The notes under the pieces: generated by a model
The model's database searches: none
Told to the model about the DNA's origin: nothing
What the model saw: only the letters and a program-made list of their open reading frames with translations
Shown: piece after piece, positions 1 through 32,000 of the stretch
How positions within the stretch are numbered: position 1 is the stretch's first letter
Layout: each line of letters begins with the position of its first letter
NCBI GenBank assembly: GCA_001695645.1
Contig: LVZN01000034.1
Span: 85,693 to 117,692 of the forward strand
DNA from: Erysipelotrichaceae bacterium MTC7
Lineage (GTDB): Bacteria > Bacillota_I > Bacilli_A > Erysipelotrichales > Erysipelotrichaceae
DNA length: 32,000 nucleotides
Direction of reading: 5' to 3'
Made by a program: the position numbers and the translations under genes

Positions 1-1
1 G

Positions 2-1048
2 AAGGATGTTATGGAAGAGTTCTCAAGTATGGGAGCCAACGTCAATGCCTTTACATCCTATGATGAAACTGCCTATTATTTTTCAACAACAAACAATCCA
101 ATCAAACCTTTGAACTTATTGTTGGATTTCGTTCAAGAATTAACCATTACAGAAGAATCTGTAGAAAAAGAAAAAGGCATTATTATACAAGAATTGGAAA
201 TGTATAACCAAATGCCAGATTCACGCTTGTATAGCGAACTGTTTTCATCAATGTTTGATATTCATCCAATGAAACACGACATTGGGGGAACTGCTAATAG
301 CGTCAATGCAATCACTTTAGATACCTTGTATGAATGTTACAAGTTAAACTACCATCCCAGTCGTATGATCTTGGTTGGTGTTAGTGGACATGATCCAAAA
401 GAATTGATGGAAGTCATCAAAGCAAACCAAGCAAAGAAAAGCTTTGAACGCCCATATCAAGCAAGTCGAATCTACGTTGATGAACCAATTAAGGTGCATA
501 CAGCAAAGAAACAAATTGAGATGGATATCACAACGCCAAAAACGGTTATTGCTTTTAAAACACCTGGAATCATTGATAGTAAACAAGCGGAACTATATGA
601 ATGGGCCATCACTTTTGGTCTTGATGTGGCATTTTCACCACTTGCTCCAAAATATCAAGAATGGTTGGACCAAGAGATTATCAATGATGCATTCTCCTAC
701 GATGTTGAATTTTCTAAAGACTATGGAGTCGTTGTTTTTAGTACTGAAACAAACAAAGTTCAAGCGTTTTATGATATGGTAAAAAATGAACTACAACACA
801 TCTGTGAGTTTGATGAAGTGGAACTTGAAAACATGAAACGTCGTGTTTATGGAAGTAACGTAACTTCATTAAACAGTTTTGAAGCGATTAGCGTTGGTTA
901 CATGCGTTCTTATTTTGCTGGTGTGGATTTCTTTGAAAGTTTAGAACTTGTAAATCAAGTAGACAAAGCACTCATTGAAAAAGCAAGTCAATTCATTGAC
1001 TTAGAAAATACATGTGAAGTTGAAATTCAACCAAAGAATGGCAAATAG
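2..1048 (+). CDS. M16 (pitrilysin/insulinase) family peptidase, C-terminal ~349 aa; the 5' end lies outside the window
   Basis: The frame is open from position 2 (KDV-MEEF...), so the gene is cut by the window edge. MGANVNAFTSYDETAYYF and EKEKGIIIQELEMY match the conserved M16 core. The HxxEH zinc motif would lie upstream of the window. Confidence 0.75.
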   Translation, partial: KDVMEEFSSMGANVNAFTSYDETAYYFSTTNNPIKPLNLLLDFVQELTITEESVEKEKGIIIQELEMYNQMPDSRLYSELFSSMFDIHPMKHDIGGTANSVNAITLDTLYECYKLNYHPSRMILVGVSGHDPKELMEVIKANQAKKSFERPYQASRIYVDEPIKVHTAKKQIEMDITTPKTVIAFKTPGIIDSKQAELYEWAITFGLDVAFSPLAPKYQEWLDQEIINDAFSYDVEFSKDYGVVVFSTETNKVQAFYDMVKNELQHICEFDEVELENMKRRVYGSNVTSLNSFEAISVGYMRSYFAGVDFFESLELVNQVDKALIEKASQFIDLENTCEVEIQPKNGK

Positions 1049-1061
1049 CCATTCTTTTTTT
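1036..1061 (+). terminator. Rho-independent terminator of the M16 peptidase gene
   Basis: GAATGGC-AAATA-GCCATTC forms a 7-bp stem that includes the TAG stop. A T7 run follows at 1055-1061. Confidence 0.7.
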
Positions 1062-1134
1062 AATACTTTCTTTCTTTTTAGGAAACACGAAACACTTTAC
1101 CTATATATACGTGAAGACAAAGAAAAGAGGTGTT

Positions 1135-1461
1135 ATGTTGAATCATTTTGTACTGGTAGGTCGAATGGTAGAAAAACCCGAATTACGTTTAACGAGCTCG
1201 AATATAAAATTCGCGACAGCTTCTGTGAAAGTAAAACGCAATTTTAAAAATGCCGACAACGTATACGATCACGATATTTTTCAAGTAACTTTATGGCGAG
1301 GGATTGCCGAAGATGTGATCGATGTATGTGAGTCAGGCTCACTTGTTGGCGTGAAGGGTAGAATTCAAACAAGTTTTTATACAAGCGAAGAAAACAAGAC
1401 CTATACCAATTACGAATTCATCGCAGAAAAAGTACAATTCTTAGACTTAGATGAGACGTAA
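1135..1461 (+). CDS. ssb: Short single-stranded DNA-binding protein (OB fold only, SsbB-like, 108 aa)
   Basis: MLNHFVLVGRMVEKPELR...VTLWRGIAEDV...GSLVGVKGRIQT matches the SSB OB-fold pattern. I chose ATG 1135 because AGAGGTG lies upstream. The longer track ORF starts at GTG 1111 with no SD. Confidence 0.75.
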   Translation: MLNHFVLVGRMVEKPELRLTSSNIKFATASVKVKRNFKNADNVYDHDIFQVTLWRGIAEDVIDVCESGSLVGVKGRIQTSFYTSEENKTYTNYEFIAEKVQFLDLDET

Positions 1462-1489
1462 AAAAAAGACACGTAATTGTGTCTTTTTT
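1462..1489. terminator. Bidirectional terminator between convergent ssb and rpsD
   Basis: AGACAC-GTAATT-GTGTCT forms the stem. An A-run lies on the left and a T-run on the right, so a U-tract follows the hairpin on either strand. Confidence 0.7.
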
Positions 1490-1496
1490 GATTGTA

Positions 1497-2114
1497 TTAT
1501 AACTGACGGTTGTAGAATTCTACAACTAATAGTTCGTTAATTTCAGCGTTTAATTCGTTTCTTTCAGGTGTGCGAACGTATGTACCTTTTTTTGCATTTT
1601 TATCAACGTCTACGAATGCAGGTGCCTTGTATACTGCTTCTAATGAATCGTTGATCAGTTGTAAGTTTTTCGATTTTTCTTTAACTTCAACTACTTGTCC
1701 AGGTTTTACTTGGTATGATGGAATATCAACTTTTTTACCATCTACTAAGAAGTGTCCGTGGTTTACCAATTGACGAGCTGCTCTACGAGTAGGTGCAAAT
1801 CCCATACGGTAAACTACGTTATCAAGTCTAGCTTCTAATAAGAATAAGAAGTTTTCACCTGTAACACCTTTCATTTTAATCGCACGTTTGTACGTGTTGA
1901 AGAATTGACGTTCGTTCATTTGGTACATGTAACGTAAACGTTGTTTTTCACGTAACTGTAAACCGTAGTTTGTTAACTTAATTCTTTTTGTAGGACCGTG
2001 TTGTCCTGGTGCGTATTGACGTTGTTTTCCTTTAGAAAATTCTTTTCCACTTTCTAAAATTGAGAAACTAAGACGTCTTGCTGTTTTAAAAACAGGTTTT
2101 GTAATTCTAGCCAT
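1497..2114 (-). CDS. rpsD: 30S ribosomal protein S4
   Basis: 205 aa. MARITKPVFKTARRL...QYAPGQHG...LDNVVYRMGFA..RAARQLVNHGH is unmistakable S4. The SD GGAGG sits 8 nt upstream. Confidence 0.97.
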   Translation of the reverse strand: MARITKPVFKTARRLSFSILESGKEFSKGKQRQYAPGQHGPTKRIKLTNYGLQLREKQRLRYMYQMNERQFFNTYKRAIKMKGVTGENFLFLLEARLDNVVYRMGFAPTRRAARQLVNHGHFLVDGKKVDIPSYQVKPGQVVEVKEKSKNLQLINDSLEAVYKAPAFVDVDKNAKKGTYVRTPERNELNAEINELLVVEFYNRQL

Positions 2115-2289
2115 TAATGTTTCCTCCTATATTGCTTTACAAATGCAAAACAATAACAGTACAAATTACTTTATAAGAGTGTCTGGAGTTATGTAGTTTC
2201 GTTCAAGTAAGGCAGCCGAATTACTCCTATCTCGCTTACGCGATCCAAACGCCGATTTATAAAACTTTGCATGCTGCTATTAATGATGC
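2115..2289 (-). promoter_or_regulatory. Structured 5' leader of rpsD, about 175 nt (candidate S4 autoregulatory leader)
   Basis: There is a long gap between the predicted promoter and the start codon. A GNRA-capped hairpin TCGC-GTAA-GCGA lies at 2243->2232. GGAGT (2227->2223) can pair with ACTCC (2189->2185). ATAGGAG occurs twice, at 2230->2224 and at the true SD 2130->2124. Confidence 0.45.
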
Positions 2290-2295
2290 CTGTTA

Positions 2296-2324
2296 ACTTT
2301 ATCAAAATGCAAAGCAAATGTCAA
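2296..2324 (-). promoter_or_regulatory. rpsD promoter (sigma-A type with extended -10)
   Basis: On the minus strand, TTGACA (2324->2319) is followed by a 17-nt spacer and TGATAAAGT, whose -10 hexamer is 2301->2296. Confidence 0.6.
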
Positions 2325-2330
2325 ATACAA

Positions 2331-2393
2331 TTGACAAATACAGGCGATTTACGATTATTTTGATGTTTTTTATCACCTAGATTATGGTACAAT
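2331..2393 (+). promoter_or_regulatory. ezrA promoter region (two alternative -10 elements)
   Basis: TTGACA at 2331-2336 is followed after 16 nt by GATTAT (2353-2358). A separate TGgTACAAT extended -10 lies at 2385-2393, only about 8 nt from the SD. I cannot tell which is used. Confidence 0.35.
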
Positions 2394-2411
2394 ATTTGCA
2401 GAGGTGTTGAT

Positions 2412-4166
2412 ATGGAAAATTTCATTAATTTTTTTAAACAAAATGTGTCGATTATGGGGATATTAATCGTCGCAATTATTTTGATTGCGTTCATTATTAT
2501 TTTGTTAATCGCTCGTTCGATTCGTTTGAAGCGAGCAAAAAAGGATTTTGAAGCTTTGGAACTTCGCTTTACCGAGTTAAAGGGGATTCCACTATCATTC
2601 AAACTAAACAAAGCAGTTTCATTAAGTAAGGTGAATACGAGCCTAAAAGATGATGTTACCGCTTTTCAAGAAGCATATGAAAAAACGCAAGAAGGGCTTA
2701 AAGAATACAGTGTCTTACTTGCAGAAATCGATGACTTTATCTTTTCAAAGAAAATCAAGAAAGCAAACCAAACGATTAATCAACTTGAACCAGTGGTGGC
2801 AAATACCAACAAGCTTGTTTCTAATTTGGATGCAAAACTTGAAAAAGTACTCGAACAAGAAAATACACAACGTGAAAATATCAACACGTTAAAAGAACGT
2901 TTCCGCGTGTTAAAAAGAGAATTGATGGAACACAGAAACGACTATCATACAAGTGTTGAAAATTTAGATACGTCAATCAAAAACATTGAGGAAATGTTCT
3001 CCGTTTTTGAGGAGTGGATGTTTGCGAGTGAGTTTGATAAAGCTGCAGATAAGCAAATGGAAATTCAAGTGGAAGTAGAAAATCTTGAACATGCACTACA
3101 TGTGTTACCGGATTACTACCAACAAATCAAAGGGACTTTAAGTGCTGCAACTGATGAGTTGGCTTACTTATACAGTTCAAGCAAAGCCAAAGGGGTCTAT
3201 CTGGACCACTTGGATATCGATAAACGCTTGGAAGTGATTCGTGAATTGTTAAGTGAAACACAGGCAAAATTAGGTGATGTTGATTTACCAACAATAGAAA
3301 AAGATATCGATGATTTAGAAGTACGTATCGTTTCTGTCAAAGAAGATATCGATAAAGAAAATGATGCCTATGTCCAAATTCATGAAAAGGTGAACCCACT
3401 ATTTGAACGTGTAAAAGATTTAAACAAACGCTTCGAAACCATCCGTGAACTATACGATCGCGTGAATGTTCGTTTTGGTTTTGACAACTGGACTGCACGT
3501 TTAGAAAAAGACGAAACGATGTTGGACGATTTAAACGAACAACGTTTCCGTTTAGAAAAAGTGATTAGTGAAAACAGTGTGCCATTCTCAACGTTATTCT
3601 TATCGTATGAAGAATTGGATACGATGGTTCAAAAACTAGAAATAGAATGTAAAGAAATGCTGCAACGTTTGGAATCTGCGTGCAGTGATGAAGAACGTGC
3701 TAAAGAACAAATGATAAAATTACAATTAATTGTGAACGAGATTCGCATTAAGATTGATAAAAACCACTTACCAAACGTAAGTGAGAAATACGATGATGAT
3801 TTGATTATTGCAAACAAACACATTGAAGAAATCAAAGCTTTATTACATGTCACACCATTAAACGTAGACGCTTTAAATGCAAAGATTGAAGAAAGTATTG
3901 ATTATATCTACACGCTATACAACTCTGTAAACAATCTTGTAGGCATGGCAATTATGGTCGAAAATGCAATTCTATTTGGTAATAAATACCGTAGTGAATA
4001 TGCAGAGGTTGACAGTGAACTAACAAGAGCTGAACTTTGTTTCAACAATGGACAATACACAAAATCGTTAAAGATTGCGATGAGCATTATTGAGAAACTA
4101 CATCCTGGAGTTTATGAAAATTTAGTTAAGAAAGGTGTCGACATCAATGAAGCCATCCAAATCTAA
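2412..4166 (+). CDS. ezrA: Septation ring formation regulator EzrA
   Basis: 584 aa. A single N-terminal TM helix (IMGILIVAIILIAFIIILLIA) is followed by a long coiled-coil region. Its position next to rpsD and upstream of nifZ-thiI matches B. subtilis. The SD is GAGGTG. Confidence 0.85.
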   Translation: MENFINFFKQNVSIMGILIVAIILIAFIIILLIARSIRLKRAKKDFEALELRFTELKGIPLSFKLNKAVSLSKVNTSLKDDVTAFQEAYEKTQEGLKEYSVLLAEIDDFIFSKKIKKANQTINQLEPVVANTNKLVSNLDAKLEKVLEQENTQRENINTLKERFRVLKRELMEHRNDYHTSVENLDTSIKNIEEMFSVFEEWMFASEFDKAADKQMEIQVEVENLEHALHVLPDYYQQIKGTLSAATDELAYLYSSSKAKGVYLDHLDIDKRLEVIRELLSETQAKLGDVDLPTIEKDIDDLEVRIVSVKEDIDKENDAYVQIHEKVNPLFERVKDLNKRFETIRELYDRVNVRFGFDNWTARLEKDETMLDDLNEQRFRLEKVISENSVPFSTLFLSYEELDTMVQKLEIECKEMLQRLESACSDEERAKEQMIKLQLIVNEIRIKIDKNHLPNVSEKYDDDLIIANKHIEEIKALLHVTPLNVDALNAKIEESIDYIYTLYNSVNNLVGMAIMVENAILFGNKYRSEYAEVDSELTRAELCFNNGQYTKSLKIAMSIIEKLHPGVYENLVKKGVDINEAIQI

Positions 4167-5292
4167 TATCTATTTAGATTACGCTTCGACAACACCAATC
4201 AGAAAAGAAGTTTTGGATACCTATCAAATGTGTGTCCAAAACTACTTTTATAATTCTGAGAGTGTGTATGAACCTGCATTACAGGTTCATGATTATGTTG
4301 AAGCTAGTCGCAAAAAGATCGCCGAAACATTCCAAGTGAAAACTGAGGAAGTGTTTTTTATGTCAGGAGCAAGTGAAGCCAATTCGCTTGCAATCACGGG
4401 ATACGCTTTGCAAAACCAGCATAAAGGAAAACACTTGATTACAACAATGATGGAACATTCTTCAGTGTTACACGCATTTGAACAGTTGGAACAATTGTTT
4501 GGTTTTGAAGTTACCTACTTACAACCCAACAAAGAAGGGTGCATTTCGCTAAATCAAGTCAAACAAGCCATGCGTAAAGATACGATCATGATTTCCATCA
4601 TGGCCGTTAACAATGAGGTGGGAAGTATCCAACCAATCGAAGAAATTGCAGCATATGTTAAAGCAAACTCACGTATATGCATGATGTCTGATGGCGTACA
4701 ACTGGTTGGTAAACATGACTTACCTTTACGTGATATCGACTTATTTACCTTTACAACGCATAAATTGTATGGGGTTAAAGGTTGTGGAATTTTGATCAAG
4801 AAGAAAAATATCGAACTTGTACCTATCGTACACGGTGGGGCACAAGAGCAAGGATTACGCGGAGGCACACTTGATGCTCCAGCCTGTATTGTTGCTGCAA
4901 AGACCATTCGTTTGATCATGCAAGAACAGCAAGCAAGTTTACAACATGTAACTTTGTTGCGTGATCAAATCTATGATGCACTAAAACAAATGGAACAAAT
5001 TGAACTCAATTCCAATTGTGCATGTAGTCCTTACATTATCAACTTTTCATGCAAGACGATGAATTCAGAGATTTTAATGAATGCCTTGAATGAACGCGGC
5101 ATTTACATTTCAAGCCAAAGTGCTTGTTCAACACGGACCAAGAGTCCATCTCATACACTCTTAGCGATGTCGTATGATGAAAAACATGCCTTAAGTGCTG
5201 TTAGAATCTCACTTTCGCACTTGACAACAAAGCAGGAAGTGTCTATCTTATTAGAGAATCTAAAGGAGATTTTATATGCATACAGCACCTAA
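4147..5292 (+). CDS. nifZ: Class V aminotransferase-fold cysteine desulfurase (NifZ/IscS-like partner of ThiI)
   Basis: IYLDYASTTP is present at the N-terminus. HKLYGVKGCGIL carries the PLP lysine and SSQSACS the catalytic cysteine. The gene lies directly upstream of thiI and overlaps it. I prefer ATG 4147 over GTG 4135. Confidence 0.85.
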   Translation: MKPSKSNIYLDYASTTPIRKEVLDTYQMCVQNYFYNSESVYEPALQVHDYVEASRKKIAETFQVKTEEVFFMSGASEANSLAITGYALQNQHKGKHLITTMMEHSSVLHAFEQLEQLFGFEVTYLQPNKEGCISLNQVKQAMRKDTIMISIMAVNNEVGSIQPIEEIAAYVKANSRICMMSDGVQLVGKHDLPLRDIDLFTFTTHKLYGVKGCGILIKKKNIELVPIVHGGAQEQGLRGGTLDAPACIVAAKTIRLIMQEQQASLQHVTLLRDQIYDALKQMEQIELNSNCACSPYIINFSCKTMNSEILMNALNERGIYISSQSACSTRTKSPSHTLLAMSYDEKHALSAVRISLSHLTTKQEVSILLENLKEILYAYST

Positions 5293-6490
5293 TGAATACA
5301 ACCATATCCTCATTCGATTTGGGGAATTATCAACCAAAGGAAAGAATAAAAAAGACTTCATTCGTCAACTGATGATGAATGTAAAAAAATCACTACGTGA
5401 GTTTGAACATTTAGCATACGAAAAAGGTCATGACCGCATGTACATTTTGTTGAATGGAGAAGACTATAAAGCCGTTAGCAAACGTTTGCAATGCGTATTC
5501 GGTATTTCTAGTTTCTCACTCGCAAAAAAAGTTCCAAGTGAATTGGATGCCATTGTGGAAGCTGCATATGCTGTTGCTAGTCAAGCAAGCAGTGAGATTC
5601 ATACCTTTAAAATGGATACGCGTCGTCATCACAAACCATTTTTATATTCAAGTGATGAAATCAATCGCGCGTGTGCAACTAAGATCTTACAAAACACAGA
5701 ACTTAAAGTTAACGTAAAAAAACCAGATTTACGCATTCAAGTTGAAGTTCGTGAATTCTATACCTATGTAATGAGCGATAAAATCAAAGGTGCAGGTGGA
5801 TATCCTGTAGGTAGTAGCGGTAAAGCACTTGTTATGTTATCTGGAGGAATTGATTCACCAGTTGCTTGTTATGAAATGATGAAACGTGGTGTCGCAATTG
5901 AATGCATTCACTACGCATCACCGCCATACACAAGTGTGCAGGCCTTAAACAAAGTGAAAGCACTCGCAAGTAAGCTTGCTTTATATCAAGGTCATATTCG
6001 TCTTCATGTCGTACCATTTACACAAATGCAATTGGCAATATATAAACATTGTTATGAAAGTTATGCCATTACCGTGATGCGTCGTATGATGTATCGTATG
6101 GCTCAACAAATCGCAGAGAAACAAAATTGTTTAGCTATCGTTAATGGAGAAAGTTTGGGACAAGTTGCTAGTCAAACGTTGGAGTCTATGAATGTCATTG
6201 GTAAAGTGGTTGATATACCGGTATTACGTCCAATTGTTTGTCACGATAAACTAGAAATTATCGATATCGCACAGAAAATTGATACATATGAAATTTCCAT
6301 TCAGCCATTTGAAGATTGTTGTACCATCTTTACACCAAAGAAACCAACAACAAAACCGAATTTGGCTAAAGTAGAAAAAATGGAAACTCACTTTGATTGG
6401 CAAAGTGAACTTGATACTGCAGTCGCAAATACCGAAGCTGAAAATATATACTACGATCAAGTATTCCAAAATGACGAGGATTTATTTTAA
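5276..6490 (+). CDS. thiI: tRNA uracil 4-sulfurtransferase ThiI (no rhodanese domain)
   Basis: LIRFGELSTKGKNK marks the N-terminal ferredoxin-like/THUMP region and SGGIDSPVA is the PP-loop. 404 aa. The SD GGAG precedes the start, which overlaps the nifZ end by 17 nt. Confidence 0.93.
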   Translation: MHTAPNEYNHILIRFGELSTKGKNKKDFIRQLMMNVKKSLREFEHLAYEKGHDRMYILLNGEDYKAVSKRLQCVFGISSFSLAKKVPSELDAIVEAAYAVASQASSEIHTFKMDTRRHHKPFLYSSDEINRACATKILQNTELKVNVKKPDLRIQVEVREFYTYVMSDKIKGAGGYPVGSSGKALVMLSGGIDSPVACYEMMKRGVAIECIHYASPPYTSVQALNKVKALASKLALYQGHIRLHVVPFTQMQLAIYKHCYESYAITVMRRMMYRMAQQIAEKQNCLAIVNGESLGQVASQTLESMNVIGKVVDIPVLRPIVCHDKLEIIDIAQKIDTYEISIQPFEDCCTIFTPKKPTTKPNLAKVEKMETHFDWQSELDTAVANTEAENIYYDQVFQNDEDLF

Positions 6491-7275
6491 TGTTAGTTTG
6501 TCCTGTTTGTCAAAAAGACTTACACAAACAAGAACACCGCTACATTTGCAAAAACCATCATGTGTATGATATTGCAAAAGAAGGGTATGTAAACCTCTAT
6601 TTAAAAAGCGCAAAAACTTCTGGTGATGAACTGGCAATGGTCCAAGCCAGAAGGCTTTTTTTAAGCAAGGGATACTATTCTTGTTTACAAGATAAGTTAA
6701 TTGAGATGATTCAAGTTGTGCAACCTTCGATTATTGTTGATGCTGGTTGTGGGGAAGGTTACTACACCAACGCACTGGCAAGTGCCTTGCCTGATACATC
6801 TGTTTATGGAATCGATCTTAGCAAGCGTGCCTTAAAGTATGCAGCCAAACGAAGCAATCGTGTTACGTATATCCTTAGTAGTATTTTTCACATGCCAATC
6901 AAGAAGCAAAGTGCCAATCTTTTAGTAAATGTATTTGCACCGTTCTCGTACGAAGAATATACACGCATCATCAAAGATGATGGATATATTGTTACCGTGG
7001 AACCTGGAGCTAACCATCTATTACAACTGAAAGAAGAACTTTATGAACAAGTGTATCCAAATACAGAAAGTACACATCAAAACTTGCAAGTGGTCCAACG
7101 TACGTATGTCAAAGATACCATTACATGTCCAAAGGATGATTTACAAGCCTTGTTTATGATGACACCGTATTATCACAAAACCAGCAAAGAGGCGATTAAA
7201 AAACTAGAAGAACTTGCTTCTTTAACCTTAGATCTTGAATTTGTCATAACTATGTACCAAAAGCAAACAAATTAA
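6490..7275 (+). CDS. rlmA: 23S rRNA (guanine-N1)-methyltransferase, RlmA/RrmA family
   Basis: An N-terminal zinc ribbon reads CPVCQ...YICKNHH. YVNL and the SAM motif VDAGCGEGYY follow. The start shares a TAATG overlap with the thiI stop. Confidence 0.8.
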   Translation: MLVCPVCQKDLHKQEHRYICKNHHVYDIAKEGYVNLYLKSAKTSGDELAMVQARRLFLSKGYYSCLQDKLIEMIQVVQPSIIVDAGCGEGYYTNALASALPDTSVYGIDLSKRALKYAAKRSNRVTYILSSIFHMPIKKQSANLLVNVFAPFSYEEYTRIIKDDGYIVTVEPGANHLLQLKEELYEQVYPNTESTHQNLQVVQRTYVKDTITCPKDDLQALFMMTPYYHKTSKEAIKKLEELASLTLDLEFVITMYQKQTN

Positions 7276-7297
7276 GACATTCCAATGTCTTTTTTTT
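7274..7297 (+). terminator. Rho-independent terminator ending the ezrA-nifZ-thiI-rlmA unit
   Basis: AAGACAT-TCCA-ATGTCTT forms a 7-bp stem that overlaps the TAA stop. A T-run extends to 7297. Confidence 0.65.
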
Positions 7298-7301
7298 GTG
7301 G

Positions 7302-7322
7302 ACTCTATAGTAACTATAGAGT
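7302..7322. repeat. Perfect 9-bp inverted repeat abutting a TATAAT box (candidate operator or second terminator hairpin)
   Basis: ACTCTATAG-TAA-CTATAGAGT lies at 7302-7322. TATAAT at 7324-7329 sits 34 nt upstream of the HAD gene start. Confidence 0.5.
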
Positions 7323-7362
7323 TTATAATTAAAGTAATAGAGACGAAAAAGGAGTATCTTAT

Positions 7363-8196
7363 ATGATGGAAAATTTACAGTTGGTGATTTGCGATATTGA
7401 TAATACACTGGTATCAGCGCATACACATGAAATGCAACCATACACAAAAGAAGTTATTCGTAAATTGCATGCACATGGCATCCACTTCGGACTTGCTTCA
7501 GGTCGTCCTTTAGACGAAATTGAAGCACAAGTAAAACGTTGGGGTTTACAAGAAGAAACAACTTTGTTGTTGGGTTTAAATGGTTGTCAACTCTGGGATG
7601 GAAACCACAAGCGTTTAGATTCCTATTATTTGCTAGAAACTGCATGGATCAAAGAGATTCTTGAACTGATGGAACCCTTTGACTTAAATCCATACATGTA
7701 TTTGGATGGTGGTCGTTTTTTAGCAACTCGCATGGATGAAATGGTCCAATACTCCGCCAATAAAGTTGGTAAGAAAATTATTCTCGTCGATGATACACGT
7801 GAATTTTATAAAGAAAAAAATGCAAAACTGATGTTTCGGATTGCTGAAGATAAGATGCCAGAAATAGAGGCCTATGTTAAGCAACACGAATCCAACCATT
7901 ACAAAGCGTTCAAGACGCAAACAACGATGCTCGAATTTGCAAATCGTAATGTATCAAAAGCATTTGCGATGAAAGAATACTGCAAACACAATGACATCGC
8001 GGTGCAAGATGTCATGGCTTTTGGCGACATGTCAAATGATAACGATATGTTAGAAGCAAGTGGTCTAGGCGTATGTTTGTTGAATGGTAGTGATGATACC
8101 AAGGCAATTGCAGACATGATTACTGAAAAAACATGCGATGAAGAAGGGTTTGCCCACTTTATTGAACAATATGTATTTACCCCAAGAGGTTGGTAA
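7363..8196 (+). CDS. Cof-type HAD-IIB family hydrolase (sugar-phosphate phosphatase-like)
   Basis: VICDIDNTL is motif I, LASGRP motif II and FGDMSNDNDML motif IV. 277 aa. The SD AAGGAG precedes the start. Confidence 0.85.
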   Translation: MMENLQLVICDIDNTLVSAHTHEMQPYTKEVIRKLHAHGIHFGLASGRPLDEIEAQVKRWGLQEETTLLLGLNGCQLWDGNHKRLDSYYLLETAWIKEILELMEPFDLNPYMYLDGGRFLATRMDEMVQYSANKVGKKIILVDDTREFYKEKNAKLMFRIAEDKMPEIEAYVKQHESNHYKAFKTQTTMLEFANRNVSKAFAMKEYCKHNDIAVQDVMAFGDMSNDNDMLEASGLGVCLLNGSDDTKAIADMITEKTCDEEGFAHFIEQYVFTPRGW

Positions 8197-8229
8197 CGTA
8201 TACCAAACATCCAATTCTATAGATAAAGT

Positions 8230-8268
8230 AAAACCTACAATATGACAACTTGTCAGCTGTAGGTTTTT
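8230..8268 (+). terminator. Rho-independent terminator
   Basis: AAAACCTACA pairs with TGTAGGTTTT in a 10-bp stem. An inner TGACA-ACT-TGTCA hairpin is nested inside, and a T-run follows. Confidence 0.8.
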
Positions 8269-8356
8269 ATGTTGGACAACCGTCTTCATCTTTTTAGTCA
8301 TTTTCATATTCAAACCAAAAATATGCGTTATACTTAAGGAACAGTGAGGTAACTTT

Positions 8357-8713
8357 ATGAAGCAAAGCGAAATTGAAACATACATCAAAGATGCACCAGA
8401 AGCAGCACAAGAGCGGTTATGGAACATCTATCATCTGATTAAAAAGATCTTTCCTGAAGCAGAGGAGCGCATTCGCTATGGGATGCCTACATTTTATTGG
8501 TATGAAAACGTGGTTCACTTTGCCTTATTAAAACATCACATTGGTTTGTATCCAACACCTTCAGGCGTTATCGATTTTCAAGCACTTGAACCATCCTTTA
8601 AAACTGCAAAGGGAAGTATACAACTACCTTTTACAAAAGATATACCATATGCTTCCATTGAAAAGATGTTAGACAATCGTAAAATGGAACTCAAAAGAAA
8701 ACATTCTCAATAG
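8357..8713 (+). CDS. DUF1801 (YdhG-like) domain protein
   Basis: 118 aa. The pattern ...RIRYGMPTFYWYENVVHFALLKHHIGLYP... is typical of the DUF1801 family. The SD is GTGAGGT. Confidence 0.7.
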   Translation: MKQSEIETYIKDAPEAAQERLWNIYHLIKKIFPEAEERIRYGMPTFYWYENVVHFALLKHHIGLYPTPSGVIDFQALEPSFKTAKGSIQLPFTKDIPYASIEKMLDNRKMELKRKHSQ

Positions 8714-8723
8714 CATGATAATT

Positions 8724-8732
8724 TGTTATAAT
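8724..8732 (+). promoter_or_regulatory. Extended -10 promoter element upstream of ffh
   Basis: TGtTATAAT lies at 8724-8732, 32 nt upstream of the ffh ATG. Confidence 0.5.
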
Positions 8733-8763
8733 ATGATATGGTAAAAAAGAAAGGTATGATACT

Positions 8764-10182
8764 ATGTTTGATTCACTAACCAAACGCTTAAATCGTGCGT
8801 TTAAAAATATTAGTGGTAAGGGAAAACTTACCGAAAAGAACATGGATGAAATGCTTAAAGAAGTGCGCATGTCGCTACTTGAAGCAGATGTTAACTACCG
8901 TGTTGTAAAAGACTTTATTGAAACAATTAAAGAACAGGCAATTGGCCAAAAAGTATACGATGCACTTGATCCAGCCCAAATGGTATTAAAGATTGTACGT
9001 GATGAATTAACGAATTTACTAGGTACAACAACTGCTGAAATCAATTATAAAGAAGAAGGCATCACAACCATCATGATGGTTGGTTTACAAGGAACAGGGA
9101 AAACGACTGCTTCAGCGAAAATTGCAAACTTGATGGTCAAAAAACAAGATCGTAAAGTTTTGCTTGCAGCTTGTGATGTCATTCGTCCAGCAGCAATTGA
9201 GCAATTGGAAACCCTAGGTCAACAAATTGGAGTCGAAGTATATTCCGAAGGAGTTGCCGTAGATGCTTTGACAACTGCTAAAAATGCACTTGCTTATGCC
9301 AAAATGAATGGTTATGATACCGTACTATTTGATACAGCTGGTCGTCTTCATGTTGATGAAGAATTGATGAAAGAACTTGAGAAAATCAAAAAAGCGGTAA
9401 AACCGAGTGATATCTTATTAACAGTCGATGCCATGACTGGACAGGATATCGTGAATGTTGCAGAAAGTTTCAATGACAAACTTGATGTCACTGGATTGGT
9501 TCTTACAAAATTAGATGGTGATGCACGTGGTGGGGGAATCTTATCGGTTCGCGCTATTACACATGTTCCCGTTAAATTTGTTGGTACTGGAGAAAAAATT
9601 GAAGATTTAGACATTTTCCACCCAGATCGTATGGCGGAACGAATTCTAGGGATGGGGGATTTATTAACCCTACTAGAACAAGCAGAAGAAAAAATGGATA
9701 TGGACGCTGCTGAAGAAAGTTCAAAGCGCTTAATGGAAGGAAAGTTCGATTTAAACGATATGTTAATCCAACTTGAACAATTGAATAAAATGGGTTCCAT
9801 TGGAAAAATCATGAAACTTGTGCCTGGAATGGGACAAATGATGGAAAACATTGATGAAATGAAAGCCGATGACCAAATGAAACACACCAAAGCGATGATT
9901 CAATCGATGACAACATTTGAACGAGCAAACCCTGATCAAATCCGTTCATCAAGAAAACGAAGAATTGCGAATGGTAGTGGTCATAGCGTAGCTGATGTTA
10001 ACAAATTGTTGTCGCAATTTGAAAAATCGAAGAAAATGATGACAACGATGGCACGGATGGCTGGTAAAGGACAAGCACCAGATATAGCTGCTATGCAAAA
10101 CATGGCACAAGGTGGAATGCCAGCAATGCCTGGACAACCAGGAAAGAAAAAATTCGTATCGAAGTTAAAAAAACGTCGTTAA
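8764..10182 (+). CDS. ffh: Signal recognition particle protein Ffh (SRP54)
   Basis: MFDSLTKRL... starts the protein. GLQGTGKTT, DTAGR and TKLDGDARGG are the GTPase motifs. The M domain is Met-rich with a basic tail. Confidence 0.97.
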   Translation: MFDSLTKRLNRAFKNISGKGKLTEKNMDEMLKEVRMSLLEADVNYRVVKDFIETIKEQAIGQKVYDALDPAQMVLKIVRDELTNLLGTTTAEINYKEEGITTIMMVGLQGTGKTTASAKIANLMVKKQDRKVLLAACDVIRPAAIEQLETLGQQIGVEVYSEGVAVDALTTAKNALAYAKMNGYDTVLFDTAGRLHVDEELMKELEKIKKAVKPSDILLTVDAMTGQDIVNVAESFNDKLDVTGLVLTKLDGDARGGGILSVRAITHVPVKFVGTGEKIEDLDIFHPDRMAERILGMGDLLTLLEQAEEKMDMDAAEESSKRLMEGKFDLNDMLIQLEQLNKMGSIGKIMKLVPGMGQMMENIDEMKADDQMKHTKAMIQSMTTFERANPDQIRSSRKRRIANGSGHSVADVNKLLSQFEKSKKMMTTMARMAGKGQAPDIAAMQNMAQGGMPAMPGQPGKKKFVSKLKKRR

Positions 10183-10185
10183 TAT

Positions 10186-10213
10186 TTGAAAAAACTGAAA
10201 AAAAGTTTACAAT
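10186..10213 (+). promoter_or_regulatory. efp promoter
   Basis: TTGAAA (10186-10191) is followed by a 16-nt spacer and TACAAT (10208-10213). The SD AAGGAG lies downstream. Confidence 0.55.
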
Positions 10214-10235
10214 AGATAAGGAAAAAGGAGAACTT

Positions 10236-10793
10236 ATGTTACAATCAAACGAACTAAAACCAGGAATTACATTCCAACAAGATGGAAATATCTTTGTCGT
10301 ACTTGACTACTCTCATAACAAAACAGCACGTAGTGCAACAACGATTAAAGCAAAAGTCCGCAACTTACGTACAGGAGCTATTACAGAGCTATCATTTAAC
10401 TCTTCTGATAAAGTAGAACCTGCACATATCGATAAAAGAGAAATGCAATACCTTTATGATGATGGTGAAAACCTAATCTTAATGGATAACGAAAGTTATG
10501 AACAAGTAGAATTGCCTAAGAGCAATGTGGAATGGGAAATCAACTTCTTAAAAGAAAACGATAACGTTGTCATTACAATGTTTGAAAGTGAAATTCTTGG
10601 AGTTGTGTTACCAGATAAAGTTGCCTTAAAAATTGTAGAAAGTGAACCTGCAGTAAAAGGTGATACAGCAACAAATGCACAAAAAAATGCAGTGCTTGAA
10701 ACAGGATACAGCATCCGTGTTCCATTATTTATTGACCAAGATGAAATCATTCTTGTATCAACATCTGATGGAAAATATGCTGGACGTGCATAA
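10236..10793 (+). CDS. efp: Translation elongation factor P with Arg at loop-tip position 32
   Basis: 185 aa. It aligns to B. subtilis EF-P (recalled from memory) without gaps through ...RNLRTGA... and ...KGDTA.... The beta3-beta4 loop reads H27-N-K-T-A-R32-S-A. Confidence 0.95.
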   Translation: MLQSNELKPGITFQQDGNIFVVLDYSHNKTARSATTIKAKVRNLRTGAITELSFNSSDKVEPAHIDKREMQYLYDDGENLILMDNESYEQVELPKSNVEWEINFLKENDNVVITMFESEILGVVLPDKVALKIVESEPAVKGDTATNAQKNAVLETGYSIRVPLFIDQDEIILVSTSDGKYAGRA

Positions 10794-10806
10794 ATCATAA
10801 TAAATT

Positions 10807-10826
10807 GCTCCGAATGGAGCTTTTTT
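10807..10826 (+). terminator. Short rho-independent terminator after efp
   Basis: GCTCC-GAAT-GGAGC forms a 5-bp stem followed by T6. Confidence 0.55.
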
Positions 10827-10858
10827 ATTGAATATCGGTATGCATGGATTTTGTATTT

Positions 10859-10867
10859 TGGTATAAT
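10859..10867 (+). promoter_or_regulatory. Extended -10 promoter element
   Basis: TGgTATAAT lies at 10859-10867. The implied transcription start is about 10874, which argues against ATG 10876 and for ATG 10891. Confidence 0.5.
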
Positions 10868-10890
10868 AGGAAAGTATGGAGGATTTGGAT

Positions 10891-11739
10891 ATGAGTGAAA
10901 ATTCAAGAGTAAAAAAATACGAGGCACTACGTCAAACCTTAAATCAAACCCAAGATGATGAACAAGCTGTACAACAAGCGTTGCAACAGTTGCATAAACA
11001 AGATGATGAAGTGAAAACACCAACACATCAAAAACGTACATCGAACTATGATCATACAGAAACAACTGGAGAATTCAAAAATGAATACTTAGATGATTTC
11101 TTGCAAGAAGTTCGTGATTACAATATGAAAAAAGGGGTTCGTGAAAACGAAGATACACGACTTGATATCTTACAACAACTATCAAGTAAACAACGCCAAA
11201 AACGCGCATCATACCTTGATCAAGAAGAGGTGCAAACACCAATTCATGAAGCAAGTGGTGTTGTCGAAAATGCCAATGTTTATACAAGTAATGACGTACC
11301 TGAAGTGAATATGCATATGGACGAAGTGGACCGTATGTCAATGACGCAAGAAATTGCACGACAAGTTCAAGATTTGATTCACCAAGAAGCAGTTGAACCA
11401 ATCGCTGAACCTGTGGTTGAAAGTGAACAACCAACCACTGCTGAACCGATCATTGAACAAACCGTTGTAATGCCAAAAATGGAAGAAGAGGGGCATCAAG
11501 AAACGACACAGGACGTTATTGATGAAGATGATCAAGATACATCAAATTACAATGAATTGCTTGATCAAACCCTTCAATTAAAAACAAAATTGCATGAACA
11601 AGAAGAAGAAATTCACACATTAAATGACGGAGTGGATAAAAACAACCGTCTTTTGAATATTATCATTGCTGTATTAATTGTATTGCTCTTAGCAGTCGTT
11701 GTTACCGTTGTATACTGGTTAATGAACATTCAAATGTAA
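10891..11739 (+). CDS. Hypothetical acidic, Q/E-rich protein with a single C-terminal TM anchor
   Basis: GGAGG at 10878-10882 lies 8 nt before ATG 10891. The sequence is low-complexity and acidic, with short AEP(I/V) repeats. It ends in LLNIIIAVLIVLLLAVVVTVVYWLM. I recognise no family. Confidence 0.6.
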   Translation: MSENSRVKKYEALRQTLNQTQDDEQAVQQALQQLHKQDDEVKTPTHQKRTSNYDHTETTGEFKNEYLDDFLQEVRDYNMKKGVRENEDTRLDILQQLSSKQRQKRASYLDQEEVQTPIHEASGVVENANVYTSNDVPEVNMHMDEVDRMSMTQEIARQVQDLIHQEAVEPIAEPVVESEQPTTAEPIIEQTVVMPKMEEEGHQETTQDVIDEDDQDTSNYNELLDQTLQLKTKLHEQEEEIHTLNDGVDKNNRLLNIIIAVLIVLLLAVVVTVVYWLMNIQM

Positions 11740-11754
11740 GAGAGGAGTTTTATT

Positions 11755-12420
11755 ATGATTAACATAGCGATTGATGGACCTAGCGCTGCCGGAAAAAGCA
11801 CAATCGCAAAACTGTTGGCCAAACAGTTGGGTTATGTACACATTGACACAGGAGCGATGTATCGCTGTTGTGCCTACCAAAGTTTACGCAACCACATTGA
11901 ACTAACGGATTTACAGGGTTTAGAGGATATGTTAAACCATATGGAAGTCTCATTTGATAAAGATGGAAATGTATTTATCAATGATGAAGATGTTTCGAAA
12001 AGTATCCGTACCAATGAAATTAGCATGCGCACAAGCAGCATTGCTAAAATATTACTTGTACGTGAAAAAATGGTCGCAAAACAAAGAGAAATGGCCAAAG
12101 CTAAAGGCTTTATTCTAGATGGTCGCGATATTGGAACTGTTGTTTTACCAGATGCCGAAGTAAAAATCTTCATGGTTGCATCAGTTGAAGCAAGAGCCAA
12201 ACGTCGATATGAAGAATACAAGCAACAAGGAGTTGATATCTCATATGAAAGTATCGCAAGCGATATTGAACAACGAGACTATCAAGATATGAATCGTGAG
12301 ACATCACCGCTTAAAAAAGCAAGTGATGCTATAGAAATTGACACCTCATTACTAAACATTGAACAAGTTGTAAATAAGGTATTATCAATTATTCAAAAGA
12401 AAGAGAAACAAGATGATTAG
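11755..12420 (+). CDS. cmk: Cytidylate kinase
   Basis: [16 protein letters not shown] is the P-loop. DTGAMYR and [11 protein letters not shown] are also present. The SD is GAGAGGAG. Confidence 0.95.
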
Positions 12421-13717
12421 TGGAATAACAGCAATTGTTGGACGTCCAAATGTTGGAAAATCAACCATCTTTAACCGAATGATCGGGGAACGTAAATCCA
12501 TCGTTGAAGATACACCAGGAGTCACAAGAGACCGTGTGTATGCAAAAGCAGAATGGTTAACCAAAGAATTTCGGATTATTGATACTGGTGGAATCCAACT
12601 GGATAACCAGCCGTTTAAAGAAGAAATCCAAATGCAAGTTGATATCGCCTTAGAAGAAGCCGATTCGATTGTATTTGTCGTAAGTGGAGTCGATGGTGTC
12701 ACAAAAGATGACGAATACATCGCTTCCTTATTAAGGAAAACAAAAAAACCAGTCATCCTAGCAGTAAATAAAATTGATGATACGCAACTACAAGCGAACA
12801 TTTATGAGTTTTATGCATTAGGTATGGGGGATCCCATCGCTGTCAGTGGTGTGCATGGAATTGGGATTGGTGATGTGTTAGATCGCATTATTGAATCCTT
12901 TGAAAACGTAGAACGTAAAGACTACGATGAAATGACAAAGTTTTGTATCATCGGTCGTCCAAATGTTGGGAAATCAAGTTTGGTCAATGCCATTTTAAAT
13001 CAAGAGAGAGTCATTGTTTCTGATATTGAAGGAACCACTCGTGACGCTGTCGATACGCCATTTAAAGTGAATGGAAAAGACTATGTCGTAATTGACACTG
13101 CGGGAATTCGTAAACGTGGTAAAATCTATGAAAACATTGAAAAGTATTCGATTTTACGTGCGATGGCTGCCATTGAACGCAGTGATGTTGTCCTTGTCGT
13201 ACTTGATGGTGAGGCTGGTATTCGTGAACAAGATAAACACGTTGCCGGATATGCACATGAAGCAGGGAAGGGTGTCATCATTGTTTACAACAAGTGGGAT
13301 ACGGTCGATAAAGATGAAAAAACCATGAACAAGGTTACGGAAAAAATCCGTGAAGAGTTCAAGTATTTAGATTATGCACCAATCGCTTTTGTTAGTGCAT
13401 TAAACAAAAGTCGTATTCAAACCTTAATTCCATTGATTGATGAAGTACATGATTATTCAACACTTCGTCTACCGACCAATGTCGTTAATGAGGTCATCTT
13501 GGATGCGCAACTGGTTACACCACCACCGACGCACAATGGATTACGTTTGCGTATCTATTATGCAAGTCAGGTAAGTGTAAGTCCACCAACCTTTGTATTA
13601 TTTGTAAATAACCCGGAATTATTACACTTTTCATACAAAAGATTCTTGGAGAACCGTTTACGGGATGCGTTTAACTTTACAGGAACAACCATCCATATCA
13701 ATGCACGTGCAAGATAA
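12413..13717 (+). CDS. der: Ribosome biogenesis GTPase Der (EngA)
   Basis: Two tandem GTPase domains are present (GRPNVGKST...DTGG...NKID and GRPNVGKSS...DTAG...NKWD), followed by a KH-like C-terminus. The start overlaps cmk by 8 nt. Confidence 0.96.
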
Positions 13718-13755
13718 CATCTTGTGGATAGCATGAGAACATTCATGGAGGAATT

Positions 13756-14748
13756 ATGAAAGTAACAATTATTGGAAGTGGTTCGTGGGGAACTGGGCTA
13801 GCGCAAGTGTTAGCCGACAACAACGTCGATGTCACAATATGGGGAATTGATGAAGCGCAAATCAGTGATATTGCAATACATCATGTCAACTCGACATTTT
13901 TTCCAGGAGTTCAATTGAACCCTGCAATCAAAGCAACAACAGATATAGCAACCGTCACTGGAAGTGATATTGTCTTATTAAGTGTACCAACAATCGCCAT
14001 TCAAGCCGTGTGTGAACAAGTTACACCATACTTGGATCGTAAAGCGATTTTTGTTAATACATCGAAAGGTTTTCATCCAGACACCAATGCACGAATGAGT
14101 GATGTAATTCGCTCGACCGTACCTGCGGATAAACTAAGCAGCGTCGTATCACTCATTGGTCCAAGCCATGCAGAAGAAGTCGTAGAACGTTTATTAACGA
14201 CAATTACTGCTGTTTCGCAAAATCAAACAGATGCAAAAACCATTCAACGTGTATTCTCAAACGATTATTTCCGTGTATATACGGGAAATGATGAAGTCGG
14301 AGCGGAACTTGGTGTCGCACTGAAAAACGCAATTGCCGTCGCTAGTGGAATTTTAGCCGGACTTGGTTATGGAGACAACACACGTGCTGCTCTAATTACT
14401 AGAGGAATCGCAGAAGTCATGCGCTTTGGTACAGCTTACGGCGGTAAAAAAGAAACCTTTATGGGACTTACCGGAATTGGTGATTTAATTGTGACTGCTA
14501 CAAGTAAACACTCACGTAACTTCCAAGCTGGATATGAAATTGGTAAAGCAAACGATGCACAAATCTACTGGGATACTAACAAGAAAACCGTAGAGGGTGT
14601 GCGTACAGCTAAAGTTGTACATGAACTTGCAAAAGCCAAGAATATCGACATGCCAATCATTGAAGAAGTATTCAAAGTTCTTTACGAGAAAAAAGAACCT
14701 AAACAAAGTGCCAAGGATTTAATGTTACGAGAACTTAAATCAGAATAA
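13756..14748 (+). CDS. gpsA: NAD(P)H-dependent glycerol-3-phosphate dehydrogenase
   Basis: IIGSGSWGTGLA is the Rossmann motif. NDEVGAELGVALKN and TRGIAEM-type motifs are present. The position after der matches B. subtilis. Confidence 0.95.
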   Translation: MKVTIIGSGSWGTGLAQVLADNNVDVTIWGIDEAQISDIAIHHVNSTFFPGVQLNPAIKATTDIATVTGSDIVLLSVPTIAIQAVCEQVTPYLDRKAIFVNTSKGFHPDTNARMSDVIRSTVPADKLSSVVSLIGPSHAEEVVERLLTTITAVSQNQTDAKTIQRVFSNDYFRVYTGNDEVGAELGVALKNAIAVASGILAGLGYGDNTRAALITRGIAEVMRFGTAYGGKKETFMGLTGIGDLIVTATSKHSRNFQAGYEIGKANDAQIYWDTNKKTVEGVRTAKVVHELAKAKNIDMPIIEEVFKVLYEKKEPKQSAKDLMLRELKSE

Positions 14749-14752
14749 GCCT

Positions 14753-15472
14753 ATGGAAAATCAATTTATCAGAAGCGAAATGCTATTAACTGAAAATGGA
14801 ATCAAAACCCTACAAAACAGCCATGTGGCTGTTTTTGGCGTTGGGGGAGTTGGTGGACACTGTATTGAAACACTGGTTCGCTCTGGTGTAAAAGAAGTCA
14901 GTATCATCGATAACGATACCATTTCACTTAGCAATCTGAATCGTCAACTAGTTGCTTTACATTCCACACTTGGTCAAAGTAAAGTCGAGACGATGAAAGC
15001 ACGACTATTGGATATCAATCCTGATGTAATCGTACACACTTATGAAGTCTTTGTGTTACAAGACACCATTCAGCAAATCAACCTAGATCGCGTGAATTAT
15101 ATCATCGACTGCATTGATACCATGGTCGCTAAAATCCTTTTAATCGAGCTCGCAAAAAAGCGAAACATCCCCATTATTTGTTCAATGGGAACAGGCAACA
15201 AACTTGATCCAACCAAATTGCAAATTGGAGATATAGCAAAAACGACATATGACCCTGTGGCAAAGGTTTTACGCAGGGAATTAAAGGTAAGAAACATCCG
15301 CAAAGTCGAGGTTCTTTGGTCAACAGAACAGCCGATAAAACCGACAATTCCTTGGGAAGATAACCCCAATATCGCAAAGCGAAATGTGCCTGGCAGTGTC
15401 GCATTTATGCCAAATATTGCTGGAATTATGCTTGCAGGACACGTAATTTTGAAAATAATTGGCAAAAAGTAA
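14753..15472 (+). CDS. tcdA: ThiF/HesA-family E1-like enzyme, tRNA threonylcarbamoyladenosine dehydratase (TcdA/CsdL-like)
   Basis: VAVFGVGGVGGHCIETLVRSGV...IDNDTISLSNLNRQ matches the family. 239 aa. Confidence 0.8.
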   Translation: MENQFIRSEMLLTENGIKTLQNSHVAVFGVGGVGGHCIETLVRSGVKEVSIIDNDTISLSNLNRQLVALHSTLGQSKVETMKARLLDINPDVIVHTYEVFVLQDTIQQINLDRVNYIIDCIDTMVAKILLIELAKKRNIPIICSMGTGNKLDPTKLQIGDIAKTTYDPVAKVLRRELKVRNIRKVEVLWSTEQPIKPTIPWEDNPNIAKRNVPGSVAFMPNIAGIMLAGHVILKIIGKK

Positions 15473-15513
15473 GTATTTATCGTGTTTTTTTGCATTTTCG
15501 ACATGTGTTTGCC

Positions 15514-15542
15514 TTGTCTTGTGTTTTTATATAGCATATAAT
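15514..15542 (+). promoter_or_regulatory. hup promoter
   Basis: TTGTCT (15514-15519) is followed by a 17-nt spacer and TATAAT (15537-15542). The SD GGAGG lies downstream. Confidence 0.6.
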
Positions 15543-15569
15543 TAACCTAGATGTTCGGAGGTATAAGAT

Positions 15570-15851
15570 ATGGAAACATTAAACAAGAAAGCATTAGCTG
15601 AAACATTAGCAGAAACAATTGGAATTACTAAGAAAGATGCAACTACAGCTGTTGAAACAGTATTCGCTGAAATCACAAAAACAGTTGCTGAAGGTGGTAA
15701 AGTTGATATTTCTGGATTCGGAAAATTTGAAGTAGTTGAAAGAGCTGCACGTCAAGGTGTAAACCCTGCAACTGGTGAAAAATTAACAATCGCTGCATCA
15801 AAAGCACCTAAATTCAAAGCTTCAAAAGCATTAAAAGAAGCAGTTAAGTAA
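15570..15851 (+). CDS. hup: DNA-binding protein HU
   Basis: 93 aa. MNKKALAE..., GFGKFEVVERAARQGVNPATGE and KAPKFKASKALK are classic HU sequence. Confidence 0.95.
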   Translation: METLNKKALAETLAETIGITKKDATTAVETVFAEITKTVAEGGKVDISGFGKFEVVERAARQGVNPATGEKLTIAASKAPKFKASKALKEAVK

Positions 15852-15862
15852 TGTCGTATAAG

Positions 15863-15888
15863 AAGAAGCCATTGTGCTTCTTTTTTTT
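15863..15888 (+). terminator. Rho-independent terminator after hup
   Basis: AAGAAGC-CATTGT-GCTTCTT forms the stem and a T-run extends to 15888. Confidence 0.75.
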
Positions 15889-15939
15889 CGGTTTCAAGTT
15901 ATGATATGATGGAAGTAACAAATATAGGGGAATACACAT

Positions 15940-16470
15940 ATGGCTAGACCAAAAACAAAATTAGAATTACTTGAACAAGCAACAACCCAATTCGATAAGT
16001 TGGAAGACATGATTAAGCAAATGACGCCACAGCAACAAGAAGCCAACTTCACGTATGATATCACAGGTAAAAAAGAAGCCCATTGGGCACGTGATAAAAA
16101 TTTAAGAGATGTATTGATTCATCTTTATGAATGGCAACAATTGTTACTACACTGGTTAAAACGCAACTTAGATGATGGGGAACAGACACCCTTTTTACCG
16201 GCTCCTTACAAATGGAGTTCGTACGGTGATATGAATGTCATGTTTTGGGAAAAACACCAACAAACAAGCTTAGAGGAAGCCAAAACATTATTAAGGCAAT
16301 CACATAAGACGGTGATGGATGTTATTGCATCATTATCAGAAGATATCTTATTTACCAAAGCAAAATATCCTTGGGTTGGAACAAGCAATATTGCAAGTTA
16401 TTGTATTTCTGCAACTTGCGCACATTACACCTGGGCAATCAAAAAGTTAAAACTAGCAATGAAAGGATAA
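15940..16470 (+). CDS. ClbS/DfsB-family four-helix-bundle protein (DUF1706)
   Basis: 176 aa. KTELLE...EAHWARDKNLRDVLIHLYEWQQLLLHWL...PYKWSSYGDMNVMFWEKHQ...SATCAHYTWAIKKLK matches the ClbS/DfsB pattern as I remember it. Confidence 0.8.
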   Translation: MARPKTKLELLEQATTQFDKLEDMIKQMTPQQQEANFTYDITGKKEAHWARDKNLRDVLIHLYEWQQLLLHWLKRNLDDGEQTPFLPAPYKWSSYGDMNVMFWEKHQQTSLEEAKTLLRQSHKTVMDVIASLSEDILFTKAKYPWVGTSNIASYCISATCAHYTWAIKKLKLAMKG

Positions 16471-16477
16471 AAAATTA

Positions 16478-16705
16478 GTGATTTCATATCTCGTGATCGT
16501 TATTGTTTTCTCAGTAACTTTTGCAATTGGGGTATTTGAAAATCCAAATTTTAACATACAGGACTTCTGTATGAATCTAGCTTTAGAGTTCTTGGGATTA
16601 CTTTTAACCATAACTGTCATTGAAATCTATATCAACGCAAGAAAAGAACAAAGAGAGACAAAGAAACAAACAACAAAACAGAAATATCAAAAACCCTCAC
16701 TATGA
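16478..16705 (+). CDS. Possible small membrane protein (2 TM helices plus a basic K/Q-rich tail)
   Basis: The start is GTG, 8 nt after the clbS-like stop, and the SD is weak. Hydrophobic segments ISYLVIVIVFSVTFAIGVF and LEFLGLLLTITVIEIYI are present. The 3' end runs into the hairpin at 16694-16719. Coding status is uncertain. Confidence 0.4.
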   Translation: MISYLVIVIVFSVTFAIGVFENPNFNIQDFCMNLALEFLGLLLTITVIEIYINARKEQRETKKQTTKQKYQKPSL

Positions 16706-16719
16706 ACAAATAGTGGGGG
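16689..16719 (-). terminator. Hairpin terminator, best oriented for the minus-strand (DUF2087 gene) transcript
   Basis: CCCTCACTAT-GAACAA-ATAGTGGGGG forms a 10-bp stem with one G-U pair. T5 follows on the minus strand (A-run at 16689-16693). On the plus strand only a poor U-tract follows. Confidence 0.5.
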
Positions 16720-16754
16720 TTAACTGTCTATTTATGCGTATTTATGGATATAGT

Positions 16755-16782
16755 ACTTCGCATAATGTGTATTATGTAATAT
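16755..16782 (+). other. dif: Candidate chromosome dimer resolution site dif (XerC arm, 6-bp core, XerD arm)
   Basis: The site reads ACTTCGCATAA TGTGTA TTATGTAATAT. From memory, E. coli dif is GGTGCGCATAA TGTATA TTATGTTAAAT and B. subtilis dif is ACTTCCTAGAA TATATA TTATGTAAACT, giving about 21 of 28 matches to each. The conserved inner CATAA / TTATG half-site cores are present, and the left arm starts ACTTC like B. subtilis. It sits exactly at the convergent gene-orientation switch. Confidence 0.75.
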
Positions 16783-16799
16783 TTAGATATATGAATTTA

Positions 16800-17552
16800 C
16801 TATGACTCTACAGTTTCGGGTTTCCAGTATCGTGTACCGTCATCCGTACGCTTTAAAAATCCATATTCAATCATATACCTACGTATCGTAACAAAATCAT
16901 CGTAGATTGCTTTCAGTATTTCATTAACTTCCATTTCTGTATATTTTTGATTCTCATCAAATTGTTTAGCTATCATACGTAATATTGCTAACTTTGCTTT
17001 TTGCTTTGCTGGTAGCATTTTTAGTTGCAATGGATTTGTACTACTAAAATATCGATCAATGAACTCTTGTTCTTCTTGTAGCGTCATTAGATATCGATCA
17101 TCGACCATTGTCGCGCTTTGATGTATAGGAATGTACGCTTCAAAGGAACTCGATTGCTCTGAGAGCTCGTACATTGCTAAAAATACCTTGGCTTGCTTTG
17201 CTTTTTCCTTTAATTGATAACGTTGTTGTCGGACCGTTGATAATGATGTATGTGTCATTTCAGAGATTTCTTTATCACTTTTGTTATCCGCAAAGTATGA
17301 AAGCATTCGTTTTTGAACATCACTTAACATTGTTTGCTTCTTATCAAGTTTAAATAATTCATGTAAAGGACTACCATGTACATCGCAAATATGCCGTTTT
17401 ACAGCAGCTTTTGCATCTAATAAATCGTCTGCAAAAGAATATATGTGTCCAATTTCATATGTTTTGTCACAATAATTACATACATATGTATCTTTGTTTT
17501 GCACATAACCACATTTCAACGTTTCCAAGCTTAAATCTTCAATTGTTTTCAT
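16800..17552 (-). CDS. DUF2087-domain putative transcriptional regulator (Cys/His cluster, HTH, DUF2087)
   Basis: 250 aa. The N-terminus has C14...C25xxC28...HxCxxH. The central HTH-like segment is KSDKEISEMTHTSLSTVRQQRYQLKEKA. The C-terminus EMEVNEILKAIYDDFVTIRRYMIEYGFLKR is DUF2087-like. The SD is GAGGTG. Confidence 0.7.
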   Translation of the reverse strand: MKTIEDLSLETLKCGYVQNKDTYVCNYCDKTYEIGHIYSFADDLLDAKAAVKRHICDVHGSPLHELFKLDKKQTMLSDVQKRMLSYFADNKSDKEISEMTHTSLSTVRQQRYQLKEKAKQAKVFLAMYELSEQSSSFEAYIPIHQSATMVDDRYLMTLQEEQEFIDRYFSSTNPLQLKMLPAKQKAKLAILRMIAKQFDENQKYTEMEVNEILKAIYDDFVTIRRYMIEYGFLKRTDDGTRYWKPETVES

Positions 17553-17566
17553 ACATTTTCACCTCT

Positions 17567-17599
17567 ATATATAAACATTAACATGAAACGTTTATATAT
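17567..17599. repeat. 10-bp inverted repeat in the 5' UTR or operator region of the DUF2087 gene
   Basis: ATATATAAAC, a 13-nt spacer, then GTTTATATAT. It lies between the putative -10 and the SD of the gene at 17552. Confidence 0.5.
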
Positions 17600-17602
17600 T
17601 CA

Positions 17603-17614
17603 ACATTATAATGT
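17603..17614 (-). promoter_or_regulatory. Putative -10 (TATAAT) embedded in a perfect 12-bp palindrome
   Basis: ACATTATAATGT is a perfect palindrome, so TATAAT reads on both strands. A TTGTTT -35-like hexamer lies about 18 nt upstream on the minus strand. Confidence 0.45.
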
Positions 17615-17662
17615 CATTTAAGTTTATAAAACAAAAAAAGAAGTAAAGTTACCTTAGTGCAA

Positions 17663-18556
17663 CTATCTCTTCTTTTTGTTCATTGCATGTAAATATTCTT
17701 GTTTCAGTCGATCACTTTGAATATGCGTGTATATTTGCGTCGTTGAAATATCACTATGCCCAAGTAGTTCTTGAACACTGCGTAAGTCTGCACCACCGTT
17801 TAGCAAGTGTGTCGCAAAGCTATGTCGAAACGAGTGTGCTGAAATTGCATCCTGCAGGTCTAGTTCAGTTAACTTTTTTTTAATCATCGTATGCACGTAT
17901 TGTCTTGTAAGTCGATTCCCTCTTTGATTGATAAAAACATACTGCAGTTTTTTTGTATTCCAAAGTACACGAGGACCATCAAAATACAGCTGTAAGCAAT
18001 CAATTGCATGTTGGTTAATTGGAATCAATCGTTCTTTATTTCCCTTCCCTATGGCTTTAATAATGCCTTGTTGCAAGTGCAATTGATTCATTTGCAAATT
18101 GCAGACTTCACTAACACGTAATCCACAACCATACATGACTTCAATTATTGCATGCTGATATAAATCCACATCTTTTTTATCATCAAAAGAACCGATAAAC
18201 ATATCTAGATCACTTTCATTTAAAAATGATGGGAGTTTGTTTGCTTTTTTACTTAACTTTACATGCATCGCAGGATTTGCTATCGATGGAAAATTATAGG
18301 TAACATAGAAATGAAAATTACGAATGGAGACAATCATCCGATTGATGGAGTTTGTTTTTTTCGACAACGCTTGTTCTTGGATGAATGCTTCAATTTCCTT
18401 ATATGCAATTGCTTCGACATCACAAAAATTTCGACTTGTCATATACGTTTCATATTGTGTTAAGTCATTTTTGTAGTTTGTTATCGTGGTTAATGCTTTC
18501 TGATCAATCACACTAATGTAGTGGATGTAATTTTCAATGGCTTCATGAAGTTTCAT
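17663..18556 (-). CDS. xerD: XerC/XerD-family tyrosine recombinase (XerD-like)
   Basis: The catalytic set is present: GLRVSE (R), HSFRHSFATH (HxxR), LLGHSDISTTQIYTH (H/Y). It has an N-terminal SAM-like core-binding domain and is about 297 aa. I chose ATG 18556 because the upstream ATG 18562 abuts the -10 box. Confidence 0.8.
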   Translation of the reverse strand: MKLHEAIENYIHYISVIDQKALTTITNYKNDLTQYETYMTSRNFCDVEAIAYKEIEAFIQEQALSKKTNSINRMIVSIRNFHFYVTYNFPSIANPAMHVKLSKKANKLPSFLNESDLDMFIGSFDDKKDVDLYQHAIIEVMYGCGLRVSEVCNLQMNQLHLQQGIIKAIGKGNKERLIPINQHAIDCLQLYFDGPRVLWNTKKLQYVFINQRGNRLTRQYVHTMIKKKLTELDLQDAISAHSFRHSFATHLLNGGADLRSVQELLGHSDISTTQIYTHIQSDRLKQEYLHAMNKKKR

Positions 18557-18562
18557 ACACAT

Positions 18563-18571
18563 ATTATAGCA
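18563..18571 (-). promoter_or_regulatory. Extended -10 promoter of xerD, implying a leaderless mRNA
   Basis: On the minus strand, TGcTATAAT (18571->18563) is followed by ATGTGT and then ATG (18556). The second ATG lies 7 nt from the -10 hexamer. No SD is present. Confidence 0.5.
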
Positions 18572-18598
18572 AACAATAAAAAAAGTAGATACTGTGAC

Positions 18599-19126
18599 CT
18601 ACTTTGAAAGATATGAGATCAATGGTTCCAAATATTCTTTTTGGATATCTTTGGCCTGCTCCTGATCTGTTGACATAATTGTCTTTTCTAATGATGTATA
18701 AGAACTAGGATCTTTTTTCATCAATGATTTTTTAAGCATTTTAATTAATGTTCGATCACGAAACGACATTTTGCTTTCATCAAATATACCATGTGCATAA
18801 AACAATGGTATATCGTTTAGTTCATGTTTTAAATTATGTTCTTTGACTGCAGTGATGACATGTTCATCATACGGTGTTGCACCGACTGCCAAAATCGTTA
18901 CTTTTTTATCGTTCAAATATTTCATATGTTTCTTTAAAAATGATAATCCTGCAATTGAGGAAGCATAAACACCACCACATAAGACAATCGTATCATATGT
19001 TTTCACTTTGTTAAAGCTTGTTTTATGTATTTCAGCTAAGTCAAATCCAGTCATTTCTGCTAACCAAGTGGCATATTGTTTGGTTGCACCGTACTTGGAT
19101 TTATAGATTATAATCCCTTTATTCAT
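18599..19126 (-). CDS. Flavodoxin-domain protein (Flavodoxin_5-like)
   Basis: MNKGIIIYKSKYGATKQYATWLA...IVLCGGVYA... matches the family. GGAGG lies 6 nt before ATG 19126. The 18 extra N-terminal codons in the track ORF have no SD. Confidence 0.8.
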   Translation of the reverse strand: MNKGIIIYKSKYGATKQYATWLAEMTGFDLAEIHKTSFNKVKTYDTIVLCGGVYASSIAGLSFLKKHMKYLNDKKVTILAVGATPYDEHVITAVKEHNLKHELNDIPLFYAHGIFDESKMSFRDRTLIKMLKKSLMKKDPSSYTSLEKTIMSTDQEQAKDIQKEYLEPLISYLSK

Positions 19127-19151
19127 AATGTACCTCCAATTCTTTAGCGTA

Positions 19152-19180
19152 ATTATCGCAAAGATATGACGCGAACTCAA
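19152..19180 (-). promoter_or_regulatory. Promoter of the flavodoxin gene
   Basis: On the minus strand, TTGAGT (19180->19175) is followed by a 17-nt spacer and GATAAT (19157->19152). Confidence 0.55.
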
Positions 19181-19184
19181 CTAA

Positions 19185-19213
19185 AAGGCTACACCTTTAT
19201 ACTGTGTAGCCTT
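19185..19213 (-). terminator. Terminator ending the nusB-to-dinB unit
   Basis: AAGGCTACAC, a 9-nt loop, then GTGTAGCCTT form a 10-bp GC-containing stem directly after the dinB stop. TTTT follows, counting the stem end. Confidence 0.7.
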
Positions 19214-19214
19214 G

Positions 19215-20387
19215 CTATTTCTCTTTCTTTTCATCGAGTAGACTTGATGCATATACAAGTTTACTGCCTAAAATATCTTTGTTAAGTTCATCAAGGATAT
19301 CCAACTTTTTGTACTTGCTTTCATAATTAAATAAACTTAGTTGATCCACTCGTTCCTGGTCAGATTTTAAACTTCCTAAACCAATCCCTAAGTGACGGAT
19401 GGGTATGTCTTCATAGTTTTCATCAAATAATGATAAGGCAATTTCAAATATCCTATCTGCATCTTGCATGTATTCTTCAACCGTGATAGAACGAACAACG
19501 TTGCGAAAATCAAAGTATCGGATAGAGAGTGAAATAAGCTTTCCGGACATCGCTTTTTGCTTGGCACGTTTTGCAAGCGACAAAGCCAGTTTACGCAAAA
19601 TGCCAACAAGTTCGTTATATTCTTCAATATCACTAACAAACGTTGTGGATTGCGAAATGGATTGTACCGTGTTAGAAAACTCTATACGATCGCTGCTTAT
19701 GCCTTTCGCTTTTTGAATCATTTGTAAGGTGTGTTTACCTAAAATCGGTCGCACAATTGCGTAGTTTTCATCCTTCACTAAATCCCCAATCGTCTCAATT
19801 CCATGTTGAATCAGTATCGGTGCTGTTTTCTTTCCAATCCCCATCATATCGCCAATGGGAAGTGGCCACAATTTCTTATCCAATTCTTGTTTGCGAATCA
19901 CATAGATTCCAAGGGGTTTATAACGATCACTTGCCATCTTTGCTAAAAACTTTGTTGGTCCAATACCGATGGAACACTTAAGTCGCAACTCATCTTTTAA
20001 TCGCTGTTGGATTTCCCAAGCTAGATCAAGTGGTCGTTCATAGTTTTTTATGACCTCACTCATATCTGCATAACATTCATCGATACTTGCAATTTCAACG
20101 AACGGTGTATAGGTTTTAATAAATGCAAAGAATTTCTTTGACAGTTCTTTATAGTAGTCATGATCTCCTTGTACCACAATAAGATCTGGACATAAACGTA
20201 AAGCTTCATGTAAAGGCATCGCAGAATGGACACCATATGCGCGAGCTTCATAGCTTGCTGTACAAACAACACTGCGTTTACTTAAACCACCAACAACAAT
20301 GGGTTGTCCTTCTAAAGAGCTGTTACGTATCACTTCTGCATTTGCAAAATAAGCATTTAAGTCGATATGAAAAATGACTTTAGCCAT
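19215..20387 (-). CDS. dinB: DNA polymerase IV (Y-family)
   Basis: MAKVIFHIDLNAYFANAE..., SIDECYADM and GIGKKT are Y-family motifs. GAGGAA lies 4 nt before ATG 20387. The start overlaps the recN stop by 8 nt (ATGGCTAA). Confidence 0.93.
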   Translation of the reverse strand: MAKVIFHIDLNAYFANAEVIRNSSLEGQPIVVGGLSKRSVVCTASYEARAYGVHSAMPLHEALRLCPDLIVVQGDHDYYKELSKKFFAFIKTYTPFVEIASIDECYADMSEVIKNYERPLDLAWEIQQRLKDELRLKCSIGIGPTKFLAKMASDRYKPLGIYVIRKQELDKKLWPLPIGDMMGIGKKTAPILIQHGIETIGDLVKDENYAIVRPILGKHTLQMIQKAKGISSDRIEFSNTVQSISQSTTFVSDIEEYNELVGILRKLALSLAKRAKQKAMSGKLISLSIRYFDFRNVVRSITVEEYMQDADRIFEIALSLFDENYEDIPIRHLGIGLGSLKSDQERVDQLSLFNYESKYKKLDILDELNKDILGSKLVYASSLLDEKKEK

Positions 20388-22029
20388 GTTGTTCCTCACA
20401 CGAATCCAACAGTTCTTTTGCTGCATCAAGTGCTTTATCAGATAATGAGTTTGTTGAAATCATTGCAAGTTCACGAACTCTTTCTTCATAATCAAGTGGC
20501 ACAATTATCGTTCTTGTATGTTCCTTCACTTCTTCTTTTTTCACCAAATAGTGCGCATCTGCATGTGCTGCTACAGGTGCTAAATGCGTTATGGAGAACA
20601 CTTGTGTGTGTTTCCCAAGTTCTTTCATTTTATTGCCAATCGCATACGCAACTTTACCTGATACTCCAGTATCAATCTCATCGAAAATAATGGTTTCAAT
20701 TTGTTGAAGTTTGGTAAAGATTACCTTTAATCCAAGCATTAAACGTGAAAGTTCCCCACCAGAGATTACTTTAGTAAGTGGTCGTAGACTTTCCCCTTTG
20801 TTCATCGAAATGTAAAATTCAACACGATCCATACCTTGTGCGCTATCTTGTTGACTAAACGCAATTTCAAACTTGGCATTTGGTAAGTATAAATCCACCA
20901 ATTGTTTTTGGATTTCTATCTCTAATTCTTTTGCGCGTTTTTTACGTAGCCTACTTAACTTACTTGCTTGCGTTTGAAAGATTTGATAGAGTTGATCAAT
21001 TTCTTGTTGTTTTTGTGCAATCGCTGCATCACGATCGTTAAACAGTTCTATTTTGTTTTCAAGTTCTTCTTGTTTTGCTACCACATCAGCAAAAGTATGT
21101 CCGTGTTTACGAACAATCTTTTGTATTTGAAATAAGCGCTCCTGCACCTGGTTTAATTTTTCTTCATCATATTCAAGCGAATCTGCATAACTATGTAAAG
21201 CTTCTCTTTGTTCATCAATTAAGTAATATGCATTTAACATCTCTTCTTTAATCTTCACTAAAGACTCTTGTTCAAGCTCATCTAGAGCCTTTGTTGCCTC
21301 ATAAAGATTTTCATAACTCGATGTATCGATTGCTTGCATTGCTTCGTTCAACGCTTTAGAAATGCGTTCAAAAGCCATCATATCTTTTTGATAAGCTTCC
21401 AATTCTGCTATTTCATTCTCTGTTGCATCTAGACTGTCAATTTCAGCCAATTGAAAACGAAAGAAATCAAGGTCATCTTGATTAAGTTCCTTTTCAAGTA
21501 AAGCATCTAGTTCGTGTTGCTTTTGTTTATATGCACCATAGGCATGATTAACATCCATCAATAAAACATCATCGTTAACAAAATGATCTAGCAAAGCAAG
21601 ATGTGATTTTGGATTGAGTAAGTATTGTGAATCGTGTTGGGAGTGAATATCAATCACATCACTCATTACATCGCGCAAAAAAGCTGCAGTCACATTGCGT
21701 GAATTAATCTTTGTGCTGCTTTTTCCTTCCATAGTGAATGTCTTTGTAATAATAAACGTATGATCTTCGATATCAATTTCAGCTTCTTCTAGTTTTTGAA
21801 GAGATGGATGGTTTTCATGCACTTCAACACACATTTCAAGTGTTGCCTTATTTGCACCTTTTTGGATAAAACTAGGAGATACTTTCGCTCCACACAAGAT
21901 GGAAATGGCGTCAATAAAAAGCGATTTACCAGCACCAGTTTCTCCACTAAATGCAGAAAAGCCGTTTTGAAAATCCAAAGTTAGTTCATCAATTAACACG
22001 AAATTTTTGACATATAAACTTAGAATCAT
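20380..22029 (-). CDS. recN: DNA repair protein RecN
   Basis: 549 aa. MILSLYVKNFVLIDELTLDF..FSGETGAGKS is the Walker A region. A long coiled coil follows. GGELSRLMLGLK and FDEIDTGVSG form the C-terminal ABC signature and Walker B. Confidence 0.96.
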   Translation of the reverse strand: MILSLYVKNFVLIDELTLDFQNGFSAFSGETGAGKSLFIDAISILCGAKVSPSFIQKGANKATLEMCVEVHENHPSLQKLEEAEIDIEDHTFIITKTFTMEGKSSTKINSRNVTAAFLRDVMSDVIDIHSQHDSQYLLNPKSHLALLDHFVNDDVLLMDVNHAYGAYKQKQHELDALLEKELNQDDLDFFRFQLAEIDSLDATENEIAELEAYQKDMMAFERISKALNEAMQAIDTSSYENLYEATKALDELEQESLVKIKEEMLNAYYLIDEQREALHSYADSLEYDEEKLNQVQERLFQIQKIVRKHGHTFADVVAKQEELENKIELFNDRDAAIAQKQQEIDQLYQIFQTQASKLSRLRKKRAKELEIEIQKQLVDLYLPNAKFEIAFSQQDSAQGMDRVEFYISMNKGESLRPLTKVISGGELSRLMLGLKVIFTKLQQIETIIFDEIDTGVSGKVAYAIGNKMKELGKHTQVFSITHLAPVAAHADAHYLVKKEEVKEHTRTIIVPLDYEERVRELAMISTNSLSDKALDAAKELLDSCEEQHG

Positions 22030-22030
22030 C

Positions 22031-22801
22031 TCATTCTCCCTTCAACACGTCAGGTACATAGATTGATTTTCCAGCACCTTGATATTTCATATAGAAAATA
22101 TATTCTTGATTACCCGAACGACCTTGAATTGCCGCTTTATCGATTGCTCGGACACCAAAGTCAAGACTTTGGAAATATTCCAGATAATCTTGTAATAAAC
22201 GTTTGTGTACGTTTTTATCTTTTACAACACCTTGTTTATTCACAAAGTTTTTACCAACTTCAAACTGCGGTTTTACAAGCACCAACAGTTCTGTTTGTGG
22301 CGTACAGTATTGTTTAACCGCCGTAAAGATTTTCTTTAGCGAAATAAAAGAAACATCGATGCAAATAAAATCAATTGGTTGTGTAATACAACTTGGATCC
22401 AAATCACGAATGTCACAGTTTTCAAGATTGCTTACCTTTGGGTTGTTTTTTAGTTCGTCTGCAAGTTGATTCACCCCTACGTCAACCGCGTATACATGGC
22501 ATGCACCTTGTTGTAAACAAACATCGCTAAAGCCACCAGTTGAGGCACCGATGTCCATCACAACTTTATCTTTGATGTTGACGTTGTGCTTTGCAATGGC
22601 ATGAAATAGTTTTAAACCACCACGACTTGCAAACTCATGTTCGCGCTTATGTACTTCAATGATATCCTGCTCATCAACAGCAAAGGCTGGCTTTCGTATA
22701 ATTTTACCATTCACTTGCACATACCCTTCTTTGATTAAATCTTGTGCAAGTGCACGCGATTTCACTTCTTTGTAGGTTGCAAGGTATTGATCTAGTCGCA
22801 T
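22031..22801 (-). CDS. tlyA: TlyA-family rRNA (cytidine-2'-O)-methyltransferase (YqxC-like)
   Basis: MRLDQYL... begins an S4 domain, and MDIGASTGGFSD is the SAM motif. ATG 22801 overlaps the dxs stop by 10 nt. Confidence 0.88.
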   Translation of the reverse strand: MRLDQYLATYKEVKSRALAQDLIKEGYVQVNGKIIRKPAFAVDEQDIIEVHKREHEFASRGGLKLFHAIAKHNVNIKDKVVMDIGASTGGFSDVCLQQGACHVYAVDVGVNQLADELKNNPKVSNLENCDIRDLDPSCITQPIDFICIDVSFISLKKIFTAVKQYCTPQTELLVLVKPQFEVGKNFVNKQGVVKDKNVHKRLLQDYLEYFQSLDFGVRAIDKAAIQGRSGNQEYIFYMKYQGAGKSIYVPDVLKGE

Positions 22802-24657
22802 GTAAGTACCTTTTTTAATTGGATGAAACACTGATCAAGGTCAATAGATTCTTGTTGACGTAATACTTGTGTATTTCCATGACACACGAAGTGATCATCG
22901 ATTCCTAAACGTGTAATTGTAGGATGTACATGATGATCATTTGCATATTCTAGTATGGCACTTGATAAACCACCGGCTTTCATATCTGTTTCATAAATGA
23001 CAACCGGTTTACCTTCAGTAAATATTTGTTGCAACAATGCAGTATCCATCGGTTTAAAGAACCGCGCATTAACAACTGCAATGTTAAGTTTTTCTAATTT
23101 AGCTTTTTGAATACAGTGATCAACATCTGGTCCATACGTCAAAAGATAAGCATCAACAGATGCACTTGCTTGCCATACGCTCCAAGTTCCTACTTCAATT
23201 TTCGAAAACGCATCTGGGTTATCTGGTGTAGTCCCTCGAGGGATTCGAATCAACCAAGGTTTTTGTTGCAAAAATGCACTGTATAGTAAATCATGAGCCT
23301 CTTTTGCATCTTTTGGTTGACTTAAAACAAGGTTTGGCACACTTCTAAACATCGAAATATCGAAAACTCCGTGATGTGTTTCGCCATCTTCTCCAACCAA
23401 ACCGGCACGATCTACACTTACTACGACTGGTAAATCCATTCTAGCAATATCATGATTGACTTGATCGTATGCGCGTTGTAGGAAAGAAGAATAAATGGAG
23501 ATAAATGGACGTTTACCAGCTGCAGCTAATGCGGCAGCAAAGGCAACGGCATGTTCTTCTGCAATACCACAATCAAAAAAGCGTTCTGGATATTGTTCAT
23601 AGAAAGTTTGAAGCTTTGAACCCGCCATCATCGCTGGAGTTAATGCAATTATATCTTCATTTTCTTTGGCAAGACGAAGCAATCCATCTGACATGATTGA
23701 ACTCCAGTCTTTGTGATCCAATGGTTTCGTATTCACCATAGTTCCGGTTTGTACATCAAATTTACCAACTCCATGCCAAGCACCAGTAGCATCCATTTCA
23801 GCAGGTTTATACCCTTTACCTTTTTGAGTAATTACATGCACTACAATGGGTCCTTCATGATTTTTCACAACTTCAAATACACGAATCAATTCGTGTAAGT
23901 TGTGACCATCGATAGGTCCAATGTAATCCAAACCAAAATCATCAAAAAATGAGGCATCAACAACTGTATGCTTGATGTTATTTTTTAAATCACGTAAGCT
24001 TTCAAGCACGTTTTGGCCAGCAGAATTGCTGCTTAAAAATTCTTGCAACCCTTGTTTGAAGCCAGTGTAACGTTTGCTTGAACGCAGTTTTGTAAAAGTT
24101 TGCGACATGGCACCAACGTTCTTTGAAATTGACATATTGTTGTCGTTAAACACAATCACCATTTTTCGCTTTTCGCTACCAATTTCATTTAACGCTTCAA
24201 AGGACATCCCACTAGCTAAACTACCATCTCCAACCACGGGAAGTACTTGATAGTTTTGCTTGTTTAAATCACGTGCAACAGCAAACCCTAAAGCTGCGCT
24301 TAACGCCGTTGAAGAGTGCCCTGCTTCCCAAGGATCATGTTCGCTTTCTTTACGTTTTTGAAACCCTGAAATTCCTTTATATTGACGCAAATGCGCAAAT
24401 TCTTTTGCACGTCCAGTCAAAATCTTATGAATGTACGATTGATGTCCAACATCATAAATAAACTTATCGTTAGGTGAAGAAAATACATAATGCATCGCTA
24501 AGGTTAATTCCACAATTCCTAAGTTACTAGATAAGTGACCTCCTGTTTGGGATATGGAATCGACCAAAAAACTACGAATCTCGTTCGCAAGTTTTTCTAA
24601 TTCTGGTAATGATAATCCCTTAATATCCTCTGGGTTGTGTATATCTAGTATATTCAT
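22792..24657 (-). CDS. dxs: 1-deoxy-D-xylulose-5-phosphate synthase
   Basis: 621 aa. GGHLSSNLGIVELT, DVGHQSY.HKILTGR and GDGSLASGMSFEALN (the TPP motif) are present. Confidence 0.97.
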   Translation of the reverse strand: MNILDIHNPEDIKGLSLPELEKLANEIRSFLVDSISQTGGHLSSNLGIVELTLAMHYVFSSPNDKFIYDVGHQSYIHKILTGRAKEFAHLRQYKGISGFQKRKESEHDPWEAGHSSTALSAALGFAVARDLNKQNYQVLPVVGDGSLASGMSFEALNEIGSEKRKMVIVFNDNNMSISKNVGAMSQTFTKLRSSKRYTGFKQGLQEFLSSNSAGQNVLESLRDLKNNIKHTVVDASFFDDFGLDYIGPIDGHNLHELIRVFEVVKNHEGPIVVHVITQKGKGYKPAEMDATGAWHGVGKFDVQTGTMVNTKPLDHKDWSSIMSDGLLRLAKENEDIIALTPAMMAGSKLQTFYEQYPERFFDCGIAEEHAVAFAAALAAAGKRPFISIYSSFLQRAYDQVNHDIARMDLPVVVSVDRAGLVGEDGETHHGVFDISMFRSVPNLVLSQPKDAKEAHDLLYSAFLQQKPWLIRIPRGTTPDNPDAFSKIEVGTWSVWQASASVDAYLLTYGPDVDHCIQKAKLEKLNIAVVNARFFKPMDTALLQQIFTEGKPVVIYETDMKAGGLSSAILEYANDHHVHPTITRLGIDDHFVCHGNTQVLRQQESIDLDQCFIQLKKVLTCD

Positions 24658-24665
24658 TTAAACTC

Positions 24666-25511
24666 CTAATTTTTTCGGTTTCTTAATTCTTCAATCAATT
24701 CCATCATTGCACGTTTATCAATGATTAACGTGTCAAGTAGACCCTCTATATCATTTAACAAAGTTTCAACGATTTCCTTACTTTTTTCTAGTCCCAACAA
24801 ACTTACATATGTTGTTTTTTGGTTACGTTCATCACTATTTGTATCTTTGCCTAACACATCAGTTGAGGCTGTCACATCCAAAATATCGTCTTGAATTTGG
24901 AAAGCGAGTCCAAGTTTATAACCAATTTGTTCCCAACATTCTTTATCACCGCTATACTTATCCGCAATAATACTTCCAATGATCATTGGTAATGTAATTA
25001 ATTTTGCTGTTTTGTAGTGATTAATTTCTTTTAACTCATCAATGTCAATCGATTTATTTTCATTCGAAATATCGAGTTGTTGACCATAGATCATCCCTTT
25101 GATTCCAGCAGCATCCACAAATTGTTCAACGACTAACTTTGTGTTGCCGCGCTCACAACTTTTCGCAACATAACGGAATGCTTCTGTAAGCAAAGTGTCA
25201 CCTGCAAGAATGGCAATATCTTCACCATACTTCACATGACATGTTGGTTTTCCTCGACGCAATGTGTCGTTATCCATGCTTGGTAAATCATCGTGAATCA
25301 ATGAATACGTATGAATCATTTCAATTGCGATAGCTGCTTCTATGCCTTTGTTTAAAGGCATATGGTAGGCATCCAAGGTAGCAAATAAGATTTTACTACG
25401 TACATGCTTTCCGCCATTAAGCAAAGAGTAATAGGCTGCTTCTTTTACGATTCCATCTGGTGCGTAATCAAGTGCCTCTTGTAAGTATGGAGTGATATCA
25501 AAACTATTCAT
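24666..25511 (-). CDS. ispA: Polyprenyl (farnesyl/geranyl) diphosphate synthase
   Basis: It contains IHTYSLIHDDLPSMDNDTLRRG (first DDxxD region) and FQIQDDILD (second). ATG 25511 overlaps the xseB stop by 8 nt (ATGAATAG). Confidence 0.92.
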   Translation of the reverse strand: MNSFDITPYLQEALDYAPDGIVKEAAYYSLLNGGKHVRSKILFATLDAYHMPLNKGIEAAIAIEMIHTYSLIHDDLPSMDNDTLRRGKPTCHVKYGEDIAILAGDTLLTEAFRYVAKSCERGNTKLVVEQFVDAAGIKGMIYGQQLDISNENKSIDIDELKEINHYKTAKLITLPMIIGSIIADKYSGDKECWEQIGYKLGLAFQIQDDILDVTASTDVLGKDTNSDERNQKTTYVSLLGLEKSKEIVETLLNDIEGLLDTLIIDKRAMMELIEELRNRKN

Positions 25512-25713
25512 GCTCTGCCTCACCTTCGTCACCAATCAACTGGGCAACTTGTGCTTCAAACCCTTGAAGTTGCTCATCACAACTTTTCACAATCGTTAAT
25601 GCTTCTTTTAATAAATCAATTGCATCTTCAAGTTCCACCTCATTGCGTTCCAATTGATTAACAACCGTATCCAAACGATTCATTCTCTCTCTAAATGTCA
25701 TTTTGTTTTCCAT
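25504..25713 (-). CDS. xseB: Exodeoxyribonuclease VII small subunit
   Basis: The sequence MENKMTFRERMNRLDTVVNQLE...LEDAIDLLKEA identifies it. GAGGGAG lies 6 nt before ATG 25713. The start overlaps the xseA 3' end by 23 nt. Confidence 0.9.
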   Translation of the reverse strand: MENKMTFRERMNRLDTVVNQLERNEVELEDAIDLLKEALTIVKSCDEQLQGFEAQVAQLIGDEGEAEHE

Positions 25714-26968
25714 CTGTTTCTCCCTCAACTTTTGCTTTGATCTGACCATCTTGTAAACGTACTTGAATCATGTCACCAACGTTTACATCTTGTACACTTT
25801 TAATGACGTGTTCTTGTTGGTCAAAAGTCACTGCATATCCGCGATTTAATATTTTTAAAGGACTGTAAGCATCTAATAATGCTACTTTCTTTTCGTAATC
25901 TTGTCTTTGTTTTTGACTGTATTGTTTAAAACTTGCTAGCAACAATTCTTTTGTACGAGCAAGTGTACTTGCGTTACGTTCATAATATACCTTGCTTTTC
26001 CCTAACCGTTCCACGATCAGTTTTAAATGCATGGTATCCTCTTTTGTCAGTGCATCTTTTTTTGCTAACAACGGTTTTTCTTGATAGTAGATCAGTTCAC
26101 TACGACTATCGAGCAACAATTGTTCCACCTTACGAATCGAACGCGCTTTCATTTCTTGCAAACGCATTTCCACTTCGCGAATATCAGGTGTAACAATTTC
26201 CGCTGCAGCACTTGGTGTTGGTGCGCGTAAATCACTTACATAATCAACAAGCGTTGTATCCGTCTCATGACCCACCCCGGTAATGATTGGTGTTGTTAGT
26301 GCATAGATTTCGCGTGCAAGCGCTTCATCATTAAAGCACCAAAGATCTTCAATGGACCCTCCACCACGTACAAGTAATATCACTTCATGATGGTTTTGAT
26401 CCGCCATTTTTAAATTTTGAATGATATGTTTGGCTGCACTCTCTCCTTGAACCAAGCTTGGATATAAGGTAACTTTTGCACTTGGCCAACGTCGTTCAAT
26501 GATGCTAAATACATCTTGAATCGCTGCTCCTGTTTTTGCACTAATGATTGCAATATCCATTGGGTACGTCGGAATTTGTTTTTTATGCTCTTGGTTAAAC
26601 AACCCTTCTTTATGCAATTGTGCTTTTAATTGTTCCAAACGAAGGTATAAATCTCCTTCACCATCACTTTGCATATTGGTTACATACAGTTGCACACTTC
26701 CGCGTGCCTCATACATACTAACACTACAAAGCACAATCACTTGCATTCCTTCACGCACTTGAAATTTCACATTTCTGGTATGCGATGCAAACATCACACA
26801 ACTCATTGACACATTTCCATCTTTCAATGAAAAATACATATGTCCACTACGGTGGTGTGTAAAGTTAGATATTTCTCCTTTTACATACAAAGAGCGCAAT
26901 TTTGGATCCCCATCAATTGCGCGTTTCACATATGCAGCGAGTTTTTTTAACTCTACAACTTGACTCAT
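25691..26968 (-). CDS. xseA: Exodeoxyribonuclease VII large subunit
   Basis: 425 aa. An N-terminal OB fold reads YVKGEISNFTHHRSGHMYFSLKD. The catalytic region GRGGGSIEDLWCFN..GVGHETD follows. Confidence 0.96.
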   Translation of the reverse strand: MSQVVELKKLAAYVKRAIDGDPKLRSLYVKGEISNFTHHRSGHMYFSLKDGNVSMSCVMFASHTRNVKFQVREGMQVIVLCSVSMYEARGSVQLYVTNMQSDGEGDLYLRLEQLKAQLHKEGLFNQEHKKQIPTYPMDIAIISAKTGAAIQDVFSIIERRWPSAKVTLYPSLVQGESAAKHIIQNLKMADQNHHEVILLVRGGGSIEDLWCFNDEALAREIYALTTPIITGVGHETDTTLVDYVSDLRAPTPSAAAEIVTPDIREVEMRLQEMKARSIRKVEQLLLDSRSELIYYQEKPLLAKKDALTKEDTMHLKLIVERLGKSKVYYERNASTLARTKELLLASFKQYSQKQRQDYEKKVALLDAYSPLKILNRGYAVTFDQQEHVIKSVQDVNVGDMIQVRLQDGQIKAKVEGETDGKQNDI

Positions 26969-27342
26969 AGGCGATCCAATACTCCATTGATAAGTTTATA
27001 TGCATCATCATCACAGTATTTCTTAGACAATTCAATAGCTTCATCAATGATAATTTGACGCTGTGCAGTTTCAAAATCCAACTCTGTAGCAGCGATTAGT
27101 AAGATTGCCTGTTCAATGTACCCCAAACGATCAAAGTTCCAGCTACCGTTTAGTACCTTGTTGATTCTTTCTTTGTAGACTGGTAAATTTTTCATTGCAT
27201 CAATCGTAATTGTATATAAAAACGGTGGAATTTCATTTCCAATCTTATCGTTATCGACAAGTACACGTTTGATGTCTTTATGTAATAAAAAACTTTGATA
27301 TAAGCTAGTCATTGCGACTTCTCTAGTTTCGTGACGATTCAT
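26965..27342 (-). CDS. nusB: Transcription antitermination factor NusB
   Basis: 125 aa. RHETREVAMTSLYQ...W..DRL...E.AILLIA..EL matches NusB. The stop shares an ATGA overlap with the xseA start. The SD is AAGGAG. Confidence 0.9.
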   Translation of the reverse strand: MNRHETREVAMTSLYQSFLLHKDIKRVLVDNDKIGNEIPPFLYTITIDAMKNLPVYKERINKVLNGSWNFDRLGYIEQAILLIAATELDFETAQRQIIIDEAIELSKKYCDDDAYKLINGVLDRL

Positions 27343-27390
27343 AAAATACTCCTTAATTTCACTTCTTATTCTAACATAAAATGCTAGTGA

Positions 27391-27399
27391 ATTATATCA
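27391..27399 (-). promoter_or_regulatory. Extended -10 promoter upstream of nusB
   Basis: On the minus strand, TGaTATAAT runs 27399->27391, about 49 nt upstream of the nusB ATG. Confidence 0.55.
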
Positions 27400-27408
27400 T
27401 AGTGGCCG

Positions 27409-27436
27409 AAAAAAAAGAATAGATATTCCATTCTTT
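27409..27436 (-). terminator. Terminator after the second HAD gene
   Basis: On the minus strand, AAAGAAUGGA-AUA-UCUAUUCUUU forms an AU-rich stem with one G-U pair. T8 follows. Confidence 0.5.
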
Positions 27437-27501
27437 CTTTGACACAAATCAGATTCATTCCCATTGACACGAATCCGTTTGTCTTTCGCCCGTTTGTTTG
27501 T

Positions 27502-28281
27502 TTATAACCAACCAAAATGTTTACATGCGTGTAAGATTCCATCCTTGTCGCTATCGGTTGTGACATAGTCCGCAACTGCCTTCAGTTGGTCAATCGCATT
27601 TCCCATTGCAATACCAATTGCAGCCCCTTGGATCATAGACATATCATTGCTGCCATCACCAAAACAAACAACATCTTCCTTCGGTGCTTTCAGATAATCC
27701 ATCAGTTGATGAATACCTCCAATTTTATCATCAGGTTCAACAATCATGAATGGTGCATAATAACGCATTAGAATGATGTTTTCATAAGTGACACCATCGT
27801 TATGGTCCAAATATGATTCATCTACTAGCATACGCGTAATACTCTCGTACGCGGTGCCTGTAAAATATGGATTGATGGTGATCTTCCCCCAAAAATTAAA
27901 ATCATCAGCAGTTTTCTTCAGTTCTAAACTATTGGTCACAAAGGCATCATCACCTGCAACCGAAATCGCATACGGAACATGATTCGCCTCGCATTCTGCA
28001 ATCAGATGCCCAACTTCTTTTTGGTCCATCCCTTGATGGAAAATTCTCTCACCTGCTAAACTAGCAGTATACCCACCATTGCAGATCATATGATCAATTC
28101 CAGTTTTTTCAGCCATTTCTTTGGCGTGAAAATAGGGACGACCTGTAGCTAAACACAGAAAATGTCCAGCATCTTTTAACGCTTGAATCGTTTCTAAAGT
28201 AAGCTGTGGAATTTCATTTCCATACTTCACTCCCGTTGTTAATGTTCCATCCAAATCAAAAAACATGTATTTTTTATCCAT
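27502..28281 (-). CDS. Cof-type HAD-IIB family hydrolase (second copy in the window)
   Basis: MDKKYMFFDLDGTLT is motif I, LATGRP motif II and FGDGSNDMSMI motif IV. GAGGGA lies 5 nt before ATG 28281. Confidence 0.85.
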   Translation of the reverse strand: MDKKYMFFDLDGTLTTGVKYGNEIPQLTLETIQALKDAGHFLCLATGRPYFHAKEMAEKTGIDHMICNGGYTASLAGERIFHQGMDQKEVGHLIAECEANHVPYAISVAGDDAFVTNSLELKKTADDFNFWGKITINPYFTGTAYESITRMLVDESYLDHNDGVTYENIILMRYYAPFMIVEPDDKIGGIHQLMDYLKAPKEDVVCFGDGSNDMSMIQGAAIGIAMGNAIDQLKAVADYVTTDSDKDGILHACKHFGWL

Positions 28282-28330
28282 TATAATCCCTCGATTCCTG
28301 CAACACACATAACCTTACTGGCTAGATAGT

Positions 28331-28359
28331 AAAAAAAAGAATAGTTCTACTATTCTTTA
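28331..28359 (-). terminator. Rho-independent terminator of asp23
   Basis: On the minus strand, AAGAATAGT-AGA-ACTATTCTT forms a 9-bp stem that includes the TAG stop. T8 follows. Confidence 0.75.
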
Positions 28360-28679
28360 AAATCGAATCCGATTACGCGGATATCAATTTCTTCCGGTTC
28401 AATATCACACATATGTTTAATGTTTTCATAAATCTTACGTTGTAAGTTACTAGCAACATCAGGTACATTTGAATTGTATTTCACCTTTACGTTTACGATG
28501 ATGTGTAAACGATCATTTACAACTTTAGATTGAATCGCATTTTTAAACGCTTTTTTATCTGCCAATTCGACCGCTTGGTCTTCCTCAACACAAACAGCAG
28601 CAATACTAGAGAAAACCTCTGTACTTAAAGCAACCAACCCTTTTTCTTTTGTATTCATTGCAATATATTCTTGAGCCAT
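28350..28679 (-). CDS. Asp23/Gls24-family (alkaline shock protein, YqhY-like) protein
   Basis: About 109 aa. GLVALSTEVFSSIAAVCVEE...LHIIVNVKVKYNSNVPDVASNLQRKIYENI...IDIRV matches the family. GAGGTG lies 6 nt before ATG 28679. The track ORF starts at GTG 28688, inside that SD. Confidence 0.85.
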   Translation of the reverse strand: MAQEYIAMNTKEKGLVALSTEVFSSIAAVCVEEDQAVELADKKAFKNAIQSKVVNDRLHIIVNVKVKYNSNVPDVASNLQRKIYENIKHMCDIEPEEIDIRVIGFDFKE

Positions 28680-28699
28680 ACTTATCACCTCACTTAAAT

Positions 28700-28708
28700 A
28701 TTATAGCA
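28700..28708 (-). promoter_or_regulatory. Extended -10 promoter of asp23
   Basis: On the minus strand, TGcTATAAT runs 28708->28700, about 21 nt upstream of the ATG. Confidence 0.5.
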
Positions 28709-28731
28709 CACAACTACGAAAATAGTTGTGC
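28706..28731 (-). repeat. Inverted repeat or hairpin spanning the stop codon of the RSH-like gene and the asp23 promoter spacer
   Basis: On the minus strand, GCACAACTA-TTTTCG-TAGTTGTGtGC has an 8-bp perfect core (CACAACTA/TAGTTGTG). The TAG stop at 28716->28714 lies in the 3' arm. Confidence 0.55.
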
Positions 28732-30078
28732 AATACTATGTGTAATCTCACTTTGATACATCTCTTTATTTGCTGCGAAATCAACATAGTTAATGATTCG
28801 TTTATCCACACTGTTCAAAAAACTATTGTATGCAATTTGAATCTCGTGAATGCGTTCGTTGTGTACAATTTCAATGGTTTCCATTTGAATCAACGCTTGT
28901 GCAAGCATCAATTCCATATCACGTACAATTAAAGTTACATCACTCTGTGAACAACTTTTAAAGTAATCATCATAACAATTTGCTTCAATCATCGACTTAT
29001 GATAAACGCCAATAAACAAGCGGAAATCTTCGTCGTTGTTACCTGGTTCAATCGCAAAGAGGATTTTAAAGAACACATACCATTCAAAGTCCTTATTCAT
29101 CACATCTATAAAGAATGCAGACATAGCGTTACTAAAAGCATCTTTCGCGCGTTTTGGTGCGTGCACTTCGATGTGGTTTTCAAAATCCATTTCGTCATCT
29201 TGGATACGTTTAAAAATTCCAAGCAAAGATAAAATCTGATCTTTATTGCTGTAATCCATTAAGTCTTTTTCAAAGATGTAGTGCCCCAAAATGGTACTTG
29301 TCCCACGAATATCTACACCAAACCCGATAGAGTTTTGTAGTTTTTGTAAGCATAAATCGTTAATCGCTTTACTAATCAATTCTTCAAATGAATAGCGCGA
29401 TAACATTTTATTTGAGACTTCACTTTCGTTATCCAAAGAATCGTAAATAATATGTAATTGTCGATCTATAATCACCAAATTTGCTTTAATGGAACTTAAC
29501 ATATCCTTGATTAAACCGTCCGCTACACGGAAGGTATGATTTTTATATACCAGTTTATGTTCAATATCCGACCAAAATGAGTTAACCAGACTTTTGATTT
29601 GTAATTCAAAACGGACTTTATGCGTACCGTTTAAATAATATCCATCAATGCGGTATATCGTATATCCGTTTTTTTGTTTTTGGGGTTGAACACTTCCCAT
29701 TTCAAGAGCTAAATTTGGATGATGTTCATTGGAATAAAAGCCATCTTCAAGTTGCTCTGTAAAGTATTCTTTAAGTTGTTGGTACGCCTTACCCTCATCT
29801 TCAATAAAACGAACATCGATTTTCAAACCAATTAAATCATGCATATTTCCAATGATTTCACGCGGTGTTTCATAGGTTAAGTAATAACGATTGCGGATAA
29901 TTTTCTCTCGCAGGGACATTTCACTTTTAATTCGCGTTGAAATCCCCGTTTGTATTTCCGGGTCTAATACACTGATCAATGTATGTTTTATTTTTTTTGT
30001 GATGATTTCATATTCATCAAGATTTTCTTGAAATAGATTAATGGAGCGATCAATTATATCAAACATTTCTAATTTCAT
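28714..30078 (-). CDS. RelA/SpoT-homologue (small alarmone synthetase-like) catalytic domain fused to an unassigned C-terminal domain of about 270 aa
   Basis: The N-terminal ~185 aa carry the RSH synthetase motifs. R49-I-K-S..S..REK..R matches RelQ GRVKxxxSxxEKxxRK. M-H-D81-L-I-G-L-K-I matches DIAGLRI. G138-Y matches GYRSxH. F-E158-L-Q-I-K-S...FWSDIEHKLVYK matches EIQIRT...FWAxxEHxLxYK. Residues 186-454 are helical-looking and I recognise no motif in them. The start overlaps the ribF 3' end (ATG 30078, alternative ATG 30066) and there is no clear SD. Confidence 0.7.
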   Translation of the reverse strand: MKLEMFDIIDRSINLFQENLDEYEIITKKIKHTLISVLDPEIQTGISTRIKSEMSLREKIIRNRYYLTYETPREIIGNMHDLIGLKIDVRFIEDEGKAYQQLKEYFTEQLEDGFYSNEHHPNLALEMGSVQPQKQKNGYTIYRIDGYYLNGTHKVRFELQIKSLVNSFWSDIEHKLVYKNHTFRVADGLIKDMLSSIKANLVIIDRQLHIIYDSLDNESEVSNKMLSRYSFEELISKAINDLCLQKLQNSIGFGVDIRGTSTILGHYIFEKDLMDYSNKDQILSLLGIFKRIQDDEMDFENHIEVHAPKRAKDAFSNAMSAFFIDVMNKDFEWYVFFKILFAIEPGNNDEDFRLFIGVYHKSMIEANCYDDYFKSCSQSDVTLIVRDMELMLAQALIQMETIEIVHNERIHEIQIAYNSFLNSVDKRIINYVDFAANKEMYQSEITHSIAQLFS

Positions 30079-30985
30079 AGGTGTATTCTTTTACAGATTG
30101 AACATCTTTAGTTAATTGTTCAATCAATTCCTCCTTACTGTTAAACTTTTTTTCATAACGTAAATACTTAGAAAACTCAACAGCGAGTCTTTTTCCGTAA
30201 ATTTCCTCATCAAAGTCAAGGATGTGCGCTTCTAATGATAAAAAATCACGACGGTTTATCGTTGGGTTGTGCCCAATGTTAATCATTGCACGATAGGTCT
30301 TATTGTTGTATATCACACGACCGATGTACACACCAACACGTGGCAAGACCACAAAGGGATCATATTCGATGTTTGCAGTAGGAAAGCCAAGTTCTCGACT
30401 ACCAACTTTATTACCGTGAATTACAAAACCATCGATTGTATAATAACGATTCATGCAAGAAGCAACGTATTCCACTTCCCCTTTTTCTAAAGCCACAATA
30501 ATACTTGTCGATGAAATCTTTGAACCATGCAATTCAACGAGTGGAATGATCTTTGTTGGCATATGTTTTTCAAGCAGCAATACATCACCAGAATTACCTT
30601 TACCATAGCGAAAGTCTTCCCCAGCAACAATCGTTTCTATATTTAAGGATTGCAACATCGTAATAAAATCTAACGCAGGTACATTGGCCATGTTTTCATC
30701 AAAATGCAACAAGTAACATTGTTTAATCCCATAGGATGCAATGGTGTGCAATCGTTGTGAAATATCCATAATGGTTTTAATATCACGTTCTGGATACAGT
30801 ACTTGTAACGGTTCACGTGATAAGGTAATACACGCTGGTGTAAGACCTTTTTCTTTTGCGAGTTGAACCGTTTCTTTAATCAAATGTTGGTGACCTAAAT
30901 GCACTCCATCAAAAAATCCAATACAGGCAACTGTTTTGTTTTTCATTTGATATGTCTTGTTTGCATATATATCAAAAATCTTCAT
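30059..30985 (-). CDS. ribF: Bifunctional riboflavin kinase / FMN adenylyltransferase
   Basis: VACIGFFDGVHLGHQHLI is the FAD synthetase motif. The C-terminal riboflavin kinase region contains GFPTANI and HILDFD..IYGK. I prefer ATG 30985 (TAATG overlap with truB, AGAGG 8 nt upstream) over ATG 30991. Confidence 0.93.
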   Translation of the reverse strand: MKIFDIYANKTYQMKNKTVACIGFFDGVHLGHQHLIKETVQLAKEKGLTPACITLSREPLQVLYPERDIKTIMDISQRLHTIASYGIKQCYLLHFDENMANVPALDFITMLQSLNIETIVAGEDFRYGKGNSGDVLLLEKHMPTKIIPLVELHGSKISSTSIIVALEKGEVEYVASCMNRYYTIDGFVIHGNKVGSRELGFPTANIEYDPFVVLPRVGVYIGRVIYNNKTYRAMINIGHNPTINRRDFLSLEAHILDFDEEIYGKRLAVEFSKYLRYEKKFNSKEELIEQLTKDVQSVKEYTYEIRNV

Positions 30986-31815
30986 TACCATAGACCTCTT
31001 TCACTACCGTATAAATCATCATTTATCTTTTTGTAAATCGCTATACATTCTCCATCATGTGTGATACATATCTGTTTTGCATCACTGTCAATCTTTATTT
31101 TTTTACCATGATAGACATCATCAATAGGTTCATAGGCAACCATTTCCATATGCGATAACAATTCTTTTATAGGATACAACGTTAAAGTGTCCAAAGAAAG
31201 ACTGTCTAAATCTTGTGCTTGCGAAAGTTCGAAACGACCAACTTTGCTACGAACAAGTGAAGACATGCAACCAAGATTTGAGCTTGCAGCAGCAATATCA
31301 ACGCATAATGAACGAACGTATGTCCCACTTCCACAATGCACGCGAAATTTTAAAGCAGCTGCATCAAGGCACTCGATTTCATAAATATCCACTTGTCTGG
31401 TTGGAATTTCAACACTTTCACCCGCCATTGCGTATTCGTATAATTTCTTACCATTCACCTTGATACTAGAGATGATAGGTGGAGTTTGTGTGATGGTTCC
31501 TTGAAACTTGGCTAAAAGTGCTGGAAAATCTTCAATGGGTGTAATTGGTTTTGTTTCCAACACCTCTCCCCAGATATCATCACTTAAAGTCTTTGTTCCA
31601 AGCTGTAATGTTGCGATGTATTCTTTATCAGTATCTTCCAAGAAAGGTAAAATTTTGGTTGCTTTACCAACCAACAACAAAAGAACTCCTGTCGCATTTG
31701 GATCAAGGGTTCCTGTGTGTCCAATTTTCTTTGTTTTAAGTTTTCTTCTTGCGATATTCACAACATCATGACTTGTCATGTTTGTTGGTTTATTAATTAC
31801 GAGTATTCCGTCCAT
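30985..31815 (-). CDS. truB: tRNA pseudouridine(55) synthase
   Basis: MDGILVINKPTNMTSHDVV...GHTGTLDPNATGVLLLLVG contains the catalytic Asp motif. 276 aa. Confidence 0.95.
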   Translation of the reverse strand: MDGILVINKPTNMTSHDVVNIARRKLKTKKIGHTGTLDPNATGVLLLLVGKATKILPFLEDTDKEYIATLQLGTKTLSDDIWGEVLETKPITPIEDFPALLAKFQGTITQTPPIISSIKVNGKKLYEYAMAGESVEIPTRQVDIYEIECLDAAALKFRVHCGSGTYVRSLCVDIAAASSNLGCMSSLVRSKVGRFELSQAQDLDSLSLDTLTLYPIKELLSHMEMVAYEPIDDVYHGKKIKIDSDAKQICITHDGECIAIYKKINDDLYGSERGLW

Positions 31816-31838
31816 AAGCCATCCTTTTTTCCTTTCAT

Positions 31839-31847
31839 ATTATACCA
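31839..31847 (-). promoter_or_regulatory. Extended -10 promoter upstream of truB
   Basis: On the minus strand, TGgTATAAT runs 31847->31839, about 24 nt upstream of the truB ATG. Confidence 0.5.
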
Positions 31848-31881
31848 TATATACAACATGTAGTTACCATTTTACGACTAT

Positions 31882-31910
31882 AAAAAAGCGAGAAAATAAT
31901 CTCGCTTTTT
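31882..31910 (-). terminator. Rho-independent terminator of the gene lying beyond the right window edge
   Basis: AGCGAGA-AAATAA-TCTCGCT forms a 7-bp stem flanked by A5 and T4. On the minus strand the hairpin is followed by TTTTTT. Confidence 0.7.
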
Positions 31911-32000
31911 ATTCCTTTTTTAAGGCGCTCTAAAATATCGTGTGGCTGTGGCTAAGCTATAAAATTAAGTGTGTCTATTTTCGAACCCCTTTAAAATTAA

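Follow-up and report, generated by a model that had tools for sequence, protein, structure and literature searches.

Chromosomes that have become fused into a dimer are separated by Xer recombinases at a site called dif. The canonical system pairs XerC with XerD in E. coli, and CodV with RipX in B. subtilis, on a 28-bp site of 11-6-11 layout with inner CATAA and TTATG motifs. Single-recombinase systems are also established: XerS acts on difSL, XerH on difH, and XerA on archaeal dif. Both in the XerS/difSL system of streptococci and lactococci and in the XerH/difH system of Helicobacter and Campylobacter, the recombinase gene lies near the presumed site and the linkage is conserved, as at the locus described below; such gene-site adjacency has been put forward as a possible hallmark of single-recombinase systems (review, PMC5357621).

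Here, we describe a 28-mer in the window, by which we mean the whole 32-kb stretch of DNA that was analyzed. We consider it very probable that this 28-mer (16755-16782) is the chromosomal dif of a Breznakia-type bacterium of the Erysipelotrichaceae, situated at the replication terminus and with a presumed recombination activity. Breznakia is a little-studied insect-gut bacterium. A sequence-only reading of the same DNA had already proposed a candidate dif here, and the proposal is now backed by the sequence, the local position, conservation, distribution, and a XerD-like neighbor. The locus resembles the canonical dif/XerCD system in its 28-bp length, its 11-6-11 layout and its inner CATAA/TTATG, in carrying TTATGTAA of the B. 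subtilis XerD arm, in its position at a probable convergence of the replichores, and in its 297-aa XerD-like recombinase. Unlike canonical dif, its left arm mixes a Firmicutes-type outer ACTTC with a GCATAA inner part typical of Proteobacteria, and its outer right arm reads AATAT rather than AAACT or TAAAT; unlike the canonical system, it has xerD only 881 bp away. The features discussed are as follows.

16692..16721, strand not assigned: stable hairpin on the XerC-arm side of dif, outside the site, overlapping the end of the 75-aa ORF
16706..16799, strand not assigned: convergent intergenic gap of 94 bp where gene orientation and GC skew switch (local terminus signature)
16755..16782, + strand: very probable dif site, 28 bp, 11-6-11 layout, whole sequence ACTTCGCATAATGTGTATTATGTAATAT
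16755..16765, + strand: left half-site ACTTCGCATAA, presumed XerC-binding arm, assigned by analogy with E. coli dif
16766..16771, + strand: central region TGTGTA, predicted strand-exchange region, one base off the commonest TGTATA
16772..16782, + strand: right half-site TTATGTAATAT, presumed XerD-binding arm, of which TTATGTAA is common to B. subtilis dif
17663..18562, − strand: XerD-like tyrosine recombinase gene, 881 bp from the site, with Pfam domains Phage_integrase and Phage_int_SAM_1

Sequence and surroundings of the 28-mer

The 28-mer ACTTCGCATAA-TGTGTA-TTATGTAATAT was read on the + strand at exactly the coordinates first given for it, and the proposed 11-6-11 organization around inner CATAA and TTATG was borne out. 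Its arms form an imperfect inverted pair in which 7 of 11 positions are complementary and the inner CATAA/TTATG is perfect. The sequence-only reading was also correct that the left arm begins ACTTC as in B. subtilis dif, and that the right arm has a stretch in common with the B. subtilis XerD arm (TTATGTAA is present in both). Its figure of about 21 matches in 28 to both E. coli and B. subtilis dif came close, since comparison with the two sites as given by Kono et al., 2011 (PMC3025954) gave 22/28 and 21/28, respectively. Identity was 24/28 to the published consensus AATTCGCATAATGTATATTATGTTAAAT, which served a survey of 9,537 chromosomes (PMC6199493), and 26/28 to the majority sequence of the at least 120 genome matches listed in our own scan (see below).

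For an independent measure, we used a weight matrix made from 15 Firmicutes species, with one predicted dif each (Kono et al., 2011, supplement 2), to which the window contributed nothing. The 28-mer scored 24.7 bits; on both strands of the 32 kb, no other independent position exceeded −0.1, and the best score over 200 shuffled windows was 16.7 bits. The match to dif is far beyond chance. Moreover, the 28-mer has no other match in the 32-kb window at up to three mismatches.

Among catalogued sites, the one predicted for Lactobacillus casei (ACTTCGCATAATATATATTATGTAAACT; Kono et al., 2011, supplement 2, PMC3025954) has a left arm identical to ACTTCGCATAA and a right arm that agrees with the window's at 9 of 11 positions. 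Against the Erysipelotrichales forms (Erysipelothrix, Thomasclavelia, Merdibacter), the right arm agrees at 11 of 11, and the site of an Erysipelothrix sp. MAG and of Thomasclavelia spiroformis, ACTTCGCATAATGTATATTATGTAATAT, is one central base from that of the window. The centre itself reads TGTGTA in the window versus TGTATA or TATATA in the L. casei and Erysipelotrichales forms. As aligned here, the window sequence is a species-level variant of a common, already catalogued dif form.

The site lies at the convergence of two gene-orientation blocks, each made up of ~15 kb of co-oriented genes, and the local distances first reported for it were confirmed: the 94-bp gap lies between the end of the 75-aa ORF at 16705 and that of the DUF2087 gene (16800, − strand), whose stop is 18 bp from the site, and 881 bp separate the end of the site from the recombinase gene (17663-18562, −). 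The statement that no ORF explains the site held in part: a 61-aa ORF with a TTG start (16620-16805, +) overlaps it, but nothing marks this ORF as a gene. ORFs of at least 90 aa are on the + strand left of the gap, except rpsD, and on the − strand right of it. The genes left of the site encode a peptidase M16, SSB, (rpsD, −), EzrA, a class-V aminotransferase, ThiI, an RlmA-like protein, a HAD hydrolase and a DUF1801 protein, followed, also on the + strand, by ffh, efp, an unnamed 287-aa ORF, cmk, der, gpsA, a ThiF/TcdA-like gene, HU, DUF1706 and the 75-aa ORF. To the right, on the − strand, lie DUF2087, the Xer-like recombinase, flavodoxin, dinB, recN, a TlyA-type methyltransferase, dxs, ispA, xseB, xseA, nusB, and others. 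We noted that rpsD, which encodes ribosomal protein S4 (1497-2114, −), is the sole gene of at least 90 aa in the left 16.7 kb that runs against the presumed direction of replication. The 287-aa ORF between efp and cmk (10876-11739, +) has no Pfam match, and a counterpart of 280-310 aa, likewise with no Pfam match, is annotated at the corresponding position in all Breznakia loci.

GC skew is +0.082 left of the site and −0.132 right of it. The cumulative G−C maximum of the 32-kb window falls at 16793, 11 bp beyond the site, and the least-squares change point at 16820. Gene convergence and a skew switch together are the replication-terminus signature of a low-GC Firmicute; since the skew switch coincides with the gene-orientation switch, the two are not independent evidence, and the maximum is a local one within 32 kb. 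FtsK-orienting motifs were considered as further evidence and set aside. The E. coli KOPS, the B. subtilis SRS and the L. lactis GAAGAAG all point towards the site, but, with all genes co-oriented, the same is true of dozens of arbitrary purine-rich words; the motifs are thus non-discriminating.

On folding, the hairpin at 16692-16721 had a minimum free energy of −18.9 kcal/mol on the + strand (z −4.45) and −14.9 on the − strand (z −3.06), where a U-run, UUUUUGAUAUUU, comes after it. It is probably, on the basis of this model, a bidirectional transcription terminator, and equivalent hairpins are found at the same place in the orthologous loci L003, L005 and L007 described below. A consensus terminator scan of the gap found none, the hairpin having come from folding. 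Because the interval from the DUF2087 stop to dif holds no terminator, transcripts of the xerD-side operon may run on into dif and carry it at their 3′ end. The 28-mer itself, as RNA, was about as stable as shuffled sequence (z 0.25 and −0.13); this lack of an RNA-folding signal rules out a terminator or structured RNA element.

Conservation and wider distribution of the site

We compared seven orthologous loci (L001-L007) from four lineages, in which the Xer protein is 100, 89, 67 and 62% identical to that of the window. A 26-base core, ACTTCGCATAATGTRTATTATGTAAT, is invariant in 7/7 of these Breznakia-type loci and occupies the same convergent gap, while the flanks have diverged; in the more distant Breznakia lineages the central region is TGTATA. 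Each orthologous locus (13-21 kb) has one high-scoring site by the weight matrix. L007 lacks the DUF2087 gene; its site is found 29 bp beyond the xer stop, directly between xerD and hbs. As far as the aligned loci tell, strong purifying selection acts on exactly the 28-mer. The sites in the three diverged lineages, and the variable region that flanks dif in each, are as follows.

L003 (Xer identity 89%): site ACTTCGCATAATGTGTATTATGTAATGT; variable dif-flanking region 11004-12957
L005 (Xer identity 67%): site ACTTCGCATAATGTATATTATGTAATTT; variable dif-flanking region 11080-11817
L007 (Xer identity 62%): site ACTTCGCATAATGTATATTATGTAATTT; variable dif-flanking region 10912-11065
Window: variable dif-flanking region 15940-17552

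The genes that touch dif differ between Breznakia lineages, with DUF2087, the 75-aa ORF, DUF1706, DUF1905 and a 93-aa ORF each present or absent, and in some lineages a flavodoxin gene is inserted before xerD. From these comparisons, gene turnover appears to be concentrated right at the terminus in Breznakia.

Such invariance bears on whether the 28-mer might be an AT-rich imperfect palindrome arisen by chance, or part of a terminator or operator, with no role in recombination. The 28-mer is indeed set in AT-rich intergenic sequence, 34 bp from a terminator-like hairpin. Nevertheless, 26 core bases are invariant down to 62% protein identity while the flanks change, the weight-matrix score falls far outside the shuffled distribution, the 28-mer gives no RNA-folding signal, and its place downstream of both converging genes means that it is not at a promoter. 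We find an origin by chance, or as an operator or terminator, scarcely credible.

To define the distribution of the chromosomal dif form, we scanned one genome per species with the pattern CTTCGCATAA-N6-TTATGTAA, in which position 1 is free. The pattern was found in at least 120 species genomes, with one match per contig. Among the matches listed, the Erysipelotrichales are represented by Merdibacter, Erysipelothrix, Faecalicoccus, Thomasclavelia, Longicatena, Bulleidia and Allobaculum, and the others include Apilactobacillus and many beta-, gamma- and delta-Proteobacteria. The full right arm TTATGTAATAT also occurs in the Merdibacter, Thomasclavelia, Longicatena and Erysipelothrix MAG matches, and the full left arm ACTTCGCATAA is identical in 109 of the 120 matches listed. 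Positions that the pattern left free are conserved among these 120 (A at position 1 in 109/120, TGTATA as the centre, and T at position 28 in 98/120), which argues that the genome matches are real dif sites rather than random ones. At loci with at least 1.5 kb of flank on each side, GC skew drops across the motif in 49/62 genome loci (p = 5 × 10–6) and in 19/20 low-GC loci, both among the matches listed. Viral contigs carrying the same pattern showed the drop in 15/27.

Two of the genome matches deserve a remark of their own. In Massilia sp. BJB1822 (L056, 2937-3596), a weakly Xer-like tyrosine recombinase ORF, 24% identical to the window protein, ends ~40 bp from a dif-type site, and could represent an element integrated at dif. 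A 3.8-kb contig from a 'Methanosarcina sp.' MAG (L043, 2431-2458) carries a bacterial-type dif, ACTTCGCATAATGTATCTTATGTAAACT, and is probably a misbinned bacterial contig.

The same pattern was also found in 50 IMG/VR viral contigs (L130-L179). Five of them (L135, L144, L146, L166 and L176) share an identical site, TCTTCGCATAATCCCTATTATGTAAAGT, and identical flanks. We dropped the idea that the viral matches are filamentous phages integrating at dif: L135, the one examined, is a tailed-phage fragment with large and small terminase subunits and RusA. The viral-contig motifs may imitate dif for the purpose of integration, or may belong to host DNA at the ends of prophages.

That this motif form is present in 50 viral contigs, and that the genes touching the site (DUF2087, the 75-aa ORF, DUF1706, DUF1905) vary between Breznakia lineages, would be expected if the 28-mer were not the native dif but a copy of an attachment site (attL/attR or a dif mimic) left behind by an Xer-integrating mobile element (IMEX). 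We judge this very unlikely. Neither the window nor the 21-kb orthologous loci contain another dif-like site, the next weight-matrix scores being 2.5 bits or lower, and alongside the site there are no phage or mobile-element genes but housekeeping genes in conserved order. Furthermore, the location of the site does not change across the Breznakia lineages examined, L007 among them, and the viral loci, unlike the genome loci, have no skew switch at the motif (15/27).

The neighbouring recombinase and its linkage to the site

The gene at 17663-18562 had been called xerD-like, and this assignment found support in NCBIfam models, in the best match among solved structures and in synteny. An exact look-up of the 299-aa ORF product gave no match; the recorded protein, P0001, begins at the third codon, and the true start is probably this codon (18556), which gives 297 aa. 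Against NCBIfam, the recombinase scored 288.4 bits with the XerD model and 272.5 bits with the XerC model, below the respective cut-offs of 329.6 and 335; the only model passed was the 'tyrosine recombinase' subfamily (284.5 bits, cut-off 279). Two syntenic orthologues score above the XerD cut-off (L047, 332.8; L060, 341.5). The best solved structure was E. coli XerD (1A0P, 168 bits), and alignment with it places the stretches GLRVSE, GKGNKER, RHSFATHLL and LLGHSD..TTQIYTH in the recombinase; we take the catalytic residues to be located in these stretches.

The protein is 88-89% identical to Breznakia (Erysipelotrichaceae) proteins and ~50% identical to the 'tyrosine recombinase' of many other Erysipelotrichaceae. 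The gene order in the window is recN-dinB-flavodoxin-xer, and more distant xer relatives show recN-dinB-xer-deoB. Two relatives at 48-52% identity lie in other surroundings: L008 has the order spo0A-dinB-spoIIM-methyltransferase-xer-deoB, and L009 has the same block without deoB. This order presumably corresponds to spoIIM-fur-ripX-drm of B. subtilis. On sequence and gene order, the recombinase can be regarded as the orthologue of XerD/RipX by position, its score below the equivalog cut-off being put down to divergence. It is, to judge by model scores, not a member of the XerS or XerH family: the window protein reached 104.5 bits with the XerS model, against a cut-off of 267, and 82 bits with the XerH structure. 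The DNA differs likewise, difSL being 31 bp with an 11-bp centre and the window site 28 bp with a 6-bp centre.

Linkage of gene and site was surveyed by tblastn over all fetched loci. A XerD-like gene lies 29-2904 bp from dif in 12 loci, namely the window (16755-18562) and 11 others (L035, L041, L047, L054, L057, L060, L069, L073, L096, L005 and L007). In 12/12, xerD is on the XerD-arm side and is transcribed towards dif, and all the linked recombinases score best as XerD. Six non-Breznakia lineages have a phosphopentomutase-type metalloenzyme gene (deoB) between xerD and dif, and dinB or recN was confirmed upstream in four of them. The conserved block recN-dinB-xerD-deoB-dif is thus seen in many Erysipelotrichales and Bacilli MAGs, and Breznakia has DUF2087, or nothing, where others have deoB. 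Counting related lineages with at least 3 kb on that side, linkage was present in 13/18 and absent from L010, L036, L072, L083 and L089. In L008 and L009 the weight matrix found no dif-like site within 10 kb of xerD, and on this account we rejected a strictly family-wide xer-dif module.

In Breznakia and many other Erysipelotrichales and allied Bacilli, xerD and a canonical dif might still have been inherited as a functionally coupled pair; at its strongest, this reading would have the XerD-like protein alone serve both arms, and, if true, this single-recombinase XerD/dif would be a fourth, independent single-recombinase Xer system. Linkage over 29-2904 bp with constant side and direction in 12 loci, and its presence in 13/18 lineages, is what a coupled pair would produce, but the inherited order recN-dinB-xerD-deoB-dif also explains the linkage, which is missing in L008, L009, L010, L036, L072, L083 and L089. 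The near-equal XerD and XerC model scores, both under their cut-offs, would also fit a single recombinase, but the protein's 297 aa are like those of XerC/D, versus ~356 aa for XerS and XerH. The site itself is a classical one of 28 bp with a 6-bp centre and two clearly different arms (7/11 alike), and these arms are identical to those of organisms that have both XerC and XerD (L. casei and many Proteobacteria). Moreover, XerC and XerD are reported to be ancient and widespread in Firmicutes (PMC8136486), a general statement that was the only one found in the literature bearing on XerC in Erysipelotrichia. Overall, we consider it improbable that a single recombinase serves this site. On the gene orders compared, the simplest reading is that the linkage reflects an inherited gene order and a long-stable terminus, not a functional module.

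Proposed mechanism and significance

As a canonical two-recombinase dif, the site would work as follows. By analogy with E. coli XerCD and B. subtilis CodV/RipX, a XerC-type recombinase, encoded by a gene presumed to lie elsewhere in the genome, would bind the left arm ACTTCGCATAA, and a XerD-type recombinase, most likely the one encoded 881 bp away, would bind the right arm TTATGTAATAT. When homologous recombination has fused sister chromosomes to a dimer, two dif sites would synapse at the closing septum, and the tyrosine recombinases would exchange strands across the 6-bp TGTGTA so that monomers are restored. A translocase of the FtsK/SpoIIIE family, presumably also encoded elsewhere in the genome, would probably deliver and activate the complex. 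No XerC or FtsK gene was found among the scanned window ORFs, and none was listed for the remaining ORFs in the orthologous loci. We infer the pairing of arms and proteins, the location of the XerC and translocase genes elsewhere in the genome, and the recombination activity from these analogies.

The site appears to be a routine dif, and none seems to have been explicitly described for the genus Breznakia before; the 2011 survey of predicted dif sites (Kono et al., 2011, PMC3025954) contained no member of the Erysipelotrichaceae. The finding would extend the dif/Xer system to this family and changes no concept. By marking the replication terminus of an uncultured Breznakia-type genome, the site would aid in orienting and closing assemblies and in annotating replichores. 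Finally, dif keeps its place one gene past xerD in much of the Erysipelotrichales, which suggests a very stable location of the terminus in this clade.

Follow-up and report, generated by a model that had tools for sequence, protein, structure and literature searches.

In the Erysipelotrichia sampled, the truB-ribF operon includes a gene for a two-domain protein of the RSH superfamily. The N-terminal module of this protein is nearest to the housekeeping alarmone synthetases RelP and RelQ, and it is joined to an acidic, all-α C-terminal domain that is matched by no structure or profile library searched. The gene is a conserved, vertically inherited part of the operon in Erysipelotrichia and not an inserted toxin. 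With moderate confidence, we propose that it encodes a housekeeping, RelP/RelQ-derived enzyme that makes (pp)pGpp, and that its C-terminal domain regulates the acceptor loop via a helix like α5 of RelQ. It is not a new kind of system; the proteins form an uncharacterised branch, probably already catalogued, within a well-studied superfamily.

The gene and its annotation

The window analysed is a stretch of 32,000 nucleotides from contig LVZN01000034.1 of Erysipelotrichaceae bacterium MTC7. An earlier note on this DNA had described an open reading frame of 454 codons without naming its strand; the frame is present and is read from the minus strand (Table 1). Its start at M1 is backed by the family consensus MRLKVFDxID. 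A database entry with 100% identity to the product is titled [quoted passage not shown] and existing annotation sources give only generic names to the two-domain protein. Our literature search found no study characterising this protein, nor any that deals with alarmone signalling in Erysipelotrichia. No Rfam family or tRNA was detected in the window, and a scan for promoters and terminators gave no enrichment relative to shuffled sequence.

Table 1. Features of the two-domain RSH gene and its neighbours (positions within the window)
Feature	Positions	Strand	Basis or remark
Two-domain RSH-family ORF, 454 aa	28714..30078	minus	Complete, stop codon included
RelP/RelQ-like module, residues 1-216	29431..30078	minus	Foldseek to RelQ/RelP structures; NCBIfam YjbM alignment
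Pfam RelA_SpoT (PF04607) synthetase domain, residues 48-181	29536..29937	minus	E 3.3e-13
ATP-phosphate-binding basic helix, R49-x-K51-S-x-x-S55-x-x-x-K59-x-x-R62	29893..29934	minus	
D81-x-x-G84, Mg2+-coordinating catalytic Asp, within HDLIGLKI	29827..29838	minus	
Family-specific acceptor (G-) loop	29641..29688	minus	Counts in 87 sequences
Catalytic-Glu motif, E158-L-Q-I-K-S ... F168-W ... E-H174 ... Y178-K-N180	29539..29607	minus	
Connecting helix, residues 187-216, equivalent to RelQ α5	29431..29520	minus	DSSP on model
Orphan acidic all-α C-terminal domain, residues 228-454, ~230-240 aa	28717..29397	minus	
Best-conserved C-domain stretch, N328 to F352	29023..29097	minus	Family alignments
ribF (bifunctional riboflavin kinase/FAD synthetase), upstream	30059..30991	minus	Pfam FAD_syn and Flavokinase
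ribF end/RSH start overlap, 20 nt	30059..30078	minus	
truB (tRNA pseudouridine-55 synthase), first in conserved block	30985..31815	minus	Pfam TruB_N, E 3.8e-50
Asp23-family gene, 109 aa, downstream	28350..28679	minus	Pfam Asp23 39.8 bits, cutoff 28

A RelP/RelQ-like synthetase module

The protein scores 50.3 bits with the Pfam RelA_SpoT profile, whose gathering cutoff is 27, and the profile also matches all 54 of the full-length members of our alignment A2. In phmmer searches, RelP/RelQ chains of the PDB match at E values of ~4e-5. Because the Pfam score is above its cutoff and these PDB chains are recovered as well, the RelA_SpoT likeness is not a product of chance. When a profile of the family was compared with PDB sequences, RelP and RelQ alone were retrieved (3e-9 to 2e-7), with nothing else at E<=10.

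By both sequence and fold, the best matches are RelQ (YjbM) and RelP (YwaC). Foldseek aligns ~215 columns to the RelQ/RelP structures 3l9d, 5dec, 5f2v and 6ex0 with E values of ~1e-6 and TM scores, normalised to the target, of 0.73-0.75. Weaker matches, with E values from 1e-3 to 7e-3, are CapRel, FaRel2, an exported SAS and RelSeq. Residues 1-216 are nearest to housekeeping RelP and RelQ, and toxSAS and long Rel proteins are far poorer matches.

This module starts with two N-terminal helices, continues with the synthetase core and ends in the α5-equivalent helix. The synthetase module had previously been drawn as residues 1-185. The module stands, but its boundary does not: because the α5-equivalent helix belongs to it, the RelQ-like part reaches ~216, and the unassigned domain is thus confined to residues ~228-454.

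PF04607 is the sole Pfam domain of the window protein, as it is of each of the 54 full-length members examined, and Pfam scans reveal no HD hydrolase, TGS, ACT or other Rel C-terminal domains, even at E<=1. As in the SAS class (Atkinson 2011; Jimmy 2020), a synthetase domain occurs without HD or long-RSH C-terminal domains; the class as defined there is single-domain, however, and a second folded domain is predicted here (AlphaFold2 model of the C-domain: pLDDT 88.6, pTM 0.80). The main texts of both of those surveys and the 2011 supplementary tables hold no Erysipelotrichia entry. Long RSH proteins (Rel, RelA, SpoT) are likewise multidomain, with synthetase activity set by other domains of the chain, but their HD, TGS and ACT domains are absent from the window protein and RelSeq (1vj7) is a weak match (E 7e-3).

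With RelP and RelQ the protein shares the ATP-binding helix, the Asp of DxxG, the Glu of ExQ, the FW..EH..YK helix, the N-terminal helices and the α5-equivalent helix. The genes are also alike in being chromosomal, in occurring in Firmicutes and in an organisation that is not toxin-antitoxin-like. The window protein nevertheless departs from both families. The NCBIfam model NF053588 (GTPPhKinYjbM) aligns residues 13-182 with 33.5 bits and falls short of its equivalog cutoff of 320, the NGYRSxH G-loop is missing, and the length is not that of a single-domain enzyme: RelP and RelQ have ~200-230 aa and end after α5, whereas ~230-240 residues follow here. RelP and RelQ are also homotetramers with a central cleft, which in RelQ is an allosteric pppGpp site.

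Conservation of the active site

Residues were counted in 87 homologues, as low as 25% identity, and in a second set of 110 sequences from Erysipelotrichia, Tissierellia and Clostridia that is non-redundant at 70% identity. R49, K51, S55, K59, D81, G84, E158, Q160, H174, Y178 and K179 are invariant in the 87, as are F168 and N180. The same ATP-site and catalytic residues, R49 through K179, are at least 95% conserved in the 110. In the window the basic helix reads TRIKSEMSLREKIIRNR (R49, K51, S52, S55, K59, R62) and aligns to SRVKSFESIVNKLMRK of B. subtilis RelP; its R62 is kept in 80/87. The catalytic-Glu stretch reads ELQIKS...FWSDIEHKLVYK (E158). Counterparts of D81 are Asp107 in SaRelP and Asp72 in BsRelQ (PMC5794853).

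These data bear out most of what the earlier note had read from the letters. The basic helix, HDLIGLKI, GY and ELQIKS motifs are all present exactly as quoted. The Pfam match, the modelled fold and the invariant catalytic residues uphold the proposal that the protein has the RSH synthetase fold and that its active site is intact, and a careful alignment, suggested as a check for loss of the catalytic Asp or Glu, finds both kept in 87/87. The RelA_SpoT profile match, the catalytic Asp and Glu and the basic ATP-phosphate residues together place the protein in the RSH superfamily.

It is extremely improbable that the protein is a catalytically dead RSH pseudoenzyme, acting solely as a nucleotide-binding scaffold or regulator. 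Such a reading can point to deviations in the donor site, namely the change from IRT to IKS (Arg to Lys) and the variable position matching RelQ Arg77, the adenine-stacking residue (39 R, 15 T, 12 K and 10 M; n = 87). However, all known Mg2+- and ATP-phosphate-coordinating residues are invariant down to 25% identity, which is the pattern expected from selection for catalysis. Moreover, Lys in place of the Arg of RelP/RelQ is a conservative change, fixed at K162 in 84/87.

An acceptor loop particular to the family

The acceptor loop follows the pattern Q131-P-Q-x-Q135-K-N137-G138-[F/Y]139-x-I-Y142-[R/K]143-x-D145-G146. Q131, P132 and N137 occur in all 87 sequences, D145 in 86, and Q135, G138 and G146 in 85 each. 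Position 139 is Phe in 59, Tyr in 9, Leu in 8 and His in 3, and position 143 is Arg in 67 and Lys in 20. The window reads NGYTIYR (G138, Y139) where the family consensus is NGFxIY[R/K] and RelP/RelQ have NGYRSxH, and Gln135 stands where RelP has Lys. Thus, the two departures pointed out previously, GYTIYR in the loop and IKS for IRT, are seen both in the window and in the family alignment, in which the loop is NG[F/Y]xIY[R/K]xDG.

Because this loop is unlike those of all characterised (p)ppGpp synthetases, the acceptor may not be a guanine nucleotide. One alternative retains the fold and the housekeeping status of the protein and changes only the acceptor, either to adenine nucleotides, yielding (pp)pApp, or to an RNA 3' end such as tRNA CCA; the protein would then be a regulated, non-lethal translation modifier co-expressed with TruB and RsmF. 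We regard this as unlikely. In addition to the departure from GYRSxH, the stacking residue of the loop is mostly Phe, Gln135 replaces Lys, the conserved operon partners are tRNA and rRNA modification enzymes, and infC-rpmI-rplT lies downstream in one lineage. RSH enzymes with altered acceptors are also known: (pp)pApp is the product of Tas1 and FaRel, and tRNA is the target of FaRel2 and CapRel (PMC7229694; bioRxiv 10.1101/2021.04.30.441581). However, the adenine- and tRNA-directed RSH enzymes in the PDB are all much more distant from the catalytic domain than RelP/RelQ are, in sequence and in fold, and the Asn-Gly-aromatic core of the loop is retained. The protein is also acidic (family median pI of the N-domain, 5.6; pI of the C-domain, 4.9), whereas tRNA-targeting FaRel2 needs a basic patch (same sources). 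None of these opposing points is decisive.

The orphan C-terminal domain

Residues 186-454 had been described as all-helical and unrecognised, and both the AlphaFold2 models and the profile libraries agree. Pfam, NCBIfam, PADLOC and PHROGs contain nothing that matches this region, no family recurs in the C-domain when 55 members are scanned with Pfam at E<=1, and no PDB sequence matches it. The recommended search with an AlphaFold model also was carried out and reveals no related fold in PDB or BFVD. Against a PDB library that took in the CapRel entries 7ztb and 9erv, Foldseek finds nothing at E<=1e-3 for the C-domain model (best E 0.98), and over PDB and BFVD nothing is better than E ~0.7 and TM 0.26. 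A large unassigned domain is therefore indeed fused to the RSH module, since no profile search placed it in a known family.

The domain has a pI of 4.8, with a net charge of -18 over residues 186-454. It is found solely inside the ~450-aa architecture, from ~188 to the end, in 137 of 1.84e9 representative proteins. Its most conserved stretch has the pattern N328-x-D-F-x-W333-x-x-F-F-x-x-L-F-x-I-E-P-G-N-N-x-E-D-F352; across the family, 95% or more of the sequences keep its N328 and W333. L201 and D205 on the connecting helix reach the same level in the 110 non-redundant sequences. Within Erysipelotrichia, the C-domain is conserved to 0.70 and the N-domain to 0.69 (mean top-residue fraction). 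The full-length AlphaFold2 model has a pTM of 0.47 and pLDDT values of 46-66 over residues 187-260, and the inter-domain arrangement in it is unreliable.

There is precedent for a "small" synthetase fused to a second domain. Mycobacterial dual-domain SAS proteins (actRel/RelZ, MS_RHII-RSD) combine a synthetase with an unrelated second domain and serve housekeeping physiology (PMC7591505). The extra domain of these proteins is N-terminal and of a known family, RNase HII/DUF429 (PMC3153485), whereas that of the window protein is C-terminal and without known relatives.

A syntenic gene of the truB-ribF operon

The neighbours named previously, truB, ribF and an Asp23-family gene, are borne out by Pfam and NCBIfam (for ribF, TIGR00083 with 240 bits against a cutoff of 184). 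As had also been observed, the RSH start overlaps the ribF stop; the overlap of 20 nt implies translational coupling, and co-translation with ribF is probable. Overlaps recur among orthologues, at 10 nt in loci L007 and L009 and at 1 nt, with rsmF, in L016. Downstream, the asp23 ATG at 28679 is preceded, at a distance of 6 nt, by the Shine-Dalgarno sequence GAGGTG.

The order truB-ribF-(rsmF)-RSH-asp23 is present in every Erysipelotrichia-type locus read, which comprise seven independent loci in addition to the window, and the block is conserved across deeply diverged Erysipelotrichia with 32-42% protein identity. Wherever the contig reaches far enough, an asp23 orthologue is present on the downstream side of RSH, namely in L007, L009, L012, L014, L015 and L016. 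One or two genes intervene in two lineages, and the gene following RSH in Erysipelotrichia varies among asp23, a SpoIIIAH-like gene and small ORFs; in one lineage, infC-rpmI-rplT follows directly. The same two-domain architecture also occurs outside this group, widely in Tissierellia and in some Clostridia, and the downstream gene is unrelated in Tissierellia, Sarcina and Maliibacterium.

Asp23 was considered as a candidate antitoxin and rejected. Its place next to nusB is an ordinary Firmicute arrangement, it is separated from the RSH gene by one or two genes in two lineages, and members in Tissierellia and Clostridia have no Asp23 neighbour. Our literature search likewise yielded nothing relevant that ties Asp23 to SAS enzymes.

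The RSH gene had been thought to interrupt, as an insertion, an otherwise housekeeping neighbourhood. This is not the case, given the conserved synteny, a GC content equal to that of the flanks without compositional anomaly, and a dN like that of ribF and truB. Because dS is saturated, dN alone was compared with neighbouring genes; relative to Breznakia it is 0.108 for the N-domain, 0.137 for the C-domain, 0.104 for ribF and 0.129 for truB. Protein identities between the window and Amedibacillus are 42% for RSH, 39% for ribF, 58% for truB, 48% for asp23 and 64% for nusB. Among the Erysipelotrichia sampled, the gene has the look of a core alarmone-synthetase homologue. The earlier note would have counted universal syntenic conservation under a known housekeeping annotation against its interpretation. 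Most of this holds: the synteny is there, and only the annotation is missing, since sources name the protein only generically.

Relation to toxins and defence systems

CapRelSJ46 (7ztb, 9erv) is a fused toxSAS-antitoxin that senses a phage capsid protein. It and the window protein have a layout in common: one chain has an RSH pyrophosphokinase domain at its N-terminus and an additional domain at its C-terminus, which in CapRelSJ46 controls the active site. The full-length model matches CapRel at an E value of 1.4e-3 and an rmsd of ~12 Å in Foldseek. CapRel differs in that it has ~344 aa, resides in prophages or defence islands and pyrophosphorylates tRNA, whereas the gene of the window is core and syntenic.

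A rare and distant sister clade in Bacillaceae shares the two-domain architecture and is located in prophage and dnd defence clusters, in the latter of which it is paired with DndB. Our literature search produced no link between RSH proteins and DNA-phosphorothioation defence.

The shared layout and the genomic setting of the Bacillaceae clade could suggest a toxin-sensor of the CapRel or toxSAS type, in which the C-domain either autoinhibits as an antitoxin or senses phage, and activation leads to abortive-infection growth arrest. We consider this very unlikely. A PADLOC scan of the RSH protein gives no match and PHROGs nothing meaningful, and the only viral contig recovered among 2.9 million in IMG/VR encodes a protein of the sister clade, a clade set apart from the family by precisely its acceptor loop and C-core motif. 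No toxin-antitoxin-type partner is conserved family-wide; the upstream neighbour is ribF or rsmF and the downstream one varies, so that the bi- or tricistronic toxSAS arrangement with a cognate antitoxin gene is absent. Nor does the gene show the patchy distribution in prophages or defence islands that is typical of CapRel, given its synteny and a rate of evolution like that of the housekeeping genes around it. Finally, the C-domain is not a CapRel homologue by Foldseek at E<=1e-3, and in Erysipelotrichia it is as conserved as the catalytic domain, unlike fast-evolving sensors.

The sequence had originally left two options, an undescribed regulated alarmone synthetase or a single-chain toxin/sensor. 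The first is now favoured. The second is disfavoured because of the conserved synteny, the lack of a PADLOC match, the RelP/RelQ-like catalytic domain, a C-domain unlike any solved fold including that of CapRel, and the lack of a partner conserved family-wide.

Proposed function

In the reading that we favour, residues 1-216 would act as an ATP-dependent 3'-pyrophosphokinase. The likeliest product would be (pp)pGpp, made from GTP, GDP or GMP, as suggested by conservation of the donor site and of the Asn-Gly-aromatic acceptor loop, together with the catalytic Asp and Glu. RelQ is switched on when α5 rotates and the acceptor loop thereby becomes ordered (Steinchen et al. 2018, PMC5794853). Because of this precedent, we propose a built-in regulatory (or oligomerisation) role for the C-domain: the α5-equivalent helix is predicted to run straight into the ~230-residue acidic all-α domain peculiar to the family, and the state of this domain may be relayed through the helix to the acceptor loop. 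For the relay, D205 of the helix and the basic residue at loop position 143, both invariant, are candidate contacts. The gene is probably co-transcribed and translationally coupled with truB-ribF(-rsmF) in Erysipelotrichia, with asp23 next. Given such co-expression, dosage should track an RNA-modification/cofactor operon and not a stress or defence island. Because TruB and RsmF act on RNA, an RNA substrate would fit equally.

A further reading, which we judge distinctly improbable, makes the protein a housekeeping translation regulator that does not produce (p)ppGpp. The C-domain would be a new sensory gate that controls acceptor binding via the α5-like helix, and the acceptor would be an adenine nucleotide or an RNA/tRNA 3' end. 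The protein would then be a non-lethal regulator of translation, co-expressed with TruB and RsmF, and the same chassis, its acceptor loop altered, might have been recruited to the dnd clusters of Bacillaceae as an effector coupled to DndB.

Implications

Erysipelotrichia and Tissierellia include abundant gut and anaerobic-digester bacteria. In what looks like a core alarmone-synthetase homologue in the Erysipelotrichia sampled sits a domain that is recognised by no structure or profile library. The altered acceptor loop raises the question of what the product is, and the DndB-linked sister clade hints at a tie between RSH enzymes and DNA-phosphorothioation defence. If the C-domain regulates the enzyme, it would be a new input into stringent-type signalling, and the family would provide a direct test of the RelQ-derived model in which α5 controls the G-loop.

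The RelA/SpoT homologue (RSH) and its catalytic module

The RSH ORF encodes a protein of 454 aa that is 100% identical to "hypothetical protein A4S06_03520" of Erysipelotrichaceae bacterium MTC7, and all RSH motifs quoted for it in the earlier note are present. The Pfam RelA_SpoT domain (PF04607) matches residues 48-181 (E = 3.3e-13; 50.3 bits versus a cutoff of 27), and the sole NCBIfam match, RelQ/YjbM, is sub-threshold (33.5 bits versus a cutoff of 320). The protein is a member of the RSH superfamily, and is a small alarmone synthetase (SAS) only in the loose sense that it lacks an HD domain. Annotations of the family in source records are generic ("RelA/SpoT family protein," "(p)ppGpp synthetase," or "hypothetical").

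Donor-site and catalytic residues are invariant in alignments of the 120 closest homologues and of 87 sequences down to 25% identity; R49, K51, S55, K59, D81, G84, E158, Q160, F168, H174, Y178, K179, and N180 are found in 87 of 87. In a further set of 110 sequences, filtered for redundancy at 70% identity and drawn from Erysipelotrichia, Tissierellia, and other Clostridia, conservation of these residues is still at least 95%. The RSH pyrophosphokinase site is intact and under strong purifying selection. Because these residues stay conserved across the 87- and 110-sequence sets, a dead enzyme is very unlikely, and a pseudoenzyme, against which the invariant catalytic set speaks, is barely credible.

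In place of the NGYRSxH acceptor (G-) loop of RelP/RelQ, the family carries the signature Q131-P-Q-x-Q135-K-N137-G138-[F59/Y9/L8/H3]-x-I-Y142-[R/K]143-x-D145-G146 (87 sequences). The departure from GYRSxH noticed earlier in this protein is a family-wide trait, and Lys replaces the Arg of IRT in 84 of 87 sequences. The position equivalent to the adenine-stacking RelQ Arg is variable in the same alignment.

When all PDB sequences were searched with the family profile, only RelP and RelQ were matched at E≤10 (3e-9 to 2e-7). Foldseek with a full-length AlphaFold2 model (pLDDT 79) also ranked RelQ/RelP best (E ~1e-6, target TM 0.73-0.75, ~215 columns); E-values for an exported Streptomyces SAS (9e-4), CapRel (1.4e-3), FaRel2 (2e-3), and RelSeq (7e-3) were 3-4 orders of magnitude weaker. 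Thus, residues 1-216, including N-terminal helices and an α5-equivalent helix (H187-216), are a RelP/RelQ-type module, and the ancestry of the protein lies with RelP/RelQ. Sequence and model suggest that it works most like these enzymes, but it departs from them in equivalog score, G-loop motif, and single-domain length.

Published RSH surveys covered Erysipelotrichaceae genomes, as shown by FaRel2, a Coprobacillus protein; therefore, one of the 30 SAS subfamilies probably already includes the family. In the literature, no account, solved structure, or experimental study of it was found.

The orphan C-terminal domain

Residues 186-454, in which the earlier note recognised nothing, have no Pfam match in a single-protein scan, and no Pfam family recurs in this region among 55 members, even at E≤1. 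Modeled alone from a 55-sequence alignment (pLDDT 88.6, pTM 0.80), the domain begins with a long helix, and ~10 more helices come after it. Foldseek, the check proposed for this region, returned nothing at E≤1e-3 from PDB (best E 0.98, TM ≤0.26) or BFVD (best E 0.69).

A phmmer search of 1.84 billion cluster representatives found 137 proteins (E≤1e-3). Almost all have lengths of 440-512 aa and match from about residue 188 on, and the shorter ones resemble gene fragments. Because these lengths and match starts agree, the domain exists only within the ~450-aa two-domain RSH architecture. It is acidic (pI 4.8, family median 4.9; net charge -18 over residues 186-454), and no transmembrane segment was found in it. 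The fused domain is under constraint similar to that of the catalytic domain (conservation within Erysipelotrichia 0.70 versus 0.69). In this region, only four positions reach at least 95% family-wide: L201 and D205, both on the connecting helix, plus N328 and W333, which lie within the core motif N-x-D-F-x-W-x-x-FF-x-x-LF-x-IEPGNN-x-EDF.

Genomic context and evolution

The RSH start codon and the ribF stop overlap by 20 nt, in agreement with the overlap reported earlier, and no terminator-like site was found between the two genes. Further minus-strand neighbors are a Cof-type HAD phosphatase, nusB, xseA, xseB, and ispA (Pfam/NCBIfam). The RSH gene had been described as inserted between ribF and asp23, but it is not an insertion: a survey of this junction found it there in diverged Erysipelotrichia lineages. 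The order truB-ribF-[rsmF]-RSH-asp23 is kept in Breznakia blatticola (81% identity), Amedibacillus (42%), another Erysipelotrichaceae lineage (40%), and a Solobacterium-type lineage (32-36%), and in these loci RSH begins within or directly after the gene before it. Downstream of the block lie nusB-xseAB-ispA-dxs or infC-rpmI-rplT. The gene belongs to a core operon.

Protein identity to Amedibacillus is 42% for RSH, 39% for ribF, 48% for asp23, 58% for truB, and 64% for nusB. Against Breznakia, where synonymous sites are saturated, dN is 0.108 for the N-domain, 0.137 for the C-domain, 0.104 for ribF, and 0.129 for truB. The GC content of the gene (0.34) is that of its flanks. A CapRel-like toxin-sensor is highly improbable given this synteny and evolutionary rate, the lack of any match in a PADLOC scan of the protein, its near absence from viral contigs, and an unrelated C-domain fold.

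The same ~450-aa architecture is found widely among Tissierellia (Tissierella, Gudongella, Soehngenia; 1249 matches) and occurs in Sarcina ventriculi and Maliibacterium. Outside Erysipelotrichia, RSH stands alone in unrelated chromosomal contexts (between FTCD and rubrerythrin, between clpB and cvfB, and others), and no partner gene is conserved family-wide across the contexts compared.

RSH-asp23 adjacency is kept in two Erysipelotrichia lineages (here and at loci L012, L014, L015, and L016 from other genomes) with different downstream genes, nusB-xseAB in one and infC-rpmI-rplT in the other. In other Firmicutes, the usual companion of asp23 (yqhY) is nusB. The retained adjacency, absent from Tissierellia and Clostridia members, may mean that the RSH and Asp23 proteins are functionally connected. 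The asp23 start is most likely the ATG rather than the mechanically listed GTG at 28688. Given the -10-like site and the downstream hairpin with its T8 run, asp23 may have its own promoter in addition to operon read-through.

The HAD-IIB phosphatase, two genes downstream of ribF, weakly matches the NCBIfam "YcsE-related riboflavin metabolism phosphatase" (sub-threshold, 84 bits versus a cutoff of 220). A 5'-nucleotidase-family gene takes its place in Amedibacillus and at P0119 locus L009.

Features of the window and of sister-clade loci
Feature	Position	Strand	Remark
287-aa ORF	10876-11739	+	between efp and cmk
Apparent terminus	16000-18562		
dif-like 28-mer	16755-16782		intergenic gap
XerC/D-type tyrosine recombinase ORF	17663-18562	-	
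Cof-type HAD-IIB phosphatase	27502-28308	-	
AT-rich hairpin + T8 run	28331-28355		after asp23; by eye
Asp23-family gene	28350-28679	-	RSH-asp23 pair, 28350-30078
GAGGTG Shine-Dalgarno			6 nt upstream of asp23 ATG at 28679; by eye
Extended -10-like TGcTATAAT	28700-28708		upstream of asp23, directly after RSH stop codon; by eye
RSH	28714-30078	-	
ribF	30059-30991	-	
truB	30985-31815	-	
RSH + DndB-family gene	L011:4854-7710		sister clade
RSH + DndB-family gene	L021:5001-7725		sister clade
RSH + DndB-family gene	L022:5001-7728		sister clade

A Bacillaceae sister clade

A rare sister clade of 526-553 aa occurs in Metabacillus, Neobacillus, Terribacillus, and Mesobacillus and shares the two-domain architecture (hhalign probability 99.9%, 413 columns). 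In three of three contexts, there is an overlap between its RSH stop codon and the beginning of a DndB-family gene; the contexts are a prophage defence cluster (PDC-S36, PtuB-like HNH, MazG-like) or dnd phosphorothioation clusters (dndA, dndC, dndD, dndE). The catalytic set is retained, the acceptor-loop aromatic is Lys (QKNGKEIYK), and the EPGNN motif is missing. A literature search that combined RelA/SpoT with DndB and phosphorothioation gave top-ranked papers in which RelA/SpoT is not mentioned.

Other features of the window

The window appears to span a replication terminus. Near 16-16.8 kb, cumulative GC skew reaches its maximum and the genes change from + to - orientation, in a convergent arrangement. 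The 28-mer ACTTCGCATAATGTGTATTATGTAATAT is the best match in the window (21/28) to the dif site of B. subtilis. The 287-aa ORF matches nothing in Pfam at E≤1e-5.

Proposed mechanism

The product of the RSH enzyme would be (pp)pGpp, because its nearest relatives are guanine-nucleotide enzymes and the loop keeps the Asn-Gly-aromatic core. The altered loop and operon partners that modify RNA would suit an acceptor of another kind, an adenine nucleotide or the 3' end of an RNA or tRNA. We consider this unlikely; the surface acidity of the protein and its closeness to RelP/RelQ count only weakly against it. The enzyme would be regulated by the C-domain. In RelQ, rotation of α5 orders the G-loop via a Glu178-Arg117 salt bridge and turns the enzyme on (PMC5794853). 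Here, the α5-equivalent helix, which bears the family-invariant D205, physically joins the N-module to the C-domain, and residue 143 of the acceptor loop is invariably basic. The full-length model predicts the arrangement of the two domains poorly (pTM 0.47). By analogy, D205 and the basic residue suggest a RelQ-like relay, in which the state set by the C-domain would pass through the α5-like helix to the loop. Expression of the enzyme would be coupled to that of truB-ribF(-rsmF).
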